NCBI GenBank assembly: GCA_902593075.1
Contig: CACJHA010000001.1
Span: forward strand, 124-64,123
DNA length: 64,000 nucleotides
Direction: 5' to 3'
DNA from: an uncultured Bacteroidota bacterium
GTDB lineage: Bacteria; Bacteroidota; Bacteroidia; Flavobacteriales; Flavobacteriaceae
Shown: positions 1 through 64,000 of the stretch, piece by piece
How the letters are laid out: each line of letters starts with the position of its first letter
How positions within the stretch are numbered: the stretch's first letter is position 1
Position numbers and translations under genes: made by a program
Notes under the pieces: model-generated
Seen by the model: only the letters and a program-made list of their open reading frames with translations
Databases searched by the model: none
Told to the model about the DNA's origin: nothing

Positions 1-580
1 CCTCGAACATAATATATGGCCCACCTGAGTTAAAATCACTGGTTTGACCCTTCAAAGAAGCAGGATCTTTGGGCATTAACATTAAGTGAGCTCCAGATTC
101 AATCCAATGACCCTCAGCAGCATCTTCTTTTTTAAAGACCAATTGCTTGGTGTTATCTTCTCCCATGTCTCCATGAAGCATATACATCCATCCATCATAG
201 TCTAGTTCAGGTTTTGTTCCAGACATAAAGGCCATAGCCCATTTCATAGCTTGAGCATCCATAACCATAGGCATTGCTTCGTGTGGATCTTTCCACCCAT
301 TCTCAGGATCAGACATTCCTCTAGGATTCCCTGCCATCGCAGTCCAACCATTGGTACCTTCCCTTAAAATAGTTTTTCCATCAGAATCAATAACAGTACA
401 GTTAGCTGCTATAAATGAGGGAGCGGCTGTACTTAGGGCCCATATTTTCCATTCAGCTGAAGTGTGAGGTCCATCTGGTTCTCCATTAGTCTTTTCCTCC
501 ATCACTGCTTGGGGTGCTGTTCCAATATTGTTGCAGGCACTTAAGCTTAAAACAATAAATAATAAAATTAATTTTTTCAT
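1..580 (-). CDS. Partial lipoprotein of unknown function (N-terminal ~193 codons; C-terminus lies beyond the window start)
   Basis: Minus-strand reading from ATG at 580-578 gives MKKLILLFIVLSLSACNNIGTAPQAVMEEKTNG... (signal peptide plus LSAC lipobox). The frame stays open to position 1. It is absent from the ORF track because it is truncated. Confidence 0.6.
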   Translation of the reverse strand, partial: MKKLILLFIVLSLSACNNIGTAPQAVMEEKTNGEPDGPHTSAEWKIWALSTAAPSFIAANCTVIDSDGKTILREGTNGWTAMAGNPRGMSDPENGWKDPHEAMPMVMDAQAMKWAMAFMSGTKPELDYDGWMYMLHGDMGEDNTKQLVFKKEDAAEGHWIESGAHLMLMPKDPASLKGQTSDFNSGGPYIMFE

Positions 581-652
581 TTTGATTGAAGTTTATTTAT
601 ATAAATATAACCAAAAAAACAAAGAGCTAATTAGTTAATTTTTATCCAGCTG

Positions 653-724
653 AGCCAATGACGAGATTTGAACTCGTGACCTCTTCCTTACCAAGGAAAC
701 GCTCTACCCCTGAGCTACATCGGC
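653..724 (-). tRNA. tRNA-Thr (anticodon GGT)
   Basis: The reverse complement GCCGATGTAGCTCAGGGGTAGAGCGTTTCCTTGGTAAGGAAGAGGTCACGAGTTCAAATCTCGTCATTGGCT folds as a 72-nt cloverleaf. It has a 7-bp acceptor stem, GCTC/GAGC D stem, anticodon loop TTGGTAA and T loop TTCAAAT. No CCA is encoded. Confidence 0.93.
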
Positions 725-738
725 ATTAAAAATTTGTA

Positions 739-972
739 TTATTTTAAATTAAGATTTTTATCTTTTAAAATTAATGATATTTTAAAAAATTGTATTGAAA
801 CAATTATAACGTTTAAAAATATTATTGAATATGAAGTATCGATTATCCCATAAGTTAACCATAAAGAAGCACCTACCATATTAATTATTCTTAACCATAA
901 CATGTTGTTAATTAAAAAAGAAATTATAACAAAAATTGCAGCTGCCCAGCCTATAATATCAAGAGTATCCAT
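739..972 (-). CDS. Small (77 aa) three-TM membrane protein, YgjV/CBU_0592/SemiSWEET-like topology; family uncertain
   Basis: Intact ATG-to-stop ORF with three hydrophobic segments (IIGWAAAIFVIISFLI / IINMVGASLWLTYGII / SIIFLNVIIVSIQFF). It starts 41 nt after tRNA-Gly and ends 14 nt before tRNA-Thr(GGT) on the same strand. Confidence 0.5.
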   Translation of the reverse strand: MDTLDIIGWAAAIFVIISFLINNMLWLRIINMVGASLWLTYGIIDTSYSIIFLNVIIVSIQFFKISLILKDKNLNLK

Positions 973-1013
973 CTTATGTAAATATTTAATTAAAAATTGA
1001 AGTAAATAAAAAG

Positions 1014-1086
1014 AGCGGGAGACCGGGTTCGAACCGGCGACAATTAGCTTGGAAGGCTAATGCTCTACCAACTGAGCTACTCCCGC
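1014..1086 (-). tRNA. tRNA-Gly (anticodon TCC)
   Basis: The reverse complement GCGGGAGTAGCTCAGTTGGTAGAGCATTAGCCTTCCAAGCTAATTGTCGCCGGTTCGAACCCGGTCTCCCGCT is a 73-nt cloverleaf with anticodon loop CTTCCAA and T loop TTCGAAC. Confidence 0.93.
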
Positions 1087-1094
1087 AAACTGAG

Positions 1095-1176
1095 TGGGGA
1101 GAGCAGGATTCGAACCTGCGAAGGTAAAACCAACAGATTTACAGTCTGTCCTCGTTGGCCGCTTGAGTATCTCCCC
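1095..1176 (-). tRNA. tRNA-Tyr (anticodon GTA), long variable arm
   Basis: The reverse complement GGGGAGATACTCAAGCGGCCAACGAGGACAGACTGTAAATCTGTTGGTTTTACCTTCGCAGGTTCGAATCCTGCTCTCCCCA is 82 nt. It has anticodon loop CTGTAAA and a 13-nt variable arm. Confidence 0.92.
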
Positions 1177-1187
1177 AATTAATTAAG

Positions 1188-1261
1188 AGCCGATGGAGGG
1201 ACTCGAACCCACGACCTGCTGATTACAAATCAGCTGCTCTAGCCAGCTGAGCTACATCGGC
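1188..1261 (-). tRNA. tRNA-Thr (anticodon TGT)
   Basis: The reverse complement GCCGATGTAGCTCAGCTGGCTAGAGCAGCTGATTTGTAATCAGCAGGTCGTGGGTTCGAGTCCCTCCATCGGCT is 74 nt with anticodon loop TTTGTAA. There is one U-U mismatch in the T stem (GTGGG/CCCTC). Confidence 0.88.
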
Positions 1262-1366
1262 TTATTTTTTGTCTAAAAAGGTTAAAAATTAATCCTGCAT
1301 AAATACTATAAATTTTTATAGTAAGTTAATGAGCATCGAATGAAATATTAACCCACTTTAGAGTCG

Positions 1367-1374
1367 CAAATATA
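1367..1374 (-). promoter_or_regulatory. Candidate Bacteroidota -7 promoter box (TATATTTG) upstream of the tRNA cluster
   Basis: Minus-strand TATATTTG matches the TAnnTTTG consensus. It lies about 105 nt upstream of tRNA-Thr(TGT). Confidence 0.3.
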
Positions 1375-1438
1375 ATTTATTTTTTTGTTTCCAATATTGA
1401 ACCCTAATACTTTGTTTTTAAATATTTTTTATTAGAAT

Positions 1439-3553
1439 TTATAAATCCGAGCTAAATGATGAAGCTGGTAATCCCTCTTTGTTAAATAGTGTTCCAACTG
1501 TCCAGTTTTTCCAACCGTATCTTACATTTATAGGTCTTTTTACATCCTTGGAATACAGTCTAATTCTGTTGTTTATAATTTTTGCAGTAGCTGGATAAAA
1601 TCGATTATCCTTCCCAGCTATTTCAAAACCATTTTCACCTCCTACAAAATCAAGTCCAGATCCTACAATATCAAAGTCTACATAAAGATAAATACCCTTA
1701 GCTTGATGACTTTTATATTTTGGGCCAGAGGATACATAGTTAAAACCATACTGTTTGTCAAGAGCTAAAAGAGCAAGTCTTTTACCTACATCTTGTTTGT
1801 TGTGAGGATGAATGTCATCCTCCTCCCCTATGTCCATTAAAACAGCCATACCGGTATTTTCTGTTGACTCTAAGGTCTTTCGCTGTGCTTCTCGAACTCC
1901 AAGAGTGCCTTCTGATGGAAAAGGAGCTAGCTGAGCAAAATAAAACGGAAAATCATAACCCCAGGTCTCACGCCAATCATCAATCATTGCTGAAAATAGG
2001 GTTTGGTATTCATTGTAATTTATAGTATTAGCTTCACCTTGATACCAGATAGTCCCTTTAATTGTGTATGGAGTAACGTTTGATAATATCCTATCGAATA
2101 AGATTGAGTATTCATTTGGAGTACCAGTGGCAAATCCACGAACTATATTTTCTTTGAAAAAATCGGATTTTTCAAGTAGTTCTTGGTTCTCCAAATTATG
2201 AACAATGAGTCTTCCATCAAGTAAAAAAGCATGATGCTTGTATTTAAAAGACTCTATTGGTATTTCAATTTCTTTTAAATTATTCCTTAATAAAATTTTC
2301 CCGTTAAAGCCACCAGGTCCATCCAAATCAGATAGTCTAATAGCCAATATGTTTTTACCTTTTATAAGCAGTGATTTTTTTATTATATAATTTCTTTCTT
2401 TACTCCAGCTAAATGTGTTTCCAACAAGGTTTCCATTAAAAAAAGTTTGGTCTGTGTCATCTGCACCCTCTTTATAAATCAATTTATAGTCGGAAGAAAT
2501 ATCTTCAATATTTACCACTGTTCTAAGCCAAATGACCCCATTGTTTAATAAAAAATCTTTAGGGTCATAAATATTTTCAAATCTTGATTTTAGGTCACCG
2601 TAACCGGACACCTCATAGTTTTTATTCCATTTTTGCCATTTTGTGTCGTCAAAATCAGCTTTGGAAAAATGTTCATCATTGAGTGTAAGTTTTTCCCAAT
2701 TTTCCTCAATACTTTTTTCTTGAGTTATTTTAGGTAAATCATAAGTTTCAAAACCAAAAAGTTGTTTATTTATTTTTGCTACAGAATCGTTGTAATTTTT
2801 GTAAAATAATTCCATCTCTTCGCGATCCATTCGAACGACTTCATTTATCTCTTCAATTGGAAGTTTAACGGAGGTGATTTCATTAAGTTTCTCACGACTT
2901 GTCCAAGCCTCGACCCTAGTTCCTCCCCAGTATGATCCTATTATACCTATAGGAATATTTAATTCGTTGTAAAGTTCTTTTGCAAAGAAATAACCTACTG
3001 CACTATAATTTTCTGTGCTAAAGGAATCTTCCATTTCGGAAGCAGCTTTTGGATTAACAGTTTTCCACTTTTGAGAACTAATAATTGTTCCCGAGAGATC
3101 CATTGGATTGTTGAAAAATCTTATCTCATTGTAATTGGCATTTTCAATTTCTTCGTCTTGATTATCAATGCAATCTTTACACTGGTTTAACTTCCATTGC
3201 ATGTTTGATTGACCAGATGCAAGCCAAACCTCCCCAATTAAAACATCTTTATATACAATTGAATTTTTAGAATCATTTACCACAACCTCGTAGGGTCCTC
3301 CAGCTGAAGGAGTAGATAGTTTTAATTGCCATTTTCCATTATTGTCAGCAATTACTGAAGAAGTACTCCCCCAGCTACCCGTAATTTTTATGTTTTCTTT
3401 TGGACTAGATTTTCCCCAAAAAGAAACCTCAGTTTCACGTTGTAAAATCATTTGGTCAGAAAAAACTGATGGTAGACTTAAACTAATTTTATTATCACAA
3501 CAAATTGTCGTAATAATTAAAATTGATATTAAAATTATCTTTTTTATTTTCAT
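1439..3553 (-). CDS. Sialate O-acetylesterase-like carbohydrate esterase (SGNH/DUF303 family) with a central beta-sandwich insert; secreted or lipoprotein
   Basis: 704 aa with an N-terminal signal ending TICC. It carries the family signature LASGQSNMQW and the C-terminal DIGEEDDIHPHNKQDVG. The central region resembles a galactose-binding-like domain. Confidence 0.75.
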   Translation of the reverse strand: MKIKKIILISILIITTICCDNKISLSLPSVFSDQMILQRETEVSFWGKSSPKENIKITGSWGSTSSVIADNNGKWQLKLSTPSAGGPYEVVVNDSKNSIVYKDVLIGEVWLASGQSNMQWKLNQCKDCIDNQDEEIENANYNEIRFFNNPMDLSGTIISSQKWKTVNPKAASEMEDSFSTENYSAVGYFFAKELYNELNIPIGIIGSYWGGTRVEAWTSREKLNEITSVKLPIEEINEVVRMDREEMELFYKNYNDSVAKINKQLFGFETYDLPKITQEKSIEENWEKLTLNDEHFSKADFDDTKWQKWNKNYEVSGYGDLKSRFENIYDPKDFLLNNGVIWLRTVVNIEDISSDYKLIYKEGADDTDQTFFNGNLVGNTFSWSKERNYIIKKSLLIKGKNILAIRLSDLDGPGGFNGKILLRNNLKEIEIPIESFKYKHHAFLLDGRLIVHNLENQELLEKSDFFKENIVRGFATGTPNEYSILFDRILSNVTPYTIKGTIWYQGEANTINYNEYQTLFSAMIDDWRETWGYDFPFYFAQLAPFPSEGTLGVREAQRKTLESTENTGMAVLMDIGEEDDIHPHNKQDVGKRLALLALDKQYGFNYVSSGPKYKSHQAKGIYLYVDFDIVGSGLDFVGGENGFEIAGKDNRFYPATAKIINNRIRLYSKDVKRPINVRYGWKNWTVGTLFNKEGLPASSFSSDL

Positions 3554-3557
3554 AAAT

Positions 3558-4442
3558 TTAGTTTCTAGGGTGGGATTTTTTGTAAATAGTTTTTATTTTT
3601 TCCATACTAGTATGAGTGTATATTTGAGTTGCGGCAAGAGATGTGTGTCCAAGTAATTCTTTAACACTATTAATATCAGCACCATGGTTTAGCAAATGAG
3701 TAGCAAAGCTGTGACGAAGCATATGAGGACTTCTTTTAGATTTTGTTGATACTTTATTTAAGTAATTATTTACAACTTTATATACATAAATATTTTTGAG
3801 TTTAATGTTCTTTTCGTTTACAAAAAAAAATTCACTTTCAGGACCATTGATTATTTGCTTTTTTAATTCTTGAAATTTCAATAGTTGATTTTTTAAAGAT
3901 TCAATTATAGGAATAATTCTTTCTTTGTTGCGTTTTCCCAAAACCTTTATTTTTTTGTTCACTAAATCAACTGACATGTTTTTAAGGTTTGTAACTTCGG
4001 AAAGCCTTAATCCTGTGGAATAAAAAAGTTCAATCAATGTTTTTATCATCGTACCCTCATAATCTTTTTTAAAAAAATCACCTTCAAGCAACAGGTTAAT
4101 TTCTTTTTCAGAAAATGGAACTTGGACTTTTTTTTCTTCTTTTAAAGGCTTGTGGTTTTTTAAAGGACTTTTATCAATTTCACCTATTTTCAATAAAAAA
4201 TTAAAGTAAGACCTCAATACAGATACTTTTCTGTTTATTGATCTATTGCTTAAACCAGATTCAACTAAGTATACAATCCAGGATCTTATATAACTGTAGT
4301 TTGATGTATTTAAATTTTTATGATTAAATTCTTTTAAACAGAAGTTTTGAAATACGTCCAAATCATTTTTGTACGCAATTATAGTATTATTAGAATAGTT
4401 CCTTTCTTTAACCAAATACTCAATAAAACTATTTAAAGACAT
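3558..4442 (-). CDS. xerC: Tyrosine site-specific recombinase, XerC/XerD family
   Basis: 294 aa with the catalytic C-terminus [35 protein letters not shown] and an N-terminal SAM-like domain. It lies immediately downstream of rpsU. Confidence 0.85.
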
Positions 4443-4499
4443 AATCGATCTTTAAGATAGTAAACTTTTAAAACATTTAATTAGAAAAGGATGTATAGT

Positions 4500-4694
4500 C
4501 TATTGTAAAAGTGCGTCCTTTAATCTTTGAACATGTTGTGCTTTTTGTATCCTTGACCTATTTTTTACAGACGGTTTAATAAACTGTTTTCTTGTTCTAA
4601 GTTGACGCATAGCACCAGTTTTATCAAATTTTCTTTTGAAGCGCTTTAAAGCCCTGTCTATATTTTCACCTTCTTTTATAGGTATAATTAACAT
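4500..4694 (-). CDS. rpsU: 30S ribosomal protein S21
   Basis: 64 aa, basic: IKEGENIDRALKRFKRKFDKTGAMRQLRTRKQFIKPS. Confidence 0.93.
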   Translation of the reverse strand: MLIIPIKEGENIDRALKRFKRKFDKTGAMRQLRTRKQFIKPSVKNRSRIQKAQHVQRLKDALLQ

Positions 4695-4711
4695 GTTTCA
4701 AATTTAAGTTG

Positions 4712-4719
4712 CAAATATA
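4712..4719 (-). promoter_or_regulatory. Candidate -7 promoter box (TATATTTG) for rpsU
   Basis: Minus strand reads cttATATTTGcaacttaaatttgaaacATG. The TAnnTTTG match lies 17 nt upstream of the rpsU ATG. Confidence 0.45.
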
Positions 4720-4750
4720 AGTTGTTTATGATAACCTATGAAATTTTAAT

Positions 4751-6301
4751 TCAGTTTGTTTTATTTTTTATTTTTTCAATATAAATTGATAATTCTTGTT
4801 TTACCTTAGGATAAAGGAAAAAAAGACCAATCATATTAGGAAAAACTAAAGCTAAAATCATAGCATCAGAAAAAGCCCAGACTGAAGACATATCTCCTGC
4901 GGCTCCAATTACAATAAATATAAGGAATAATATTTTATAAGTGAGGTCAGCTAATTTTCCTTTGCCGAAAACATACATCCATGATTGTAAACCATAATAT
5001 GACCAAGAAATCATAGTTGAAAGGGCAAAAAGTACTACAGCTATTGTTAAGAAAGGACCAGAGAACGAAATATACTCAGAGAAAGCAGCAGAAGTTATTC
5101 CTGCTCCACTTAATTGTTGTCCTTGAATCATTACGGCTGTTCCGTCTCCAACAGTATTTCCATATGTAAATATTGTGTTATCACCGTTAAAAATTATTAT
5201 TACAAGTGCAGTCATTGTACAGATAACTACCGTATCTATAAAAGGTTCTAATAGAGCCACAAGTCCTTCTGATGCTGGATAGCTAGTAATAACAGCTGAA
5301 TGTGCAATAGAAGCAGAACCAGCTCCAGCTTCATTGGAAAAAGCACCTCTTCTGAAACCTTGAATAAGAACCCCAATAAAACCTCCAACTGCAGCCGGTG
5401 GAGTAAATGCCTGACTGAAAATTAATCCAAACGCATCATCTATATAGGAGAAATTTGAGAAAATGATATATAAACAAGCTAAAACATAAATTCCAGCCAT
5501 AAATGGAACTACTTTTTCAGTTACAGATGCAATTCTTTTTATCCCCCCAATTATAATCACCCCTACAACAATCATCATTATTAATCCAATTACTGTTCTC
5601 GCACTCCCTCCTGTCATTCCAAAAGAGTTGACCAATTGCATTGCTGCTTGATTAGATTGAGCGGCATTACCTCCACCAAAAGATGCACCAATACATAAAA
5701 TTGCAAAAACTATTCCTAAAACTTTTCCGAGCTTACCATATCCTATCTCTGACAATCCTTTTTTGAGATAATACATAGGGCCACCATAAACTGTTCCATC
5801 TGAACCGATTTCACGATATTTTACACCTAGGGTACATTCTACAAATTTTGATGACATTCCTAAAATACCGCAAAGAATCATCCAGAATGTTGCTCCAGGA
5901 CCTCCCAATGCAATAGCCATTGCAACCCCAGCAATATTTCCGTTTCCTACGGTACCTGAAACAGCAGTTGCTAAAGCTTGAAAATGGCTTACTTCGCCAT
6001 TATTTGACCTTTCTTGATCTAACTTATCATACTTTCCCATTACTGTTTTTATCGATAATCCAAATCCTCTAATATTTATAAATCCGAAATAGAATGTGAA
6101 AAATGCTGCTCCACCAACTAATAAAAAAATTATAGTTGGTATTCCTGTTCCAAAAAACTCATGCAAAACTAAATTTTCCCAAAAACTAGATACTGGCAAA
6201 AATGCTTCATTAATAATTTCATCAATACCTTTTTGTTGAGAGAATAAAGATTTTGAAAATATAAAAAAGGATGAAAAAATTAAAAGTTTAGATTTGAACA
6301 T
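4751..6301 (-). CDS. Alanine/glycine:cation (Na+) symporter, AGCS family
   Basis: 516-aa polytopic membrane protein with AGCS-type blocks GGPGATFWM and AFSNEAGAGSASIAHSA. Confidence 0.85.
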   Translation of the reverse strand: MFKSKLLIFSSFFIFSKSLFSQQKGIDEIINEAFLPVSSFWENLVLHEFFGTGIPTIIFLLVGGAAFFTFYFGFINIRGFGLSIKTVMGKYDKLDQERSNNGEVSHFQALATAVSGTVGNGNIAGVAMAIALGGPGATFWMILCGILGMSSKFVECTLGVKYREIGSDGTVYGGPMYYLKKGLSEIGYGKLGKVLGIVFAILCIGASFGGGNAAQSNQAAMQLVNSFGMTGGSARTVIGLIMMIVVGVIIIGGIKRIASVTEKVVPFMAGIYVLACLYIIFSNFSYIDDAFGLIFSQAFTPPAAVGGFIGVLIQGFRRGAFSNEAGAGSASIAHSAVITSYPASEGLVALLEPFIDTVVICTMTALVIIIFNGDNTIFTYGNTVGDGTAVMIQGQQLSGAGITSAAFSEYISFSGPFLTIAVVLFALSTMISWSYYGLQSWMYVFGKGKLADLTYKILFLIFIVIGAAGDMSSVWAFSDAMILALVFPNMIGLFFLYPKVKQELSIYIEKIKNKTN

Positions 6302-6377
6302 AATATATAGATTTAACTTAGAAGTGGCTAATATTAAAAATTATTCTCGAAATACAAATTATAATCCTATTTGGTTT

Positions 6378-6599
6378 TTATAAATCAAAAACAGAAGTCC
6401 TTTTACCGTATAAAAGATCTTTCATTTTTAACCAAAAAGCAAGTGTCAAATAAATAACGAAACCACCAAAAACAGTTGCAAAAGAAGCATATATAAAAAA
6501 TAATCTAACTGATTTTACTTTCATACCCAAGAAGTCTGCTAGTCGTGAACATACCGCAAAACCATATTTTTCAAGTAAAACTCTTAAACTTTTAGTCAT
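6378..6599 (-). CDS. PspC-domain membrane protein
   Basis: 73 aa: AVCSRLADFLGMKVKSVRLFFIYASFATVFGGFVIYLTLAFWL, matching the PspC domain pattern. Confidence 0.7.
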   Translation of the reverse strand: MTKSLRVLLEKYGFAVCSRLADFLGMKVKSVRLFFIYASFATVFGGFVIYLTLAFWLKMKDLLYGKRTSVFDL

Positions 6600-6913
6600 T
6601 TGTTAATATTTTTTCTCTTTTGCCATTCCAATATTCCACCATTTAAGTTGTACGTTTCTTTGAATCCTAATTGGTCAAGTATGTTACATGCTTTTTGACT
6701 CCTTATGCCTGACCGGCAGTAAACAAAAATTTTAGATTTTTTTTCTAATTTTCCAACTACATTCATAAATTCATTAGGTTCAAGTATGTTTGCTAAAACG
6801 GCTTTAGGAATTGACTTTTCTTCGAATTCCTCAACTGTCCTGACATCCAAAATTATCGACTTTTGGTCTGATTCTATATTTTTTAACCACTCTTCGCACT
6901 CAAGATTTATCAT
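6596..6913 (-). CDS. Rhodanese-like sulfurtransferase domain protein
   Basis: 105 aa with active-site loop YCRSGIRSQKA and the DVRTVEEF motif. It overlaps the PspC gene by 4 nt. Confidence 0.85.
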   Translation of the reverse strand: MINLECEEWLKNIESDQKSIILDVRTVEEFEEKSIPKAVLANILEPNEFMNVVGKLEKKSKIFVYCRSGIRSQKACNILDQLGFKETYNLNGGILEWQKRKNINK

Positions 6914-6987
6914 AAATCAAAAATAACATATGTAAAAAATAATTCTTATACTTTAGTCAAGTTTTTTATTTTTACAAAAAAATAAAA

Positions 6988-7560
6988 ATGAAATTAAAAA
7001 ATATAACTTCCATATTATCCTTTATTCTATTTCTTTCTAACAATGTTTTTGCTCAAGAGATGATTCTTAACAAAATGAATAGTTCAATTAAATGGGCTGG
7101 AAAGGAAATAACTACAAAAACTCACTATGGTTCATTAAAGTTTAAAGAAGGAAAAATTAGCATGAAAGGAGAAAAGATTATTAGCGGTACGTTCATCGTT
7201 GACATGAAGTCTATAAATTGTCAAGATCTTTCAGGAAAATCCAAAAATTATCTTGAGTCACATTTAAAATCCGAAGATTTTTTTTGGGTTGATAATTATC
7301 CTGAAGCTTCTTTAACAATAAAAAACTCTGTATTGATGAATGATGGAAATTATCTTGCAGAGGGTGATATAATAATAAAAGGAATTACTCAGCCTATAAG
7401 TTTTAATATATCAATTCAAAATAATGAAGGAAAAGCTAAATTGATCTTTGATAGAACAAAACATAATGTCACGTATAGATCAGGAAATTTTTTTCAAAAT
7501 CTAGGTGATAAGTTAATATACGATGATATAGAAATAGAAGCTCAATTAACTTTTAATTAA
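6988..7560 (+). CDS. YceI-like periplasmic (polyisoprenoid-binding) protein
   Basis: 190 aa with a signal peptide and the YceI-type blocks SIKWAGKE and HLKSEDFFWVDNYPEASL. Confidence 0.8.
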   Translation: MKLKNITSILSFILFLSNNVFAQEMILNKMNSSIKWAGKEITTKTHYGSLKFKEGKISMKGEKIISGTFIVDMKSINCQDLSGKSKNYLESHLKSEDFFWVDNYPEASLTIKNSVLMNDGNYLAEGDIIIKGITQPISFNISIQNNEGKAKLIFDRTKHNVTYRSGNFFQNLGDKLIYDDIEIEAQLTFN

Positions 7561-7587
7561 AAAGTTAAATTGTATAAATTTTTAATA

Positions 7588-7595
7588 TATATTTG
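7588..7595 (+). promoter_or_regulatory. Candidate -7 promoter box (TATATTTG) for the trp leader/operon
   Basis: TAnnTTTG match located upstream of the Trp-Trp leader ORF and the terminator hairpin. After the hairpin only about 8 nt remain before the trpE start, so the operon promoter must lie upstream of the hairpin. Confidence 0.45.
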
Positions 7596-7599
7596 TCAA

Positions 7600-7647
7600 G
7601 TGAAAATTTTTATTAATAATTATTGGTGGACTTTTATGGATTTATAG
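7600..7647 (+). CDS. Candidate trp operon leader peptide with tandem Trp codons (…NNYWWTFMDL)
   Basis: GTG AAA ATT TTT ATT AAT AAT TAT TGG TGG ACT TTT ATG GAT TTA TAG. An in-frame TTG at 7570 is an alternative start. The start codon is uncertain because the GTG lies only 4 nt after the -7 box. Confidence 0.45.
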   Translation: MKIFINNYWWTFMDL

Positions 7648-7680
7648 ATTCGTGTAAACAGTTCCTATTATTAACATTTG

Positions 7681-7710
7681 GCTTGTCATCACGACAAGCT
7701 TTTTTATTTT
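7681..7710 (+). terminator. Intrinsic terminator / attenuator hairpin immediately upstream of trpE
   Basis: GCTTGTC-ATCAC-GACAAGC (7-bp stem, 5-nt loop) followed by TTTTTTATTTT. It ends 8 nt before the trpE TTG start. Confidence 0.7.
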
Positions 7711-7718
7711 AATACGAT

Positions 7719-9122
7719 TTGGAAAAAATAAAATTTAAAACATATCATAAAAAAATACTTTCGGATAAATTGACTCCCGTTAGTATTTATTTGAAGCTTA
7801 GAGATAAGTTTGCAAATAGTTTACTTCTTGAAAGCAGCGATTATGATGTAAATAATAAAAACTTTTCCTACATATGTTGTGATGCTATTGCATCCATTAG
7901 TGTTAAAGATGGAAAAATAACTTATACATATCCAGGCCAAAAAAAGATTACTACAAAAATTAAAAAAAATGAAAGCCTCCCTAATATTATTAAAAACTTT
8001 TCTAAAAAATTTGATTACAAACACAAAAAATACAACTTCATAACTAATGGTCTTTTTGGATATATTGCACACGAAGCTGTATCACATTTTGAAGATTTAG
8101 ATTTAGACAAAAACAAAGACGATTTAGAAATACCAGAATTATATTATGCTGTTTATAAATACATAATTAGTGTAAGTTTATTTAATCATGAGGCGCACAT
8201 TTTTTGTCATTCAACCAATGATAAAAACGATATAGAAATTATTGATAAACTTTTAAAAAAAGATGTACCGACAAATTATAATTTTAGTAAAAAGGGTGAA
8301 AAAATTTCAAATTTCAGTGATAAAGAATTTACTAATCTTGTAAAAAAAGGAAAAAATCATTGTTTTAGGGGAGATGTTTTCCAGATAGTTTTATCAAGAC
8401 GATTTTCTCAAAGGTTTTATGGAGATGAATTTAATGTTTATAGAGCATTAAGGTCAATTAATCCATCTCCATATCTTTTTTTCTTTGATTACGGGAGCTT
8501 TAAAATTTTTGGTAGTTCTCCAGAGGCACAAATAATAATTGAAAATGGAAGAGCAGAAATACACCCAATAGCAGGAACATTCAAAAGAACAGGAAATGAC
8601 GCAAAAGACAGAGAATTGGCAGAGAAGTTGGAAAGGGACCCTAAGGAAAATAGTGAACATGTTATGCTTGTAGACCTGGCTAGAAATGACTTAAGTAGAA
8701 ACGGAAGTGAGGTTACAGTTGAAAAAAACAGACAAGTACAGTTTTTTTCACATGTAATTCATCTTGTATCAAAGGTGACAGGAAAACTAAATCCTTTAAC
8801 TAATAATTTTCAGGTGGTTGCAGATACATTTCCCGCGGGTACTTTGTCAGGTGCTCCAAAACACATGGCTTTAAAACTTATTGATAAATATGAAAATATT
8901 TCAAGAAATTTTTATGGAGGTGCTTTAGGATTTTTTGATTTTGAAGGAAATTTTAATCATTGCATTATTATTAGATCTTTTTTAAGTAAAAATCAGATTA
9001 TTCATTACCAAGCGGGAGCAGGTGTTGTAGCAAAATCGATTCCAAAAAAAGAGTTGGAAGAAGTATATAATAAATTAGGAGCTTTAGAGAAGGCTCTGGA
9101 AATGGCTGAGAAAATAACATGA
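7719..9122 (+). CDS. trpE: Anthranilate synthase component I
   Basis: 467 aa with TTG start. It has chorismate-binding blocks FQIVLSRRF, INPSPYLFF, RNDLSR, GTLSGAPK and GAGVVA. Confidence 0.92.
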   Translation: MEKIKFKTYHKKILSDKLTPVSIYLKLRDKFANSLLLESSDYDVNNKNFSYICCDAIASISVKDGKITYTYPGQKKITTKIKKNESLPNIIKNFSKKFDYKHKKYNFITNGLFGYIAHEAVSHFEDLDLDKNKDDLEIPELYYAVYKYIISVSLFNHEAHIFCHSTNDKNDIEIIDKLLKKDVPTNYNFSKKGEKISNFSDKEFTNLVKKGKNHCFRGDVFQIVLSRRFSQRFYGDEFNVYRALRSINPSPYLFFFDYGSFKIFGSSPEAQIIIENGRAEIHPIAGTFKRTGNDAKDRELAEKLERDPKENSEHVMLVDLARNDLSRNGSEVTVEKNRQVQFFSHVIHLVSKVTGKLNPLTNNFQVVADTFPAGTLSGAPKHMALKLIDKYENISRNFYGGALGFFDFEGNFNHCIIIRSFLSKNQIIHYQAGAGVVAKSIPKKELEEVYNKLGALEKALEMAEKIT

Positions 9123-9682
9123 AAAAAATATTTGTGGTTGATAATTACGATTCTTTCACTTACAACCTAGTTCATATACTTAGGGACTTAAATTGTACTC
9201 TTGAAGTTAAAAGAAATGATTACTTTAATTTAGACGAAATAGATAGTTATGAATACATCCTTTTGTCACCTGGTCCAGGAATCCCAAGAGAATCGGGTTT
9301 ATTAAATGAAGTAATCAAGAAATATCATAAAACTAAAAGTATTTTGGGAGTGTGTCTTGGGATGCAAGCAATAGGCGAAGTTTTTAGTGGTGAAATTGAG
9401 AATTTAAAAAATGTGTATCATGGAGTTGAAACAAACATTAAAATTATTGATCACGAAAAATTATTTCTAGATATTCCAACAAACATAATGGTAGGAAGAT
9501 ATCATTCATGGGTTGTTAAGCATCCCTTACCAATTTGTCTTAAGGCGACATCATTCGATAAGAAAGGTCACCTAATGTCTTTAAGGCACAAAAACTATAA
9601 AGTATATGGGGTTCAATTTCATCCCGAATCAATATTGACGAAATACGGGAAAAAAATTCTTCAAAATTGGATAAATGATTAG
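9119..9682 (+). CDS. trpG: Anthranilate synthase component II (glutamine amidotransferase)
   Basis: 187 aa: DNYDSFTYNLV, the GVCLGMQ catalytic Cys block and GVQFHPES. Confidence 0.92.
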   Translation: MKKIFVVDNYDSFTYNLVHILRDLNCTLEVKRNDYFNLDEIDSYEYILLSPGPGIPRESGLLNEVIKKYHKTKSILGVCLGMQAIGEVFSGEIENLKNVYHGVETNIKIIDHEKLFLDIPTNIMVGRYHSWVVKHPLPICLKATSFDKKGHLMSLRHKNYKVYGVQFHPESILTKYGKKILQNWIND

Positions 9683-10670
9683 TATGAAAAATATTTTAGA
9701 AAAATTAATCGCAAAAGAATACTTGACTGCATCAGAGGCGGAAAAATCTCTTATTGAAATAACTGAAGGAAAACATGATGATATTCTAGTATCTTCTTTT
9801 TTAACCATTTTTATGATGAGAACAGTATCTATAGACGAGTTAAATGGTTTTAGAAATGCTTTACTTAATTTGTGTGTTAAGATAGATTTATCAGATTACG
9901 ATACAATTGATTTGTGCGGTACAGGAGGAGATGATAAAAACACTTTCAATATTTCAACTTTGTCCTCTTTCATTACTGCTGGTTCTGGAATTAAAGTTGC
10001 AAAACATGGCAACTATGGAATTTCTTCTAATTGTGGCTCTAGTAATGTTTTGGAATTTTTGGGAATTAAATTTTCGGATGATGAAAATTTCATAAAAAAT
10101 TGTATCGATAAAGCTGGAATATGTTTTTTACATGCTCCATTGTTTCATCCAGCTATGAAAAATGTTGCTCCTGTTAGAAAAAATCTAGGGATTAAAACTT
10201 TTTTTAATATTTTGGGACCTCTAGTAAATCCAGTTAATCCTAAAAATCAGCTTACTGGTGTTTATAATCTTGAAACTGCAAGATTATATGGCTATTTTTT
10301 CCAAAAAACAAATAAAAACTATACAATTACTTATTCGTTAGATGGCTACGACGAAATTTCTCTAACTGGTCCAACAAAATTGATTCGAAATTCTGGAGAA
10401 TTTATTTTTGAGCCTCATCATTTTGGATACAAAAATGTAAGAAAAGATTCAATCAGTGGAGGAAATAGTGTAGAAGAATCCGCTTTCATTTTTAAATCCA
10501 TATTAGAAGGAAATGGTTCAGAAGAGCAAAATAATGTTGTTTGTGCTAACGCGGCGATGGCAATATCCACATCTAAAAAATTAAATATTGATGAATCTAT
10601 AAAAATAGCTGAGGATTCATTATATAATAAAAAAGCTCTCAAGTCTTTTGAAAAACTAGTTAAAATTTAA
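9675..10670 (+). CDS. trpD: Anthranilate phosphoribosyltransferase
   Basis: 331 aa: DLCGTGGDDKNTFNIST and KHGNYGISSNCGSSNVLE. Confidence 0.92.
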   Translation: MISMKNILEKLIAKEYLTASEAEKSLIEITEGKHDDILVSSFLTIFMMRTVSIDELNGFRNALLNLCVKIDLSDYDTIDLCGTGGDDKNTFNISTLSSFITAGSGIKVAKHGNYGISSNCGSSNVLEFLGIKFSDDENFIKNCIDKAGICFLHAPLFHPAMKNVAPVRKNLGIKTFFNILGPLVNPVNPKNQLTGVYNLETARLYGYFFQKTNKNYTITYSLDGYDEISLTGPTKLIRNSGEFIFEPHHFGYKNVRKDSISGGNSVEESAFIFKSILEGNGSEEQNNVVCANAAMAISTSKKLNIDESIKIAEDSLYNKKALKSFEKLVKI

Positions 10671-10672
10671 AC

Positions 10673-11464
10673 ATGTCTATTTTAAAAAACATTATAATTG
10701 ACATAAGGAAAGAACTGAAACTTAAAAAAAGTATTATTCCTATATCGGAGTATGAAAAAATGTCTCTTTTTAAAAGAAATACAATTTCAATGAGTAATTC
10801 AATTAAAAAGGATAATTTTGGAATTATAGCCGAATTTAAAAGACGTTCTCCATCAAAAAATGAAATTAACAACAAATTATCTGTTCATGAAGTTTGTAGA
10901 AACTATCAAATTTTTGGTGCAAGCGGATTATCAGTATTAACTAATTTAAAGTATTTTGGTGGGAGTTTGGAAGATTTGGTCTTAGCTAGATCTATATCTT
11001 CTTTGCCGATATTAAGAAAGGATTTTATAATAGATGAATATCAAATTTATGAGTCTAAAGCCTATGGAGCTGATATTATTTTACTTATATCTTCAATACT
11101 TACAAGAGATGAAATAGTCAATTTATCAAAAAAAGCAAAAGACTTGAAATTAGAGGTTCTTTTAGAAGTTCATAATAATGATGAACTAAAAAAAGGGTTA
11201 GTTGAAAACGTCGATATTATCGGAGTAAATAATCGAAACCTTAAATCTTTTAGAACTGATTTAAAAATAAGTGAAAAACTTTTCAATCAAATACCCAATG
11301 AATTTTTAAAAATTTCAGAAAGTGGATTAAATAACGATAATTCTATAAAAAAATTAAAGAAAATTGGTTATCAAGGATTTTTGATTGGAGAAAAATTTAT
11401 GATATCCAGTGATCCAGGTAAAGAGTTAAAAAAAACTTTAAAAAATTTAACTTATGAAAATTAA
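10673..11464 (+). CDS. trpC: Indole-3-glycerol phosphate synthase
   Basis: 263 aa: IAEFKRRSPSK, SVLTN..YFGGS, LRKDFIIDEYQI and GVNNRNLK. Confidence 0.9.
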   Translation: MSILKNIIIDIRKELKLKKSIIPISEYEKMSLFKRNTISMSNSIKKDNFGIIAEFKRRSPSKNEINNKLSVHEVCRNYQIFGASGLSVLTNLKYFGGSLEDLVLARSISSLPILRKDFIIDEYQIYESKAYGADIILLISSILTRDEIVNLSKKAKDLKLEVLLEVHNNDELKKGLVENVDIIGVNNRNLKSFRTDLKISEKLFNQIPNEFLKISESGLNNDNSIKKLKKIGYQGFLIGEKFMISSDPGKELKKTLKNLTYEN

Positions 11465-12077
11465 AATTTGTGGATTAAAATTTGAATCAAATATTTTAGA
11501 TCTTTCTAAATTAGAACCTGATTATATGGGTTTTATTTTTTGGGAAAAATCAAAAAGACTTGTTACAGGTTCCTCTCCTAATCTCTCACAAACCAAAATA
11601 AAAAAAACAGGAGTTTTTGTAAATGCTGATTTTGAAAAAATTAAGGATAAGGTTCATGTCCATAAATTGGAGGCTATTCAGCTTCATGGCCAAGAATCTC
11701 CTGAATTTTGTAAAAAAATAAAGAATTTAGGAGTTGAAATTATTAAAACTTTCAGTATAGATGAAAATTTTAATTTTAATATTCTAGAAAAGTATAAATT
11801 ATGTAGTGACTATTTTTTATTTGACACAAAAGGAAAATATCCTGGGGGAAATGGTATTTCGTTTGACTGGGAAATTTTAAGAAACTATAATTACGAAAAA
11901 AAGTTTTTTCTTAGTGGAGGAATAGGTATTGAAAGTATAAATGCCATAAAAAAAATAAAAAATCTTGACCTACCTTTATTCGGCGTTGATATTAACAGCA
12001 AATTTGAAATAAATCCAGGAAAAAAAAATATAGAATTGATTAAATCTTTTAAAAGAAGTTTAGATAATGAAATATAA
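11454..12077 (+). CDS. trpF: Phosphoribosylanthranilate isomerase
   Basis: 207 aa: KICGL, DYMGFIF, IQLHG and the position within the operon. Confidence 0.88.
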   Translation: MKIKICGLKFESNILDLSKLEPDYMGFIFWEKSKRLVTGSSPNLSQTKIKKTGVFVNADFEKIKDKVHVHKLEAIQLHGQESPEFCKKIKNLGVEIIKTFSIDENFNFNILEKYKLCSDYFLFDTKGKYPGGNGISFDWEILRNYNYEKKFFLSGGIGIESINAIKKIKNLDLPLFGVDINSKFEINPGKKNIELIKSFKRSLDNEI

Positions 12078-13248
12078 AGTTGACAAAAAAGGTTTTTATG
12101 GCAATTTTGGAGGAGCATACATACCTGAAATGTTATATCCAAACATAGATGAATTAAAAAGGAATTATCTTAAAATAATTAATTCACAAAACTTTAGAAA
12201 AGATTTTGAAAGATTATTAACCGAATACGTAGGAAGACCTACTCCTCTATACTTTGCTGAAAGACTTTCTAAAAAATACAATACAAAAATTTACTTAAAA
12301 AGAGAGGACCTCTGTCATACTGGAGCTCACAAAATAAACAATACTATTGGACAAATTTTATTAGCCAAAAACTTAAATAAAAAGAGGATTATTGCTGAAA
12401 CAGGAGCTGGACAACATGGAGTTGCTACAGCAACAGTATGTGCATTAATGGGAATTGATTGTGTAATATACATGGGTGAGGTTGATATTAAACGTCAAGC
12501 ACCAAATGTAGCGCGTATGAAAATGCTTGGTGCAAAAGTTAGAGAAGCAAAGTCTGGAAGCAAAACTCTCAAAGATGCAACTAATGAAGCAATGAGAGAT
12601 TGGATTAATAATCCTATAGATACTCATTATATTATTGGTTCTGTAGTAGGTCCACATCCTTATCCAGATATGGTTACTCGTTTACAAGCTGTAATTAGCA
12701 AGGAAGTCAAAACACAACTTTTAGAAAAGGAAGGTAGAGATTATCCAGACTATCTTATTGCATGTGTTGGTGGTGGAAGTAATGCGGCAGGTTTGTATTA
12801 TCATTATTTGAATAATGAAAAAGTGAAAATAATAGCAGTTGAAGCAGCTGGCAAAGGAATTAATTCTGGTGAAAGCGCAGCAACAATTAAATTGGGTAAA
12901 ATTGGAATTATGCATGGTAGTAAAACATTACTTATGCAAAACGACGACGGACAGATAATTGAACCTTATTCAATTTCAGCAGGTTTAGATTATCCTGGGA
13001 TAGGTCCTCTTCATTCTCATTTGTATGAGACAAAAAGAGCAAAATTTGTTTCGGTTAATGATAGTGAGGCGATGGATTGGGGCCTAGCTTTATCTCAGAT
13101 AGAGGGAATTATACCTGCCATTGAAACTGCCCATGCCTTTTCTGTATTGGATACAACAGCTTTCAAAAAAGATGACATACTTGTTTTTAATTGTTCTGGA
13201 AGAGGTGACAAGGATTTAGAAACCTATATTAAATATTTTAAACTTTAA
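12067..13248 (+). CDS. trpB: Tryptophan synthase beta chain
   Basis: 393 aa: GRPTPLYFA, HTGAHKINN (PLP lysine), ETGAGQHGVA and GGGSNA. Confidence 0.95.
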   Translation: MKYKVDKKGFYGNFGGAYIPEMLYPNIDELKRNYLKIINSQNFRKDFERLLTEYVGRPTPLYFAERLSKKYNTKIYLKREDLCHTGAHKINNTIGQILLAKNLNKKRIIAETGAGQHGVATATVCALMGIDCVIYMGEVDIKRQAPNVARMKMLGAKVREAKSGSKTLKDATNEAMRDWINNPIDTHYIIGSVVGPHPYPDMVTRLQAVISKEVKTQLLEKEGRDYPDYLIACVGGGSNAAGLYYHYLNNEKVKIIAVEAAGKGINSGESAATIKLGKIGIMHGSKTLLMQNDDGQIIEPYSISAGLDYPGIGPLHSHLYETKRAKFVSVNDSEAMDWGLALSQIEGIIPAIETAHAFSVLDTTAFKKDDILVFNCSGRGDKDLETYIKYFKL

Positions 13249-14009
13249 TGAATCGAATACAGAAAAAATTAAAAGAAGAAAAAAAAATACTTTCTGTTTA
13301 TTTTACTGCTGGCTTTCCTAGATTGGATGACACAAAAAAAATTATATCGAAACTAGAAAAACATAACGTTGATTTAATTGAAGTAGGGATTCCATTCTCA
13401 GACCCCCTGGCAGACGGTGAAACTATCCAGAAAAGTTCAAAAAAAGCAATAGAAAATGGTATGACAATTCATACACTTTTTTCTCAATTAAAAGATTTAA
13501 GGAAAAAAGTGAAAATTCCAGTCATACTTATGGGATATTTAAATCCGATCATTCAATTTGGAATTGAAAAATTCTGTATGAAATCTAAAGAAATTGGTAT
13601 AGATGGATTAATTATCCCAGACCTACCTGTTGAGATATTTATAGAAGAATACAAAAATCTCTTTATTAAAAATAATTTATTTAATATTTTTTTAATAACC
13701 CCTCAAACATCTGAAGAAAGAATTAAATTGATAGATAAAAATTCAAAAGGTTTTATTTATATGGTTAGCAGCTCTTCAATAACAGGACCGAAGAAGAATT
13801 TAGAAGATACCAGTTTTAAATATTTTGATAAAATTTCAAATATGAATTTAAATAATCCTTCAATAGTTGGATTTGGTATAAGCAATCGTGAGACCTATGA
13901 AAAAGTCGTAGAAAGGAGTAAAGGTGCAATTATAGGATCAGCCTTTATAAATTTTATTGAACAAAATAGTATAGAGGATATAGGAAAATTTATAAAAAAA
14001 TTTAGATGA
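13248..14009 (+). CDS. trpA: Tryptophan synthase alpha chain
   Basis: 253 aa: IEVGIPFSDPLADGETIQ and GFGIS. Confidence 0.92.
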   Translation: MNRIQKKLKEEKKILSVYFTAGFPRLDDTKKIISKLEKHNVDLIEVGIPFSDPLADGETIQKSSKKAIENGMTIHTLFSQLKDLRKKVKIPVILMGYLNPIIQFGIEKFCMKSKEIGIDGLIIPDLPVEIFIEEYKNLFIKNNLFNIFLITPQTSEERIKLIDKNSKGFIYMVSSSSITGPKKNLEDTSFKYFDKISNMNLNNPSIVGFGISNRETYEKVVERSKGAIIGSAFINFIEQNSIEDIGKFIKKFR

Positions 14010-14783
14010 TTACCTTATAAAAACCGGCTGACTAGAATTCTTGGTTTCATTTTCACTGAAAGCATATCCAGCTGAATTAAATCCAAGTATTTGTTTTAAA
14101 TTCTTTGAATTATTATCGATAATATATCTAGCCATAAGTCCCCTTGCCTTTTTTGCATAAAAAGAAATTATTTTTAGTTTTCCATTGCTATAATCCTTAA
14201 AAATTGGACTTATTATTTGAGCGTTTATTTTATTTGAATCTACAGCATTAAAATATTCTTTACTTGCTAAATTCAGCAATATATCATCACTCAATAGTTC
14301 AGAATTAAGGTAATCAGTGACCAAATCAATCCAAAATTCATGAAGGTGGTTTGACCCTCCTAATTTGATTTTCGTTCCCATTTCGAGTCGATAAGGTTGA
14401 ATCAAATCAAGAGGTTTTAAAATCCCATACAATCCAGAAAGTATTCTTAAATTATTTTGCATGGTTTTTATATTTGGGGCTGAAATTGAATAAGCATCAA
14501 AACCAGAATATACATCACCATCAAAAGTATAAATACATGGTCTAAAACTAGAACCAGAGTTTAAATTAGATGGAAGTTTGAAATTTTGATTTCTATTCCA
14601 ATTTAGCTGAGCTAATTTTTCTGAAACACCAAGTAAACTTCCTAAAGAACTTACAGATATTTTTTTAAGTTTAGAAATAATTTCAACCGTTTCTTTAGGA
14701 AAAATTGGATTTGTGAATTCATTAAGAGGTATTTCAGATGTTAAGTTTAGTGACTTTGCAGGTGAAATTAGGATTTTCATCAT
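14010..14783 (-). CDS. yaaA: Peroxide stress protein YaaA (UPF0246/DUF328)
   Basis: 257 aa: MKILISPAKSLN, YTFDGDVY and IISFYAKKARGLMARY. Confidence 0.88.
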   Translation of the reverse strand: MMKILISPAKSLNLTSEIPLNEFTNPIFPKETVEIISKLKKISVSSLGSLLGVSEKLAQLNWNRNQNFKLPSNLNSGSSFRPCIYTFDGDVYSGFDAYSISAPNIKTMQNNLRILSGLYGILKPLDLIQPYRLEMGTKIKLGGSNHLHEFWIDLVTDYLNSELLSDDILLNLASKEYFNAVDSNKINAQIISPIFKDYSNGKLKIISFYAKKARGLMARYIIDNNSKNLKQILGFNSAGYAFSENETKNSSQPVFIR

Positions 14784-14843
14784 TTACTTTTAATTTCAAA
14801 TTTAATAGCTTTTTTTAGAAATCAAACTTCAAAATTTGATTCT

Positions 14844-15869
14844 TTAAAGAAAATTTTTATGCTTCGAATAGATCCTCCATTTTTTTAAAACTTCTGAAAT
14901 ATCTTCTGGTAAATCTGAAGTAAATTTCATTTTTTTTTCATTAATTGGGTGATTAAAACCGATTGTTTTAGCATGGAGTGCCTGCCTGGGCAGAATTTTA
15001 AAGCAATTGTCAACAAACTGTTTGTATTTAGAAAACTTTGTTCCTTTTAAAATAGCATTTCCTCCGTATCGTTCGTCATTAAATAATGTATGTCCAATAT
15101 GTTTCATATGAACACGGATTTGGTGTGTCCTTCCTGTTTCCAAATTACACTCTAGCAAAGTAACATACCCAAACCTTTCAATGACTTTATAATGAGTGAT
15201 TGCATTTTTCCCTATCTCATTTTCAGGATAAGCAAACATTCTTAATCTATTTTTTAAGTCTCTTGATATATTAGCATTTATAGTTCCATTATCTTTTTGT
15301 ACATTACCCCAAACCAACGCTTGATAAGTTCTATCAATAGTTTTTCTATAAAATTGATTAGCCAGACTTTTCATTGCTTTATCACTTTTAGCAACTAAGA
15401 TTAGACCACTTGTATCCTTATCCAAACGATGAACGAGACCAGGTCTCTCGTTTGAATTTAAAGGAAGGGTTTTGAAATGATATAGTAATGCATTTACTAA
15501 TGTTCCTGAGTAATTTCCATGTCCTGGATGAACAACCAATCCTGCTTCTTTATTTATGACTATGAGGTGATCATCTTCAAAGACAACATTTAAGGGTATT
15601 TTTTCAGATTTCAATAAATTTTCGAAAGGAGGATGAGGTAATGTTACTTTAACTATATCTTTTGGTTTAATTTTGTAATTAGGTTTTACAGAAATTTCAT
15701 TAACGAAAATAAAACCCGATTTTGCTGCCATTTGAATTTTATTTCTTGATAAATTTTCAATCCTGTTTATTAAAAACTTATCTACCCTCAGTGGTTTTTG
15801 TCCTGCATCTGCCTCAAAAGTGAAGTGTTCATATAAATTCTCTTCTTCGATAATTCTACTTTTTTCCAT
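14844..15869 (-). CDS. rluD: RluA/RluD-family 23S rRNA pseudouridine synthase
   Basis: 341 aa with an S4 domain and the catalytic HRLDKDTSGL, plus GRTHQIRVH. Confidence 0.88.
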   Translation of the reverse strand: MEKSRIIEEENLYEHFTFEADAGQKPLRVDKFLINRIENLSRNKIQMAAKSGFIFVNEISVKPNYKIKPKDIVKVTLPHPPFENLLKSEKIPLNVVFEDDHLIVINKEAGLVVHPGHGNYSGTLVNALLYHFKTLPLNSNERPGLVHRLDKDTSGLILVAKSDKAMKSLANQFYRKTIDRTYQALVWGNVQKDNGTINANISRDLKNRLRMFAYPENEIGKNAITHYKVIERFGYVTLLECNLETGRTHQIRVHMKHIGHTLFNDERYGGNAILKGTKFSKYKQFVDNCFKILPRQALHAKTIGFNHPINEKKMKFTSDLPEDISEVLKKWRIYSKHKNFL

Positions 15870-16407
15870 TACCTAAAACCAAATCTATTTTTTTTCTTTG
15901 TTGAAGGGTGTGACCTGGTTCAATTTTTTTTCCTTCATGACGTATCTCAAGAACCATATCTTTACCTATATTATCTTTATAAATTAATTCTCCAACTTCA
16001 AATCCAACAGCACTTAATAGAGTTTCAGCGTTTCTGAGTGTAATCTGGATAACATTTGGAACTTTCATTTTTTTATATCCAACTGGATTTAATGTTAAAT
16101 AAATTTTTCTCCCTTTTTTAACTTCCCTATCTTGTTTTGGAAATTGTTCTAAAACAGTCAAAGGCTTGTAATTCGAGTTAAATTTTGCAGAATCTAGAAT
16201 TATAATATTCAAAGATTTATTTTTAGCAGCTTCAGTAGCTTTGGAGATGTTGAGACCAAATAATTTAGGAACTTTAACATAATTGTTATGTTGAGTAACA
16301 AAGCCAAGTCCAAAAAAAATCGTAAAGGCAACAATTAAAGTAAAACAAATAATATAAAATATATTCTTGAAGAAAACCCTGCTAATTATAAACCTAAACA
16401 ATTTCAT
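15856..16407 (-). CDS. PASTA-domain membrane-anchored protein
   Basis: 183 aa with one N-terminal TM segment followed by two PASTA-like repeats (VPKLFGLNISKA..., VPNVIQITLRNAETLL...). Confidence 0.65.
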   Translation of the reverse strand: MKLFRFIISRVFFKNIFYIICFTLIVAFTIFFGLGFVTQHNNYVKVPKLFGLNISKATEAAKNKSLNIIILDSAKFNSNYKPLTVLEQFPKQDREVKKGRKIYLTLNPVGYKKMKVPNVIQITLRNAETLLSAVGFEVGELIYKDNIGKDMVLEIRHEGKKIEPGHTLQQRKKIDLVLGNGKK

Positions 16408-16482
16408 TTCTCAAAACTATAATAATTTAATTAAAGCAAATGAATTCATCAATTCAATTATTACCTTTATTATTATTTAAAG

Positions 16483-17454
16483 ATGAAAGTAATTGGAGTA
16501 GCTTGTGGTGGATACACTTCTGAAAGAGAAATTTCTCTTAATAGTGGGAATCTTATATTTAATTTGATTAAGGGTTCAAAATTTGAATGTTTTAAAATTG
16601 ATGTAAATAAAAATAATTTTACTGTAGTTGATAAATTCGAAAACAATTTTTTATTAAATAAAAAAAACTTCCGATTTTTAAAAAATGATGTTAGCATTTC
16701 ATTCGATTACATTATAAATTTAATTCATGGTAGTCCAGGAGAGGATGGAAAGATTACAAAAAAGTTAGAAGATTTAGGTATTTCTCACTCAACATGCAAT
16801 TCATCAATAGCAGAATTAACATTCAACAAAAAAAAATGTTTAGAACTGGCAAAAAAAATTGGTTTAAAAACTGCTAAAAGTCAATTAATCAAGAAAGGTC
16901 AAGATATTAATGAAAAAGAAATTGGAGATACAATTGGATTTCCGTGTTTTGTAAAACCAAATCAATCAGGCAGTAGTTTTGGAATTAGTAAGGTGTACTT
17001 TCAGAGAGAGCTTAATTCCGCCATTGAAAAAGCCTTAAAAGAAGACAATGAAGTTCTTATAGAATCATATCTAAAAGGAAGAGAAGTCACTGTGGGAGTA
17101 TATAAATTAAATGGAAAAGTTGAAGTTCTTCCAATAACAGAAATTGTAAGTGACAATGATTTTTTTGATTATAAAGCAAAATATGAGGGCGAGTCCGAAG
17201 AAATAACACCTGCCATACTGCCAATAGAATTTGAAAATAAAGTTAAAAATGATGCATTGAATTTATATGCTAAATTAAATTTGAGGGGGATTACAAGAAG
17301 TGAATTCATTTTTAAAAACAATATTCCTTACTTTTTAGAAACAAATACAATTCCAGGAATGACAGAAAAGAGCATAATACCACAACAATTTAAAGCTGCA
17401 AATAAAAACTTAAAAAAAATTATTTTAGCTATGATAAATGAAGGATTAAAATGA
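16483..17454 (+). CDS. ddl: D-alanine--D-alanine ligase
   Basis: 323 aa: GGYTSEREISL, HGSPGEDG, FVKPNQSGSSFGI and LETNTIPGMT. Confidence 0.92.
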   Translation: MKVIGVACGGYTSEREISLNSGNLIFNLIKGSKFECFKIDVNKNNFTVVDKFENNFLLNKKNFRFLKNDVSISFDYIINLIHGSPGEDGKITKKLEDLGISHSTCNSSIAELTFNKKKCLELAKKIGLKTAKSQLIKKGQDINEKEIGDTIGFPCFVKPNQSGSSFGISKVYFQRELNSAIEKALKEDNEVLIESYLKGREVTVGVYKLNGKVEVLPITEIVSDNDFFDYKAKYEGESEEITPAILPIEFENKVKNDALNLYAKLNLRGITRSEFIFKNNIPYFLETNTIPGMTEKSIIPQQFKAANKNLKKIILAMINEGLK

Positions 17455-17903
17455 AAAAAGCTATTTTCCCTGGGTCATTCGATCCTTTTACAGTTGGCCA
17501 TAAAGATGTTTTAGACCAAGCATTAAACATTTTTGACGAAATAATTATTGCTGTTGGAGAAAACCCATCAAAGTCATGCATGTTCAGTTTAAGTGATAGG
17601 ATAAGTTTTATTGAAAAATCATTAGAAACTAATTCAAAAATTTCAATAGAGTCTTATTCAAATTTAACAATAAACTTCTGTGAATCAAAAGATGTAAAAT
17701 TTTTAATTCGTGGACTAAGAAATATAAATGATTTTGTGTTTGAAAAAGATTCTAAGGATATGCAAGAGACTTTTTCGAATGTAAAATATGTATATTTCAT
17801 ATCGGGTCAAAATTTTTCTTATGTTAGTAGCACTTTAGTTAGGGATATTATAAATTATGGTGGGCAATATGACCATTTATTACCTTTTAAATTAAAAAGC
17901 TAA
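17451..17903 (+). CDS. coaD: Pantetheine-phosphate adenylyltransferase
   Basis: 150 aa: FPGSFDPFTVGH, IRGLRN and SSTLVRD. Confidence 0.92.
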   Translation: MKKAIFPGSFDPFTVGHKDVLDQALNIFDEIIIAVGENPSKSCMFSLSDRISFIEKSLETNSKISIESYSNLTINFCESKDVKFLIRGLRNINDFVFEKDSKDMQETFSNVKYVYFISGQNFSYVSSTLVRDIINYGGQYDHLLPFKLKS

Positions 17904-17910
17904 TTTTTTA

Positions 17911-18555
17911 TTAATTCAAATCAAAATAATTTGAAATTACTAAACTTATATTCTTATACATTTCACTTTTTAGAGAAATAATTGAGTTTTTATCAATCCA
18001 AATCGCCTTCTCAATTCCTTCATTTGTTTCTGGAGTGAGTTCATCACTATAATCCGTCTCCATTAAATACCAAAAAGTCTTCTTTAAACGATACTTTCTA
18101 TTCTTTTTAAATATATGATAGGTGGTATTTAAAGGTTTTATTATTGACAAATTTTCCACCCCTGTTTCCTCTTCTATCTCTCTAATTGCTGCATTCTTTA
18201 CCTCTTCATTTTTATTTATTCTACCTTTAGGTAAATCCCATTTTTTATTTCTAAATATAAATAAGAAATGGTTTGTTTCTAAATTTCTAACCAAACCTCC
18301 AGCAGCTTCAATTAGTTTAAACATATTTAAGAAATAATACCACAGTTTGTCCTCTTTGGAATGATATAAATAAAGCATTTTTACTTTTTTTGATTTTAAT
18401 ACTTGTACAATAAATTTTTTATTCGTGAATTTTACGTAAAAAAAAGGTGAATCATCTATAGGGAGTATTATATCCGTTGTTAATACTATGGGTTTTTGAT
18501 TAAAAAATACTTTATACATTTGCGTATGATTATCAATGAAAAATTGGCAATTCAA
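17911..18555 (-). CDS. NUDIX hydrolase
   Basis: 214 aa with Nudix box GRINKNEEVKNAAIREIEEETGV. An alternative in-frame ATG at 18519 would remove the overlap with pyrE. Confidence 0.8.
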   Translation of the reverse strand: MNCQFFIDNHTQMYKVFFNQKPIVLTTDIILPIDDSPFFYVKFTNKKFIVQVLKSKKVKMLYLYHSKEDKLWYYFLNMFKLIEAAGGLVRNLETNHFLFIFRNKKWDLPKGRINKNEEVKNAAIREIEEETGVENLSIIKPLNTTYHIFKKNRKYRLKKTFWYLMETDYSDELTPETNEGIEKAIWIDKNSIISLKSEMYKNISLVISNYFDLN

Positions 18556-19167
18556 ACAGCCGAATTACTTTTACAAGTTAATGCAATAAAATTAAATATT
18601 GAAAAGCCTTTTATTTGGTCAAGTGGAATAAAATCTCCAATATATTGTGATAACAGGTTAGTTCTTTCATATCCCAAAATAAGAAAATTCATTTCAAATG
18701 AAATTTCAAAATTCATAAAATCCAACTTCCAAAAAGATTTTTACGTAGCTGGTGTTGCAACAGGATCCATTGCAATAGGTATGCTTATTGCAGAAAATTT
18801 AAAAAAACCCTTTATCTATGTTCGTCCAGAACCAAAAGGACACGGTGCTGGTAAACAAATTGAGGGTATAGTTTTAGAAAAAGTTCCTGTAGTTGTTATT
18901 GAAGATCTTATTAGTACTGGAAAAAGTTCTTTAAAAGCCGTAGAAGCACTTCAAAAAAATGGTATTGAAGTATTGGGTGTTTTCGCAATTTTCTCCTACG
19001 GTCTAGAAGTTGCCAAAAGTAACTTTGAAAAAGCAAATCAAAAATTTTACTCCCTAAGTAATTTTTCGACACTTATTAAATGTTCAAAAAAGCATATGGA
19101 TTTTTCACAAGAAGATCTTGATAAAGTAAACAGCTGGAAAAAAAGTCCTACCAATTGGAAAGTTTAG
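18526..19167 (+). CDS. pyrE: Orotate phosphoribosyltransferase
   Basis: The track ORF starts at a TTG (18496). The ATG at 18526 (MIINEKLAIQ...) is the more plausible start. PRPP loop VVVIEDLISTGKSS. Confidence 0.88.
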   Translation: MIINEKLAIQTAELLLQVNAIKLNIEKPFIWSSGIKSPIYCDNRLVLSYPKIRKFISNEISKFIKSNFQKDFYVAGVATGSIAIGMLIAENLKKPFIYVRPEPKGHGAGKQIEGIVLEKVPVVVIEDLISTGKSSLKAVEALQKNGIEVLGVFAIFSYGLEVAKSNFEKANQKFYSLSNFSTLIKCSKKHMDFSQEDLDKVNSWKKSPTNWKV

Positions 19168-19895
19168 TATATAATTTTTACATCACTGATTTTTGGAGTC
19201 TCGTTTACTCCACCTAAGCTTATGATTTGAAATCTTTCATAATCATTAAGCCCAACTATTTTTCCCTTTTTTATATTTCCATTAATCTCATATTCAATTA
19301 ATTCGTTTTTTCGAAACAGGCTTTTATTAAAGTCCCTTTTTAGCAGATCCAAATCCTTGTAGTAAAATAAATTATAACTGAAAATATTTAAAAAATCATG
19401 GAGTACTTTTTTTAAACTATAATCATTTTTTATAATTATTTTCATTGAGCTTGCATTGAAATTTTTTGGAAAAGTAATCTGATTAACATTAATTCCAACA
19501 CCTACAATTGAGCCCATTAATTTTTCCCCTTTATACAAATTTTCAATCAATATTCCTGATATTTTTTTGTTAACTGACAAAATGTCGTTTGGCCATTTAA
19601 TAAATATCTTATTGATTCCATGACAGTTCAAAACTTTTTTTACAGATAAAGATGTAATTAAGTTTAAACATAAGTGTGATGAAAAAGATATGTATTCACT
19701 ACTTAAAAAAACTGAAAATGTAAGGTTTTTGTTGGGTTTAGAAAGCCATTTTTTGCTGCCTTGACCCCTTCCTTCAGTTTGACTTTTTGCCCATACAACT
19801 AATCCATTTGTATGTAATTTCTTATGATATAATCTTTTTATTTCATTATTTGAAGAGTCAATGGCATTAATTTTGATAATTTTATAAGAGATCAC
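19164..19895 (-). CDS. birA: Biotin--[acetyl-CoA-carboxylase] ligase
   Basis: 243 aa: GRGQGSKKW, KWPNDI and GILIE. Confidence 0.85.
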   Translation of the reverse strand: MISYKIIKINAIDSSNNEIKRLYHKKLHTNGLVVWAKSQTEGRGQGSKKWLSKPNKNLTFSVFLSSEYISFSSHLCLNLITSLSVKKVLNCHGINKIFIKWPNDILSVNKKISGILIENLYKGEKLMGSIVGVGINVNQITFPKNFNASSMKIIIKNDYSLKKVLHDFLNIFSYNLFYYKDLDLLKRDFNKSLFRKNELIEYEINGNIKKGKIVGLNDYERFQIISLGGVNETPKISDVKIIY

Positions 19896-19923
19896 AAATT
19901 TGTATTTGTATTAACTAATATAA

Positions 19924-19931
19924 TATTTTTG
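19924..19931 (+). promoter_or_regulatory. Candidate -7 promoter box (TATTTTTG) for rsfS-ftsH
   Basis: TAnnTTTG match 13 nt upstream of the rsfS ATG, with TTTG motifs 15-25 nt further upstream. Confidence 0.4.
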
Positions 19932-19944
19932 TAAATAAATTTTA

Positions 19945-20319
19945 ATGGCAAAAGCAACTGATGGAATGAATAACTTAATTGAGAAAATTGTTGTTGGTAT
20001 TTCAGATGTTAAAGGGCAAGATATAGAAATGCTTGATTTAAGAAAAATTGAAAATAGAATTTGTGACTTTTACGTTATTTGTTCAGGAAGTTCTAACACA
20101 CATGTTTCAGCAATATTAGAGTCTGTTAAGAAAAAGGTTAGTAAAAGTTTAAAGGAAAAACCATCTCATACAGAAGGTGAAGAAAATGCAGAATGGGTAC
20201 TGTTAGACTATATTAATGTAGTTGTGCATATTTTTCAAAAGCAAGTAAGGGATTTATACAGAATAGAAGAATTATGGGGGGACTGTAAAACCAATATGAT
20301 TCCAATTAAAAATAATTAA
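19945..20319 (+). CDS. rsfS: Ribosome silencing factor RsfS
   Basis: 124 aa: DFYVICSGSSNTHV, WVLLDYINVVVHIF and YRIEELW. Confidence 0.9.
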   Translation: MAKATDGMNNLIEKIVVGISDVKGQDIEMLDLRKIENRICDFYVICSGSSNTHVSAILESVKKKVSKSLKEKPSHTEGEENAEWVLLDYINVVVHIFQKQVRDLYRIEELWGDCKTNMIPIKNN

Positions 20320-20320
20320 T

Positions 20321-22258
20321 ATGCCTAAAAAAATAAATAAAACCCCAAAACTCAACCCATACTGGATATATGGTACAATTATAGTTATCCTCTTAAGCAT
20401 AAGTTTTTTTGGAGAAGGTAGTATTCAAACTTCCAATAAGACTAATACATCTGATTTTGAAAAATTTCTTCTAAATGGCGATATAGAAAAAGTTCTTATT
20501 CAAAATGAAAAAATCGCAAGAATTTATCTTAAACGGGAGGCATTGGAAAGAAATGAACATAGAATAGCATCGAAAAAAAATTTTTTAGGGCAAATTAATG
20601 AAAGTGGTCCTCATTATTCTTTTGAATTCGGTGATTTGAAACTTTTTCAAGAAAAACTTGAAAAAGCAAAATCAAAAAATTTAGATTTCCAATATGAATT
20701 CATTACGGTTGAAAATAAATTTTTTGATATAATATTAAGTTTCCTTCCTATTATTATAATTATTGGTGTTTGGATTTTTATTATGAGAAGAATGTCTGGT
20801 AACGCTGGAGGGGGAGCTGGGGGACAAATTTTTAACATTGGAAAATCAAAAGCTAAGTTATTTGACGAAAAAAAAGATATAAAAACTACTTTCAAAGATG
20901 TTGCTGGACTTGAAGGTGCAAAAGAAGAGGTGCAAGAAATTGTAGATTTTCTAAAAAACCCAAAAAAATATACGATTCTTGGAGGTAAAATTCCTAAAGG
21001 GGCCCTTTTAGTTGGACAACCGGGTACTGGAAAAACATTATTAGCAAAAGCTGTAGCTGGAGAGGCTAAAGTTCCATTTTTTTCCTTGTCAGGTTCTGAT
21101 TTTGTTGAAATGTTTGTAGGTGTTGGGGCCTCAAGAGTTAGGGATTTATTCAAACAAGCTAAAGATAAATCACCTTCAATAGTATTTATAGACGAAATAG
21201 ATGCAATTGGAAGGGCAAGAGGGAAAAATAATTTTACAGGTTCGAACGATGAAAGGGAAAATACCCTCAACCAACTTTTAACTGAGATGGACGGTTTTGG
21301 AACAAATACCAATGTAATTGTTTTAGCGGCGACCAATAGAGCTGATGTTTTAGATAAGGCTTTGATGAGAGCGGGAAGGTTTGACAGGCAAATTTATGTA
21401 GATTTACCTGACCTCAGAGAAAGAAAAGAAATCTTTCAGGTTCATCTAAAACCACTTAAAAAGACTAAAACATTAGATGTCGATTTTCTTGCTAAACAAA
21501 CACCAGGTTTTTCAGGAGCTGATATCGCAAACGTCTGCAATGAAGCCGCTCTTATTGCTGCTAGAAAAAATGGAAAGAATGTTGGAAAACAAGATTTTTT
21601 GGATGCAGTAGATAGAATTGTTGGAGGGCTTGAAAAAAAGAATAAAATTATTTCTCAAGAAGAGAAAAAAACAATTGCATTTCATGAGGCAGGTCATGCT
21701 TTAGTAAGCTGGCTGTTAGAATTTGCTGCACCATTAGTCAAAGTTACAATAGTCCCAAGGGGTAGATCTTTAGGTGCTGCTTGGTATTTACCAGAGGAAA
21801 GAATGATAGTTAGAACTGAACAAATGCTAGATGAGATGTGTGCAACTCTAGGTGGAAGAGCCGCGGAGAAAATAATCTTTAATAAAATTTCTACTGGTGC
21901 TTTAAGTGATCTTGAGAAAGTAACGCAACAAGCTAAAGCTATGGTTACAGTTTATGGATTAAATGATCAAATTGGAAATATAACTTACTATGATTCTAGT
22001 GGACAAAGTGATTACAATTTTTCAAAACCTTATTCAGAGGAAACAGCCCAAACAATTGATAAAGAAATTTCAAAAATTGTAGAAAAGCAGTTTATTAGAG
22101 CATGTAAAATAATTAAATCCCATAAAGGTAAATTGAATAAGTTGGCAACCAGATTGTTAGATAAAGAAGTGATTTTTAAGGATGATCTTATAAGAATCCT
22201 GGGTAATAGACCCTTTGCAGAAAAGAAAGAACCTGTTATTACTCCCAATAAAAAATAG
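20321..22258 (+). CDS. ftsH: ATP-dependent zinc metalloprotease FtsH
   Basis: 645 aa with Walker A GQPGTGKT, SRH ATNRADVLDKALMRAGRFDR and Zn site HEAGHA. Confidence 0.96.
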   Translation: MPKKINKTPKLNPYWIYGTIIVILLSISFFGEGSIQTSNKTNTSDFEKFLLNGDIEKVLIQNEKIARIYLKREALERNEHRIASKKNFLGQINESGPHYSFEFGDLKLFQEKLEKAKSKNLDFQYEFITVENKFFDIILSFLPIIIIIGVWIFIMRRMSGNAGGGAGGQIFNIGKSKAKLFDEKKDIKTTFKDVAGLEGAKEEVQEIVDFLKNPKKYTILGGKIPKGALLVGQPGTGKTLLAKAVAGEAKVPFFSLSGSDFVEMFVGVGASRVRDLFKQAKDKSPSIVFIDEIDAIGRARGKNNFTGSNDERENTLNQLLTEMDGFGTNTNVIVLAATNRADVLDKALMRAGRFDRQIYVDLPDLRERKEIFQVHLKPLKKTKTLDVDFLAKQTPGFSGADIANVCNEAALIAARKNGKNVGKQDFLDAVDRIVGGLEKKNKIISQEEKKTIAFHEAGHALVSWLLEFAAPLVKVTIVPRGRSLGAAWYLPEERMIVRTEQMLDEMCATLGGRAAEKIIFNKISTGALSDLEKVTQQAKAMVTVYGLNDQIGNITYYDSSGQSDYNFSKPYSEETAQTIDKEISKIVEKQFIRACKIIKSHKGKLNKLATRLLDKEVIFKDDLIRILGNRPFAEKKEPVITPNKK

Positions 22259-22264
22259 TTTATA

Positions 22265-22834
22265 GTGAGTTTTTTAGGTAAACTTTTTTGGAAAAAAAAA
22301 TCTAAAAAAAGTAAATACCTACCAGAAAAAAGAGAACCTATCGAAATTTCATTTGTAAAAAGGTTTACCCTTAATGGAGGTAAGTTTCTTTATTGTGAAA
22401 ATGAAGACGAATTAAGAGTGAATTTTCAAAATATTCTAATTGAAAATAAAATCTCTACTTCTGAGCTTTTATCTAACGAAAATTCTGTTATCGATTATTT
22501 TCAAATTGATAATGACATCCTAAACCCAAAGGCCTTGGTAATAAACTGCGAATTTTTAATATCTAATCAAGGTTCCATTATGGTTTCCAATCATCAAATT
22601 TTGGATAAAAAACTAAACCAATTGCCAGAAATTTTAATTATAATAGCTAAAACTTCGGACTTTAAAGATGATGTAAGTGAAGCTATGACTGCGATTAAAA
22701 ATAAATATGGTGAACACATCCCATCAAATATCACAAATATTCATCCTACAAATCCAGAAAAAAATTCAAATTTCATGTCCTATAAAAGAACATCAAAAGA
22801 GTTATATTTGCTCTTAAGGGATGTCAATAAATGA
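22265..22834 (+). CDS. LUD-domain (LutB/LutC-like, DUF162) protein
   Basis: 189 aa with GTG start. The pattern F..NGGKFLYCE ... IIIAKTSD and the position after ftsH are typical of Flavobacteriia. The family call is from memory only. Confidence 0.5.
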   Translation: MSFLGKLFWKKKSKKSKYLPEKREPIEISFVKRFTLNGGKFLYCENEDELRVNFQNILIENKISTSELLSNENSVIDYFQIDNDILNPKALVINCEFLISNQGSIMVSNHQILDKKLNQLPEILIIIAKTSDFKDDVSEAMTAIKNKYGEHIPSNITNIHPTNPEKNSNFMSYKRTSKELYLLLRDVNK

Positions 22835-23616
22835 AAAATTTTTGGACTCGTTTTTTATCTGGACTATTGTACGCTTTATTAATAACAATATCCGTTTTCT
22901 ATTCTAAATTTTCTTTTAAAGTATTAATTACAATTTTTTCGACTATAGTGCTTAAAGAATATTTTAATCTAATCAACTTCAAAAATTATTTTTTTTTATT
23001 ACTCGTTTTATTTTTTATTTGGACTCCTAGAGATTTAATCATAAATGATTATTTAATAATAACTACCTGCATTGTTTCTTTAATTTCTAGTATCTATTGT
23101 ACAATTTTACTTTTTTTCAAAAGGAATTTTAAATATTCAAAAATTATTTTTTCCTTTTCATTATTATACATAACTACTTCTTTCTTTTTTATGGTTCAAA
23201 TTCATGAACACGGAACCGATTTTAGTCCTTTATATTTATTTATATTTTTTTCTTCAACATGGGTAAATAATATTTTTGCTTATTTAATAGGTTCTAAATT
23301 TGGTAAGAATAAAATTCTAGAGGAAATTTCCCCAAATAAAACTTGGGAGGGATTTTTTGGAGGATTTTTTGCATCATTGACTTTTATATATTTTGTGGAG
23401 TATTATTTTAATCTATTTAAAAATTATTGGATAGTTTTAGGATCAATAATACCAATTTTATCGTTAATTGGTGATCTTCTGCAATCATTGTATAAAAGAA
23501 GAGCAAAAATAAAGGATAGTGGAAATTTAATTCCTGGTCATGGTGGGGCATACGATAGAATGGATAGTGTTATTTATTCAGCTCTTTATTACTATCTTTT
23601 CCTAAAATTAATATAG
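22831..23616 (+). CDS. cdsA: Phosphatidate cytidylyltransferase
   Basis: 261-aa polytopic protein: SPNKTWEG and the C-terminal signature SLYKRRAKIKDSGNLIPGHGGAYDRMDS. Confidence 0.9.
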   Translation: MKNFWTRFLSGLLYALLITISVFYSKFSFKVLITIFSTIVLKEYFNLINFKNYFFLLLVLFFIWTPRDLIINDYLIITTCIVSLISSIYCTILLFFKRNFKYSKIIFSFSLLYITTSFFFMVQIHEHGTDFSPLYLFIFFSSTWVNNIFAYLIGSKFGKNKILEEISPNKTWEGFFGGFFASLTFIYFVEYYFNLFKNYWIVLGSIIPILSLIGDLLQSLYKRRAKIKDSGNLIPGHGGAYDRMDSVIYSALYYYLFLKLI

Positions 23617-23618
23617 AT

Positions 23619-24263
23619 ATGTTCCACAAAGAAGGGTATCAAATAATAATTATTTCGCTACTAATAACAACTGGCTTAATCATTTATTTAGAATATTCAA
23701 TAAATAACGTTGAGCTGAAATTTTTCTTGAAATTACTGTGTTTCATATTTTTTGTTCTAATCCTTCAATTTTTTCGAAATCCAAAAAGAAAAATTGAGCC
23801 TAACGATAAATCAATACTAGCTCCTGCAGATGGAAAAATAGTAATAATTAAAGAGGTTTTTGAAAAAGAATTTTATAAAGAAAAACGACTACAGATTTCA
23901 ATCTTTATGTCTCCATTCAATGTACATGTTACAAGGTACCCAGTCGGTGGTGAAATTATTTTTAGCAAATACCATCCAGGTAAATATTTGTTTGCATGGC
24001 ACCCAAAATCATCAGAATTAAATGAAAGAACCACTGTAGTAATTAAAAATAAATTTTTTGGAAATATTCTTTACAGGCAAATAGCTGGTGCTTTGGCTAG
24101 AAGAATAGTAAATTATGCATCTGAAGGAATGAAAATTAAACAAGGTAGAGAATCAGGGTTTATCAAATTTGGGTCAAGATTAGATATTTTTTTGCCATTA
24201 AAAACTAAAGTGAATGTGAGTATGAATCAAATGGTAAAAGGTGGGATTAGCAAGATAGTTTAG
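23619..24263 (+). CDS. psd: Phosphatidylserine decarboxylase family protein (short Bacteroidota type)
   Basis: 214 aa: APADGKI, NVHV.R.P and the FGSR processing-site region. Confidence 0.85.
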   Translation: MFHKEGYQIIIISLLITTGLIIYLEYSINNVELKFFLKLLCFIFFVLILQFFRNPKRKIEPNDKSILAPADGKIVIIKEVFEKEFYKEKRLQISIFMSPFNVHVTRYPVGGEIIFSKYHPGKYLFAWHPKSSELNERTTVVIKNKFFGNILYRQIAGALARRIVNYASEGMKIKQGRESGFIKFGSRLDIFLPLKTKVNVSMNQMVKGGISKIV

Positions 24264-24264
24264 A

Positions 24265-26892
24265 TTATCTTGATGAAATATTCTTTTTTAGAATTTCAAT
24301 TTTTTTGATAGCGTCAAATTCCTTTTTTAATTCATTTTCAATTACTTTTTTGGGAGCATTATTCGTAAATTTTTTATTTTTCAATTTTTTTCTTACTGAT
24401 TTTAAAAATCCTTCAATGTAAGACAACTCATTTTCAAGTTTTTCCCGTTCTAACTTTGAATCTAAGTCAAAATTTACTGGAATCGCAAATTCCATATCTT
24501 CTACAATAAAAGTATAGTCTGAAACATCTTTTTCTGAATTCTTAGATTTTATACTTTCTAAATTTCCTAATTTTTTCAAAACTTCAGAAAATGGCAACTT
24601 TTCTTCATTACCAATAAATTTTAAACTTAACAATTTGGTTCCTTTAATAAGTTTTTCTTTTCTAAATTTTCGAATTTCTGAAATAATTTTTTTTGCTCGA
24701 TCAAAATCCTTTAAAATTTTGGGGTCAAACTTTTTTTCAATAGGCCAACTTGTTATCATTATAGATTCTTCTTTTTCGTCTTTGATTTTTTGCCACAATT
24801 CTTCAGTAATAAATGGCATGAAAGGGTGGAGTAGCTCAAGATTAATTGAAAATAATTTTTTTATTTTACACAAGGATTGCCTACTAATAGGCTTACCGAA
24901 GTCTGGTTTAATTGTTTCTAAAAACCATGAACAAAAATCATCCCATATTAGTTTATAAATGAGCATTAATGAATCTGAAATTCTGAAATTATCAAAGTTT
25001 TTATTAACTTGATTTATTGCATAGTAAAGATTATTTTCATACCAACTTATAATCTTTGAGTTTTTCTCAATATTTTGATCCTTATCGTCTACTTCCCATG
25101 AAGAAATTAGCCTATACGAATTCCAAATTTTATTTGCGAAGTTTTTACCTTGCTTGCAAAGTGATTCATCGAATAATAAATCATTACCCGCTGAGGAACT
25201 AAGCATAAGTCCTACTCTTACGGCGTCAGCACCATAATTTTTTATTAATTTTAAAGGGTCAGGTGAATTACCTAACTGCTTTGACATTTTTTGTCTTTTT
25301 TTATCCCTTACCAAACCAGTAAAATAAATATTTTTAAATGGTTCCCTCCCAGTAAATTCATAGCCTGAAATTATCATTCTAATTACCCAAAAGAATATTA
25401 TATCAGGACCAGTTACAAGATCTTGAGTGGGATAATAATATTTAAACTCTGAATTTTTAGGTTCACAAAGTCCATTAAAAACAGATATTGGCCATAACCA
25501 AGATGAAAACCATGTGTCTAATACATCTTGATCTTGTGTAACTTGATTAGAGTCAATATTTTCAAAGCCACTGATTTTTTTGATTTTACCAAGAGCCATC
25601 TCAATATTTTCTGCAACAACAAAATCTTCTTCCCCTTTTCCATAGTAGAAAACGGGTATTCTATGACCCCACCATAACTGTCTAGAAATATTCCAATCTC
25701 TAATGTTTTTAAGCCAATGCTTATATGTATTTTGAAATTTTTTTGGATGTAACTTTACTTTTTTTGTTTTAAAAACTGCATCTAATGCCGGTTTAGAAAT
25801 ATCATTCATCTTTAAAAACCACTGCTTAGAAATTCTTGGTTCTATTACAACTTTTGTTCTTTCCGAAACCCCAACATTGTGATTATAATTTTCGACTTTT
25901 ATTAAAAAACCTTTTTCTTTTAATTCCTTATGAATTTTTTTTCTAACATCAAATCTATCCATCCCTTGATAATGCAAGCTGTTTTCATTTAAAGTTCCAT
26001 TTGAATTAAAAATGTTGATACTTTTTAGTTTATGTTTTTTGCCAATAAGATTATCATTTAAGTCATGGGCGGGTGTTATTTTTAAGGCGCCTGTACCAAA
26101 TGTTGAATCAACGTATTCATCTTCAATAATAGGTATCAATCTGTTTGAAATTGGCACAACAACTTTTTTACCGATGAGGTTTTTATATCTTTCATCAGTG
26201 GGATTAACACAAACTGCTGTATCTCCAAAAATTGTTTCCGGCCTAGTTGTAGCAATTGATATTTGATTATTGCTATCTTCAATTTTATATGAAATATAGA
26301 ACAACAAACCTTGTTTTTCTTCATAAATTACCTCCTCATCTGACAAAGTCGTCTCAGCTTTAGGGTCCCAATTGACCATTTTGTTTTCTCTGTAAATTAA
26401 TTTCTTTTCGTAAAGTTTGATGAAAACTTTTATTACAGCTTTGTATAAATCGTCATCTAAAGTGAATTTGGTTCTATCCCAATCGCATGAACACCCTATT
26501 TTTTTTAATTGCTTTAAAATTATACCTCCATATTTATCAGTCCAATCCCAAGCATGTTTTAAAAATTCATCTCTTGAAAGAGATTTTTTTTCAATACCCT
26601 TTTCTTTTAAATAAGAAACCACCTTCGCCTCGGTTGCTATTGATGCATGATCTGTACCAGGAACCCAGCAGGAATTCATACCACTCATCCTAGCTCTCCT
26701 TATTAATATATCTTGAATGGTATTATTAAGCATATGTCCCATATGTAAAACTCCTGTTACATTTGGAGGAGGAATAACAATAGTGTATGGTTTCTTTGAA
26801 TTAGGTTTTGACTGAAAAAATTTTTTTTCTAGCCAATAATTATACCATTTTTCTTCAATTTCAGATGGATCAAACTTTGTGGATAAAGGCAT
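24265..26892 (-). CDS. valS: Valine--tRNA ligase
   Basis: 875 aa with HIGH-type PPPNVTGVLHMGH, KMSKS-type KMSKQLGN and a C-terminal coiled coil. Confidence 0.96.
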   Translation of the reverse strand: MPLSTKFDPSEIEEKWYNYWLEKKFFQSKPNSKKPYTIVIPPPNVTGVLHMGHMLNNTIQDILIRRARMSGMNSCWVPGTDHASIATEAKVVSYLKEKGIEKKSLSRDEFLKHAWDWTDKYGGIILKQLKKIGCSCDWDRTKFTLDDDLYKAVIKVFIKLYEKKLIYRENKMVNWDPKAETTLSDEEVIYEEKQGLLFYISYKIEDSNNQISIATTRPETIFGDTAVCVNPTDERYKNLIGKKVVVPISNRLIPIIEDEYVDSTFGTGALKITPAHDLNDNLIGKKHKLKSINIFNSNGTLNENSLHYQGMDRFDVRKKIHKELKEKGFLIKVENYNHNVGVSERTKVVIEPRISKQWFLKMNDISKPALDAVFKTKKVKLHPKKFQNTYKHWLKNIRDWNISRQLWWGHRIPVFYYGKGEEDFVVAENIEMALGKIKKISGFENIDSNQVTQDQDVLDTWFSSWLWPISVFNGLCEPKNSEFKYYYPTQDLVTGPDIIFFWVIRMIISGYEFTGREPFKNIYFTGLVRDKKRQKMSKQLGNSPDPLKLIKNYGADAVRVGLMLSSSAGNDLLFDESLCKQGKNFANKIWNSYRLISSWEVDDKDQNIEKNSKIISWYENNLYYAINQVNKNFDNFRISDSLMLIYKLIWDDFCSWFLETIKPDFGKPISRQSLCKIKKLFSINLELLHPFMPFITEELWQKIKDEKEESIMITSWPIEKKFDPKILKDFDRAKKIISEIRKFRKEKLIKGTKLLSLKFIGNEEKLPFSEVLKKLGNLESIKSKNSEKDVSDYTFIVEDMEFAIPVNFDLDSKLEREKLENELSYIEGFLKSVRKKLKNKKFTNNAPKKVIENELKKEFDAIKKIEILKKNISSR

Positions 26893-27019
26893 GAAATTAT
26901 AGTTCTCTAAATAATTTGTTACAAAAGTACTTTTAGTTTAATTAAAAAAAAAATAACACTCAATTCTACTATCTGATAAAAATATCAAAATTTGTATCTT
27001 GCTGATGTAAATTAAGGTT

Positions 27020-27391
27020 ATGAAAAATTTATTGTTTCTTTTTATTGCTACAACAAGCGGTTTTATCTTTTCTCAAGAAGTTGGGCCAAAAATAGAGTTT
27101 CAATCTCTTGAAATTAATTATGGCCAAATATCAAAGGGTGATAATGGTGTAAGGATTTTTAAATTTACCAATATTGGGTCAGAACCATTAATTATCAATA
27201 AAGTATATTCATCTTGTGGATGTACCATTCCAAAAAAACCTTCTTCACCAATTGATCCTGGTCAAGATGATGAAATCCAAGTAAAATATGATACTAACAG
27301 AGTTGGACCAATAAGGAAAACAATAACTGTTTTATCTAATGCCATTAACTCTCCAACAATATCCCTAAAGATTACGGGAAATGTTGAATAG
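27020..27391 (+). CDS. DUF1573 domain protein (secreted)
   Basis: 123 aa with a signal peptide and the characteristic SSCGCT motif. Confidence 0.75.
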   Translation: MKNLLFLFIATTSGFIFSQEVGPKIEFQSLEINYGQISKGDNGVRIFKFTNIGSEPLIINKVYSSCGCTIPKKPSSPIDPGQDDEIQVKYDTNRVGPIRKTITVLSNAINSPTISLKITGNVE

Positions 27392-28406
27392 AAATTCTGA
27401 CTTGGATATTAAACACAATTATTCTCTTGAAAAATTAAATACTTTCGGTTTAGATGTAGCTTCAGAATTCTTTTATATTGTTAAAAGTTTAAAAGATTTA
27501 AGAAATGTTTTATTAGAAAATAAAAGAAAAAAAATAACTGTACTTGGTGGAGGCAGCAATATTTTATTTACAAAGTTTTTAGATGGACTGTGTTTAAAAA
27601 TTGATTTAAAAGGAATAGACATAATTGAAGAAAATAAAAACAACGTTGTTATAAATGTAATGGCTGGTGAGAATTGGCATGATTTTGTGCAATGGTCAGT
27701 AAATAATGGTTTTGGAGGCATTGAAAATTTATCTCTAATTCCAGGTCTTGTGGGTGCTGCTCCAATACAGAACATTGGAGCCTATGGAGTTGAATTGAAA
27801 GATGTTTTTATAAGTTGTAACACTGTAAATATTAAGGACCAAACAGAAAAAGAATTTGATGAAAAAAGCTGCTTATTTGGTTATAGGACATCACGTTTTA
27901 AAACTATCGATAAAAATAATTATATAATTACATCCATTAAAATAAGACTAACAAAAGAAAAACATAAATACAATATCTCATACGGGCCTGTAAAAGAGGA
28001 AATTGGTAATAGGGAATTAAACTTAGAATCGATTTCTAATACGGTAATTAAAATTAGAAAAAGTAAATTACCAGATACAAAGCTTTTGGGGAATTGTGGT
28101 AGTTTTTTTAAAAACCCAGTGATTAACGAATCAAAATATATTGAGCTTAAAAAAAAGTTTCCATCTATTTCTGCATTTAAAGTACAAAAAAATCAATACA
28201 AAGTGTCAGCAGCTTGGCTGATTGAGTTTCTAAAATACAAAGGGAAATCAATTGGAAATGTAGGTGTTTATAAAAATCAAGCATTGGTCTTGGTAAATTT
28301 GGGGGGAGCCACTGGAAAAGAAGTATTATCTCTAGCTAATAAAATAACTTCTGCGGTTTATTCTACTTTTAAAATAAACTTACAACCTGAAGTTGAAATA
28401 TTATAA
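27381..28406 (+). CDS. murB: UDP-N-acetylmuramate dehydrogenase
   Basis: 341 aa with FAD-binding block LGGGSNILF, GAAPIQNIGAYG and GSFFKNP. Confidence 0.92.
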   Translation: MLNRNSDLDIKHNYSLEKLNTFGLDVASEFFYIVKSLKDLRNVLLENKRKKITVLGGGSNILFTKFLDGLCLKIDLKGIDIIEENKNNVVINVMAGENWHDFVQWSVNNGFGGIENLSLIPGLVGAAPIQNIGAYGVELKDVFISCNTVNIKDQTEKEFDEKSCLFGYRTSRFKTIDKNNYIITSIKIRLTKEKHKYNISYGPVKEEIGNRELNLESISNTVIKIRKSKLPDTKLLGNCGSFFKNPVINESKYIELKKKFPSISAFKVQKNQYKVSAAWLIEFLKYKGKSIGNVGVYKNQALVLVNLGGATGKEVLSLANKITSAVYSTFKINLQPEVEIL

Positions 28407-28859
28407 TTAATCTTTATTTTTAGAATCCATATGAATTGTAACTGGACCCTCGTTCACAATATTTAAAGTCATATCTGCACCAAAAATACCCCTTATGACT
28501 TTTTTACATAATATAGATTCTATCTCATCGCAAAAAGAATTGTAATAGTCAATAGCTTTTGAAGACTTAGCTGCATTTATGTAGGATGGTCTGTTTCCTT
28601 TTTTCGTTTTAGCAAATAATGTAAATTGACTTATTATCATCAAATCACCATTTACATTAATTAAAGAATTATTCATTAATTTTTTTTCATCACCAAAAAT
28701 TCTCAAATTAATTATTTTGTTAGCTAACCATGAAATATCTTCTTCATTATCATTAATATCAACACCCAATAGGACAACCAAACCATTATTTATTTCACCA
28801 ATTTTTTTATCTTCTACCGTTACAGATCCATATGAAACTCTCTGTATTACTGCCCTCAT
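28407..28859 (-). CDS. dtd: D-aminoacyl-tRNA deacylase
   Basis: 150 aa: MRAVIQRV, ISQFTL and NEGPVT. Confidence 0.93.
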   Translation of the reverse strand: MRAVIQRVSYGSVTVEDKKIGEINNGLVVLLGVDINDNEEDISWLANKIINLRIFGDEKKLMNNSLINVNGDLMIISQFTLFAKTKKGNRPSYINAAKSSKAIDYYNSFCDEIESILCKKVIRGIFGADMTLNIVNEGPVTIHMDSKNKD

Positions 28860-28862
28860 TAG

Positions 28863-29786
28863 TTATCTAATTGTTTTTTTATCGTGAATTAAATTAATAT
28901 AGCTTTCATACCTATAATTTGAAATTTCACCAGTTACCAATCTTTTTTTTACCTCACATTCAGGTTCATCAACATGAATACAATTTTTAAATCTACATTT
29001 TTTGCTAGCTTCAAGCAATTCAGGAAAATAACGATAAATTTCACCTTTTTTCATATCAACTAATCCAAATCCTTTAATACCTGGGGAATCAATTACGCGA
29101 GTATTTTTGCCTATATCATACATTTGAGCGAATGTTGTGGTATGTTGACCTTTATTGGTTGATTTAGAAACAGATTGTGTTTTGAGATTTAGTTTTGGGT
29201 TTAAATAATTAATCAAAGTTGATTTTCCAACACCACTATTACCTGAAAAAAGTGTAGTCTTATTTTTTATTAAATCCAAGATTTTTGAAATATCCTTTTT
29301 TTTGTGACAAGAAATCAAAAGACAGTCAATTTTTAAATTAGTGTAAATTTTTTTTACCATTTCAATATCTTTAAGTTCTTCCTTAAGATATGTATCAGAT
29401 TTACTAAAGACAATTATAGTAGGGATTTGATAAGCATTGGAGGTAATTAAAAAACGATCAATAAACTCATAATAGGTTCTAGGCCTTTTCAGAGTAATTA
29501 CTAAAATTGCTTGATCTAAATTACTTGCCAGAATGTGAGTTTCTTTTGAAAGATTTACTGATCTTCTTATTATATAATTTTTTCGAGGAAAAATTTTCAT
29601 AACCTCTCCTTTATCTTCCTCTTTGGTTTTTGTAAATTCTACATAATCGCCAACAGAAATTGGATTGGTATGCTTTATATTAAGTAAACGTAATTTACCC
29701 CTTGCTATGCATTCGTAAATTTTATTCTCTACTACACTTTTTACAAGGTAGCTATTTCCAGTTGACTTGTATACAATTCCTTTAAT
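28863..29786 (-). CDS. rsgA: Ribosome small-subunit-dependent GTPase A (full length needs a non-canonical ATT start)
   Basis: The track ORF (28863..29600) begins at an internal Met. The frame stays open upstream and encodes the OB-fold N-terminus IKGIVYKSTGNSYLVKSV...ISVGDYVEF. It is bounded by an in-frame TAG, with GTA ATT AAA as its first codons. Motifs: G1 GNSGVGKST and zinc knuckle CRFKNCIHVDEPEC. Confidence 0.75.
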   Translation of the reverse strand: MKGIVYKSTGNSYLVKSVVENKIYECIARGKLRLLNIKHTNPISVGDYVEFTKTKEEDKGEVMKIFPRKNYIIRRSVNLSKETHILASNLDQAILVITLKRPRTYYEFIDRFLITSNAYQIPTIIVFSKSDTYLKEELKDIEMVKKIYTNLKIDCLLISCHKKKDISKILDLIKNKTTLFSGNSGVGKSTLINYLNPKLNLKTQSVSKSTNKGQHTTTFAQMYDIGKNTRVIDSPGIKGFGLVDMKKGEIYRYFPELLEASKKCRFKNCIHVDEPECEVKKRLVTGEISNYRYESYINLIHDKKTIR

Positions 29787-29849
29787 TACCTATCTTTTAT
29801 ACTAAATATAGTCTAGTTATTTAAAAGAAACAATTAAACCTTGAATTGC

Positions 29850-29857
29850 TATATTTG
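29850..29857 (+). promoter_or_regulatory. Candidate -7 promoter box (TATATTTG) for gpmI
   Basis: The TAnnTTTG match lies inside the 5' end of the longest track ORF. This implies that the real start is the downstream in-frame TTG at 29873. Confidence 0.4.
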
Positions 29858-29872
29858 TTTAAAAGTAAAATA

Positions 29873-31387
29873 TTGCTTGCAAAAAAAGTAATTCTATTGA
29901 TTTTGGATGGTTGGGGTAAATCCTCAAATCAAAATGAATCGGCAATAGCAAATGCAAAAACACCTTTTATAGATAAACTTCTAGATAAATATTCTAGTGC
30001 AGAATTAATCACTAATGGAAATCATGTCGGCCTCCCGGGTAACCAAATGGGAAATAGCGAGGTTGGACACTTAAATATATCAGCAGGAAGAATAGTGTAT
30101 CAAGATTTATTAAAAATAGATAATTCAATTTCTGATAAATCATTTAGAAAAAATAAGCTCATTCTTAATGCTATTGATTATTCCAAGAAAAAAAATAAAT
30201 CAATTCATTTAATGGGTTTGTTGTCAGATGGAGGTGTTCACTCACATATTAGTCACTTAGAAGAATTATTATTAATTCTTAGTGAAAGTTCTTGCAAAAA
30301 AGTTTATTTACACCTATTTACAGATGGAAGAGATGTTGATCCGAAATCAGGAATCAAATATGTAAAAAAACTAGAAAGTTTTTTAAAAAAGACAACAGGA
30401 AAAATAGTCTCAATCATTGGTCGTTACTATTCAATGGATAGAGATTTAAATTTTGACAGGACAAGAAAAGCTTATAAATTGCTTGTTAATGGTGTTGGGA
30501 AAAAAACAAATGACTTCAAAAAAGAAATTGAATTATCATATAACAAAAACCTCACAGATGAGTTTTTAGAACCTTTGTCCATAGGAGAAGAAAGTTATTT
30601 GATTGAAGAAGGAGACGTTGTTATTTCATTCAATTTTAGATCTGATAGAATGAGGCAAATTACAAGAATGTTGTCGCAGAAGAATTTTTCTTACGATGGA
30701 TCAAAGTCGCTTAATCTTTATTATTTAACTATGACTAACTATGATGACAACTTAAAAGGTGTTAAAATACTGTTTGAAAAAGAAAATCTTATAAATACTC
30801 TTGGAGAAGTGATTTCAAAAAACGGGAGCAAACAACTTAGAGTAGCTGAAACAGAAAAATACCCCCATGTAACATATTTTTTTAACGGTGGGAGAGAAAA
30901 TCCTTTTAAAAATGAAAAACGAATATTGTGCCAATCACCTCCAGTTGCCACATATGACTTAAAACCTGAAATGAGCGCTTTAGAGGTTAGGGATGCAGTT
31001 GTTAACTCTATTTTAAAAAATAAATTTGATTTCATATGCGTAAACTTTGCAAATCCTGATATGGTTGGACATACAGGTGACTTCAATGCCGCAATTAAAG
31101 CTTGTGAAACTGTTGACAATTGCACTAATAAAATAGTTTCAGAAGGTATGAAAAAAGAGTATTCAATAGTTATTATTGCCGATCATGGAAATTGTGAAAA
31201 AATGAAAAATTCAGATGGGACACCTAATACGGCTCACACAACTAATCCTGTTCCAATAATTTTAGTTGAAAAAGAAAAAAGAAAAATAATTAGTGGAGTC
31301 CTAGCAAATGTTGCACCTACTATCTTGGAAATCATGGGAATTGAAAAACCAAATGAAATGGATCAAAAATCATTATTATCAAATTGA
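29873..31387 (+). CDS. gpmI: 2,3-bisphosphoglycerate-independent phosphoglycerate mutase
   Basis: No ATG is available. TTG at 29873 gives (M)LAKKVILLILDGWG. Motifs: NSEVGH, DGGVHS, ETEKYPHVT.FFNGG and ADHGN. The longest ORF starts at TTG 29846. Confidence 0.9.
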   Translation: MLAKKVILLILDGWGKSSNQNESAIANAKTPFIDKLLDKYSSAELITNGNHVGLPGNQMGNSEVGHLNISAGRIVYQDLLKIDNSISDKSFRKNKLILNAIDYSKKKNKSIHLMGLLSDGGVHSHISHLEELLLILSESSCKKVYLHLFTDGRDVDPKSGIKYVKKLESFLKKTTGKIVSIIGRYYSMDRDLNFDRTRKAYKLLVNGVGKKTNDFKKEIELSYNKNLTDEFLEPLSIGEESYLIEEGDVVISFNFRSDRMRQITRMLSQKNFSYDGSKSLNLYYLTMTNYDDNLKGVKILFEKENLINTLGEVISKNGSKQLRVAETEKYPHVTYFFNGGRENPFKNEKRILCQSPPVATYDLKPEMSALEVRDAVVNSILKNKFDFICVNFANPDMVGHTGDFNAAIKACETVDNCTNKIVSEGMKKEYSIVIIADHGNCEKMKNSDGTPNTAHTTNPVPIILVEKEKRKIISGVLANVAPTILEIMGIEKPNEMDQKSLLSN

Positions 31388-31406
31388 CTTTTATTAATTT
31401 TAAAAA

Positions 31407-31970
31407 ATGAAATTTAAATTATTTTTAATTGTTTTTCTAACACTCACACAATCAAGTTGTAATTCGAATCTCACTCAAAAAAAGAGCGTTTACGATAAAA
31501 AAATTAAAATTCCTGACAGTCTGAAAGGAAAGGATCTAGAAGGAAATGAAATTCTTTTAGGTGAAGTAACTATTGATCAGCTTAAAGAATATACAAAAGA
31601 TTGGTCAAGAAACTATAATCCCAATTCTGATATACTTACAAAAATAAAACCCTTAATTAAAAAAAGAGATATAGTTTTAATTATGGGCACATGGTGTGAA
31701 GACAGCGAGAGAGAAATACCAGGATTTATTAAGATTTTAGAATCTATATATTATGATACTACAAAAATGAGAATCATTGCAGTAGACGAGGATAAAATAA
31801 CACCAAATTTTATTGAAAAAGATTATCAATTAATTAATATTCCAACGATAATTTTTTATGACAATGGAAATGAAATTAATAGAATTGTTGAGTTTCCAAT
31901 TAAAAGTATTGAAGAAGATATTTTAGATATTCTCACTGGAAAGGCATACAAACATGCATATTATAAATGA
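31407..31970 (+). CDS. Thioredoxin-fold lipoprotein with monothiol WCEDS motif
   Basis: 187 aa with signal plus lipobox LTQSSC and a thioredoxin-like core IMGTWCEDSEREIP. Confidence 0.65.
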   Translation: MKFKLFLIVFLTLTQSSCNSNLTQKKSVYDKKIKIPDSLKGKDLEGNEILLGEVTIDQLKEYTKDWSRNYNPNSDILTKIKPLIKKRDIVLIMGTWCEDSEREIPGFIKILESIYYDTTKMRIIAVDEDKITPNFIEKDYQLINIPTIIFYDNGNEINRIVEFPIKSIEEDILDILTGKAYKHAYYK

Positions 31971-32782
31971 GTGAAATAATATTAAAATCTAGAGATGAAA
32001 TTGAATTGATTAGAGAAAGTTCACTTCTTGTCTCGAAAACTCTTGGCATGTTAGCAAAAGAGATCAAACCCGGGATTTCTTCACTTGAATTAGATAAAAA
32101 AGCTGAAGAATATATTAGAGATAACAATGCAGAGCCTGGATTTTTAGGTTTATATGATTTTCCAAATACTTTGTGTGCAAGTCCTAATGCGCAAGTTGTA
32201 CACGGAATACCCAATAAAAATACTCTCAAAGAAGGAGACGTGATATCTATAGATTGCGGTGTGTACAAAAATGGATTTTACGGCGACCATGCATATACCT
32301 TTCCTGTTGGAGAAATTAGTAATGAAATAGAGGCCCTTTTAAAAACAACCAAAGAATCGTTATACATTGGTATTGAACACTTTAAAGAGGGAAACAGGGT
32401 CGGTGATCTTGGATACTCAATTCAAAATCATTGTGAAAAAAATGGATATAGTGTAGTTAGGGAACTGGTAGGTCACGGCATTGGGAAAAATATGCATGAG
32501 GGTCCAGAAATTCCAAACTATGGAGTAAGAGGAACAGGAAAAAAATTCATTAATGGAATGGTTATAGCTGTTGAACCTATGATTAATCTTGGAAGCAAAA
32601 AACTAAAACAGTTAAATGATGGCTGGACAGTGACCACCTACGACAATAAAGTTTCTGCACATTTTGAACACAACGTAGCATTAATAGATGGTAGACCTGA
32701 ATTGCTTTCAACTTTCAGTTTTATATATGAAGCTATGGGCATTCTAAGTGATGAGGAAAAACCCTTTGAAAAAAAGTCGTGA
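31967..32782 (+). CDS. map: Type I methionine aminopeptidase
   Basis: 271 aa: VVHGIP, ISIDCG, DHAYTF, GHGIG and the metal ligands EP/EH. Confidence 0.94.
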   Translation: MSEIILKSRDEIELIRESSLLVSKTLGMLAKEIKPGISSLELDKKAEEYIRDNNAEPGFLGLYDFPNTLCASPNAQVVHGIPNKNTLKEGDVISIDCGVYKNGFYGDHAYTFPVGEISNEIEALLKTTKESLYIGIEHFKEGNRVGDLGYSIQNHCEKNGYSVVRELVGHGIGKNMHEGPEIPNYGVRGTGKKFINGMVIAVEPMINLGSKKLKQLNDGWTVTTYDNKVSAHFEHNVALIDGRPELLSTFSFIYEAMGILSDEEKPFEKKS

Positions 32783-33537
32783 AATTAATTCTTAATTTTT
32801 TTTCGAGACAATTTTTAATAAGGATAAGTCTGATTTTAAGACCTGTTTTAAGAATCCTATACAAAGGCACAAAATATGTAGATCCAATTGACGGAAGTTC
32901 TTATAGAACTTTTTTACCTTATGGTTATAATAGGCTCAGAAAAAACGCCTTGTGTCCAGGAACTCTATCTCTTGAAAGGCACAGATTGCTGTGGTTGTAT
33001 CTAAATAAAAAAACCAAACTTTTAGAAAAAAATATTTCAGTGTTACATGTTGCTCCTGAGATGATTTTTTTAAAAAAATTTAAAAAAATTGCCAATTGGA
33101 ATTACGTTTCAATTGATCTTAAGTCACCGCTAGCTGATATAAAAGCTAACCTATATAACATACCGTTTAAAGAAAATTGCTTTGATCTTATCTTATGCAA
33201 TCATGTTTTAGAACACATTGAAGATGATTACAAAGCTTTAAATGAACTTTACAGAGTAATTAAAAATAAAGGAACCTTAATTGCACAGATACCTCTTAAT
33301 AAAAATCTTAAAAAAACTTTTGAAAACAAAGAAATTATGGATCCTAGGGAGAGAAACAAATATTTTGGTCAGTATGACCACGTAAGAGTTTATGGATTGG
33401 ATTTTTACGATAGACTTGCTAAGTCAGGTTTTACGCCAAAAAAAATTGATATTTTAAAAAAAATGTCAAAAGAGGAAAAAATAAAGTATTGTTTACCCAA
33501 AAATGAAGAAATACCTATTGGAATTGCAATAAAATAA
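32779..33537 (+). CDS. Class I SAM-dependent methyltransferase
   Basis: 252 aa with Methyltransf_11-like blocks VLHVAPE and FDLILCNHVLEHIEDD. The substrate is unknown. Confidence 0.7.
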   Translation: MKLILNFFSRQFLIRISLILRPVLRILYKGTKYVDPIDGSSYRTFLPYGYNRLRKNALCPGTLSLERHRLLWLYLNKKTKLLEKNISVLHVAPEMIFLKKFKKIANWNYVSIDLKSPLADIKANLYNIPFKENCFDLILCNHVLEHIEDDYKALNELYRVIKNKGTLIAQIPLNKNLKKTFENKEIMDPRERNKYFGQYDHVRVYGLDFYDRLAKSGFTPKKIDILKKMSKEEKIKYCLPKNEEIPIGIAIK

Positions 33538-33538
33538 A

Positions 33539-34519
33539 TTACCAATTTTTTGAAGAATGAGTAACAAATTTTTGACTTTTATAAATAATCCACAACGCAT
33601 CCACGTCGGGTGTTTCATTAATAAGTTTCTTACCCATATTCAAAGGCATTACCATTAGTGCAGTTGCAAATGCGTCAGCAGTCATGCAATCTAAAGCTTT
33701 GACTGAAACACTTAAAACATTTGATCTTGCGGGCCTTCCATTTAATGGATTAATTGAGTGAACATACTTTTTATTTGTTTCTTTATCAATCCTATACTTT
33801 CTATAATTACCAGATGTTGCTAGAGCTTGATTATTTAATTCTATAATATCAAATATTTTTCTAGGTAAGGTTGACTCATTAGGTTTCTCAATTCCAACAC
33901 TCCAAAAATTATTTGTTATAAAATTTTTGCCTCGAGATATTAGCTCACCTCCTATATCAATTAAGTGGTTTTCACTTCCTGCTTTTTCAAAATATAAGTT
34001 TATTTGATCAACTGTATATCCCTTAGCCAATGCGTTGAAATCAATAAAAATATTTTTATCATCCTTTATTATTTTTTTATCTTTTGTTAGCCTAATCCTA
34101 GGCCAACCTGTTATTTTCATAAGACTGTCTCTTTCTTTTAATCCAATTTTGTTGAATTTTTCATTTGGTCCAAATCCATATGCATTCACCCATGCACCAA
34201 CTGTGGGATCAAAGTAACCCTGAGATTTGTACCACATTAAGTTTGCTTTTTGAAAAACTTTTTCGAAATGTTCATCAACAACTATAGTGCTATCCCCACT
34301 ATTTATCATGGAGATATCTGAACTAGGAATGTATGTGGACATAGAATTGTTTATCACATTAAAAATTGAATCAATGCCTTTTTGAAAATTTTCTTTAGCG
34401 TAACCTATGTCTAGATATTTGATTCTATAATATGTGCCTAGTGCTTGTCCATCAATTGTAACTATTTCGTGCTTAGAGCAAGCTGTATAAAGAACAAATA
34501 GAATTAAAATTTTTCTCAA
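33539..34519 (-). CDS. apbE: FAD:protein FMN transferase (ApbE), lipoprotein
   Basis: 326 aa with lipobox YTACS, the ApbE blocks DFNALAKGYTVD, TSGNYRKY and HSINPLNG. It lies directly downstream of nqrF. Confidence 0.9.
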   Translation of the reverse strand: MRKILILFVLYTACSKHEIVTIDGQALGTYYRIKYLDIGYAKENFQKGIDSIFNVINNSMSTYIPSSDISMINSGDSTIVVDEHFEKVFQKANLMWYKSQGYFDPTVGAWVNAYGFGPNEKFNKIGLKERDSLMKITGWPRIRLTKDKKIIKDDKNIFIDFNALAKGYTVDQINLYFEKAGSENHLIDIGGELISRGKNFITNNFWSVGIEKPNESTLPRKIFDIIELNNQALATSGNYRKYRIDKETNKKYVHSINPLNGRPARSNVLSVSVKALDCMTADAFATALMVMPLNMGKKLINETPDVDALWIIYKSQKFVTHSSKNW

Positions 34520-34537
34520 AAGTGATAAGAACAGATT

Positions 34538-35833
34538 TTAACCTCCAAAATCATCGAATCGAACATTTTCTGGAGGTATACCAAAATCATCAGCCATCTT
34601 TTCAACGGCTTGATTCATCATAGGTGGTCCACAGAAGTATACTTCAATATCTTCTGGTGAGTCATGCTTGGAGAGATAGAAATCTATTACACACTGATGA
34701 ATAAAACCTAAAAATCCGTCTCCTTCCGAGTCCAAATCTTTTTTAACTGTCCAATTATCTTCATCTAGGGGTTCAGATAGAGCTACATAAAATTTAAAGT
34801 TCGGAAAATCTTTTTCAAGAGCACGAAAATGATCTAGGTAAAATAGCTCTCTTTTTGATCTTCCTCCATACCAAAAAGTAACTTTTCGACCTGTTTTTAA
34901 TGTTCTAAAAAGTTGATATAAATGGGAGCGCATTGGGGCCATACCGGCACCTCCTCCAACATAAAGCATTTCAGATTCTGAGTGATTGATGAAAAACTCT
35001 CCAAACGGGCCTGATATAGTAACCTTGTCGCCTGGTTTTTTGCTAAAAATATAAGATGATGCTATCCCTGGGTTTACATCCATCCAATCGTTTTTATTTT
35101 TATCCCAAGGTGGCGTTGCAATCCTAACATTTAGCATTATCTCTTTTCCCTCCGCAGGGTATGATGCCATTGAATAGGCTCTTTCAACTACTTCTTCGTT
35201 TTTCATTTTTAAGGGCCATATATTAAATTTATCCCACTCTAGTTTAAATTTATTTGCATCCTCTGGGTGTTCATCGGGATGAGCTGAAATATCCATATTC
35301 TTATAGTTAATTTCACATTCAGGGATTTCAATTTGAATATATCCGCCTGCTTTATAATCCATTTCCTCAGGTAACTTAATTACGAATTCCTTAATAAAGG
35401 ATGCTACATTCCAGTTTCTAACTACAGTTGCTTCCCACTTTTTTATTCCAAAAACTTCTTCGGGAACTTTGATTGTCATGTTTTCCTTAACCTTAACTTG
35501 ACATCCTAATCTCCAACCATCAGAGATTTCTTTTCTTGAAAAATGAGGTTTTTCTGTGGGCAAGATTTCACCTCCACCTTCTAATACTTGACACCTACAC
35601 TGTATACACGTTCCTCCTCCACCGCATGCAGATGGTAAAAAAATTTTATTATTTCCAAGGGTGCTCAGTAAGGTGTCACCTGAGGAAACCTCCACTTCAT
35701 TTTCACCATTTATTTTGAGAGATACTGGACCAGATGGTAGTAATTTAGATTTAGCAACTAATAACAACGTAACTAATAAAAAAATAACGCTTGTTAAGAC
35801 CAAAACACTCGAAATAATTATTGTAATATCCAT
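34538..35833 (-). CDS. nqrF: Na+-translocating NADH:quinone reductase subunit F
   Basis: 431 aa with an N-terminal TM segment, 2Fe-2S motif CGGGGTCIQCRC, and FAD/NADH blocks RAYSMAS and GGGAGMAP. Confidence 0.95.
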   Translation of the reverse strand: MDITIIISSVLVLTSVIFLLVTLLLVAKSKLLPSGPVSLKINGENEVEVSSGDTLLSTLGNNKIFLPSACGGGGTCIQCRCQVLEGGGEILPTEKPHFSRKEISDGWRLGCQVKVKENMTIKVPEEVFGIKKWEATVVRNWNVASFIKEFVIKLPEEMDYKAGGYIQIEIPECEINYKNMDISAHPDEHPEDANKFKLEWDKFNIWPLKMKNEEVVERAYSMASYPAEGKEIMLNVRIATPPWDKNKNDWMDVNPGIASSYIFSKKPGDKVTISGPFGEFFINHSESEMLYVGGGAGMAPMRSHLYQLFRTLKTGRKVTFWYGGRSKRELFYLDHFRALEKDFPNFKFYVALSEPLDEDNWTVKKDLDSEGDGFLGFIHQCVIDFYLSKHDSPEDIEVYFCGPPMMNQAVEKMADDFGIPPENVRFDDFGG

Positions 35834-35841
35834 TCTTAAAA

Positions 35842-36459
35842 TTATAATTTAATTCCCATAAAACTCATAAACCCAATTGCCATTAACCCTGTAATTATAA
35901 AAGTTATCCCTAATCCTTTCAAAGGTGCAGGAACATTAGAATAACTAATTTTCTCTCTAATCGCAGCTATCGCTATAATGGCTAAATACCACCCAACGCC
36001 TGAACCAAAACCATAAACGGTTGATTCAGTAATTCCTGAAAAGCTTTTTTGTTGCATAAAGAGTGATCCCCCTAGAATTGCACAATTTACGGCAATTAAA
36101 GGGAGAAATATTCCAAGCTCACCATATAATGCAGGAGATAATTTTTCAACTATCATTTCAACCAATTGAACCATTGAAGCAATAACAGCAATAAACATAA
36201 TTAATCTTAAAAAACTCAAATCAATGGACAAATATTCACTGCCAATCCAAGAAAGAGCACCAGGTTTTAATAGATAATTATCTAATAAAAAATTGATTGG
36301 AACAGTAATAGACAACACAAAAATTACAGCTAAACCTAAACCATTAGCCGTCTTAACAGTTTTTGACACGGCGAGATAAGAACACATTCCTAGAAAATAT
36401 GCAAAAATCATATTTTCAATAAAAATACTTTTGACGAAAAGATTTAAATAATATTCCAT
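35842..36459 (-). CDS. nqrE: Na+-NQR subunit E
   Basis: 205-aa polytopic protein of the RnfA/NqrE type, in the expected operon position. Confidence 0.9.
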
Positions 36460-36462
36460 GGT

Positions 36463-37143
36463 TTAGTTTTCTTCAATTAATTTTCTGTTTCTTGAACGTT
36501 GAATCCAAATCATTACACCTACAGTAATTAAAGCCATTGGTGATAAAAGCATAAGGCCATTATTTTCATAACCCATCGCATATATAAAATCTGGTATTAC
36601 CTGTAAACCCAAAAGCTTCCCTGATCCAAGTAATTCTCTAAAAAAAGCTACAATAATTAGAATTATTCCATATCCCGCAGCATTTCCAATACCATCAAGA
36701 AAAGATTTCCATACTCCATTGCCAAGAGCAAATGCCTCCAGTCTACCCATAACAATACAATTTGTAATTATTAGCCCGATAAATATTGACAACTCTTTAT
36801 AAACATCATACGAATAGGCTTTTAAGACTTGTTCTACTAGTGCAACTAGAGATGCTATAACTACAAGTTGAACAATAATTCTAATTCTATTTGGAATTAA
36901 GTTTCTTAAAATAGAAATTATAACATTTGACGCACCCATTACAAATACAACCGACAAAGTCATAACCAATGCTGGTTTTAATTGGACTGTAATTGCTAAA
37001 GCAGAACAAATGCCTAAAACTTGAACGGTTATTGGATTGTTATCATCGAGGGGATCACTTAACAGGGCTCTATTTTTCTTTGAAAATAAAGGTTCACTCT
37101 TCTTATTTATGAAAAATAATTGTGGTTTACTATTACTATCCAT
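36463..37143 (-). CDS. nqrD: Na+-NQR subunit D
   Basis: 226-aa polytopic protein of the RnfE/NqrD type (LGICSALA), in the expected operon position. Confidence 0.9.
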   Translation of the reverse strand: MDSNSKPQLFFINKKSEPLFSKKNRALLSDPLDDNNPITVQVLGICSALAITVQLKPALVMTLSVVFVMGASNVIISILRNLIPNRIRIIVQLVVIASLVALVEQVLKAYSYDVYKELSIFIGLIITNCIVMGRLEAFALGNGVWKSFLDGIGNAAGYGIILIIVAFFRELLGSGKLLGLQVIPDFIYAMGYENNGLMLLSPMALITVGVMIWIQRSRNRKLIEEN

Positions 37144-37903
37144 TTATTGTATTGTTTATTAAATGATTCTTCATTGCTACAACATTATTATCAGATTTAT
37201 ATTTATTGAAATATGAAATATAATGATTTAATCTTTCAATTATCATATCAGAAACGCCGTCACCAGTAATTGTTGCACCTGATATTGCATCAACTTCATG
37301 ATCATTTTTATCTAGATTTTTTGGATCATTGTTTGATTTTGAAACATTTATTCCAACAAGCTTTGAACTCGAATTGAAAATTTTTTCACCCACAAACCTG
37401 TCTTGAAACCATTGTTGGGTTATTTCGGCACCTAACCCAGCAGTCTCTCCCTTATGATCAAAAACAATTCCTTTTATTGTTGACATGTCATCTTCTAATG
37501 CAACATATCCCCATATTGCATCCCAAAGGCCTGAGCCTCGAAGAGGAATTATAAAGTATTTTTTTTCATCCATTTCTGCAACAAAAAGTGGGTACCTCTG
37601 TTGATCAATATCTTTTTTTATTTCTTTTGAAAGATCAATCAAAAAAGCATCTTCATTTTCATCAACAGAACCATCTCTTAAAAGTGATAATTCACTTTTA
37701 ATATATTTTTTATAGAGATCTTGGGCTTCGTCTCTACTAGCCTTTACTCCTATTGTTGAGATAATATTCTGCATTTTTTCTTTGACAACATTTTCATTTT
37801 GCTTTTCTTTCAACGATTCAGAAGTTAAAGCTAAAGAAGAAGCAACGACTAAAACCATTAGAAGTGAAAATAAAAAAGTATAAAAATTACTATCCTTATT
37901 CAT
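37136..37903 (-). CDS. nqrC: Na+-NQR subunit C
   Basis: 255 aa with a single TM segment and FMN attachment motif VDAISGATITG. Confidence 0.9.
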   Translation of the reverse strand: MNKDSNFYTFLFSLLMVLVVASSLALTSESLKEKQNENVVKEKMQNIISTIGVKASRDEAQDLYKKYIKSELSLLRDGSVDENEDAFLIDLSKEIKKDIDQQRYPLFVAEMDEKKYFIIPLRGSGLWDAIWGYVALEDDMSTIKGIVFDHKGETAGLGAEITQQWFQDRFVGEKIFNSSSKLVGINVSKSNNDPKNLDKNDHEVDAISGATITGDGVSDMIIERLNHYISYFNKYKSDNNVVAMKNHLINNTING

Positions 37904-37905
37904 TA

Positions 37906-39063
37906 TTAGCTTAATTTAATTTTTGATGACTCCCACCTTAAATGTCTTTTCTTAATATTTCTCTCAATTACATAATGATCTATAGTTGGAGCAAAAACAT
38001 TCATTAATAAAATTGCAAGCATTACCCCCTCAGGATATGCAGGATTAAATACTCTTATTAAAATACAGAAGACACCAACTAAAAATCCATATATCCACTT
38101 TCCAGTTTGCGTTTGAGAGGCAGAGACAGGATCTGTAGCCATAAAAACTATTCCAAAAGCAAAGCCTCCTACAACCAAATGATTTATCCAATCAAATTGC
38201 ATTAAAGGATTGATTCCCCATAGATTGAATAAAACACCTACCAAAGATGCACCTAAAATACCACCAACAATAATTCTCCAACTAGCAACACCCGTGAAAA
38301 TTAAAATAATTGCACCCACAAGAATCCATAAAGTGGACGTCTCAGCAATCGACCCAGGAATAGAACCATTAAACATTTCAGTAAAAGTGTAATCAATTTT
38401 ATTACCAGCAGCCAAAAAACCTAAAATTGTTTCACCTGAAATACCGTCTAAATTTGATGCTTCCGAGACCCAAACTTTGTTTCCAGACATGTAAGTTGGG
38501 TATGCAAAAAACGCGAAGGCCCTCGCAGTTAGGGCTGGATTTAAAATATTCATTCCTGTTCCTCCAAAGGCTTCTTTAGCTATTAAAACTGCAAAAGCAA
38601 CAGATACAGCGACCATCCATAAAGGAATATCAACAGGCATAATCATAGGTATTAGTAGACCCGTTACCAAATATCCTTCATTGACTTCATGTCCACGATA
38701 TATAGCAAAAATAAATTCAATTAATAATCCTACAGTATAGGATACAGCAATCATGGGGAGGATTTTTTTTGAACCATGGAGCATAGCATCTAAAAAGGTA
38801 AATTCAAGATTAGTTTGAATAAAATACTGATATCCAGTATTATAAATACCATAAAATAAAGCAGGCAACAAAGCTATGATAACAGTAACCATAGTTCTTT
38901 TTAAATCAACGGCATCACGAATATGTGAACCAGACTTTGTTGTGTGATTTGGAACAAAAAGGAAAGTGTCAAAAGCATTTACCGCTGGAGCGAACCTTTC
39001 GAACTTTTCACCCTCGTTAAAAGGTTTTCTAATTTTATCTAATCTTTTTCTAATAAATTCCAT
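37906..39063 (-). CDS. nqrB: Na+-NQR subunit B
   Basis: 385-aa polytopic protein with flavinylation-type motif LDGISGETILG. Confidence 0.9.
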   Translation of the reverse strand: MEFIRKRLDKIRKPFNEGEKFERFAPAVNAFDTFLFVPNHTTKSGSHIRDAVDLKRTMVTVIIALLPALFYGIYNTGYQYFIQTNLEFTFLDAMLHGSKKILPMIAVSYTVGLLIEFIFAIYRGHEVNEGYLVTGLLIPMIMPVDIPLWMVAVSVAFAVLIAKEAFGGTGMNILNPALTARAFAFFAYPTYMSGNKVWVSEASNLDGISGETILGFLAAGNKIDYTFTEMFNGSIPGSIAETSTLWILVGAIILIFTGVASWRIIVGGILGASLVGVLFNLWGINPLMQFDWINHLVVGGFAFGIVFMATDPVSASQTQTGKWIYGFLVGVFCILIRVFNPAYPEGVMLAILLMNVFAPTIDHYVIERNIKKRHLRWESSKIKLS

Positions 39064-39069
39064 AAAAAA

Positions 39070-40425
39070 TTAACTCTCTTCATTAATTATTAATTCTATT
39101 CCTTTTTTGATTATTTCCTGAGCTTCAATTTTTGAAGAACTACTAAAATCAATTAATCCAAAATCTTCTGGAACAACTTCATATATACCCAAGGCTTCCA
39201 TTCTTTCGATATCTTGGTTTAAACAAGCCTTGATTAATTGCATTGGAAAAATATCCATTGGAAAAACTTTCTCCATTTCTCCTGTAACAACCATTGCTCT
39301 TTCCTCTCCATTTAAGTTTGTACTGACTTCTAATTTTCTTTTATTTAGGAATCTCGAAAATGAGGTTTTAGAAATACTAGGAATGAAATTATCTTTAAAT
39401 GGTAACCACCCAAACATTCTGTAGTCTTTCCCTTCAGGAATGATGGTTAGTAAATTGTTGCTGTAAGACAAATAACCATCGATGTCGGTCGTTTTACCCG
39501 AATAAACATCACCATTTATCAACCTGCATTCTTTTGATTTATCAACTTCTATTTTTTTTAAAATACTAGATATAGATGTACCAATTTTGGATGTAAAATA
39601 TTGCGGATTTTTAACTGTTGGGCCAACAACAGCTACCGTTCGATCGGAACAAAACTCTCCATTTTTGAATAAAGATCCAATATTTGAAACATCCTCAGGT
39701 TTAACGGTCCATACTTTTTCACCAGGTGAAATAGGCTTGTGATTATGAATTTGAACTCCAATATTTCCAGCTGGGTGTGGTCCTTTGACTTTTAATATTG
39801 AAGCATCTTTAAATTTTTCAAAAAAACTAGGAAAATTTGAATCTACAGTTAAATAAAGGGTATGTGTTAACTTGGATAAGATACTTAAACCCAATTGAAA
39901 ATCTTCCTTTTTATTTTTTAAAATAAAATCAAAGTCAACATCTAATGGTGAAGTTGAATAAGTTGAGATGTAAATAGCTACGGGTTTGTCTTCTGGTTGA
40001 GCAATAATCCCATAAGGTCTTTGTAAAATAAAAGGCCATGATCCAGATTTTAATAGAATATCTTTGATTTCATCTGCAGAAAAGTTTTTGAAATTAGTTG
40101 TTTTAAATTTTACAGAATCATTATTGTTTTTTTGGCTAGAAATAACAACTTCAAGAATTTTTCTCTTTTGACCTCTGGATATTGCTAAAATTTCACCAGC
40201 AACTGGTGACACAAAGTGTATTCTTGGATTATTTTTTGAAAAAAATAAAGGAGTCCCTTTTTTAACTTTATCAGCTTCCCTAACCAAAAGTTTAGGTTTG
40301 AGACAGAAAAAGTCGGTTGGCTTTAAAGCAAAAGTTTTTGATCGCTCGGATTCCGATAGAATTTTATTTGCCTCTCCATTAAGGTTTAAATTAAACCCGT
40401 TTCTAATTTTTATGTCTATTGACAT
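39070..40425 (-). CDS. nqrA: Na+-NQR subunit A
   Basis: 451-aa soluble subunit and first gene of the nqrABCDEF order. N-terminus IKIRNGFNLNL.G. Confidence 0.9.
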   Translation of the reverse strand: MSIDIKIRNGFNLNLNGEANKILSESERSKTFALKPTDFFCLKPKLLVREADKVKKGTPLFFSKNNPRIHFVSPVAGEILAISRGQKRKILEVVISSQKNNNDSVKFKTTNFKNFSADEIKDILLKSGSWPFILQRPYGIIAQPEDKPVAIYISTYSTSPLDVDFDFILKNKKEDFQLGLSILSKLTHTLYLTVDSNFPSFFEKFKDASILKVKGPHPAGNIGVQIHNHKPISPGEKVWTVKPEDVSNIGSLFKNGEFCSDRTVAVVGPTVKNPQYFTSKIGTSISSILKKIEVDKSKECRLINGDVYSGKTTDIDGYLSYSNNLLTIIPEGKDYRMFGWLPFKDNFIPSISKTSFSRFLNKRKLEVSTNLNGEERAMVVTGEMEKVFPMDIFPMQLIKACLNQDIERMEALGIYEVVPEDFGLIDFSSSSKIEAQEIIKKGIELIINEES

Positions 40426-40634
40426 ATTCTACTATTTAATTCAAATCGGTCGTAAATTTAATAATTTAATATATCTATTGAAAGATATTTTTAAACTAAA
40501 TTATATAATTTTCTTATAGTTAATAAAGCATCTAAGATAAACAAGAAATTAACATTTATTAGAGTTGATTTTATATATTAGTTAAATGAAAATTAAGGTA
40601 TATTTTTTGTCATTTTTTTTGTTCATTCACATTC

Positions 40635-41831
40635 GTGTTTTCAAAATCAAAAAAAACTTTAGAAAAAAATCCATTCATCAAAACAATAATCTTTTCTGGT
40701 GGATCTCTTAATTCTCAATTCCCAATAATAAAAATGAATGAAACACTATTTCTATCTTTTGATGACATTAGTGGTGAGGAAAATTTTTATTACTACAAAA
40801 TTACTCATTGTGATTTTAATTGGAATAGAAGTAAACTTTTAAAATCAGAATACTTAGATGGAAATGATAATAATTTAATCGAAAATACTGAAAGTTCTTA
40901 TGGAACTCTTCAAAGATACACAAACTATAAATTGTCACTCCCCAATAATGATGTGAGTTTTAAAATTTCAGGGAACTTTTTATTAGAGATTTTAGACGCA
41001 GATGATAATATAATTCTAGAAAGAAAATTTTTAATACTAAATCAAAAGGTAAGTGTAGATTTAAATATTTATCCTTCTCAAAATAAAGACAGGTTTTATA
41101 CCCATCAAAATGTTCAATTTATTATCAATACTAGCAGATATCAAATTAGAAATCCAAATAATGATATAAAAATTGTCATTCTTCAAAATGATCAGTGGGA
41201 TAACTCGAAAACAATTTTAAAACCACAATTCATTGAAAAAGATAGGCTTGTGTATAGATACGATGAAGAATCAGAATTTGAAGGAGGAAATGAATATCTT
41301 TTTTTCGATACAAAAGATTTAAGATCAACTAATCAAAACATCAGTTTTGTAAGAAAAGAGGATGTTTATCAACATTTTTTATTTACTGACAATCCAAGAA
41401 GCAATTTAAATTATTCAAATTATTCTGATATAAATGGAAATTTTATTCCTAGCACAACTCTAGGTGAAAATTCTAACAATGAATCCGATTACAGTATAGT
41501 TTACTTTAGCCTAGCTAAACAATTAGAAATTGATAACTCAAAAATTTATATCTATGGAAAATTTAACAACTATGAGTTAAATGAAGAAAATGAAATGATT
41601 TATAATCCAAGTTTGGAGACCTTTGAAGGCATTTTATTGCTTAAGCAAGGGTTTTATAATTATAAATATATCATCAAAAAAAATAATGTGGTTTCTAAAA
41701 ATCAAATTTCAGGTTCATTTTTTCAAACTGAAAATAGTTACACGGTTATAGTATACAAAAAAGGGTTTGAGGATTTATATGATATGCTAATTGGAGTTGG
41801 TCGAATAAATTCGTTCGAACTCAAATATTAA
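40635..41831 (+). CDS. DUF5103 / type IX secretion plug-like protein (5' end uncertain; a signal peptide appears to be in another frame)
   Basis: 398 aa from a GTG with no signal peptide. The ATG at 40586 encodes MKIKVYFLSFF... in a different frame, separated by T8 and A8 homopolymers. The family call is from memory of DUF5103 proteins (IKTI...PII.L...L.LSFDD). Confidence 0.6.
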   Translation: MFSKSKKTLEKNPFIKTIIFSGGSLNSQFPIIKMNETLFLSFDDISGEENFYYYKITHCDFNWNRSKLLKSEYLDGNDNNLIENTESSYGTLQRYTNYKLSLPNNDVSFKISGNFLLEILDADDNIILERKFLILNQKVSVDLNIYPSQNKDRFYTHQNVQFIINTSRYQIRNPNNDIKIVILQNDQWDNSKTILKPQFIEKDRLVYRYDEESEFEGGNEYLFFDTKDLRSTNQNISFVRKEDVYQHFLFTDNPRSNLNYSNYSDINGNFIPSTTLGENSNNESDYSIVYFSLAKQLEIDNSKIYIYGKFNNYELNEENEMIYNPSLETFEGILLLKQGFYNYKYIIKKNNVVSKNQISGSFFQTENSYTVIVYKKGFEDLYDMLIGVGRINSFELKY

Positions 41832-41895
41832 TCATAGATTTATTTCTTCTTTTTTGAAACGTTTTTTTTAGTTAACTTGGAGTAAGATTAATTTT

Positions 41896-42282
41896 ATGTT
41901 TCAACAAATAACAAAAGGTATCAGAATTTCAGTAGTTACAGAATATAATGGGGACTTCTTAAATAATGGGTTAATTAATTACGCCTTTACCTATACAATT
42001 AAAATAGAAAATCAAAGTAATGATGTTGTTCAATTAATCAATAGAAATTGGAAAATATTACAAACAAATAGAAGACCTTACTTTGTTGAAGGAGATGGTG
42101 TAATTGGGCAAAAACCTATTTTGAAATCAGGTGTTTCTCATACTTACAGCTCCAATTGTATGTTAACATCACCTATTGGATCAATGAGTGGGTTCTACAC
42201 TATGATTAATTTTTCTACTGCTAAAGAATTTGAGGTTGAAATACCAGTTTTTGATTTAGCAGCAACCTTCACACTAAATTAA
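41896..42282 (+). CDS. apaG: ApaG (DUF525) protein
   Basis: 128 aa: FTYTIKIEN, W.I, GVIGQKP and GFY.M. Confidence 0.88.
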   Translation: MFQQITKGIRISVVTEYNGDFLNNGLINYAFTYTIKIENQSNDVVQLINRNWKILQTNRRPYFVEGDGVIGQKPILKSGVSHTYSSNCMLTSPIGSMSGFYTMINFSTAKEFEVEIPVFDLAATFTLN

Positions 42283-42292
42283 AATTTAAATA

Positions 42293-43918
42293 ATGAAAAA
42301 TAGTTTTATTAAAAGCCCAAGGGTAGAAAATGAACAGGTGCTTTTATATGCACCAGGAAGTAAAGAAAGGGAGGAGGTCTTGAAAGCATATGATGATCTT
42401 TACAATACAAAAATCGATATAAAACTTAAAATTGATGGAAGAGAAATAGATACTAAAGAGAAAAATAATATGTATCCCCCTCATAATCACAACCACAACC
42501 TAGGTACATACTCAATAGCGAATAAAGAGTATGTTGATTTAGCTATTAAAAGCGCATTAACAGCAAAAGAAAAATGGAATGATTTAGGATTTTCAGAAAG
42601 AGCAAGTATTTTTTTAAAAGCGGCTGAACTTATTTGTGGACCTTATAGAAAAATAATAAACGCATCTACTATGATTGCCCAATCAAAAACAATTCACCAG
42701 GCAGAAATAGATGCAGCTTGCGAATTTGCAGATTTTTTAAGATTTAATGTAAAATTTGCTGAAGAAATATATAGTGAACAACCCGTTTCTTCTGATGGAA
42801 CTTGGAACAAATTATCATATCGCCCATTGGAAGGATTTGTTTATGCAATTAGTCCATTTAATTTTACCGCAATAGGCGGAAATTTATGTGCAGCTCCAGC
42901 CTTAATGGGAAACACTATTGTTTGGAAACCAAGTGATTATCAAATTTTTTCCGCAAAAGTGACTATGGATATATTTGAGGAAGCCGGTCTTCCAGATGGA
43001 GTTATAAATATGATTTTTGGTGATCCAGAAATGATTACAAATCAGGTCTTGTCCTCAAATGAGTTTGCTGGTATCCATTTTACTGGGTCTACTTCAGTAT
43101 TTAAAAATATTTGGAAAAAAGTAGGGAATAATATTGAGCTTTATAAAAATTACCCCAGGATAGTAGGAGAAACTGGTGGAAAAGACTTTATAATGGTTCA
43201 TCCATCTGCAAATGTTAAAGAAGTTTCAACAGCTATAATTCGTGGAGCATTTGAATTTCAAGGCCAAAAGTGTTCTGCAGCATCAAGGGTTTATCTTCCA
43301 AAATCAATTGAAAATGAGGTTTTGGATATTATTGGAAGTAAATTAAGTGAAATCAAAATGGGGTCTCCAAATGATTTTCAAAATTTTATAACAGCTGTAA
43401 TTCATAGGGACTCCTTTGAAAGACTAAAAAATACAATTAAAGATGCAAAATCTTCAAAAGAGGTTACAGTTTTATATGGTGGAAATTGTGATGATTCGGT
43501 TGGTTATTTTGTTGAACCCACAGTTTTGGTTACAAAAGATCCAAAGTATATTACAATGGAAAAAGAATTATTTGGACCTATTGTGACAATTTATGTTTAT
43601 GACGACAAAGATTATAGTAAGATCTTAAAGCTTGTTGATACAACTTCAGAGTATGCATTAACAGGTGCAATTTTTGCGAAAGATAGATATGCTATTAAAG
43701 AAGCTTTACACAAATTAGAAAACTCTGCTGGAAATTTCTATATTAATGATAAACCTAGTGGAGCTGTTGTAGGTCAGCAACCATTTGGAGGAGCGAGAGC
43801 TTCAGGAACGAATGATAAAGCTGGTTCAAAATTAAATTTACTACGATGGGTTTCTCCAAGACTTATAAAGGAACCTTTACTGACTCCAAAGGACTACAAA
43901 TATCCGTTCTTGACATAA
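42293..43918 (+). CDS. pruA: L-glutamate gamma-semialdehyde (1-pyrroline-5-carboxylate) dehydrogenase
   Basis: 541-aa aldehyde dehydrogenase with the blocks VGETGGKDF and FEFQGQKCSAASR (catalytic Cys). The N-terminus is typical of PruA. Confidence 0.88.
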   Translation: MKNSFIKSPRVENEQVLLYAPGSKEREEVLKAYDDLYNTKIDIKLKIDGREIDTKEKNNMYPPHNHNHNLGTYSIANKEYVDLAIKSALTAKEKWNDLGFSERASIFLKAAELICGPYRKIINASTMIAQSKTIHQAEIDAACEFADFLRFNVKFAEEIYSEQPVSSDGTWNKLSYRPLEGFVYAISPFNFTAIGGNLCAAPALMGNTIVWKPSDYQIFSAKVTMDIFEEAGLPDGVINMIFGDPEMITNQVLSSNEFAGIHFTGSTSVFKNIWKKVGNNIELYKNYPRIVGETGGKDFIMVHPSANVKEVSTAIIRGAFEFQGQKCSAASRVYLPKSIENEVLDIIGSKLSEIKMGSPNDFQNFITAVIHRDSFERLKNTIKDAKSSKEVTVLYGGNCDDSVGYFVEPTVLVTKDPKYITMEKELFGPIVTIYVYDDKDYSKILKLVDTTSEYALTGAIFAKDRYAIKEALHKLENSAGNFYINDKPSGAVVGQQPFGGARASGTNDKAGSKLNLLRWVSPRLIKEPLLTPKDYKYPFLT

Positions 43919-43921
43919 ATA

Positions 43922-44536
43922 TTAAAAATCATGTTGTGGTATATATATAATTTTTTTTGTTTCAAAGAAATTTGATTTAAACTTATTTTTTAATCTATAT
44001 ATCCTAATATTTGGAAATCTTTCCTCTTCATAGGCAAGTTCACCACCTTTTAAATAAATTATTCCAGATTCATCTTTTTGGATTAAAATATTTTTTTTTA
44101 CAAGTGGAACAAATTTTTCCATTTTTGTGACGGCACGGCCTAAAACAAAATCAAATTTAGATTTTAAATTTTTTACGTCTCCGACAATAGTCTTGATATT
44201 TTTAATTTTTAAATCTTCTTTAATGGAGTCTATAACTTTTATTTTCTTTTCAGTTCTGTCAATTAACGTAAATTCAACTTCAGGAAAAAATATAGCAAGG
44301 GGTATACCTGGGAAACCACCACCTGTTCCCACGTCTAATATTTTTGTTTTGGATTTAAATTTAAAAAAAAATGTAATCGCCAAAGAATAAGAAATATGTC
44401 TTTCAAATAAAAAATCTGTATCCTTCCTCGAAATTAAATTTACTTTATTGTTCCAATTTTTAAATAATTTTTCAAACAACAGAAACTTGTCAATTTGTGA
44501 TTTTGATAGGACAGGAAATTTTTTTTTAAGTTCCAC
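43922..44536 (-). CDS. rsmG: 16S rRNA (guanine527-N7)-methyltransferase
   Basis: 204 aa: ILDVGTGGGFPGIPLAI and RAV. Confidence 0.9.
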   Translation of the reverse strand: MELKKKFPVLSKSQIDKFLLFEKLFKNWNNKVNLISRKDTDFLFERHISYSLAITFFFKFKSKTKILDVGTGGGFPGIPLAIFFPEVEFTLIDRTEKKIKVIDSIKEDLKIKNIKTIVGDVKNLKSKFDFVLGRAVTKMEKFVPLVKKNILIQKDESGIIYLKGGELAYEEERFPNIRIYRLKNKFKSNFFETKKIIYIPQHDF

Positions 44537-44592
44537 AAATTTTGAAACAATTAATTTATTTTTACATTTTTAAATTTACAAACTTAACCATA

Positions 44593-45783
44593 ATGAATAA
44601 ACTTTCAGAACGAATTGAAAATTTGCCAGCTTCAGCTACCCTTGCTATGGCATCCAAAGCTAGAGAATTAAAAAATAGCGGAGTAGATGTAATAAGTTTA
44701 AGTCTAGGTGAACCTGACTTTAATACACCAGATTTTATAAAAGAAGCAGCTATAAAAGCTATTGAACAAAATTATCATTCATATCCTCCTGTAGATGGAT
44801 ATATAGAATTAAAAAAAGCAATTTGTGAAAAATTTAAAAGAGACAATAGTTTAAATTATGAACCATCTCAAATTGTAGTATCTACAGGAGCTAAGCAATC
44901 CATAGCTAACGTTTGTATGGCTCTTTTAAACAAAGGAGATGAGGTTTTACTACCTGCTCCATATTGGGTCAGCTACTCTGCAATTGTCTCTTTGTCCGAG
45001 GCAAAATTCAAAATCATTCCAACTACAATGGAAAATGGTTTTAAAATAACCCCAGCTCAGTTAAAATCAGAATTGACATCTAGAACTAAATTAATAATGT
45101 TCAATTCACCAAATAATCCTAGTGGAATAGTTTACTCTGAAAAAGAATTAAATGAATTTGCTAAAATACTTGAAGACTATCCTTACACTTATATTCTATC
45201 AGATGAAATATACGAACATATTATTTATGGAGAAAAACACTTTAGTTTTGCCAACCTTCCTAATATGTTCGGTAGAACTATAACTGTAAATGGACTCGCA
45301 AAAGCATTTTCTATGACAGGGTGGAGGATTGGATATATTGGGGCACCAGAATTTATTGCTAAAGCTTGTAACAAATTTCAAGGTCAAATTACGAGCGGAG
45401 CAAATTGTATAGCTCAAAGATCGGCAATTACCGCCCTTACAGCTCCAGTGTCAAAAATAAAGTATATGATTGATGAATTTAATTCTAGGAAAGAGTTAAT
45501 TTTTGATTTGATTTCAAAAATTCATGGATTTAAGCTTTTAAAACCATCAGGAGCCTTTTATCTCTTCCCAGATATTTCATTTTATTTTGGAAAAGAAATA
45601 AGAGGTAAAATAATTAACGACGCAAACGATTTTGCAATGATAATTCTAGAAGAAGCAAATGTAGCTACAGTTTCTGGGGATTCATTTGGAAATAAAAATT
45701 GCTTACGAATTTCATATGCAGCTTCAAAAGAAGAAATAATAGAAGCTGTTTCTAGGATTAAAAATCTTTTATCAAAGAACTAA
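44593..45783 (+). CDS. Aspartate/aromatic-type class I PLP aminotransferase
   Basis: The ATG at 44593 (MNKLSERIENLPASATLAM...) is preferred over the track TTG at 44542. Motifs: LSLGEPDF, SNPNNPSG and the PLP-Lys block NGLAKAFSMTGWRIGY. Confidence 0.88.
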   Translation: MNKLSERIENLPASATLAMASKARELKNSGVDVISLSLGEPDFNTPDFIKEAAIKAIEQNYHSYPPVDGYIELKKAICEKFKRDNSLNYEPSQIVVSTGAKQSIANVCMALLNKGDEVLLPAPYWVSYSAIVSLSEAKFKIIPTTMENGFKITPAQLKSELTSRTKLIMFNSPNNPSGIVYSEKELNEFAKILEDYPYTYILSDEIYEHIIYGEKHFSFANLPNMFGRTITVNGLAKAFSMTGWRIGYIGAPEFIAKACNKFQGQITSGANCIAQRSAITALTAPVSKIKYMIDEFNSRKELIFDLISKIHGFKLLKPSGAFYLFPDISFYFGKEIRGKIINDANDFAMIILEEANVATVSGDSFGNKNCLRISYAASKEEIIEAVSRIKNLLSKN

Positions 45784-45784
45784 A

Positions 45785-46867
45785 TCATTTAACAATTTCT
45801 TTTTCCTGATGATTTATTGATTCTTGATGTATTGCTTTGAATAATTTTAGCACAAATTCTTCAGATAATCCGTGGTTTTCACCATCAAGTACCATTTTAC
45901 CGAGTATTTCATTCCATCTTTTGTTCTGAAGAACAGCAACATTATTTTTCTTTTTCAACTTTCCTATAGAATCAGAAATTCTCATTCTTTCTCCTAGAAT
46001 TTGAAGTAGATTTTGGTCAGCGATATCAATTTGTGTCCTTAAATTATCTAATTCATTAACATAGTCCTTCTGTTCAATCGTTGTATTCCGCATTTTTAAA
46101 TCTTTCATTATTTGTATCAGTCGATTTGGAGTTACCTGTTGTGCAGCGTCACTCCATGCGTTATCAGGGTCTATATGTGTTTCGATCATCAAACCATCAA
46201 AGTTAAGGTCCAATGCCATTTGACTGAGATCAAATATCAAGTCTCTTCGACCTGAAATATGAGATGGATCGCAAATAATTGGAATATCAGGGAATTTATT
46301 TTTTGTCTCAATAGCAATTTGCCATTCAGGGTTATTTCTGTACTTCGATTTTCCTTGAGATGAAAAACCTCTATGAATAAGACCTAACCTAGTTATATTT
46401 GCCGACTGAAGCCTTTCAATAGCACCCAGCCAAAGTGAAAGGTCGGGGTTGACCGGATTTTTCACAAGAACTATTTTGTCAGTCCCATTTAACGAATCTG
46501 CAATTTCTTGAACTATAAAAGGACTAACTGTTGATCTGGCTCCAATCCATAACACGTCAATATCATGATCTAATGCTAATTTTACATGGTCTTTATTAGC
46601 AACCTCAGTAGCTGTCAAAAGCTCAGTTTCTTTTTTAACCCTCTGAAGCCATTTTAAACCTATGGATCCAACACCTTCAAAATTACCAGGTCTAGTTCTA
46701 GGTTTCCAAATCCCAGCTCTGTATACTGTAACGTCTGTTTTCTTTAATTGATTAGCTATTTTTAAAACCTGTTCTTCAGTTTCAGCACTGCAAGGACCCG
46801 CAATAACAAGTGGGTGGGATAAATTAAATTTTTTTAACCAATCGTTTGTTTTTGTTTTTCTTTCCAT
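45785..46867 (-). CDS. aroG: Bifunctional 3-deoxy-7-phosphoheptulonate synthase (type I-beta) / chorismate mutase
   Basis: 360 aa with a KDO8P/DAHP-synthase-like TIM barrel (GPCSAE, CDPSH). The C-terminal ~90 aa form an AroQ chorismate mutase (LRTQIDIADQNLLQILGERMRIS...). Confidence 0.88.
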   Translation of the reverse strand: MERKTKTNDWLKKFNLSHPLVIAGPCSAETEEQVLKIANQLKKTDVTVYRAGIWKPRTRPGNFEGVGSIGLKWLQRVKKETELLTATEVANKDHVKLALDHDIDVLWIGARSTVSPFIVQEIADSLNGTDKIVLVKNPVNPDLSLWLGAIERLQSANITRLGLIHRGFSSQGKSKYRNNPEWQIAIETKNKFPDIPIICDPSHISGRRDLIFDLSQMALDLNFDGLMIETHIDPDNAWSDAAQQVTPNRLIQIMKDLKMRNTTIEQKDYVNELDNLRTQIDIADQNLLQILGERMRISDSIGKLKKKNNVAVLQNKRWNEILGKMVLDGENHGLSEEFVLKLFKAIHQESINHQEKEIVK

Positions 46868-46873
46868 TTCGAT

Positions 46874-47731
46874 TTAATTTTTAGGTTTAATTGTATCAAG
46901 TATTTTCTTTAGTTTATTTGTTTTAATCATTTGACTTTTTAAATCAGTATAATTTTCATTTTGAATTTTTAACCGAAATTGTTTTAGGTTTTCAACATAT
47001 GCATCCAAAATTTCCAGTATATTTTCCCTATTGTCTTTAAAAATAGATGTCCACATTTCAGGGGAACTTTTTGCTAATCTTACAGTAGATTCAAATCCAC
47101 TTCCAGCAAAATCTAATATATTTTGATTATTTTTTTCAGATTCCATAACTGTCTTACCAAGCATGAAAGAGCTTATATGAGACAAGTGCGAAACTATTGC
47201 CATTTTTTTGTCATGTTCTTCTGGGTTCATATATCTAATTTTCATACCCATAGAATTAAAAATTGATTCAGCCCATTGCAGTAAATCAGGTCTTGTCTTA
47301 CTAGTTTCACAAAGAATCTGAATTTTTCCATTGAAGAGATTTTTTATACTTGCCTCAGGGCCAGAAAATTCATTACCCGCTATTGGGTGAGTGGCTAAAA
47401 ATTGGTCTCTCTTAGGATGTTTTTCCACTGATTTACACAAACTAAATTTTGTAGAACCAACATCCCATACTAGAGCATCTTTATTCAAATTGTCAAGAAT
47501 AAAAGGTAAAAGCTTTAAGCTTTCACTTACAGGAACAGATAAAATCACCCTATCAGCGCTATTTAAATTTTCTAAACTATCAATATTATCGATAACTCCA
47601 ATATTCTTTGCATATTCAATGTTTATCTCATTTTTATCAATTCCGTGTATTTGAATTTTATCCAAAAGATTCCTTAAATCTTTCGACATAGACCCTCCTA
47701 TTAGACCGGTTCCAATTAAAAATAATTTCAT
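46874..47731 (-). CDS. tyrA: Prephenate (or arogenate) dehydrogenase
   Basis: 285 aa with Rossmann motif LIGTGLIGGS, plus HPIAG and SHLSH. Confidence 0.88.
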   Translation of the reverse strand: MKLFLIGTGLIGGSMSKDLRNLLDKIQIHGIDKNEINIEYAKNIGVIDNIDSLENLNSADRVILSVPVSESLKLLPFILDNLNKDALVWDVGSTKFSLCKSVEKHPKRDQFLATHPIAGNEFSGPEASIKNLFNGKIQILCETSKTRPDLLQWAESIFNSMGMKIRYMNPEEHDKKMAIVSHLSHISSFMLGKTVMESEKNNQNILDFAGSGFESTVRLAKSSPEMWTSIFKDNRENILEILDAYVENLKQFRLKIQNENYTDLKSQMIKTNKLKKILDTIKPKN

Positions 47732-48876
47732 GATCTCAATCTTTTTAGAACCTCATTCATTTTTTTTGTTTCCGTACATAAAGAAATCCTAACATATCCT
47801 TCTCCTTGAGATCCAAAAATTGATCCAGGAGATATAAAGAAATTATATTTATCCAGCAAATAGTCAACAAACTCTTCTGATTTTAAAGAATCATTTAAAA
47901 TTTTACACCATATAAACATTCCAACACCGCTTTTAGAATATGAAAGATTAAGTTCACTTGCAATTTGTTCTGCTGATTTTCTTCTTTCAGAATACTCTTT
48001 ATTTAGTTTTTCAAACCATCGTTGACCACTACTAAGGGCATTTATTGCTCCTTGCTGAACACAATAAAACATACCTGAATCAAAATTTGATTTAACTTTT
48101 AACACAGCATCTATATACTTTGATTCACCAACCATCATACCAACTCTCCATCCCGCCATATTAAATGATTTACTAAGCGAATTCATTTCTATGGCGACTC
48201 CTTTGGAACTTTTTAGGGATAAAATACTTCTAGGTTTTTTATTTAAAATGAAACTATATGGATTGTCATTTATTAAAAGGATATTATTTTTCTCTGCCCA
48301 ATAAACTAATTCATTTAATTTTTTTTCATCGAAATCTGCACCAGTTGGCATGTGTGGATAATTTATCCACATTAATTTGATTTTTTTTGTTTTCAACCTT
48401 TTTAAATCGTCCATTTTTGGATACCAATTATTTTCCTCAGACAAATTGTAATAAAAAGTCTCTGCTCCAACTAATTTTGAAACGGAATTGTAAGTTGGAT
48501 ATCCTGGGTTTGGAATTAATACCCCATCACCCTTGTTGAGGAAAGCCATGGAAATATGCATAACTCCCTCCTTAGATCCCATTAGAGGTAAAATTTCGTC
48601 AATCGGATTTAACTCCACACCATATTGTTTAAAATAAAATTTTGAAATAGCCTCCCTAAGTTCTGGTAAACCAATATAACTTTGATACATACTCGACCTT
48701 TCATCACGAATGCTTTCTGATAAAGCTTGTTTTACTTCAGGACTAGGAGATAAATCTGGGCTTCCAATAGCCATGTTAATTATAGGCCTTCCAGAAGAAA
48801 TATAATTATTTATTTCTCTCATTTTTTTTGAGAAATAATATTCATCTACATATTTTAATCTTTCAGCTGTGAACAT
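47728..48876 (-). CDS. Class I/II PLP aminotransferase embedded in the aromatic operon
   Basis: 382 aa: NMAIGSPD, NYPHMPTG and SLSKSFNMAGWRVG. It overlaps both neighbouring genes. Confidence 0.85.
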   Translation of the reverse strand: MFTAERLKYVDEYYFSKKMREINNYISSGRPIINMAIGSPDLSPSPEVKQALSESIRDERSSMYQSYIGLPELREAISKFYFKQYGVELNPIDEILPLMGSKEGVMHISMAFLNKGDGVLIPNPGYPTYNSVSKLVGAETFYYNLSEENNWYPKMDDLKRLKTKKIKLMWINYPHMPTGADFDEKKLNELVYWAEKNNILLINDNPYSFILNKKPRSILSLKSSKGVAIEMNSLSKSFNMAGWRVGMMVGESKYIDAVLKVKSNFDSGMFYCVQQGAINALSSGQRWFEKLNKEYSERRKSAEQIASELNLSYSKSGVGMFIWCKILNDSLKSEEFVDYLLDKYNFFISPGSIFGSQGEGYVRISLCTETKKMNEVLKRLRS

Positions 48877-49696
48877 TATTTTTATATTCTAAGTATTGGC
48901 CGATTATTTTAAATTCTAAAGCCATAATTTTAAGGATTGAAACAGCTTTTTGAAAAAAATCTGTGTTTTCAAATTTTACGTCAACAAAAAAAGCATACTT
49001 CCCCGGTGTTTTTATAACCGGTAGGGATTGTATCTTGGTTAGGTTTAAAAGACAATCACTTAGAACATTCAGTATAGCAGCCAAACTCCCCCTTTGATGA
49101 TCTAAGATAAATTTAAGTGATGCCTTGTTATAAAATTTTTTTTTGAAAGGCTCAAGGTTATTTTTTAGAATAACAAATCTCGTTACATTATTATTGATTG
49201 TCTGGATAGACTCTGATATCACATTTAGATTATATGTTTTAGCAGCTTCTTTTGATGCTATAGCTGCAATTCCTTTTAATTTCTTCTCTGAAATTAGTTG
49301 AGCTACTTTTGCTGTATCAGTTGCCTCCACTAAACTAATATGATCATAATCATTAAAAAATTCTTTACATTGTAAAAGTGCCATTGGATGAGAGTGCACT
49401 TCTTTAATATCTTTCAATGTTTGGTTTTCAAAACACATCAAATTATGATTAATGGAAAAATTATATTCACCTATTACGTGTACATTGGAATTGTCAATCA
49501 AAGCATAATTTGGTAAAATTGAACCTGCAATTGAATTTTCAAGAGCCATTACTCCCCTTTCGACTTCCTTTTGATTTAGCCTATCAATAATTTCTTGAAA
49601 AGTATTACATTCAACAATATCAACAGTTGGTCCAAAATAATTCAGAGCAACTAAGTGGTGAAAAGAACCTTTAATACCTTGAATAGCTATTTTCAT
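48863..49696 (-). CDS. pheA: Prephenate dehydratase
   Basis: 277 aa: IAIQGIKGSFH, ENSIAGS, TRFVIL and a C-terminal ACT domain. Confidence 0.9.
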   Translation of the reverse strand: MKIAIQGIKGSFHHLVALNYFGPTVDIVECNTFQEIIDRLNQKEVERGVMALENSIAGSILPNYALIDNSNVHVIGEYNFSINHNLMCFENQTLKDIKEVHSHPMALLQCKEFFNDYDHISLVEATDTAKVAQLISEKKLKGIAAIASKEAAKTYNLNVISESIQTINNNVTRFVILKNNLEPFKKKFYNKASLKFILDHQRGSLAAILNVLSDCLLNLTKIQSLPVIKTPGKYAFFVDVKFENTDFFQKAVSILKIMALEFKIIGQYLEYKNNVHS

Positions 49697-49706
49697 TTCA
49701 TTTATT

Positions 49707-49736
49707 TAAAAAAAAAGTCCTGAAAATTCAGGACTA
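49707..49736 (-). terminator. Attenuator terminator hairpin upstream of pheA
   Basis: Minus-strand RNA reads AGUCCUGA-AUUU-UCAGGACU (8-bp stem, 49735-49716). It runs into a 9-U tract and ends 11 nt before the pheA AUG. Confidence 0.8.
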
Positions 49737-49766
49737 CCATTTTATTTACAAGCGTATACTATAGTC

Positions 49767-49826
49767 CTAACTATTATTAAAATAAAAGTAGAAGAAGTAA
49801 AACTTTGTTGTAATTATATTTTTCAT
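49767..49826 (-). CDS. Phe/Tyr-rich leader peptide MKNIITTKFYFFYFYFNNS
   Basis: ATG AAA AAT ATA ATT ACA ACA AAG TTT TAC TTC TTC TAC TTT TAT TTT AAT AAT AGT TAG. Codons 9-16 are all Phe or Tyr. The stop codon overlaps the antiterminator segment AGGACUA. Confidence 0.75.
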   Translation of the reverse strand: MKNIITTKFYFFYFYFNNS

Positions 49827-49833
49827 TTAGCTG

Positions 49834-49841
49834 CAAATCTA
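49834..49841 (-). promoter_or_regulatory. Candidate -7 promoter box (TAGATTTG) for the phe/tyr leader
   Basis: TAnnTTTG match 7 nt upstream of the leader ATG, with a TTTG 19 nt further upstream (-33-like). Confidence 0.5.
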
Positions 49842-49919
49842 ATATCCTAAGAGATAAAAACAAAATATTTGATATGTTTATTAAATAACAATCATTAAAT
49901 TAATTTGAAAACTTAGAAT

Positions 49920-51533
49920 ATGAACATATCGAATTTTAGATTGAAATTAATATTAATTGTATCATTTATAATGATTCACTCTTGTCAAAAAATAAGTAAA
50001 AAAGAGGATTTAAATGACTTTGTTTACTTAGAAACTACAATCGAAAGCCTAATTATTGGTTATAAAAATGGAGATATTAAGGCTGTCGAGGTTATAAAAG
50101 AATATATAGATAGGATTAAAAAAATTGATATGGCTGGTCCTAATCTTCGTTCTTTAATACAAGTAAATCCCGATGCTGTTAAAATTGCTTCTGAACTTGA
50201 TAATCTATTAGCTGAAGGTGAATTAAAAGGTCCTTTGCATGGGATCCCGGTAATCTTAAAAGATAATATTGACAGTGGTGATAAAATGAATACAACTGCA
50301 GGTTCAAGGGCATTAATTAATTCAAAAGCAAATGAGGATGCATTTATTGTAAAAAAGCTAAGAGAATCAGGTGCAGTGATATTAGGGAAAGCAAATCTAA
50401 GCGAATGGGCAAATTTTCGGGGTCAAAATTCAACAAGTGGATGGAGTGGTATCAAAGGCCAAACAAAAAACCCCTATGTACTTTCAAGAAACCCTTGCGG
50501 TTCAAGCTCAGGGTCTGGGGTTGCTGTTTCAGCTAATTTAACTGTATTAGCTATAGGTACTGAAACTAATGGTTCAATCATGTGTCCATCTAATGCCAAT
50601 GGGATAGTGGGAATAAAACCTACAGTTGGGTTAATTAGTAGAACAGGAATTATACCTATTTCATTTACTCAAGATACTTCTGGCCCAATGGCAAGAACAT
50701 TAAGTGATGCGGTTATAGCTTTAAATGTTATGAAAGGACAAGACTCTTTAGATTCCAAAACATTATCCATCCCTAATAAAAATTTGGACTACACTAAATT
50801 TTTGAGAAAAGGAGGGATAAAAAATAAAAGGATTGGAGTATACAGTTTACCATTAGGAAACAAATCTAGAAGGAAAGGATATAATGCTGATGTTGACAGT
50901 TTATTTAAAAAATCTATTAAATTAATTAGTTCACTAGGTGGAGAAATTATTGAGATAGATACAATTAATCACAGAGATAATGGTGTTCATTCATTCAATG
51001 TAATGCTTCACGAATACAAAGATGGATTAAACAAATATTTTAAAAATTTAAAAAATGATTCTCAGATAAAGAATTTAGATGACTTAATTGAGTTCAATGA
51101 AAAAGATTCAATTGAACTTAAATTTTTTAATCAGTTATATTTAAAACTAGCAAATGAAACAGAAGGAACGGAAAGTGATAAATATAAAAATTCTCTTTTA
51201 TTACTTAATAAATATAGTAAAGAAGACGGTATTGACAGGGTGATGAATAAACATAATCTAGATGCAATTATATCTCCAACAGGTAGCCCTGCTTGGAGTT
51301 CAGATCTTTTAAACGGTGACAATTATCACATTGGAAGTTCTTCCCCTGCAGCCCGAGCTGGTTATCCAAATATCACAATTCCCATGGGTAATGTTCATGG
51401 ACTTCCAGTTGGGATTTCATTTTTTGGTAGGGCTTGGAGTGAGAGCAAACTAATTGAAATTGCATTTGATTTCGAACAAGTTTCAAAAGCAAGGATTATT
51501 CCGAATTTTAAATTAAATGACGAAAATCTTTAA
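49920..51533 (+). CDS. Amidase (amidase-signature family), probable lipoprotein
   Basis: 537 aa with signal plus lipobox IHSCQ. AS blocks: GIPVILKDNI, GGSSSG-like CGSSSGSGVAV and GTETNGSI. Confidence 0.85.
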   Translation: MNISNFRLKLILIVSFIMIHSCQKISKKEDLNDFVYLETTIESLIIGYKNGDIKAVEVIKEYIDRIKKIDMAGPNLRSLIQVNPDAVKIASELDNLLAEGELKGPLHGIPVILKDNIDSGDKMNTTAGSRALINSKANEDAFIVKKLRESGAVILGKANLSEWANFRGQNSTSGWSGIKGQTKNPYVLSRNPCGSSSGSGVAVSANLTVLAIGTETNGSIMCPSNANGIVGIKPTVGLISRTGIIPISFTQDTSGPMARTLSDAVIALNVMKGQDSLDSKTLSIPNKNLDYTKFLRKGGIKNKRIGVYSLPLGNKSRRKGYNADVDSLFKKSIKLISSLGGEIIEIDTINHRDNGVHSFNVMLHEYKDGLNKYFKNLKNDSQIKNLDDLIEFNEKDSIELKFFNQLYLKLANETEGTESDKYKNSLLLLNKYSKEDGIDRVMNKHNLDAIISPTGSPAWSSDLLNGDNYHIGSSSPAARAGYPNITIPMGNVHGLPVGISFFGRAWSESKLIEIAFDFEQVSKARIIPNFKLNDENL

Positions 51534-51581
51534 TTTCTATGGTCAGATTTTATCTTAAGATTCAATAATATCTTTTAAAAT

Positions 51582-52538
51582 TTAAAAAACAGATTCTGCG
51601 ATACATTTAATATTATCTGAACGTCCCATAGTATAATAATGAAGAAAAGGAACTCCGGCTTTTTTTAGTTCCTTGCTTTGTTCAATACACCATTCAATTC
51701 CAACTTGTCTTATTTGATTGTTGTTTTTACACTTTATAACTGATTTGATTAAATCATCTGGTAAGTCAACATAAAATCTTTGGGGAAGAACGTTTAGTTG
51801 TTTTTTTGTTGAAATTGGTTTTAACCCAGGGATTATTGGAACATTGATTTTATTTTCCAAACATTTTTTTTGAAAGTCAAAAAACTTTTGATTATCAAAA
51901 AACATCTGGGTAACGATATAATGGGCACCTGCGTCAATCTTTTTCTTCAAAAAATGTATATCACTGTCAAAACTTGGAGCCTCAATATGTTTTTCTGGAT
52001 AACCTGAAACTCCAATGCAAAAGTTTGTTTTTGCGTTATTTTGAATTTCTTCGTCTAAATATTTTCCGTTATTAAGGTCAACAATTTGTTTGACAAGATC
52101 ACTTGCAAAAGAATTTCCATCAACACTTGGTTTAAAATATACCTCAGATTTTAATGAATCCCCTCTAAGAGCTACAACATTTTCAATTCCTAAGAAATCT
52201 AAATCTATGAGCAGATTTTCCGTTTCTTCTTTTGAAAACCCTCCACAAAGAACATGTGGAACAGCATCTATATCATATTTATTTTGCAGGGCAGCACATA
52301 TTCCTACTGTTCCTGGTCTTTTTCTTATGACATGTTTTTGCAACAAACCGTTATCTAACTCTCTGTAAACATACTCCTCTCTATGATAGGTTACATCTAT
52401 AAAGGGTGGTTTAAACTCCATAAGTGGATCAATTGCATCAAAAATCGATTCAAGATTTTGTCCTTTTAAAGGCGGTAATATCTCAAAAGTAAATTGAGAT
52501 GAATCCTTCTTATTTTTAAGATGATCTATAATTTTCAT
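51582..52538 (-). CDS. metF: Methylenetetrahydrofolate reductase
   Basis: 318 aa: FTFEILPP, NVVALRGD and YIVTQMFFD. Confidence 0.9.
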   Translation of the reverse strand: MKIIDHLKNKKDSSQFTFEILPPLKGQNLESIFDAIDPLMEFKPPFIDVTYHREEYVYRELDNGLLQKHVIRKRPGTVGICAALQNKYDIDAVPHVLCGGFSKEETENLLIDLDFLGIENVVALRGDSLKSEVYFKPSVDGNSFASDLVKQIVDLNNGKYLDEEIQNNAKTNFCIGVSGYPEKHIEAPSFDSDIHFLKKKIDAGAHYIVTQMFFDNQKFFDFQKKCLENKINVPIIPGLKPISTKKQLNVLPQRFYVDLPDDLIKSVIKCKNNNQIRQVGIEWCIEQSKELKKAGVPFLHYYTMGRSDNIKCIAESVF

Positions 52539-52541
52539 AGT

Positions 52542-55229
52542 TTAAAAGTTTAAATTTGGTTTTAACCACTTAATTGCATTTTCAAGAGTTATTTTTTTTC
52601 TACTTGCATAATCCTCTACTTGATCTTTAGAAATTTTCCCCAATCCAAAATATTTTGCACTAGGATTTGCAAAATAATATCCTGAAACAGAGGACGCAGG
52701 CCACATCGCTAGACTTTCTGTCAATGAAACACCAATATTTTTTTCAACATTAAGAATATTCCAAATTGTTTTTTTCTCTAAATGATCTGGACATGCAGGA
52801 TATCCTGGAGCAGGTCTAATGCCAGAGTACTTTTCTTTAATTAAATCATCATTGTTAAATTTCTCCTCAGGTGAATACCCCCAGTATTCAGTTCTCACCT
52901 TTTTGTGTAAATATTCTGCATATGCTTCAGCCAATCTATCGGCTAAAGCTTTTACCATTATTGAGTTATAATCATCGTTATTATTTTCATAGTATTTGGA
53001 TAATTTGTCTGCTCCAATACCTGTAGTAACACAAAAAACACCTAAATAATCGCAATGTCCAGTATTTTTGGGAGCAATATAATCAGACAGAGACAAGTTC
53101 GGTTTATCATTTCTTTTCATTAGCTGTTGCCTTAATGTATAAAAAGTTCCCAAAAGCTTTTTTTTATCCTTTGGAGAATATACCTCAATATCGTCACCTA
53201 CGCTGTTAGCGGGAAATAACCCAAAAATAGATTTTGCTTGAAGAGATTTATTTTTTAAAATTTTTTGAAGTAACTGATTAGCATCAGAAAATAATTCTTT
53301 AGCTTGTTTACCAACAATTTTATCTTCCAATATTTCTGGATATCGACCATGTAAATCCCAAGTTCTAAAAAAGGGACTCCAATCAATATATTCAATTAAT
53401 TCTTCTAAATTTTGATTTTTTGTAATTGTGATTCCAAGGTTCTTAGGTTTGGTGGTTTCAAACTCTTCCCAATTTAATTTTATTTTATTTTTCCTAGCTG
53501 ATTTTATACTTATAAGTTCTTTTTTAACTTGCCTTTGTAAAAATTTATTTCGAAAATCTTCATACTCTTTTCTTATCGTTTGTTTATAAACAACTGATGT
53601 TTTTTTATTTAATAGACTTCTTGCAACGGTAACTGCTCTAGATGCATCATTTACATGTACAACTGTAGTATTTAGTTCTGGGGTTATTTTCACAGCCGTA
53701 TGCGCTTTAGAAGTTGTAGCTCCTCCTATTAATAGTGGAATATTTATTTTCTGTCTTTTTAGCTCCTGAGCTATAAAAATCATTTCATCCAAGGATGGTG
53801 TGATTAATCCTGATAATCCGATAAGATCAACATTTTCATCTTTTGCTGTTTTTAAAATCTTTTCAGGTGGCACCATGACTCCTAAATCTATTATTTCAAA
53901 ATTATTACAGCCTAGAACAACACTAACTATATTTTTTCCAATATCATGTACATCTCCTTTAACTGTCGCTATTAGAATTTTACCAGCAACTTTTTGTTTT
54001 CCACTTTCTTTTCCTGATTCAATATAAGGTAATAGGTATGAAACTGCATTTTTCATTACTCTCGCGGATTTAACAACTTGTGGTAAAAACATTTTACCAG
54101 ACCCAAACAAATCTCCAACTATATTCATTCCATTCATCAAAAAAACTTCAATAACCTCTATTGGCTTACCAACTGTTTTTCTAGCTTCTTCAACATCATG
54201 ATGTATAAATTCATCTATACCTTTTACTAGAGAATGGGTAATTCTACCTTGTAAATCTAAGTTTCTCCAGGACTTTTCTTTGAGTTTGGTTGTCTTCTTT
54301 TCATCAGAAAGGTCTTCAGCAAATTCAAGCAATCTTTGAGTTGCATCATCCCTTCGGTTTAATAAAACATCCTCAATGTGTAGAAGTAAATCTTTTGGTA
54401 TTTCGTCATAAACTTCAAGCATTTCTGGATTTACAATACCCATGTTCATACCATTTTTAATTCCATGATATAAAAATGCAGAATGCATGGCTTCTCTGAC
54501 TTTATTATTACCTCGAAAAGAAAAAGAAACATTGCTTACGCCCCCACTAACACTTGAATAAGGTAAATTTTTTCTTATCCAATTGGCTGACTTAAAAAAA
54601 TCGATAGCATTTGTCTTATGCTCATCCATTCCAGTTGCAACAGGAAAGATATTTGGATCAAAAATGATGTCCTCAGGAGGAAAATGAACTTTTTTTGTTA
54701 AAATTTTGTATGCTCTTTCACATATTTGAATTCTCCTCAAATAATTATCTGCTTGTCCATTTTCATCAAATGCCATAATAACTACTGCTGCACCATATCT
54801 TCTAATCTTTGTGGCATTTTCAACGAATTTCTTTTCACCATCTTTTAAACTTATAGAGTTTACTACACACTTACCTTGAACCAGTTTTAATCCAGCTTCT
54901 ACAACCTCCCATTTAGAGGAATCAATCATAATTGGGATTCTAGAAATATCTGGTTCTGAAACAATTAAATTTAAAAATTTTGTCATTGCTTCAACTCCAT
55001 CAATCATACCTTCATCCATGTTGACGTCCAAAATCTGTGCTCCCCCTTCAACTTGATCCCTAGCAACTTCAACCGCAGATTTAAAGTTATCTTCTTTGAT
55101 ATATTTTAAAAATTTTCTAGATCCAGTAACATTTGTCCTTTCTCCAATATTTACGAAATTAGATTCTGGAGTTATAATTAGGGGTTCTAGACCAGATAAT
55201 TTTAGATACTTATCCATCCTCGAATTCAA
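52542..55229 (-). CDS. metH: Methionine synthase, pterin-binding + cobalamin-binding + AdoMet-activation modules (split MetH, large part)
   Basis: 895 aa: [14 protein letters not shown] and the B12 motif [12 protein letters not shown] plus SGL. The C-terminal activation domain contains [12 protein letters not shown]. The track start is TTG 55229, and ATG at 55217 ([13 protein letters not shown]) is an alternative. Confidence 0.93.
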
Positions 55230-56209
55230 ATTTTTCTAGGTTTATAATTTCTAGCAACTTCAGCTATTAATCTAATATGTTCAGGCTTTGTCCCACAACA
55301 ACCTCCAACTATATTAATTATATTTTCTTTTAAGTAATTTTCAATAAGATCTGACATTTCAGTTGCTGTTTGGTCATAAGCACCAAAGGCATTTGGAAGA
55401 CCAGCATTTGGATGTACAGACGTGTAGGTGTCCGTGATTTTTGATAATCTCTTTACGTAGGGTAAGAGTTGGTCAGCTCCTAATGCACAATTAAATCCAA
55501 TACTTAAAAGTGGGATATGTGAAATTGAAATAACAAATGCTTCCACAGTTTGACCCGACAAGGTTCTTCCACTTGCATCCGTAATTGTACCACTAACCAT
55601 TACTGGAATATCTAATTTTTTTTCGCTTTTTATTTTATCAATTGCAAATAGAGCCGCTTTAGCATTTAAAGTGTCAAAAATAGTTTCTACAAACAAAATA
55701 TCAACACCGCCATCGATTAAGCCAAGAATCTGCTCTGAATAACAGTATACTAAATTGTCAAATGATACGGTTCTGTGTGCAGGATCATTAACATCTGGAG
55801 ATAAACTTGCCGTTCTATTGGTTGGTCCAATTGAACCTGCAACAAAGATTTCAGAATCTTTTGTTTTATTACAAAACTCATCTTTTGCTTCCTTAGCAAT
55901 TTTTGCACCCGCATGATTAAAATCATACGCGTATTTTTCCATTCCGTAGTCTGCAAGACTTATAGATGTTGAGTTGAAAGTGTTTGTCTCTATTATATCA
56001 GCTCCTGCCTCTAAATAGCTCCTATGTATTGTTTTAATTAGATCTGGTTTGGTTATATTAAGTAAGTCATTATTTCCTTTCAGTGGCTCTTTATGATTAA
56101 CAAATCTTTTTCCTCTAAAGTCATTTTCATCAAGAGAGTGTTCTTGAATCATAGTGCCCATTGGTCCATCTAATATCATTATTCTTTCATTAAGGATTTT
56201 TTCTATCAT
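55226..56209 (-). CDS. metH: Homocysteine S-methyltransferase domain protein (split MetH, N-terminal module)
   Basis: 327 aa: [15 protein letters not shown] and the Zn ligands GFNCALG and GGCCGT. Confidence 0.9.
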
Positions 56210-56267
56210 CTTTGTTGAATTTGATTACAAATGATTAAAAAATAGATTTTTTTGTTTTTAATAAATT

Positions 56268-56708
56268 CTATATCCTCTTACCGTTTAGAATAATGTCAAA
56301 ATTTATAGTTGCAACACTGTCTATCATTTTAGAAACGGAACAGTACTTTTGGTAAGATAATTCTGCAGCCCTTTTGGCCTTTTCAGTAGTAATATTTTTT
56401 CCATCTAAGAAAATTTCAATATCAATTGAATCAAATGTTGAAGGAATTTTATTTTTGTCTCTGTTACCTAAAACTTTCATTTTTAATGATGTTGGATTGA
56501 TTTTTTGTTTATTCAAAATATCAATTATATCAATACTACTGCACCCAGCCAAGCCCATAAGTAAAACTTCCATTGGACTGACCCCTCTTACAACTCCCGT
56601 TTTTTTTGATCTATTGTCTAAAAAAACCCTGTGTCCTTGAGTGTTTTTTGCTTCAAATAGATAATCGCTGTTTACTCTTTCTAATGTTATTTCCATTTTC
56701 AGATTCAA
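56268..56708 (-). CDS. OsmC/Ohr-family protein
   Basis: 146 aa with the OsmC fold blocks SPMEVLLMGLAGCSSIDI and YCSVSKM. The ATG at 56696 is an alternative start. Confidence 0.8.
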   Translation of the reverse strand: MNLKMEITLERVNSDYLFEAKNTQGHRVFLDNRSKKTGVVRGVSPMEVLLMGLAGCSSIDIIDILNKQKINPTSLKMKVLGNRDKNKIPSTFDSIDIEIFLDGKNITTEKAKRAAELSYQKYCSVSKMIDSVATINFDIILNGKRI

Positions 56709-57663
56709 ATAATATTTTACTTAAAATTTTCGACATTTTTTTATTTTCTATCAAAAATCCGTCATGCCCATGAACAGATTGTATAATATGATGATATACA
56801 TTTTGCTTAACTGACTTGATTAAGTTATAGGTATAAATATCTCTTTCAAGTGTGAAATAATAATCACTATCAATACTTACAATATGTATATTAGATTCAA
56901 TATTAGATAATACATCCTTCGGGTCTTTTTCGTCTCCAGTAATATCAACTGTTGACAATAAGTGATTCATCGCGTTGTAGGCCTCAAGGTTAAATCTTTT
57001 TAGAATACTTTCACCATGAAATGAAAGCCACTCTTCAACCAAAGAGGTGCCTTTTTCGTTTTTTTTATTAGAAAACCTATTGTTTAAAGAGATTGGAGTT
57101 CTGTAACTTAACATGGCATGTATTCTGGCATCTTCAAGAGGATTTTTTGAGTTTTTTAAAATTCTTTTTTGTAAATACGTGTTAGCTAAAATCCAATCAG
57201 ATATTTGCCAATCACAAGCTACAGGAATAATGTTTTCGGCAAATTTATTTTTTAGTGAGGCCATTTCCCATGTAATACCCCCTCCAATAGATCCACCAAC
57301 TATAGCAAATAAACTAGAAACACCAATTTTTTCAAGCCCCAAATAAAACATCTTGGCAATATCCTTACAGCTCAATTCCATATAATTTTCAATTGTTGGA
57401 TGATAATATCCGTTGCCAGGTATGTCAAAGGCAATAACAGTGAAAAATTTCAAATCAATAGCTTTGTCAGCCCCAACAATTTCTGACCACCAACCTTTGT
57501 CTCCAGTTAAACTTGAATTACCCGTTAAGGAATGATTAACAAGTATAATTGGTGAATCTCCGATTTCTTGACCATATAGTTGGTAGGATAGATAAACTTT
57601 ATCAAACATAAAGCCAGTATTTGACTTAAAATTTTTTATAGTAATGCTATGCAATTTTGGCAT
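56653..57663 (-). CDS. metX: Homoserine O-acetyltransferase
   Basis: 336-aa alpha/beta hydrolase: ILVNHSLTGNS, the nucleophile elbow GGSIGG and HGHDGFL. Confidence 0.85.
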   Translation of the reverse strand: MPKLHSITIKNFKSNTGFMFDKVYLSYQLYGQEIGDSPIILVNHSLTGNSSLTGDKGWWSEIVGADKAIDLKFFTVIAFDIPGNGYYHPTIENYMELSCKDIAKMFYLGLEKIGVSSLFAIVGGSIGGGITWEMASLKNKFAENIIPVACDWQISDWILANTYLQKRILKNSKNPLEDARIHAMLSYRTPISLNNRFSNKKNEKGTSLVEEWLSFHGESILKRFNLEAYNAMNHLLSTVDITGDEKDPKDVLSNIESNIHIVSIDSDYYFTLERDIYTYNLIKSVKQNVYHHIIQSVHGHDGFLIENKKMSKILSKILFESENGNNIRKSKQRLSI

Positions 57664-57671
57664 ATTTAATA

Positions 57672-58943
57672 TTAAATTTTTGCAAATGATTGTTTTAAAT
57701 CTTCTTTTAAATCATCCAAGTTTTCAATTCCAACAGATATTCTTACTAAATCAGGAGTAACGCCAGTGCTTTTTTGTTCATCAATATTTAATTGTGAATG
57801 CGTTGTGCTTGAAGGATGAATTATCAAAGATTTGGTGTCCCCAATATTAGCTAGTAGTGCAAATATTTTCGTGCTCTCAGCAACTTTTTTTGCACCTTCA
57901 AAACCTTTTTTTAGACCAAATGTAACAATGCCACTTGAACCCTTTTTAAGATATTTTTTAGCTAATTGATTATATTTTGAAGAATTAAGTCCAGGATAGT
58001 TTACCCAACTTACTTCACTCTGCTCTTCTAACCATTTTGCAATATTTAAAGCATTTTCAGAATGCTTTTGCATTCTAACTTCTAAAGTTTCTAAACCTTG
58101 AATTACTTGAAAACTATTTAGAGGGCTTGGTGCACTACCTAAATCTCTTAACCCTTCAACCCTTGTTTTAGCAATGAATGCTAAAGGGCCGAGTGCTTCA
58201 TGATATTTTAGACCGTGATAAGAAGGTGATGGTTCAGTAAATTCAGGGAACTTCCCACTGGAATAATCAAAGGTTCCGGCATCAATGATTATTCCACCCA
58301 AGGTGGTTCCATTTCCTGTTATATATTTAGTGAGAGAGTGGATAACTATGTTGGCTCCGTGTTCTATAGGATTTAGAAGTGCAGGAGAAGCTATAGTATT
58401 ATCAACTATAAAGGGGACTTTTGCATCTTTTGCATGCTTACTAATTCCTTCCAAATCAATAACATCTAGCTTTGGATTTCCTAAGGACTCAGCAAAAAAC
58501 ACTTTAGTGTTTGGCTTAAGAGCATCTTTAAAATTATCAACATTATCTGGATCAACAAAAGTTGTAGTTATGCCAAATCTAGGTAAAGTATTGTTAAGCA
58601 TATTGTATGTCCCGCCATATAGACTATTTGATGCAATAATATGGTCACCTGATTTTAATAATGTCATAAATGTTGTTGCAATCGCTGAAGTTCCAGAAGC
58701 AGTAGCTACTGCAGCAACACCTCCTTCTACAGCTGCCAATCTTTGTTCTAAAACATCATTAGTTGGGTTATTAAGTCTAGTATAAATGTAACCTGACTCG
58801 GATAGCGAAAATAAATTTGCCGCATGCTCAGAGTCATTAAAAACATACGAAGTTGATTGATAAATTGGTACGGCTCTGGTGCCTTGTGTTTGTTTCACAT
58901 CATGCCCTGCATGAAGTGCCTTAGTTGCTAATTTTAAACTCAT
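57672..58943 (-). CDS. metY: O-acetylhomoserine aminocarboxypropyltransferase (sulfhydrylase)
   Basis: 423 aa: YTRLNNPT, the PLP-Lys block HSLTKYI.GNG and SLIIHPSSTTH. Confidence 0.92.
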   Translation of the reverse strand: MSLKLATKALHAGHDVKQTQGTRAVPIYQSTSYVFNDSEHAANLFSLSESGYIYTRLNNPTNDVLEQRLAAVEGGVAAVATASGTSAIATTFMTLLKSGDHIIASNSLYGGTYNMLNNTLPRFGITTTFVDPDNVDNFKDALKPNTKVFFAESLGNPKLDVIDLEGISKHAKDAKVPFIVDNTIASPALLNPIEHGANIVIHSLTKYITGNGTTLGGIIIDAGTFDYSSGKFPEFTEPSPSYHGLKYHEALGPLAFIAKTRVEGLRDLGSAPSPLNSFQVIQGLETLEVRMQKHSENALNIAKWLEEQSEVSWVNYPGLNSSKYNQLAKKYLKKGSSGIVTFGLKKGFEGAKKVAESTKIFALLANIGDTKSLIIHPSSTTHSQLNIDEQKSTGVTPDLVRISVGIENLDDLKEDLKQSFAKI

Positions 58944-58954
58944 TTTTGAAATAT

Positions 58955-60211
58955 TTATTTATTTAAGTAATCATTTATTTTTTTTACATAATTTATGTTC
59001 TCCCAAGTAAATAAATCCACTTTGTGATTTACTTCTTGATTATTTTTATTTAGAAAATTTTTATTAATTTTTTTATGTTCTCTTCCCATATGACCATAAG
59101 ATGAGGTTTCAAAGTAGATAGGGTTTCTAAGTGATAGATTTTTTTCAATTGAGTAAGGTCTCAAATCAAAAATTTTATAAATCATCTCAGTAATTTCTGA
59201 ATTTGTTAGTTTAACCTTCGAAGTTCCAAAAGTATTTACATTAATTGATGTGGGTTCTGCTATTCCGATTGCGTAGCTCAATTGTACTAGTATCTTGCTT
59301 GCGATTCCTGAAGCAACTAAATTCTTAGCTATATGCCTAGAGGCATAAGCTGCACTTCTATCAACTTTGCTGGGGTCTTTACCACTAAAAGCACCTCCTC
59401 CGTGGGCTCCCCATCCTCCATATGTATCGACAATTATTTTCCTTCCCGTAAGACCAGTATCTCCATGAGGTCCACCTATAACAAACTTGCCAGTTGGATT
59501 AATAATAATTTTAGTGTTTTTATTATAAAGAGATCTAATATTTTGATGCTCGTTATCAAATACACGAGGTAATAAAATTTCGACAATATCTTTTTTGATT
59601 TTGTCAACCATTTTTTTGTCATCTTTTTCGAAAGGATCATGTTGTGTTGAAACTAGTATTGTATCAATTGAAACTGGATTTCCGTTTTTATCATATTCTA
59701 CTGTCACTTGAGATTTTGAATCTGGACGTAAATATCCAATTTGATTTCCTTGTCTTCTTAAAATAGACAATTCCTTTAGTATTTTGTGAGATAAATCTAA
59801 AGTTAAAGGAATCAAGTTTTCAGTTTCTTCCGTTGCATAACCAAACATAATTCCTTGGTCACCAGCGCCTTGGTTTTCCTTCACACTTTTTTCAACACCT
59901 CTGTTAATATCTTCTGACTGAGAATGAATTAAAGAAGACACTTCACATTCATTTGCGCTAAATTTAATTTTTGAATCCGTATATCCAATCTTTTCAATTG
60001 TTTCTCTTACAATTTTCTCTACGTTTATCTGAGCATTTGATTTTACTTCACCTGCGACTATTACTTTATTAGTTGTAACGAGTGTTTCACAGGCTACTTT
60101 ACTCTCGGAATCAAAAGCTAAATAATTGTCAAGGATTGCGTCACTAATTTGATCAGATACTTTATCAGGGTGGCCCTCGCTAACTGATTCAGAAGTAAAA
60201 AATGTATTCAT
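58955..60211 (-). CDS. metK: S-adenosylmethionine synthetase
   Basis: 418 aa: FTSESVSEGHPDK, GAGDQGIMFGYA, GGPHGDTGLTGRKIIVDTYGG and GGGAFSGKDPSKVDRS. Confidence 0.96.
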   Translation of the reverse strand: MNTFFTSESVSEGHPDKVSDQISDAILDNYLAFDSESKVACETLVTTNKVIVAGEVKSNAQINVEKIVRETIEKIGYTDSKIKFSANECEVSSLIHSQSEDINRGVEKSVKENQGAGDQGIMFGYATEETENLIPLTLDLSHKILKELSILRRQGNQIGYLRPDSKSQVTVEYDKNGNPVSIDTILVSTQHDPFEKDDKKMVDKIKKDIVEILLPRVFDNEHQNIRSLYNKNTKIIINPTGKFVIGGPHGDTGLTGRKIIVDTYGGWGAHGGGAFSGKDPSKVDRSAAYASRHIAKNLVASGIASKILVQLSYAIGIAEPTSINVNTFGTSKVKLTNSEITEMIYKIFDLRPYSIEKNLSLRNPIYFETSSYGHMGREHKKINKNFLNKNNQEVNHKVDLFTWENINYVKKINDYLNK

Positions 60212-60316
60212 TTAAATTGCTTTCAGGAAGGATTTGAAGATTACTTTTGAAAGCAATTCTGCTTTAGCATTTTTTTTTCGAGGTTTGCAATCAGACAAAT
60301 CCTTCCTCGTTATTAT
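60212..60316 (-). promoter_or_regulatory. Structured 5' leader of the metK-metY-metX-osmC-metH-metF operon; candidate SAM-responsive element (class unresolved)
   Basis: The minus-strand RNA contains GGAAGGAUUUG (60306-60296), complementary to CAAAUCCUUCC (60236-60226). It also contains AUUGCUUUCA (60257-60248), complementary to UGAAAGCAAU (60225-60216), which ends 4 nt before the AUG. A competing local hairpin AAAGCA-GAAU-UGCUUU is possible. Confidence 0.5.
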
Positions 60317-60321
60317 TTCAG

Positions 60322-60329
60322 CAAATATA
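60322..60329 (-). promoter_or_regulatory. Candidate -7 promoter box (TATATTTG) for the metK leader
   Basis: TAnnTTTG match about 110 nt upstream of the metK ATG. Confidence 0.45.
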
Positions 60330-60434
60330 ATAAATTTTATTAAAAATTATTCTAAAAAAAAACCTGCTTAATTTTTTATGTAATAAAATTGGTATTATTT
60401 TAGTGAACATACTAAAACACTTTTAATTCTATTC

Positions 60435-61049
60435 ATGCACATAGCTATTGCTGGTAATATAGGCGCTGGAAAAACTACACTTACAAAATTACTGTCCAAA
60501 CATTACAGGTGGCAGGCTCACTATGAAGAAGTTCTAGAGAACCCATATTTAGATGATTTTTACCATGAAATGGAAAGGTGGTCGTTTAATCTACAAATCT
60601 ATTTTTTATACAATAGATTTAGTCAAATTCTTGATATTCAGAAAAGTGGAAAAAAAATTATTCAAGATAGATCTATATACGAGGATGCTTATATTTTTGC
60701 GCCAAATTTACATTCAATGGGACTCCTTACAAAAAGAGATTTCGAGAACTATAAAAATATGTTTTCTCTCATGGAAAAACTGGTAAAGGGCCCAGATATA
60801 ATGATTTATTTAAGGAGCAGTATTTCAAAACTTGTTGAAAATATTCATCTTAGAGGAAGAGAATTTGAAAACTCAATAAGTATTGATTATTTAAGCAGAT
60901 TGAATGAGCGGTATGAAGCGTGGATTCAAAATTACGACAAAGGTAAAATTATTTCAATAGATGTAGATAAAGTAAATTTTGTAGGTGATCCAAAGGCTTT
61001 TGGTAAAGTTATAAGCCTTATTGATAAGGAGATTAATGGTTTATTCTAA
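60435..61049 (+). CDS. Deoxynucleoside kinase
   Basis: 204 aa with P-loop IAGNIGAGKTT, QDRSIYED and the dNK/dCK-family layout. Confidence 0.88.
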   Translation: MHIAIAGNIGAGKTTLTKLLSKHYRWQAHYEEVLENPYLDDFYHEMERWSFNLQIYFLYNRFSQILDIQKSGKKIIQDRSIYEDAYIFAPNLHSMGLLTKRDFENYKNMFSLMEKLVKGPDIMIYLRSSISKLVENIHLRGREFENSISIDYLSRLNERYEAWIQNYDKGKIISIDVDKVNFVGDPKAFGKVISLIDKEINGLF

Positions 61050-61097
61050 TTCTGACAATTAGTGGTATTAAACTAATATTCTAATTATATTAAATAC

Positions 61098-61105
61098 TAT
61101 ATTTG
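61098..61105 (+). promoter_or_regulatory. Candidate -7 promoter box (TATATTTG) for hppA
   Basis: TAnnTTTG match 16 nt upstream of the hppA ATG. Confidence 0.45.
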
Positions 61106-61121
61106 CCACAAAATTTATGAT

Positions 61122-63242
61122 ATGAATCTAATTTCTTTTATCCCACTTTCTGGTATAATTGCTTTAATTTTTGTTTATGTAAAGAACAGATGGGTAACAT
61201 CAAATGATGTCGGTTCTGAAAAAATGAAAAGAATTGCGAAAAATATTTCTGACGGTGCAATGGCTTTTCTCAAAGCTGAATACAAAATTTTAACTGTTTT
61301 TGTCTTCTTTACTTCTCTTTTATTGGCTCTAAAGGGAGAAAATGAAGGGACAAGTTGGTTAGTATCTGTTTCCTTTATACTTGGCGCAGTTTGCTCTGCT
61401 CTAGCAGGTTTCATTGGAATGAAAGTAGCTACAAAAGCAAATGTTAGAACAACCGAAGCAGCTAAGCATTCTCTAGGAAAAGCACTTGAAATTGCTTTTT
61501 CAGGTGGGGCAGTTATGGGGTTAGGAGTAGTAGGGTTAGGAGTTCTTGGAATTGGTTCACTTTTTATTGTTTATTCAGAAATTTTCGAAAGTACGGATAC
61601 TGTTATTAAATTAATATCAGGGTTTTCATTGGGTGCCTCTTCTATTGCCTTATTTGCTAGAGTTGGCGGAGGTATTTATACAAAAGCTGCAGATGTTGGA
61701 GCAGATTTAGTTGGTAAAGTTGAAGCAGGTATTCCAGAGGATCATCCATTAAATCCAGCAACAATTGCTGATAATGTAGGTGACAATGTTGGTGATGTTG
61801 CAGGAATGGGAGCAGACTTATTTGAATCTTTTGTAGGTTCAATAATTGGAACAATGGTCCTTGGAGCTGCATTTATGAATCTAAATGAGTTTCAGGGAAA
61901 AGAAACCAATGCTGTAATTTTGCCATTATTTATTGCTGCAACAGGAATAATTATGTCGATAATTGGAACTTTTTTTGTTCGAGTAAAAGAGGGTGGAAGT
62001 CCACACAAAGCCCTGAATACAGGTGAGTTTTTATCTGCTTTTTTTGTTTTAGTATCAACATATTTCTTAATTGATTTTTTCTTACCATCTTTATGGATTT
62101 TTGAAGGCAAAGAATACACATCAAATGGTGTTTTTTTAGCAACTATCTCTGGATTAATTGTTGGCCTTTGCGTTGGGAAAGTTACTGAATACTACACTGC
62201 AACTGGAAAATCGCCTGTACTTTCGATAGTTAGACAATCTGAAACGGGTCCAGCAACTACTATTATTGCAGGTCTAGGAGTTGGGATGATATCAACTGCT
62301 ATCCCAATTTTATTGATTTCAGTAGCAATTCTCTCATCATATTATTTTGCAGGATTATATGGTATTGCGATATCTGCAGTAGGTATGCTAGCCAATACCG
62401 GAATTCAACTAGCTGTCGACGCCTACGGTCCAATATCGGATAATGCTGGCGGAATAGCCGAAATGGCTGAATTACCTCCAGAGGTTAGAGAAAGAACCGA
62501 TAAATTAGATGCAGTTGGAAATACCACAGCAGCAATTGGTAAAGGTTTTGCAATTGCATCAGCAGCCTTAACAGCTCTTGCTCTTTTTGCTGCTTTTATG
62601 CAAACTGCAAAAATTAAAAGTATAGATATTTCAAATCCCACCGTCATGGTTGGTCTTTTAATTGGTGCAATGCTACCATTTGTTTTTTCTGCACTTTCTA
62701 TGAATGCCGTTGGAAAAGCGGCGATGAGTATGATTGAAGAAGTAAGGCGGCAATTTAAAGAACTTCCAAAACTAAAAGCAGCTTTAGAAGTAATGAAAAA
62801 ATACGATTCCGACTTATCAAAAGCTAGCAAAACTGATTTGAAAATTTTCGAAGAAGCCGATGGAATTGCAGAATACAGTAAATGTGTAGAAATTTCTACC
62901 AATGCAGCATTAAAAGAAATGATATTGCCTGGATTAATGGCCATATTGGTTCCTGTAATTATTGGTTTTGGCGGGGGTGCTGAAATGTTAGGTGGTCTTC
63001 TAGCTGGAGTCACTTCCTCAGGTGTTTTAATGGCTATCTTTCAATCTAATTCTGGAGGTGCATGGGATAATGCTAAAAAAATGATAGAAGAAGAAGGTAG
63101 AAAGGGAAGTGAAGCACATAAAGCCGCGGTTGTTGGTGACACAGTTGGTGACCCTTTTAAAGACACTTCTGGACCTTCACTGAATATTCTTTTAAAATTA
63201 ATTTCGGTTGTTGCTTTAGTAATTGCACCGCTCTTAGTTTAA
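61122..63242 (+). CDS. hppA: Membrane-bound cation-translocating pyrophosphatase, K+-dependent type
   Basis: 706-aa polytopic protein: [40 protein letters not shown] and [15 protein letters not shown]. The diagnostic motif reads [10 protein letters not shown] (Ala, not Lys). Confidence 0.94.
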
Positions 63243-63243
63243 A

Positions 63244-64000
63244 CTATTTAAAATAGATTACTTTTTTAACAGCTTTTATTACGTCTTGATAATTTGGTAG
63301 CCACTCCTCTAGTAATTTTGGAGAAAAAGGGGCTGGAGTATCTGCTGTATTAATTTTTTCAATTGGGGCGTCTAAATAATCAAAAATTTTGTTTTGTACC
63401 TGATAACAAATTTCAGTAGATACGTTTCCAAATGGCCATGCTTCTTCTAATATCACCAATCTATTTGTTTTTTTTACTGAATCAAAAATAGTTTTGTGAT
63501 CCATAGGGCGAATAGTTCTCAAATCTATGATTTCACAACTTATACCCTCACTTTCTAATTTTTCAGTAGCTTTAATTGCTTCTTTAATTATTTTACCAAA
63601 GGAAACAATAGTTACGTGATTCCCTGCTTTAATGATTTCCGCTACGCCAATAGGTAAAGTATACTCATTTTCAGGAATTTCTCCTTTGTCACCGTACATT
63701 TGTTCAGATTCCATAAAAATTACAGGATCATTGTCTCTTATAGCAGATTTAAGTAATCCCTTAGCATCATAAGGGTTTGAAGGAACAATTACTTTTAAAC
63801 CCGGACAGTTAGCATACCAACTATCAAAAGCCTGAGAATGGGTTGCGCCTAACTGACCTGCAGAACCCGTTGGACCACGAAAAACAATTGGACAAGGAAA
63901 CTGTCCTCCAGACATCTGTCTTATTTTGGCAGCATTATTGATAATTTGATCTATCCCAACTAAAGCAAAATTGAAAGTCATAAATTCTATTATTGGTCTA
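63244..64000 (-). CDS. Pyruvate/2-oxoacid dehydrogenase E1 component beta subunit (partial; N-terminus beyond the window end)
   Basis: The frame is open to the window edge (…RPIIEFMTFNFALV...). The transketolase-like pyrimidine-binding and C-terminal domains are present. Confidence 0.85.
   Translation of the reverse strand, partial: RPIIEFMTFNFALVGIDQIINNAAKIRQMSGGQFPCPIVFRGPTGSAGQLGATHSQAFDSWYANCPGLKVIVPSNPYDAKGLLKSAIRDNDPVIFMESEQMYGDKGEIPENEYTLPIGVAEIIKAGNHVTIVSFGKIIKEAIKATEKLESEGISCEIIDLRTIRPMDHKTIFDSVKKTNRLVILEEAWPFGNVSTEICYQVQNKIFDYLDAPIEKINTADTPAPFSPKLLEEWLPNYQDVIKAVKKVIYFK

Follow-up and report, generated by a model that had tools for sequence, protein, structure and literature searches.

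A probable tryptophan attenuator upstream of trpEGDCFBA in an uncultured Flavobacteriaceae bacterium, a diverged member of the Bacteroid-trp leader family

How the tryptophan operon of an uncultured member of the Flavobacteriaceae is controlled is the question raised by a short intergenic region in the 64,000-nt stretch of DNA analysed here (assembly GCA_902593075.1, contig CACJHA010000001.1; hereafter the window), which has a G+C content of about 30%. The regulated operon, trpEGDCFBA, spans 7719-14009 on the + strand, and a gap of 158 nt separates it from the end, at 7560, of a yceI-like gene. An earlier note, made from the letters alone, had described in this gap a -7 promoter box, a short ORF that starts with GTG and carries two adjacent TGG codons, and a terminator hairpin ending 8 nt before trpE, and had proposed that together they form an attenuator of the trpL type. 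These elements were all read as described, and all elements of the proposed architecture are present and are conserved with trpE across the Flavobacteriaceae. The genes of the locus are as follows.

6988-7560: yceI-like gene with a YceI domain (Pfam), upstream neighbour of trpE
7719-9122, + strand: trpE, TTG start (ORF and Pfam TrpE)
9119-9682, + strand: trpG (ORF and Pfam)
9675-10670, + strand: trpD (ORF and Pfam)
10673-11464, + strand: trpC (ORF and Pfam)
11454-12077, + strand: trpF (ORF and Pfam)
12067-13248, + strand: trpB (ORF and Pfam)
13248-14009, + strand: trpA (ORF and Pfam)

Neighbouring genes of the trp operon abut or overlap. TrpE, TrpD, TrpC and TrpA contain no Trp residue at all, and TrpG, TrpF and TrpB contain two each; the sparing of its own cognate amino acid by the proteins of a pathway is a familiar pattern. 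Elsewhere in the window, a SAM-II riboswitch of the long-loop type, which is the type known from Bacteroidota, was detected upstream of metK (60254-60314, - strand, 74 bits), and it is followed on the same strand by metK (58955-60211), a gene for a PLP enzyme of Cys/Met metabolism (57672-58943) and an alpha/beta hydrolase gene (56653-57663). This arrangement of riboswitch and metK was likewise reported in F. psychrophilum (PMC9723704, supplement). A cluster of four tRNA genes (Thr-GGT, Gly-TCC, Tyr-GTA and Thr-TGT) is found at 652-1261 on the - strand. The leader upstream of trpE is composed of the following parts.

7588-7595, + strand: -7 promoter box TATATTTG, of the Bacteroidota sigma-A type (TAnnTTTG)
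7600, + strand: predicted transcription start site (TSS) at G7600, the first base of GTG, placed by the published box position and the 4-nt gap
7600-7647, + strand: leader ORF, GTG at 7600 to TAG at 7645-7647, 15 codons and stop, encoding (V/M)KIFINNYWWTFMDL
7624-7629, + strand: tandem UGG UGG, the putative sensing site, in invariant columns of the 76 aligned leaders
7613-7674, + strand: 1:2 hairpin (anti-antiterminator), helices 7613-7620/7667-7674, 7625-7632/7660-7666 and 7635-7642/7647-7654, in both the MFE and the centroid fold
7650-7654, + strand: UCGUG box, core of region 2, near-invariant columns 63-67 of alignment A1, UCGUGA in most relatives
7650-7694, + strand: candidate antiterminator, helices 7650-7654/7690-7694, 7658-7661/7683-7686 and 7664-7665/7680-7681
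7680-7700, + strand: intrinsic terminator GGCTTGTC-ATCAC-GACAAGCT, stem 7680-7687/7693-7700, loop AUCAC 7688-7692, then the U-tract TTTTTTATTT (7701-7710)

To place the leader among its relatives, the TrpE sequence was used to scan a genome collection, which gave 80 Flavobacteriaceae loci; two of them lacked upstream DNA, leaving 78 usable loci. The nearest relatives are MAGs and SAGs of uncultured marine Flavobacteriaceae, with 93-96% TrpE identity; for the others, among them Arcticimaribacter, Leeuwenhoekiella, Dokdonia, Aequorivita, Christiangramia, Maribacter and Flavobacterium, the identity is 60-69%. At 76 of the 78 loci trpE is preceded by the same parts in the same order: a -7 box, a start codon, an ORF with two or three tandem Trp codons (UGGUGG or UGGUGGUGG), UCGUG(A), a terminator hairpin of the form GGCUUGUC-(A)UCAC-GACAAGCC, and a U-tract. 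The conservation of tandem Trp codons and hairpin, on which the earlier note had made its proposal depend, is therefore found across the family. The start codon of trpE itself is TTG in the window and in its three closest relatives (L001-L003, at about 2501), and ATG at the same position in all remoter ones.

Trp makes up 0.52% of the residues of 13 proteins encoded in the window, and at this frequency the chance of a WW pair within a 15-codon ORF is about 4e-4. The earlier remark that the gap holds no other TGG is right for in-frame codons, and the triplet also occurs out of frame at 7637 and at 7679. The three closest relatives have an ATG orthologous to the GTG at 7600; ATG is the start codon among the relatives, and GTG was found only in the window and in one further locus (L023). 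In 69 of 71 loci, reading from the first ATG past the -7 box leads in frame and without a stop through UGGUGG; in the two exceptions this ATG abuts the box. Throughout the 76 leaders the codons flanking the Trp codons vary while the Trp codons are invariant. The leader stop codon is a UGA inside the UCGUGA box in 40 of the 76 leaders, lies 3-14 nt upstream of the box in 33, and is found 5-8 nt beyond the box start in three, so that a terminating ribosome, with a stop at or just before the box in 73 of the 76, would cover the box in all but three. From these patterns we infer that the leader ORF is translated. An in-frame TTG at 7570, named earlier as an alternative start, was rejected, since it overlaps the promoter and its counterpart in L001, out of frame, runs directly into TAA. 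The leader ORF of Leeuwenhoekiella aestuarii (L046, 2250-2396) has 48 codons because about 90 extra bases lie between promoter and Trp codons, and this locus was excluded from the alignments.

Leaders of this type have been described before. Weinberg et al. (2010; PMC2864571) introduced Bacteroid-trp as a presumed peptide leader that has 'a loosely conserved hairpin', in a description that gives neither a consensus diagram nor an antiterminator (PMC2864571, supplement), and Rfam represents it by RF01692 ('Bacteroidete tryptophan peptide leader RNA'), whose gathering score is 49 bits. In F. psychrophilum, Guerin et al. mapped the Rfam trp leader upstream of trpE-pabA-trpDCFBA; its read-through was conditional, and expression peaked in minimal medium (PMC9723704, supplement). 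RF01692 was absent from the scan of the whole window at gathering threshold, and it was the only relevant Rfam match in 7400-7900, with 21.1 bits and E = 9 over 501 nt. Trp_leader (RF00513), the proteobacterial model that the earlier note had suggested, had no match at E <= 10 in 7400-7900, whereas RF01692, though below threshold, aligns and matches up the start codon, UGGUGG, UCGUG and GGCUUGUC of the window. The 1:2 hairpin of the window is analogous to the hairpin of RF01692, though several non-standard pairs are marked in the cmscan alignment and sub-groups have the apical helix in different registers. The scores fall gradually from 77 to 21 bits: ten three-Trp leaders, including those of Flavobacterium, Aequorivita, Leeuwenhoekiella, Arenibacter and Galbibacter, score 52-77 bits, L060 scores 47, and two-Trp leaders score 46, 41, 38, 34 and 32 bits, all below 49. 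A covariance model (R1) was made with 71 relatives, the threshold-passing ones among them, and with the window and three near-identical relatives excluded; it recognised 7596-7710 of the window with 56.8 bits (E ~2e-11). Its next match, with 24.8 bits, lies antisense in trpG (9400-9513, - strand); this contains UUCGUGA yet neither Trp codons nor a terminator, and was dismissed as a chance match.

Based on these alignments and scores, the window element is homologous to accepted members of RF01692, though below that model's threshold. Like them it is found in Bacteroidota 5' of trp biosynthesis genes (trpE or trpB), ending 8 nt before trpE. Its short ORF has at least two UGG codons that are conserved, as in the description of the family (Weinberg 2010, Additional file 1), and it shares the terminator arm GGCUUGUC at the 3' end of the model. 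It differs from the threshold members in having two Trp codons instead of three, a GTG start and 21.1 bits against 49, and from the model in the register of the apical 1:2 helix and in a box that reads UCGUGU in place of UCGUGA. By sequence, then, it is a diverged, sub-threshold member of the leader family described in 2010 and is not new in kind. What is added here is a concrete candidate for the antiterminator, a fixed spacing rule, a predicted leaderless start and the observation that Rfam misses the two-Trp group.

In RNA form the terminator reads GGCUUGUC-AUCAC-GACAAGCU; the terminator scan reported 8 pairs, 4 of them G-C, and a 5-nt loop, its energy is -11.0 kcal/mol, and 8 nt lie between the end of the U-tract and the TTG of trpE (7719). 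The scan yielded 2 sites in 1.2 kb, against 0.4 +/- 0.7 in shuffled sequences. Among the 76 leaders 96% of the cells pair, and six pairs show changes on both sides. The stem GGCUUGUC/GACAAGCC is almost invariant (A1 columns 116-137) across genera whose TrpE proteins are only about 60% identical. In most of L004-L080 the stem is preceded by an A-tract, a mirror image of the U-tract (AAAAGGC...GCCUUUU), which lengthens the hairpin and gives it a bidirectional look; the clade of the window has UUU at this place. Dokdonia-type leaders (L028 417-444, L034 2458-2483 and L050) have a longer, G+C-rich stem, GCAGCCUGUC...GACAGGCUGC, an interrupted U-tract, UUGCAUUUU, and a compensating change of box and loop to UCGUAAG and UUAC.

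A second structure, the 1:2 hairpin, appears upstream of the terminator in the MFE fold, and it contains exactly the pairings of leader codons 5-7 and of GGACU that had been proposed by eye. UUAAUAAU (7613-7620) pairs with AUUAUUAA (7667-7674), and GG.GGACU (7625-7632) pairs with AGUUCCU (7660-7666); the AGUUCC within the latter, given earlier as 7661-7666, actually occupies 7660-7665. The z-score of the fold is only -2.2. When no ribosome is present, the helix 7635-7642/7647-7654 buries the UCGUG box in the predicted fold. In folds of the leader alone, at least three of the five box bases have their pairing partners within the footprint of a ribosome stalled at UGG in all 76 leaders, and at least four in 69. 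For the leaders with three Trp codons, 84% of the cells pair in the 1:2 helix CUUACG:CGUGAG, which covaries from C-G to U-A (21 vs 12 sequences). A 1:2 helix in fixed register was also tried for the two-Trp group and was no better than shuffles, because the partner strand shifts between clades; the hairpin of this group was judged by folding each sequence instead. RNAalifold on the full alignment returned the terminator alone, which indicates that the leader hairpin is not alignable by MAFFT.

No antiterminator had been found by eye, and a good candidate is now given by the UCGUG box and the terminator loop. The complement of the box, CACGA at 7690-7694, consists of the last three bases of the loop and the first two of the 3' arm. 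In all 76 leaders the distance from the last UGG to the box start is 17-21 nt, and the six core pairs between box and loop form in about 97% of the cells. A core G-C pair is replaced by A-U in five Dokdonia-type sequences (box UCGUAAG, loop UUAC) and by G-U in two, and the loop variants UCGC and UUAC still pair through wobbles; this covariation of the core helix probably goes back to a single evolutionary event. When the alignment was cut after the third base of the 3' arm, RNAalifold returned exactly the box:loop helix and nothing else. The leaders were also folded one by one over the nascent segment that a stalled ribosome would leave exposed, beginning 15 nt beyond the final UGG and ending with base three of the 3' arm, and 74 of the 76 formed the same helix. 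When the window sequence was folded step by step, the antiterminator is the MFE structure of the nascent RNA up to 7694-7698, with -7.6 kcal/mol, and the terminator wins once the full 3' arm is out (-11.0 vs -7.6 kcal/mol). 

In the window itself the antiterminator core has 5 bp and contributes -3.0 kcal/mol alone, reaching -7.6 kcal/mol with the flanking helices ACAG 7658-7661/UUGU 7683-7686 and CC 7664-7665/GG 7680-7681. The sixth base of the box is U, not A, in the window, and the A-U pair of 69 of the 76 leaders is lost. Compared with dinucleotide shuffles the window antiterminator is marginal, as 11% of them fold as well and 2.4% match both energy and pairing. Its extension onto the 5' arm is part of the MFE structure of the window, yet is not clearly above shuffles there. 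Family-wide, the antiterminator extended onto the 5' arm has -12.1 kcal/mol and 5.1 paired bases, against -9.9 kcal/mol and 4.6 in the shuffles, a margin scarcely above chance; the flanking pairs may at most help the antiterminator. According to these models, the pairing of the UCGUG(A) box with the terminator loop is probably the antiterminator. Such pairing would explain the conservation, from genus to genus, of a terminator loop, a part that can normally vary freely; it accounts for the loop and the top of the stem, and not for the conservation of the remaining stem.

Taken together, a leader ORF with tandem Trp codons is followed by an intrinsic terminator before trpE, and the ribosome-masked and stepwise folds and the pair counts give mutually exclusive structures among which the position of the ribosome would select. 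The leader element is real and probably functional, and very likely it is a ribosome-mediated, Trp-sensing transcription attenuator of trpEGDCFBA that belongs to the Flavobacteriaceae branch of the Bacteroid-trp family. The following mechanism is proposed. Transcription would begin from the -7 box at 7588-7595, probably at G7600, which would place the 15-codon ORF at the 5' end of the RNA. When Trp is plentiful, the ribosome would reach the UAG at 7645-7647 and cover the UCGUG box (7650-7654), the terminator (7680-7700) with its U-tract would fold, and transcription would stop 8 nt before trpE. With no ribosome on the leader, the 1:2 hairpin would hold the box through 7635-7642/7647-7654 and the pairing of the Trp codons with 7660-7666, and the terminator would also form. 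When charged tRNA-Trp is scarce, the ribosome would stall with a UGG of 7624-7629 in its A site, masking the 5' strand of the hairpin and leaving the box free. The freed box would pair with CACGA (7690-7694), possibly helped by ACAG/UUGU and CC/GG on the 5' arm, and this pairing would block the terminator and let RNA polymerase read into trpE. Read-through would in this way depend on Trp, a prediction to which the conditional read-through in F. psychrophilum lends indirect support.

The promoter bears on where translation of the leader could start. In Bacteroidota the promoter is of the -33/-7 type, and matches from a sigma-70 promoter scan were discarded for this reason. TAHHTTTG has a single match on the + strand within 7401-7800, the box at 7588-7595, and the -33 element is non-canonical (TTG 7570-7572, spacer 15 nt). 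No second -7 box was found in 7596-7800 (+ strand). It was reported that the TAnnTTTG box of F. johnsoniae and F. psychrophilum occupies -12 to -5, 4 or 5 nt before the TSS, and that about 5% of the mRNAs in these species are leaderless and 87% have leaders of more than 10 nt (PMC6847099, PMC9723704). In the window 4 nt separate the box from the start codon; with the final G of the box (7595) at -5, +1 falls at 7600. The leader ORF is thus predicted to be leaderless, with its start codon at the 5' end of the RNA. That the GTG lies very close to the putative TSS had been noted earlier as an unsettled detail; the closeness is real, is common to most relatives, and is best read as a leaderless ORF. 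Among 71 relatives, box and start codon are 4 nt apart in 15, 5 nt apart in 24 and 6 nt apart in three (4-6 nt in 42 of the 71), and in the group of the window (L001-L030), whose leaders nearly all have two Trp codons, the gap is 4-6 nt in 28 of 29. The Flavobacterium species differ, with 16-18 nt between box and ATG against a predicted 5' UTR of 0 nt in the window.

Leaderless GUG starts are poor in E. coli. The terminator scan found no terminator between yceI and the leader, so a leadered transcript could also be supplied by read-through from yceI. In a limited literature search, no description of a leaderless leader ORF in Bacteroidota was found. In other phyla, leaderless leader peptides are known from the trpEGD leader of Deinococcus deserti, with the TSS at -1 (PMC4007540), from ilvB of Corynebacterium diphtheriae (PMC5784534) and from poly-Cys ORFs of mycobacteria (bioRxiv 10.1101/834739). 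As in those cases, the attenuator ORF of the window would begin at the 5' transcript end or 1 nt away from it; it is unrelated to them in sequence, and its predicted leaderlessness follows from promoter geometry where theirs follows from mapped TSSs. We give even odds to the further reading that the two-Trp sub-family of low-GC uncultured marine Flavobacteriaceae is a minimal, truly leaderless attenuator, in which transcription starts at the start codon (5'-GUG in the window), the whole sensor fits in 111 nt and the conserved antiterminator core pairs with the loop of the terminator instead of its 5' arm.

Other readings of the same elements have to be weighed. The hairpin could be a mere terminator of yceI, with the trp genes starting independently and the WW ORF a coincidence. 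In favour of this, the stretch from the yceI stop (7560) to the hairpin holds no other terminator, and yceI is upstream in the closest relatives too. However, the -7 box is situated between yceI and the ORF, no further -7 box follows in 7596-7800, and just 8 nt separate the U-tract from the trpE start. The upstream gene moreover varies by clade, and leader and hairpin precede trpE beside unrelated genes, some with terminators of their own, which assigns the element to trpE and not to yceI; with UGGUGG invariant at 76 loci, this explanation is extremely improbable.

It might also be supposed that the conserved RNA works without translation of the ORF, for example through a TRAP-like protein or a riboswitch-type small ligand that binds the box and the terminator hairpin and thereby decides termination. 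Two features would suit a bound factor: the window has a weak base-paired antiterminator, and terminator stem, loop and box are conserved in sequence beyond the needs of a plain hairpin. The ORF itself speaks for translation: in 69 of 71 loci an open start codon in the right frame follows the -7 box, the Trp codons do not vary, UGG and the UCGUG box stand a fixed 17-21 nt apart, and 73 of 76 leaders have their stop codon at or just before that box. A TRAP-type site would show 9-11 spaced (G/U)AG repeats, and 7596-7718 contains a single such triplet. No T-box or riboswitch matched at E <= 10 in 7400-7900; for the T-box, the whole-window scan gave no covariance-model match either. We regard this alternative as very unlikely. 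The terminated leader RNA (about 105 nt) could, in addition, act in trans as a small RNA, for which rnTrpL of Sinorhizobium offers a precedent (PMC6614838). The unusual conservation of the terminator across genera would fit, since a trans role could explain the stem and not only the loop. Against this, all seven trp genes are in one operon, which makes control in trans unnecessary, and the conservation of the loop is already covered by its pairing with the box. Such an additional role is considered unlikely.

As a ribosome-mediated attenuator, the leader invites comparison with trpL of E. coli, for which the Yanofsky model describes a leader of 14-15 codons with tandem Trp codons and the exclusive structures 1:2, 2:3 and 3:4. 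In both, a ribosome at the stop codon would mask region 2, and the terminator is more stable than the antiterminator; the choice would therefore be kinetic, in the order that the E. coli model assumes. In contrast to trpL, the window leader has no sequence homology to RF00513 and no Shine-Dalgarno sequence, the core of region 3 is the terminator loop with the first 2-3 bases of the 3' arm in place of the 5' arm, and the antiterminator core of the family has only 5-8 bp.

For the biology of these bacteria, the most direct consequence is that the Rfam threshold misses the leader across a whole group of streamlined marine Flavobacteriaceae, so that automated annotation leaves their trp operons looking unregulated; the alignment and model from 71 relatives would recover the leaders that Rfam misses. 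The box, its spacing of 17-21 nt and its pairing with the loop constitute a candidate switch testable by mutation, which goes beyond the published 'a loosely conserved hairpin'. Shine-Dalgarno sequences are lacking from the Bacteroidota, and as a modest curiosity the predicted leaderless start touches the coupling of translation and transcription in such a phylum, and if the reading of the two-Trp sub-family is true, this would be the first leaderless ribosome-mediated attenuator in Bacteroidota, and the conservation of a terminator loop across genera would be explained.

Follow-up and report, generated by a model that had tools for sequence, protein, structure and literature searches.

A predicted leader-peptide attenuator with a phenylalanine/tyrosine codon run upstream of the pheA operon of an uncultured marine flavobacterium

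Analysis of a 64-kb stretch of DNA (the window) revealed that the region upstream of pheA contains the parts of a ribosome-mediated leader-peptide transcription attenuator, and such an attenuator is the best explanation for the control of the pheA operon (we put its probability at roughly 85%). This reading is based on the sequence parts themselves, their conservation in related genomes, the covariation of both competing helices and the conserved spacing between the codon run and the pairing arm. The coordinates of all features are collected in Table 1.

The attenuator would set the expression of pheA, the aminotransferase gene, tyrA and the DAHP synthase/chorismate mutase (CM) gene in response to how much charged tRNA-Phe and tRNA-Tyr is available. 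Transcription would start at a Bacteroidota sigma-A promoter (TTTG, 19 nt, TAGATTTG), a few bases before the leader AUG, and a ribosome would translate the 19-codon leader as RNA polymerase proceeds. With Phe and Tyr plentiful, the ribosome would reach the stop codon and cover UUAGGACUAU (49770-49761), in which case GUAGUCCUGA would pair with UCAGGACU to form the terminator, and transcription would end at the U tract. With Phe or Tyr scarce, the ribosome would stall in the run of eight Phe/Tyr (F/Y) codons, about 11-32 nt upstream of the arm; the free arm would pair with GUAGUCCUGA once this segment has been made, no terminator would form, and the polymerase would enter pheA. A two-state switch of this kind was proposed in the initial annotation of the region, and it is supported by conservation, covariation, spacing and masking simulations.

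Table 1. Features of the pheA upstream region and its surroundings in the window
Feature	Position	Strand	Basis or remark
-33 element TTTG	49861..49864	-	19 nt upstream of the -7 box
-7 promoter box TAGATTTG (TAnnTTTG)	49834..49841	-	function inferred from consensus
Transcription start zone, predicted	49827..49830	-	inferred from F. psychrophilum promoters
Leader ORF, 19 codons + TAG, MKNIITTKFYFFYFYFNNS	49767..49826	-	sequence; homologous mini-ORFs in 85/85 distinct pheA upstream regions
Eight consecutive F/Y codons (F Y F F Y F Y F; leader codons 9-16), predicted stall site	49779..49802	-	longest F/Y run in the window
Antiterminator 5' arm UUAGGACUAU	49761..49770	-	overlaps the leader stop codon; -10.6 kcal/mol; covariation
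Shared segment GUAGUCCUGA	49728..49737	-	antiterminator 3' arm; 49735-49728 also terminator 5' arm
Terminator hairpin AGUCCUGA-AUUU-UCAGGACU, 8 bp, -11.5 kcal/mol	49716..49735	-	folding; RNAalifold; covariation
U tract, 8 U past the stem	49708..49715	-	T columns invariant in alignment A2
pheA, prephenate dehydratase, first structural gene	48863..49696	-	Pfam PF00800 (PDT), 3.8e-57
Class I/II aminotransferase, overlaps the end of pheA	47728..48876	-	Pfam PF00155, 5.1e-64
tyrA, prephenate dehydrogenase (PDH_N+PDH_C)	46874..47731	-	Pfam PF02153, PF20463
Bifunctional DAHP synthase/chorismate mutase (DAHP_synth_1+CM_2), last operon gene	45785..46867	-	Pfam PF00793, PF01817
Amidase, divergent upstream gene	49920-51533	+	

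The Pfam domains agree with the operon recognized in the initial annotation (pheA, aminotransferase, tyrA, DAHP synthase/CM), whose four genes partly overlap. The amidase gene upstream of pheA is divergent, and the hairpin therefore cannot terminate a neighbouring gene, so this candidate role was rejected. The terminator lies between the promoter and its own operon, which makes it an attenuator by position.

The leader reads ATG AAA AAT ATA ATT ACA ACA AAG TTT TAC TTC TTC TAC TTT TAT TTT AAT AAT AGT TAG, with the stop codon at 49769-49767 of the minus strand. Its codons 9-16 comprise five Phe and three Tyr codons, exactly as first annotated, and no longer run of such codons is found in any of the six frames of the window (GC 30.4%). 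A G+C content of 30.4% favours TTY and TAY codons, yet no more than 3/100 Markov-1 simulations of the full 64 kb produced a run of eight or longer, and the run thus exceeds chance expectation.

In order to place the element among its relatives, we collected PheA homologs. A PheA protein search of species-representative genomes yielded eight loci with 89-93% identity, all of them from metagenome-assembled or single-cell genomes of uncultured marine Flavobacteriales or 'Bacteroidetes', while a metagenome scan with a PheA alignment provided the best 80 hits (55-64% identity, one at 89%). In total, 85 distinct pheA upstream regions, with PheA identities of 55-93%, were compared. The conservation of an F/Y-rich mini-ORF, proposed earlier as a check, was borne out: a mini-ORF with at least five F/Y codons among eight consecutive ones is present in 85/85 regions, compared with 4.3% of Markov-1 simulations, and one with at least six among eight in 66% of the 85 regions (0.8% of the simulations). 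In the 80 distinct loci for which leader and terminator were both scored, a hairpin with a U tract lies downstream of the leader, and the complementary segments are kept in approximately 80 loci.

Both Phe (2-7) and Tyr (2-5) codons are present in 80/80 leaders, about 40% of which have one Trp codon just before the F/Y run. The aromatic codons of the ATG-initiated frame persist across the relatives, while the nucleotide sequence and the flanking residues vary. The F/Y run matches the operon behind it, which makes Phe and Tyr, and the short ORF is of the type that characterizes leader-peptide attenuators.

Among the close loci, a 19-codon ORF with the same aromatic core (e.g. MKTNITNIFYYFYSYFNNS, MRTITTTTSYYLYFYFNNL) was found in all six with enough upstream sequence. 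These six keep the terminator together with TAGGACTA or TAGGGCTA, the latter of which gives a G-U pair. Homologs with approximately 65% PheA identity share with the window both the operon and the divergent amidase gene; their leader, MKNTFFYYNSF[FY]YFY[QK]EA[DE][RG]TL, is followed by AAGTCCTGAA...TTCGGGACTT and then by a U tract. The pairing arm of these homologs, AGGACTT:AAGTCCT versus AGGACTA:TAGTCCT in the window, represents a compensatory swap, which falls at a position that the terminator stem does not need.

A covariance model (R1), built from alignment A3 of 57 sequences from which the window's clade was excluded, matched the window at 49708-49778 of the minus strand (43.1 bits, E=2.4e-5). 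The only other match below E=0.1 in the window was the same palindromic hairpin on the opposite strand. By this match, the window element belongs with the pheA 5' leader element known from Flavobacteriaceae (Guérin et al. 2021). The Rfam search that had been suggested for Phe_leader and related models gave no match: in an Rfam 15 cmscan of 49400-50200 at E<=10, nothing rose above noise (best, MicC with 22 bits, driven by the terminator), and the six related loci had no match at gathering level. The element is therefore not part of Phe_leader (RF01859), Bacteroid-trp, T-box or any riboswitch family.

The terminator hairpin, which in the DNA reads AGTCCTGA-ATTT-TCAGGACT (49735-49716, minus strand), is followed by a U tract ending 11 nt before the pheA ATG (49696), the distance given in the initial annotation. 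That annotation counted nine U in the tract; nine consecutive T (49716-49708) are indeed present, but the tail consists of 8 U, since the first T is the last base of the 8-bp stem. In alignment A2 (MAFFT, 64 distinct sequences) the terminator pairing is kept in 98.8% of cells, dropping to 28-50% when the partner is slid, and the number of double-change cells (48) was reached in 0/500 shuffles (12.5 in shuffles). RNAalifold independently gave the identical eight pairs. An intrinsic terminator, composed of this G+C-containing hairpin and the U tract, thus separates the leader ORF from pheA.

In a search of the 64-kb window for terminators before ORFs, no terminator-like site other than the pheA hairpin lay immediately before a long ORF, and no other attenuators were found. 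The palindromic hairpin also scores as terminator-like on the plus strand.

The perfect complementarity of AGGACTA (49768-49762) and TAGTCCT (49736-49730), on which the antiterminator was originally postulated, is present in the sequence. This 7-bp pairing (-6.3 kcal/mol) stands, but it is only part of the full helix, which has 10 bp (UUAGGACUAU:GUAGUCCUGA) and an energy of -10.6 kcal/mol, compared with -11.5 kcal/mol for the terminator. As the terminator is only marginally more stable than the antiterminator, the outcome of the switch depends on kinetics.

The upstream alignment revealed compensatory changes in both helices, as had been anticipated, at levels reached in 0/500 shuffles. For the antiterminator, 84 double-change cells were counted versus 36.7 in shuffles. 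Its pairing is kept in 80.9% of cells overall in A2, versus 28-46% with the partner slid; pairing rises to about 97-100% at the five core pairs, where GC<->AU swaps occur. The arm pairs that co-vary across loci include AGGACTA:TAGTCCT, CGAGAC:GTCTCG, CAGGATTGTG:TACAATCCTG, CGGGAC:GTCCCG and CGGAAC:GTTCCG, and the duplex energy of the arm with the terminator 5' arm of its own locus is -12.0 kcal/mol, versus -8.3 kcal/mol across loci. The antiterminator is mutually exclusive with the terminator, and the covariation of the shared segment with both of its partners is the signature of a two-state switch.

The position of the stall site relative to the arm is conserved. Counted from the first base of the last aromatic codon, the first paired base of the arm follows after 10-16 nt in 70/76 distinct leader variants (mode, 12-14 nt) and after 11 nt in the window, where the last aromatic codon is Phe. 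Among the leader variants, the stop codon lies anywhere between -23 and +9 relative to the arm, a range of about 30 nt. A fixed codon-to-arm spacing combined with a shifting stop codon is what a stall-sensing design predicts. In relatives with an early stop (...FFFRK*) the peptide is truncated, yet the nucleotides that are coding elsewhere (GGATTGTGCTATGGTTATTTGA) are kept, so that this part is constrained at the RNA level. Constraint across these sequences thus acts on the stall site, on how far it lies from the arm and on the pairing of the RNA, and not on the C-terminal part of the peptide.

The same geometry emerged from masking simulations, in which bases covered by the ribosome were masked during folding. 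When the A site was placed on the stop codon, the antiterminator was abolished (-0.5) and the terminator formed; with a stall at codons 9-12, the antiterminator formed once the 3' arm was transcribed (-10.0); and with a stall at the last F codon, the arm was partly covered and only a partial helix was possible (-3.6). The switch governed by ribosome position, as outlined in the initial annotation, is thus consistent with both the conserved spacing and the simulations, and the geometry is the one that characterizes leader-peptide attenuators.

A 1:2 anti-antiterminator is typical of, but not obligatory for, the class of leader-peptide attenuators. The minimum free energy structure of the window does pair F/Y codons with AGGA, but this pairing lacks conserved support, and a comparison of 79 loci revealed neither a conserved 1:2 anti-antiterminator nor a conserved pause hairpin. 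The energy of the duplex between the leader coding region and the arm was -4.9 kcal/mol, the same as in codon-shuffled controls (-4.9 kcal/mol), with 1/79 loci below the 5% level. The classical 1:2 structure was consequently rejected as a conserved feature. The whole-region fold does not exceed shuffles in stability (z = -1.0), a value that is expected for an AU-rich switch but lends the model no support.

In view of the missing 1:2 anti-antiterminator, an untranslated transcript is predicted to form the antiterminator and to be read through. The element would then represent a three-segment design whose untranslated default is read-through, which is the opposite of E. coli trp and also differs from E. 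coli phe.

The promoter described in the initial annotation, with its -7 box separated by 7 nt (CAGCTAA) from the leader ATG at 49826, is present on the minus strand. The layout of TTTG, a 19-nt spacer and TAnnTTTG is kept in the close relatives (L001-L006) and in loci with 65% PheA identity (L009/L011/L013), and is thus common to the window's clade and the 65% group. It matches the sigma-A consensus of F. psychrophilum (Guérin et al. 2021, PMC9723704), and in three promoters of that species the transcription start site (TSS) was mapped 4-5 nt past the G of the -7 box (PMC9723704 table). The distance from the -7 box to the leader ATG is 7-9 nt in the window's clade and in one other clade, and 16-19 nt elsewhere. 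When the offset from F. psychrophilum is applied to this short gap, the 5'UTR of the window leader mRNA is predicted to comprise about 2-4 nt before the AUG, and translation of the leader ORF would therefore need leaderless-type initiation.

We tentatively suggest, while considering it doubtful, that a minimal, three-segment and leaderless attenuator operates in this streamlined marine clade and in the second clade with a spacing of 7-9 nt. If this were true, the transcript would start 2-4 nt before the AUG, sensing would rely on leaderless-type initiation, and termination would be an active consequence of the ribosome reaching the stop codon. It would also be the first documented case of leaderless three-segment amino-acid attenuation in Bacteroidota.

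It was left undecided in the initial annotation whether a combined Phe and Tyr leader had been described in flavobacteria. It has: the pheA element of F. psychrophilum (THC0290_N_0195) was annotated as a leader-peptide attenuator (Guérin et al. 2021, ISME Commun 1:33, PMC9723704, SI D9 and Table S7), and the measurements made on it comprise a TSS, a 5' transcript of 170 nt that is separate, and read-through that depends on conditions (PMC9723704). This read-through lends indirect support to the predicted response to charged-tRNA supply. The authors based attenuation on tandem aromatic codons, read-through under specific conditions and a downstream co-expression peaking in minimal medium (SI D9, PMC9723704). 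The expression values were 11.5-12.4 for the 5' segment where those of pheA were 5.9-7.9 (PMC9723704), as expected for premature termination. According to the same authors, the element is conserved in other genera of Flavobacteriaceae and absent from Rfam (PMC9723704). Their description does not include an antiterminator, covariation or spacing analysis (Guérin et al. 2021).

The F. psychrophilum element resembles that of the window in its location upstream of pheA-aminotransferase, its aromatic mini-ORF (MNTNNTFYSNNSFYFYWNIGRDCYMVI), its sigma-A TAnnTTTG promoter and its terminator composed of a hairpin and a U tract. The published sequence aligns to a profile built from the window's relatives, and its leader falls into the same subgroup as those of loci L085 and L050. 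The F. psychrophilum antiterminator, GGGATTGT:ACAATCCC (-12.6 kcal/mol), has its arm 13 nt past the last aromatic codon. The two elements differ in leader length (19 codons in the window versus 27), and the window leader has no Trp codon; it ends at the antiterminator arm, whereas the F. psychrophilum leader reads through the arm. The 5'UTR is about 20 nt long in F. psychrophilum, compared with the 2-4 nt predicted for the window. In the window, tyrA and the DAHP synthase/CM gene lie behind the same attenuator, whereas the F. psychrophilum DAHP synthase gene has its own TSS.

Several alternative explanations for the region have to be considered. The hairpin might act mainly on the translation of pheA, by hindering initiation on full-length transcripts, with the antiterminator form freeing the region; the ribosome on the leader would then control pheA translation, either alone or besides termination. 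Initiation in Bacteroidota depends on an unstructured upstream region, and the proximity of the U tract to the pheA AUG is in line with this possibility: 11 nt separate them in the window, and the tract abuts the AUG in several relatives (e.g. L036, L041, L073, L075; TTTTTTATG). Shine-Dalgarno sequences are absent (Guérin et al. 2021, PMC9723704). We nevertheless regard control at the level of pheA translation as unlikely, because a hairpin trailed by an invariant stretch of 8-9 U is the hallmark of intrinsic termination, the terminator is located 70-150 nt from pheA in some relatives, which is too far to occlude the start, and the separate accumulation of the F. psychrophilum 5' segment, along with low pheA RNA, indicates termination.

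Still less probable is a genuine switch set by a riboswitch, a T-box-like tRNA contact or an RNA-binding protein, beside which the F/Y ORF would be incidental. In favour of such a mechanism it can be said that translation of the leader is itself only predicted, and that the very short 5'UTR could argue against efficient canonical initiation. However, no riboswitch or T-box match was detected by Rfam (in the region at E<=10, or in the related loci), promoter and terminator are separated by only about 110 nt of RNA, whose conserved structure consists of the two competing helices alone; moreover, the aromatic codons of the ATG frame persist amid nucleotide change and their spacing to the arm is conserved. 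The idea that an AT-rich mini-ORF lies by chance beside an ordinary terminator, or an insulator hairpin, and that the arrangement regulates nothing could draw on the abundance of F/Y codons at 30% GC (a run of at least eight appeared somewhere in 3/100 Markov-1 simulations of the whole 64-kb window) and on the terminator-like score of the palindrome on the plus strand. Since the upstream gene is divergent, nothing needs terminating there, and conservation of the ORF, of both helices and of the spacing extends over about 80 loci; chance can hardly be credited, and the comparative data have effectively refuted it already.

The element shares with E. coli pheL-pheA (RF01859) the target gene, a leader ORF with regulatory codons, mutually exclusive helices and a terminator located just before pheA, although RF01859 has no match in the window region even at E<=10. 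The E. coli pheL leader contains Phe codons only. In E. coli, tyrA is controlled separately by TyrR, whereas the window leader mixes Phe and Tyr codons and the operon makes both amino acids. The classical 1:2 hairpin of E. coli trp, phe and his has no statistical support in the window element, and initiation on the window leader must be independent of a Shine-Dalgarno sequence, unlike that on E. coli pheL. The mixing of codons for several end products is known from multivalent leaders, such as those of E. coli ilvGMEDA (Ile/Leu/Val) and thr (Thr/Ile). The leaderless poly-Cys leader ORFs of mycobacteria are an example of attenuation by a leaderless short ORF, a likeness that would apply if the 2-4 nt 5'UTR is right. 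All of these leaders, those of ilvGMEDA and thr as well as the mycobacterial ones, come from unrelated phyla, have unrelated sequences and respond to other amino acids.

Candidate attenuators in Bacteroidetes/Chlorobi are said to have been reported by Vitreschak et al. 2004. Nothing specific on a Bacteroidetes pheA leader was found in Naville & Gautheret 2010 or Korolev et al. 2016, and Gurvich et al. 2011 (PMC3082878) raised the possibility of a pheL in 'Bacteroides'. The Bacteroid-trp leader (RF01692), a Trp leader of Bacteroidetes (Weinberg et al. 2010, PMC2864571) that was mapped as a 5' transcript in F. psychrophilum (PMC9723704), is likewise an attenuator of the leader-peptide type that precedes an aromatic amino-acid operon (trp) in Bacteroidota. 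It differs in its Trp codons and its operon, and the window region has no match to RF01692.

The element is not new, because a combined aromatic leader before pheA was described in Flavobacteriaceae by Guérin et al. 2021; the window element is an orthologous member of an element that was reported before only in supplementary material, without structural analysis. What this study adds is the covariation of both helices, the stall-to-arm spacing and the consistent Phe and Tyr (± Trp) make-up of the leaders, along with the lack of the 1:2 hairpin and the very short 5'UTR predicted in the window's clade. The conceptual gain is small, as leader-peptide attenuation of pheA is textbook knowledge and its flavobacterial version has been reported. 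In practical terms, the results provide a well-supported regulatory annotation for the genome of an uncultured marine member of the Flavobacteriales, and fill a gap in Rfam by supplying an alignment of about 80 members in which both alternative helices covary and the stall-to-arm spacing is conserved. The combination of a short predicted 5'UTR and a missing 1:2 hairpin makes the element a compact test system for attenuation without Shine-Dalgarno initiation. Across the Flavobacteriia relatives recovered, a single leader with Phe and Tyr (often also Trp) codons appears to govern the whole operon of the aromatic branch.

Comparison of the early-stop leaders (...FFFRK*) of the homologous pheA loci L049, L067, L087 and L093 with the leaders of L050, L061 and L070 revealed that the nucleotides GGATTGT(G/C)CTATGGTTATTTGA, which are coding in relatives with leaders of the ...SRSEDCAMVI* type, are kept past the early stop. 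The constraint on the leader's 3′ part therefore acts on the RNA, as the antiterminator arm (which pairs with the 5′ half of the terminator hairpin), and not on the peptide.

The distance from the end of the −7 box (TAnnTTTG) to the leader ATG is 7–9 nt in two clades (the window, L001-L006 and L014; L022, L023, L027, L030, L035, L042, L044 and L054), versus 16–19 nt in the others. If transcription starts 4–5 nt past the −7 box, the distance known from F. psychrophilum, leader ORFs of both short-spacing clades would have a 5′UTR of 2–4 nt and so be nearly leaderless. The stretch around the −33 element is near-invariant inside the clade of the window and still recognisable as AAAATTTGTTTTTGTC at 65% PheA identity. 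Since this conservation exceeds the needs of a bare TTTG, the stretch may belong to a longer promoter element or serve as a binding site.

Features of the probable attenuator region in the window
Feature	Position	Strand
Terminator-like signal opposite the attenuator terminator, tail ACCATTTTAT	49716-49735	+
Short spacing, −7 box to leader ATG	49826-49841	-
Conserved stretch AAATATTTTGTTTTTATCTC around the −33 element	49842-49870	-
Divergent amidase gene, upstream neighbour of the pheA operon	49920-51533	+

The terminator hairpin is nearly palindromic; its plus strand also scores as terminator-like and yielded a weak second match (24 bits) to the covariance model built from attenuators outside the clade of the window. 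No plus-strand gene of the window ends at this site, and the signal therefore appears to arise from the symmetry alone. In L019, L021, L029, L045 and L055, 70–150 extra bases separate the terminator from pheA (pheA starts as called, possibly mis-called); within these extra bases, a second hairpin, A[AG]TCC[ACT]GAAC..GTTT..GGAT, lacking a U tract, is common to L021, L029 and L045.

The amidase gene is kept in the 65%-identity relatives L009 and L011-L013, where the genes after it encode fatty-acid hydroxylase/CDGSH, short-chain dehydrogenase and ABC ATPase proteins; the gene order around the attenuator is therefore old.

A single Trp codon, in a fixed place immediately 5′ of the F/Y run, was found in approx. 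40% of the homologous leaders, e.g. YFWNGFYFYFFF and QNWFYFFF (L018, L019, L021, L026, L029, L036, L037, L041, L043, L045, L048, L052, L053, L055-L058, L062-L065, L068, L069, L077, L078, L081, L082, L084 and L092); the leader ORF of the window has none. In the Trp-bearing lineages, sensing may thus extend to all three aromatic amino acids.

Follow-up and report, generated by a model that had tools for sequence, protein, structure and literature searches.

The closest described systems are the classical SAM-II riboswitch (the metA element, RF00521) and the SAM-II long-loop family (RF01726). The former was introduced by Corbino et al. in 2005, with binding of S-adenosylmethionine (SAM) shown, and it starts just after the promoter and acts as a genetic OFF switch (PMC1273637). 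Members either have the ribosome-binding site within the strand that forms the pseudoknot or are followed by an intrinsic terminator (PMC9373788, PMC1273637). With the leader described here it shares the single stem, the pseudoknot between the loop and the 3' tail, and the location upstream of methionine and SAM genes. In the Sinorhizobium SAM-II riboswitch reported in 2022 the regulated element is a Shine-Dalgarno sequence inside the aptamer, a terminator is situated between two AUG codons, and the outputs can be indirect, RNA stability included (PMC9373788). Weinberg et al. (2010, Genome Biol 11:R31, PMC2864571) defined the RF01726 family, and their alignment comprises helix P1, a hairpin within the loop, and a pseudoknot in which UGCA, from the loop's 3' side, pairs with UG.C(U)A of the tail. 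The family description ends at this tail; the published alignment annotates no platform, terminator or start-site helix downstream of it, the only mention in the supplement being that long insertions are possible (PMC2864571). No description of an RF01726 platform was found in the text and alignments of the founding paper or in the literature searched, nor did the latter contain an experiment on any member of the family.

Platforms built from sequestor and anti-sequestor strands are exemplified by the E. coli thiM (TPP) and lysC riboswitches. In the absence of the ligand, a switching strand from the P1 region pairs downstream, while in its presence a helix forms over the initiation region, a scheme that resembles the one proposed below. 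Bacteroidota do not rely on Shine-Dalgarno pairing, and riboswitch gating of translation in this phylum without such a sequence is poorly documented. Of these systems, lysC is mentioned in PMC12121620.

The window, that is, the whole stretch of 64,000 nucleotides that was analysed, contains seven genes, from metK to metF, that form a minus-strand array behind an intergenic region of 223 nt (60212-60434), none of the gaps between them exceeding 58 nt. The ORFs and NCBIfam matches bear out the first-pass annotation, an earlier note on this DNA, on all these points (Table 1). Across the 223-nt spacer lies a P-loop kinase-like gene (60435-61049), which runs in the opposite direction. A direct reading of the minus strand between 60329 and 60209 gave the leader text as the first-pass annotation had quoted it, including the -7 box and the local hairpin AAAGCA-GAAU-UGCUUU (60265-60250). 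The -7 box is separated from P1 by 12 nt. In 133 of the 135 homologous loci a T[AT]nnTTTG motif is found at most 40 nt upstream of P1, mostly at a distance of 8-15 nt, and the 2010 alignment already carries a curator's reminder to annotate the 'UAnnUUUG promoter' (PMC2864571). Transcription would start about 5-8 nt downstream of the box, a few nucleotides before P1. Since the box precedes P1 so closely across the loci, segment A (see below) is almost certainly transcribed.

Table 1. Features of the metK leader and of the operon behind it (positions are those of the window; segments as defined in the text).
Feature	Position	Strand	Basis
-7 promoter box TATATTTG (TAnnTTTG, Bacteroidota-type)	60322..60329	-	sequence
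SAM-II long-loop aptamer, full length	60254..60314	-	RF01726 match
P1, 5' strand CGAGG	60305..60309	-	Rfam alignment structure line
P1, 3' strand CCUCG	60279..60283	-	Rfam alignment structure line
Small hairpin in the long loop, AUU 60300-60298 with GAU 60292-60290	60290..60300	-	Rfam structure line, published SS_cons
Pseudoknot, 5' strand UGCA, 3' side of the loop	60286..60289	-	published SS_cons_1 mapped onto the window
Pseudoknot, 3' strand UGC(U)A, within the conserved tail AUGCUAAAGCAG	60265..60269	-	published SS_cons_1
Segment A AGGAAGGAUUUG, switching sequence	60296..60307	-	loop L1 together with the three bases of the P1 5' strand that precede it
Segment B AAUUGCUUUCA	60248..60258	-	can pair either with AAAGCA of the aptamer tail (60265-60260) or with B'
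GUAAUC, complementary to the loop GAUUGC (60292-60287); minor ligand-free helix	60239..60244	-	MFE folds
Segment A' CAAAUCCUUCCU, anti-aptamer strand, 12 bp with A	60225..60236	-	homolog pairing
Segment B' UGAAAGCAAUU, predicted start-site sequestor strand	60215..60225	-	homolog pairing
metK start codon	60209..60211	-	ORF and TIGR01034 match
metK	58955-60211	-	TIGR01034, 508 bits, match from residue 4
metY	57672-58943	-	ORF, NCBIfam
metX-like	56653-57663	-	ORF, NCBIfam
OsmC-family	56268-56708	-	ORF, NCBIfam
metH N-part	55226-56209	-	ORF, NCBIfam
metH C-part	52542-55229	-	ORF, NCBIfam
metF	51582-52538	-	ORF, NCBIfam
Predicted regulated operon metK...metF	51582..60211	-	ORFs, NCBIfam; gaps <=58 nt

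The leader had been likened to SAM-II and SAM-V riboswitches, and an Infernal search against Rfam, the check suggested at that time, placed it with the former kind: RF01726 matches 60314-60254 of the minus strand with 74.0 bits, well above its gathering score of 44, the E-value being 1.8e-12 in the window-wide search and 8.4e-15 in a search of 301 nt. The match spans positions 1-60 of the 60-position model, is not truncated, and is the sole riboswitch match in the Rfam scan of the whole 64-kb window. The likeness to SAM-V (RF01826) did not hold, as no match was obtained at E up to 10 in 60150-60450, and the classical SAM-II model (RF00521) stayed below its threshold (15.0 bits against a gathering score of 36, E = 0.43). 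The SAM-I/S-box riboswitch (RF00162), whose ligand and pathway are shared and whose fold is unrelated, gave no match at its gathering threshold anywhere in the 64 kb and none in the leader at E up to 10, in agreement with the earlier statement that the S-box core is lacking. The leaders of all 34 relatives that were scanned against Rfam also match RF01726 (44-81 bits).

The published RF01726 structure maps onto the window base for base. The bases 60289-60286 are the pseudoknot partners of 60269-60267 and 60265, and the segments GGAAGGAUUUGUCU...GAUUGCAAACCUCG...AAAAAAAUGCUAAAGCAG agree with the consensus GGAnRG-AUUUGAYU, GnUUGCA-A-CCnC, AAAAARUG-CUAAARYAR. P1, the loop hairpin, the UGCA:UGC(U)A pseudoknot, the A-rich linker and the CUAAAGCAG tail are all present, and the phylum (Bacteroidota), the marine origin and the gene (metK) are those of the family; nothing differs in the aptamer. 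In the 40 homologous leaders described below, the four inner pairs of P1 are constant (40/40) with five pair types at the closing pair, the inner hairpin is paired in 40/40, and P1 and the inner hairpin are 99-100% paired; the pseudoknot bases are invariant, being fixed by the search patterns. An upstream ORF starting with the AUG of the tail (60270) was considered and rejected: its AUG belongs to the pseudoknot strand, which is conserved anyway, and inspection by eye showed no conservation of the frame. Judged by these matches, the leader is in all probability an RF01726 riboswitch, which by homology to the classical SAM-II would bind SAM. The aptamer is already known, and from the same lineage, because marine metagenomic scaffolds carrying this leader occur in the founding alignment with its flanking sequence; one of them, JCVI_SCAF_1096627001039, does not differ from the window between P1 and the end of B'. 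The riboswitch call itself adds nothing; Rfam-based annotation would label the leader.

The window's leader adds to this described aptamer a platform of two further complementarities. The aptamer ends 43 nt before the metK AUG and therefore cannot mask the start site itself; two conserved alternative helices are encoded in the 47 nt that separate it from the AUG. The four segments are arranged in the order A-B-A'-B'. As originally quoted, GGAAGGAUUUG (60306-60296) pairs with CAAAUCCUUCC (60236-60226) over 11 bp, giving A:A', and AUUGCUUUCA (60257-60248) pairs with UGAAAGCAAU (60225-60216) over 10 bp, giving B:B'. Both helices are found at these places, and each is one A-U pair longer, so that A:A' has 12 bp (60307-60296 with 60236-60225) and B:B' has 11 bp (60258-60248 with 60225-60215). 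The extended helices have U60225 in common, and A' and B' are contiguous. The tail hexamer AAAGCA recurs in B', which ends 3-4 nt before the AUG at 60211 (4 nt in the first-pass annotation). The parts had been mis-assigned: the aptamer proper, upstream at 60314-60254, had gone unrecognised, segment A belongs to it, and B, A' and B' constitute the expression platform.

In our reading, to which we give a probability of roughly 0.6, the SAM-II long-loop leader turns the metK...metF operon off when S-adenosylmethionine is high. Without SAM, A' would pair with A, destroying P1 and loop L1, and B would be occupied by the tail (AAAGCA:UGCUUU) and the A-rich linker (GAAA:UUUC). With B' and the A-rich start region left single-stranded, metK would be translated. 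With SAM, the pseudoknotted aptamer would retain A and leave A' unpaired, so that B could pair with B', covering the positions from -14 to -4, and the B:B' helix next to the AUG would block the binding of the 30S subunit. Control of the six downstream genes would follow by translational coupling, by polarity or through decay of the mRNA. Segment A overlaps P1 and L1, so that A:A' can form only at the expense of the aptamer, and the full-length helices A:A' and B:B' should exclude each other because A' and B' are contiguous, share U60225 and follow the order A-B-A'-B'. The hexamer AAAGCA of the tail recurs in B', which allows B to exchange one partner for the other, at the tail or at the start site. 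That the two conserved alternative pairings correspond to the two ligand states is something we infer, and we assume by analogy that a helix ending at about -4 would affect initiation in Bacteroidota.

Compared with the classical SAM-II, the leader has a longer loop with an extra hairpin, no terminator, and an aptamer that ends 43 nt before the AUG. In the Sinorhizobium riboswitch the regulated start codon is located 74 nt downstream (PMC9373788), as compared to 43 nt here, and in the window separate alternative helices, A:A' versus B:B', would link the aptamer to the start site. In contrast to thiM and lysC, there is no Shine-Dalgarno sequence, the sequestor strand B' copies the tail hexamer of the aptamer itself, and the mutual exclusion would follow from contiguity and topology (one shared base and a steric argument) instead of a long shared strand.

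When genomes were scanned with an exact pattern of the aptamer core, 120 loci were obtained, mostly from Flavobacteriia. All of them (120/120) are located upstream of metK, and 45-113 nt separate the end of the aptamer from the AUG. Together with the window they form an unbiased sample of 121 leaders. Thirteen of these, referred to as Type 1, are of the window's type, with UGCUUU close behind the tail, AAAGCA close to the AUG on its 5' side and, from P1 to the AUG, a length of ~107 nt. B and B' co-occur in 13/13 Type 1 leaders of this sample, and neither is present alone. The remaining leaders (Type 2, ~89%) are devoid of B, B' and the start-site helix. They carry strands complementary to the tail (CUUUAGC), to the loop (GCAAUC) and to P1/L1, and with the aptamer locked their platform is nearly unstructured (-2 to -9 kcal/mol). 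A second scan, in which only the tail and UGCUUU were fixed, added further Type 1 leaders, which gave 40 distinct sequences (alignment A1).

In this alignment B:B' is 97% paired, with half of its core fixed by the search pattern in 27/40 sequences. When the 3' partner is slid, the pairing drops from 96% to at most 57%. Two pairs of the helix covary, 61-119 (GC 23, AU 11, GU 4, UA 1) and 69-111 (UA 13, AU 12, CG 5, GC 1, UG 1), the counts representing non-independent events as the 40 homologs are related; the covariation score was reached by 0/500 shuffles. Covariation analysis had been proposed in the first-pass annotation. The core UUGCUUU/AAAGCAA is constant across the homologs and, never varying, carries no covariation. 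The length of B:B' is 8-13 bp, and B' is found 0-6 nt (median 4) before the AUG in 40/40 leaders, though no search pattern fixed B'. This location fits the earlier proposal that B:B' buries the start region. RNAalifold alone predicts P1, the inner hairpin and B:B' from the 40 homologs.

A:A' is 92% paired in the same homologs, compared with at most 63% when the partner is slid. A' scores 8.1 with its own A and 7.0 with swapped A strands, the own partner being higher in 89/110 loci (Wilcoxon p = 3e-12), and compensating variants are observed, such as AGGG with CCCC and AAAG with CUUU. Two-sided changes are few, as the aptamer leaves the A strand little freedom to vary. The linker from A' to B' ranges from -1 to 10 nt. 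By sequence comparison, the platform is of the sequestor type, comprising a conserved predicted helix at the start region, B:B', and an alternative, A:A', that competes with the aptamer. The A-B-A'-B' order had been read as either a pseudoknot or mutually exclusive folds, and the latter option fits the comparative data. A candidate third ligand-free helix is formed by the 3' strand of P1 or the linker with the flank of B (GAAA:UUUC in the window, UCUUAAA:UUUAAGA in others); its own and swapped scores (4.6 and 3.4, own higher in 27/40) are suggestive only. The GAUUGC:GUAAUC helix of the window's MFE fold is not conserved within the close homolog group; GCAAUC, the counterpart of GUAAUC, is common in other Flavobacteriia.

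The ligand-free MFE structure of the window's leader is the A:A' fold (-25.2 kcal/mol), one long irregular hairpin with A:A' at its base, in which B' and the start region are open and B is held by the linker or the tail. The z-score of the leader MFE is -3.6. The nested part of the SAM-bound fold has a constrained MFE of -20.8 kcal/mol; P1, the inner hairpin and B:B' evaluated alone give -14.7 kcal/mol. The A:A' fold is more stable in 38/40 homologs, by a median of 5.4 kcal/mol (4.4 in the window), the other two (L083 and L120) having P1 and B:B' in the MFE fold already without ligand. The 4-bp pseudoknot together with micromolar ligand binding could close a gap of ~5.4 kcal/mol. Upon folding of growing prefixes, P1 and the tail:B hairpin appear first, and A:A' once A' is present. 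In a two-state calculation for the window, with the aptamer either free or blocked, the unpaired fraction of the region from -20 to +3 drops from 0.50 to 0.31. The corresponding values for the 40 homologs are 0.54 and 0.50, a weak difference (p = 0.07), and for the 120 loci the mean difference is 0.03. The calculation supports the mechanism for the window, but its effect across the family is not significant and is counted against it.

The small change in predicted accessibility across homologs also speaks for the most serious alternative, in which the same aptamer acts at the level of the transcript. Rho or an RNase would terminate or degrade the operon mRNA, SAM would either free a pyrimidine-rich strand (60258-60226) or leave metK untranslated, and B:B' would be secondary or an element of processing or stability. 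One leader stands before seven genes and 8.6 kb, and such control would reach all of them, whereas translational control of the first gene only is awkward for seven genes and counts against our mechanism. Moreover, most other Flavobacteriia with this aptamer do not have the start-site helix. Since the Type 2 platforms are without it, the RF01726 family must have another output too, and the Sinorhizobium SAM-II affects RNA stability and termination besides translation (PMC9373788). On the other hand, the leader has no intrinsic terminator. As the first-pass annotation had stated for a U-tract terminator, the scan of 60100-60500 found no terminator-like site; B:B' is an AU-rich stem with no more than 2 G-C pairs, the sequence behind it reads UUAAAUG, and the nearest U run, in Phe-Phe codons, is located ~14 nt beyond the stem. 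A terminator/antiterminator platform was therefore rejected, as 60100-60500 contains no G+C-rich hairpin with a U tract. The covariation of B:B' and its location 0-6 nt from the AUG in 40/40 leaders would be predicted of a sequestor and not of a rut site. Control by Rho or decay is unlikely in our judgment but is retained as a real competitor, because control of the first gene may reach the other six by polarity, coupling or decay.

It is very improbable that A:A' and B:B' form together an H-type pseudoknot which itself binds SAM, with the GCUUU/AAAGC helix beside the AUG as the SAM-II P2, as had initially been suggested. The A-B-A'-B' order is formally a pseudoknot topology, and B' contains AAAGCA, the hexamer of the conserved aptamer tail. 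However, 60314-60254 accounts for the whole RF01726 model with neither A' nor B' involved, so that the aptamer pseudoknot sits upstream, within these positions, and segment A overlaps P1 and L1 of the aptamer; on these grounds a ligand-binding pseudoknot of A:A' and B:B' was rejected. In addition, ~89% of the metK leaders with the same aptamer are without B and B', and helices of 11-12 bp joined by a linker of zero length appear sterically implausible. Chance complementarity in a spacer that is AT-rich (34% G+C in the aptamer) can be dismissed: among 2000 dinucleotide-preserving shuffles of the 111-nt leader the longest perfect stem averaged 5.9 bp and reached at least 10 bp in 29 (1.5%), none (0/2000) had one stem of at least 11 bp and a second of at least 10 bp, and both helices are kept, with compensatory changes, in 40 distinct homologs.

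The same genes stand behind metK in 14/14 Type 1 loci with enough downstream sequence, in the window's order metK-metY-metX-osmC-metH in 12/14. Type 2 leaders are mostly found before a lone metK, with met genes divergently upstream in 51/106 loci and a SAM-I riboswitch within the same 8-kb locus in 14 of the 24 scanned. No SAM-I match was obtained in the 26 Type 1 loci scanned, nor in the window. The Type 1 platform is thus found only where metK heads a fused met operon with no SAM-I nearby. What is new here is modest and apparently undescribed in the literature searched, namely a predicted switching module at the start site, which is conserved and covaries, and its association with the fusion of the operon. 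More tentatively, and with somewhat less than even confidence, the leader may represent an undescribed switching module suited to a phylum that does not use Shine-Dalgarno sequences, in which B toggles between the tail AAAGCA and B' and A' is fused to B', and which arose with operon fusion and loss of SAM-I in uncultured marine Flavobacteriaceae. If true, one leader of 100 nt would do alone what is divided between two riboswitch classes in related genomes. The Type 1 leader is a convenient test case, being short, with both alternative helices well conserved and an energy balance that is plausible. With regard to regulatory evolution, many Flavobacteriia of the majority type have SAM-I by the divergent met genes and the SAM-II long-loop at metK, while the window's clade has a single SAM-II long-loop leader before all seven genes; from the gene order and the SAM-I counts, the genes behind this one leader are, in many relatives, neighbours of another riboswitch class.

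The fused met operon and the platform type go together. An operon of this kind follows the window's type of leader, in which the B:B' helix lies just before the metK AUG, in all 14 loci whose downstream sequence extends to 3.5 kb or more, and the gene order of the window, metK-metY-metX-osmC-metH, is kept in 12 of them. Behind most of the other leaders metK stands alone.

A different platform is present in ~89% of the Flavobacteriia metK leaders sharing the aptamer (loci L001-L120). It consists of strands complementary to the aptamer tail (CUUUAGC), to the loop (GCAAUC) and to P1/L1, with an AU-rich stretch of 20-60 nt after them, and the start-site helix is absent from it in these leaders. 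Once the aptamer is blocked, the majority platform is nearly without structure (-2 to -9 kcal/mol). Of the 24 relatives with the majority leader that were scanned, 14 have a SAM-I/S-box riboswitch (RF00162, 69-90 bits) inside the same 8-kb locus. The window has none, and neither does any of the 26 loci that share its leader type. In the cases checked (L010 and L032), this riboswitch is oriented divergently from metK, immediately ahead of metY and/or metX.

A subgroup of leaders (table) has the linker sequence CCUCUUAAA after P1 and UUUAAGAC flanking B, which allows 7 bp to be formed. The linker CCUCGAAAA occurs together with the B flank UUU(U)C. This correspondence suggests an additional helix in the ligand-free fold, which would also tie up the 3' strand of P1. 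The AUG in the conserved tail AUGCUAAAGCAG starts a 9-codon frame (MLKQNCFQK) ending with UAA; since the pseudoknot strand is the UGC of this tail AUG, a coding role seems unlikely.

Within the operon, methionine synthase is encoded by two ORFs with a 4-nt overlap, the homocysteine-binding part comprising 327 aa and the remainder 895 aa. In the NCBIfam MetX comparison, where the cut-off is 500 bits, the MetX-like protein reaches 163; it is a divergent alpha/beta-hydrolase, not a canonical homoserine O-acetyltransferase equivalog. The ORF of the OsmC family is kept, wherever the sequence suffices, in the relatives' fused operon with the window's leader type (52-89% identity). Read from the TTG listed as its start, this ORF shares 56 nt with metX, thus the true start is probably located further downstream. 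Elsewhere in the window, four tRNA genes are clustered (Rfam RF00005, 57-73 bits).

Positions of the features in the window and in relatives' metK loci (L numbers)
Feature	Position	Strand	Remark
Fused met operon, window's leader type	window 51582-60211; L166, L183, L223, L048, L206 and others	- (window)	
Split methionine synthase	window 52542-56209	-	
OsmC-family ORF	window 56268-56708	-	between metX and metH
MetX-like protein	window 56653-57663	-	
9-codon frame	window 60241-60270	-	stop 60243-60241
tRNA genes	window 653-1261	-	
Majority-type leaders, examples	L010:4475-4610, L032:3320-3451, L017:4006-4135		
SAM-I/S-box matches	L010:4187-4296, L032:4368-4474, L004:6747-6850, L091:4181-4288		ten more loci
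7-bp subgroup	L013, L098, L115, L164, L169, L175, L178, L193		leader regions
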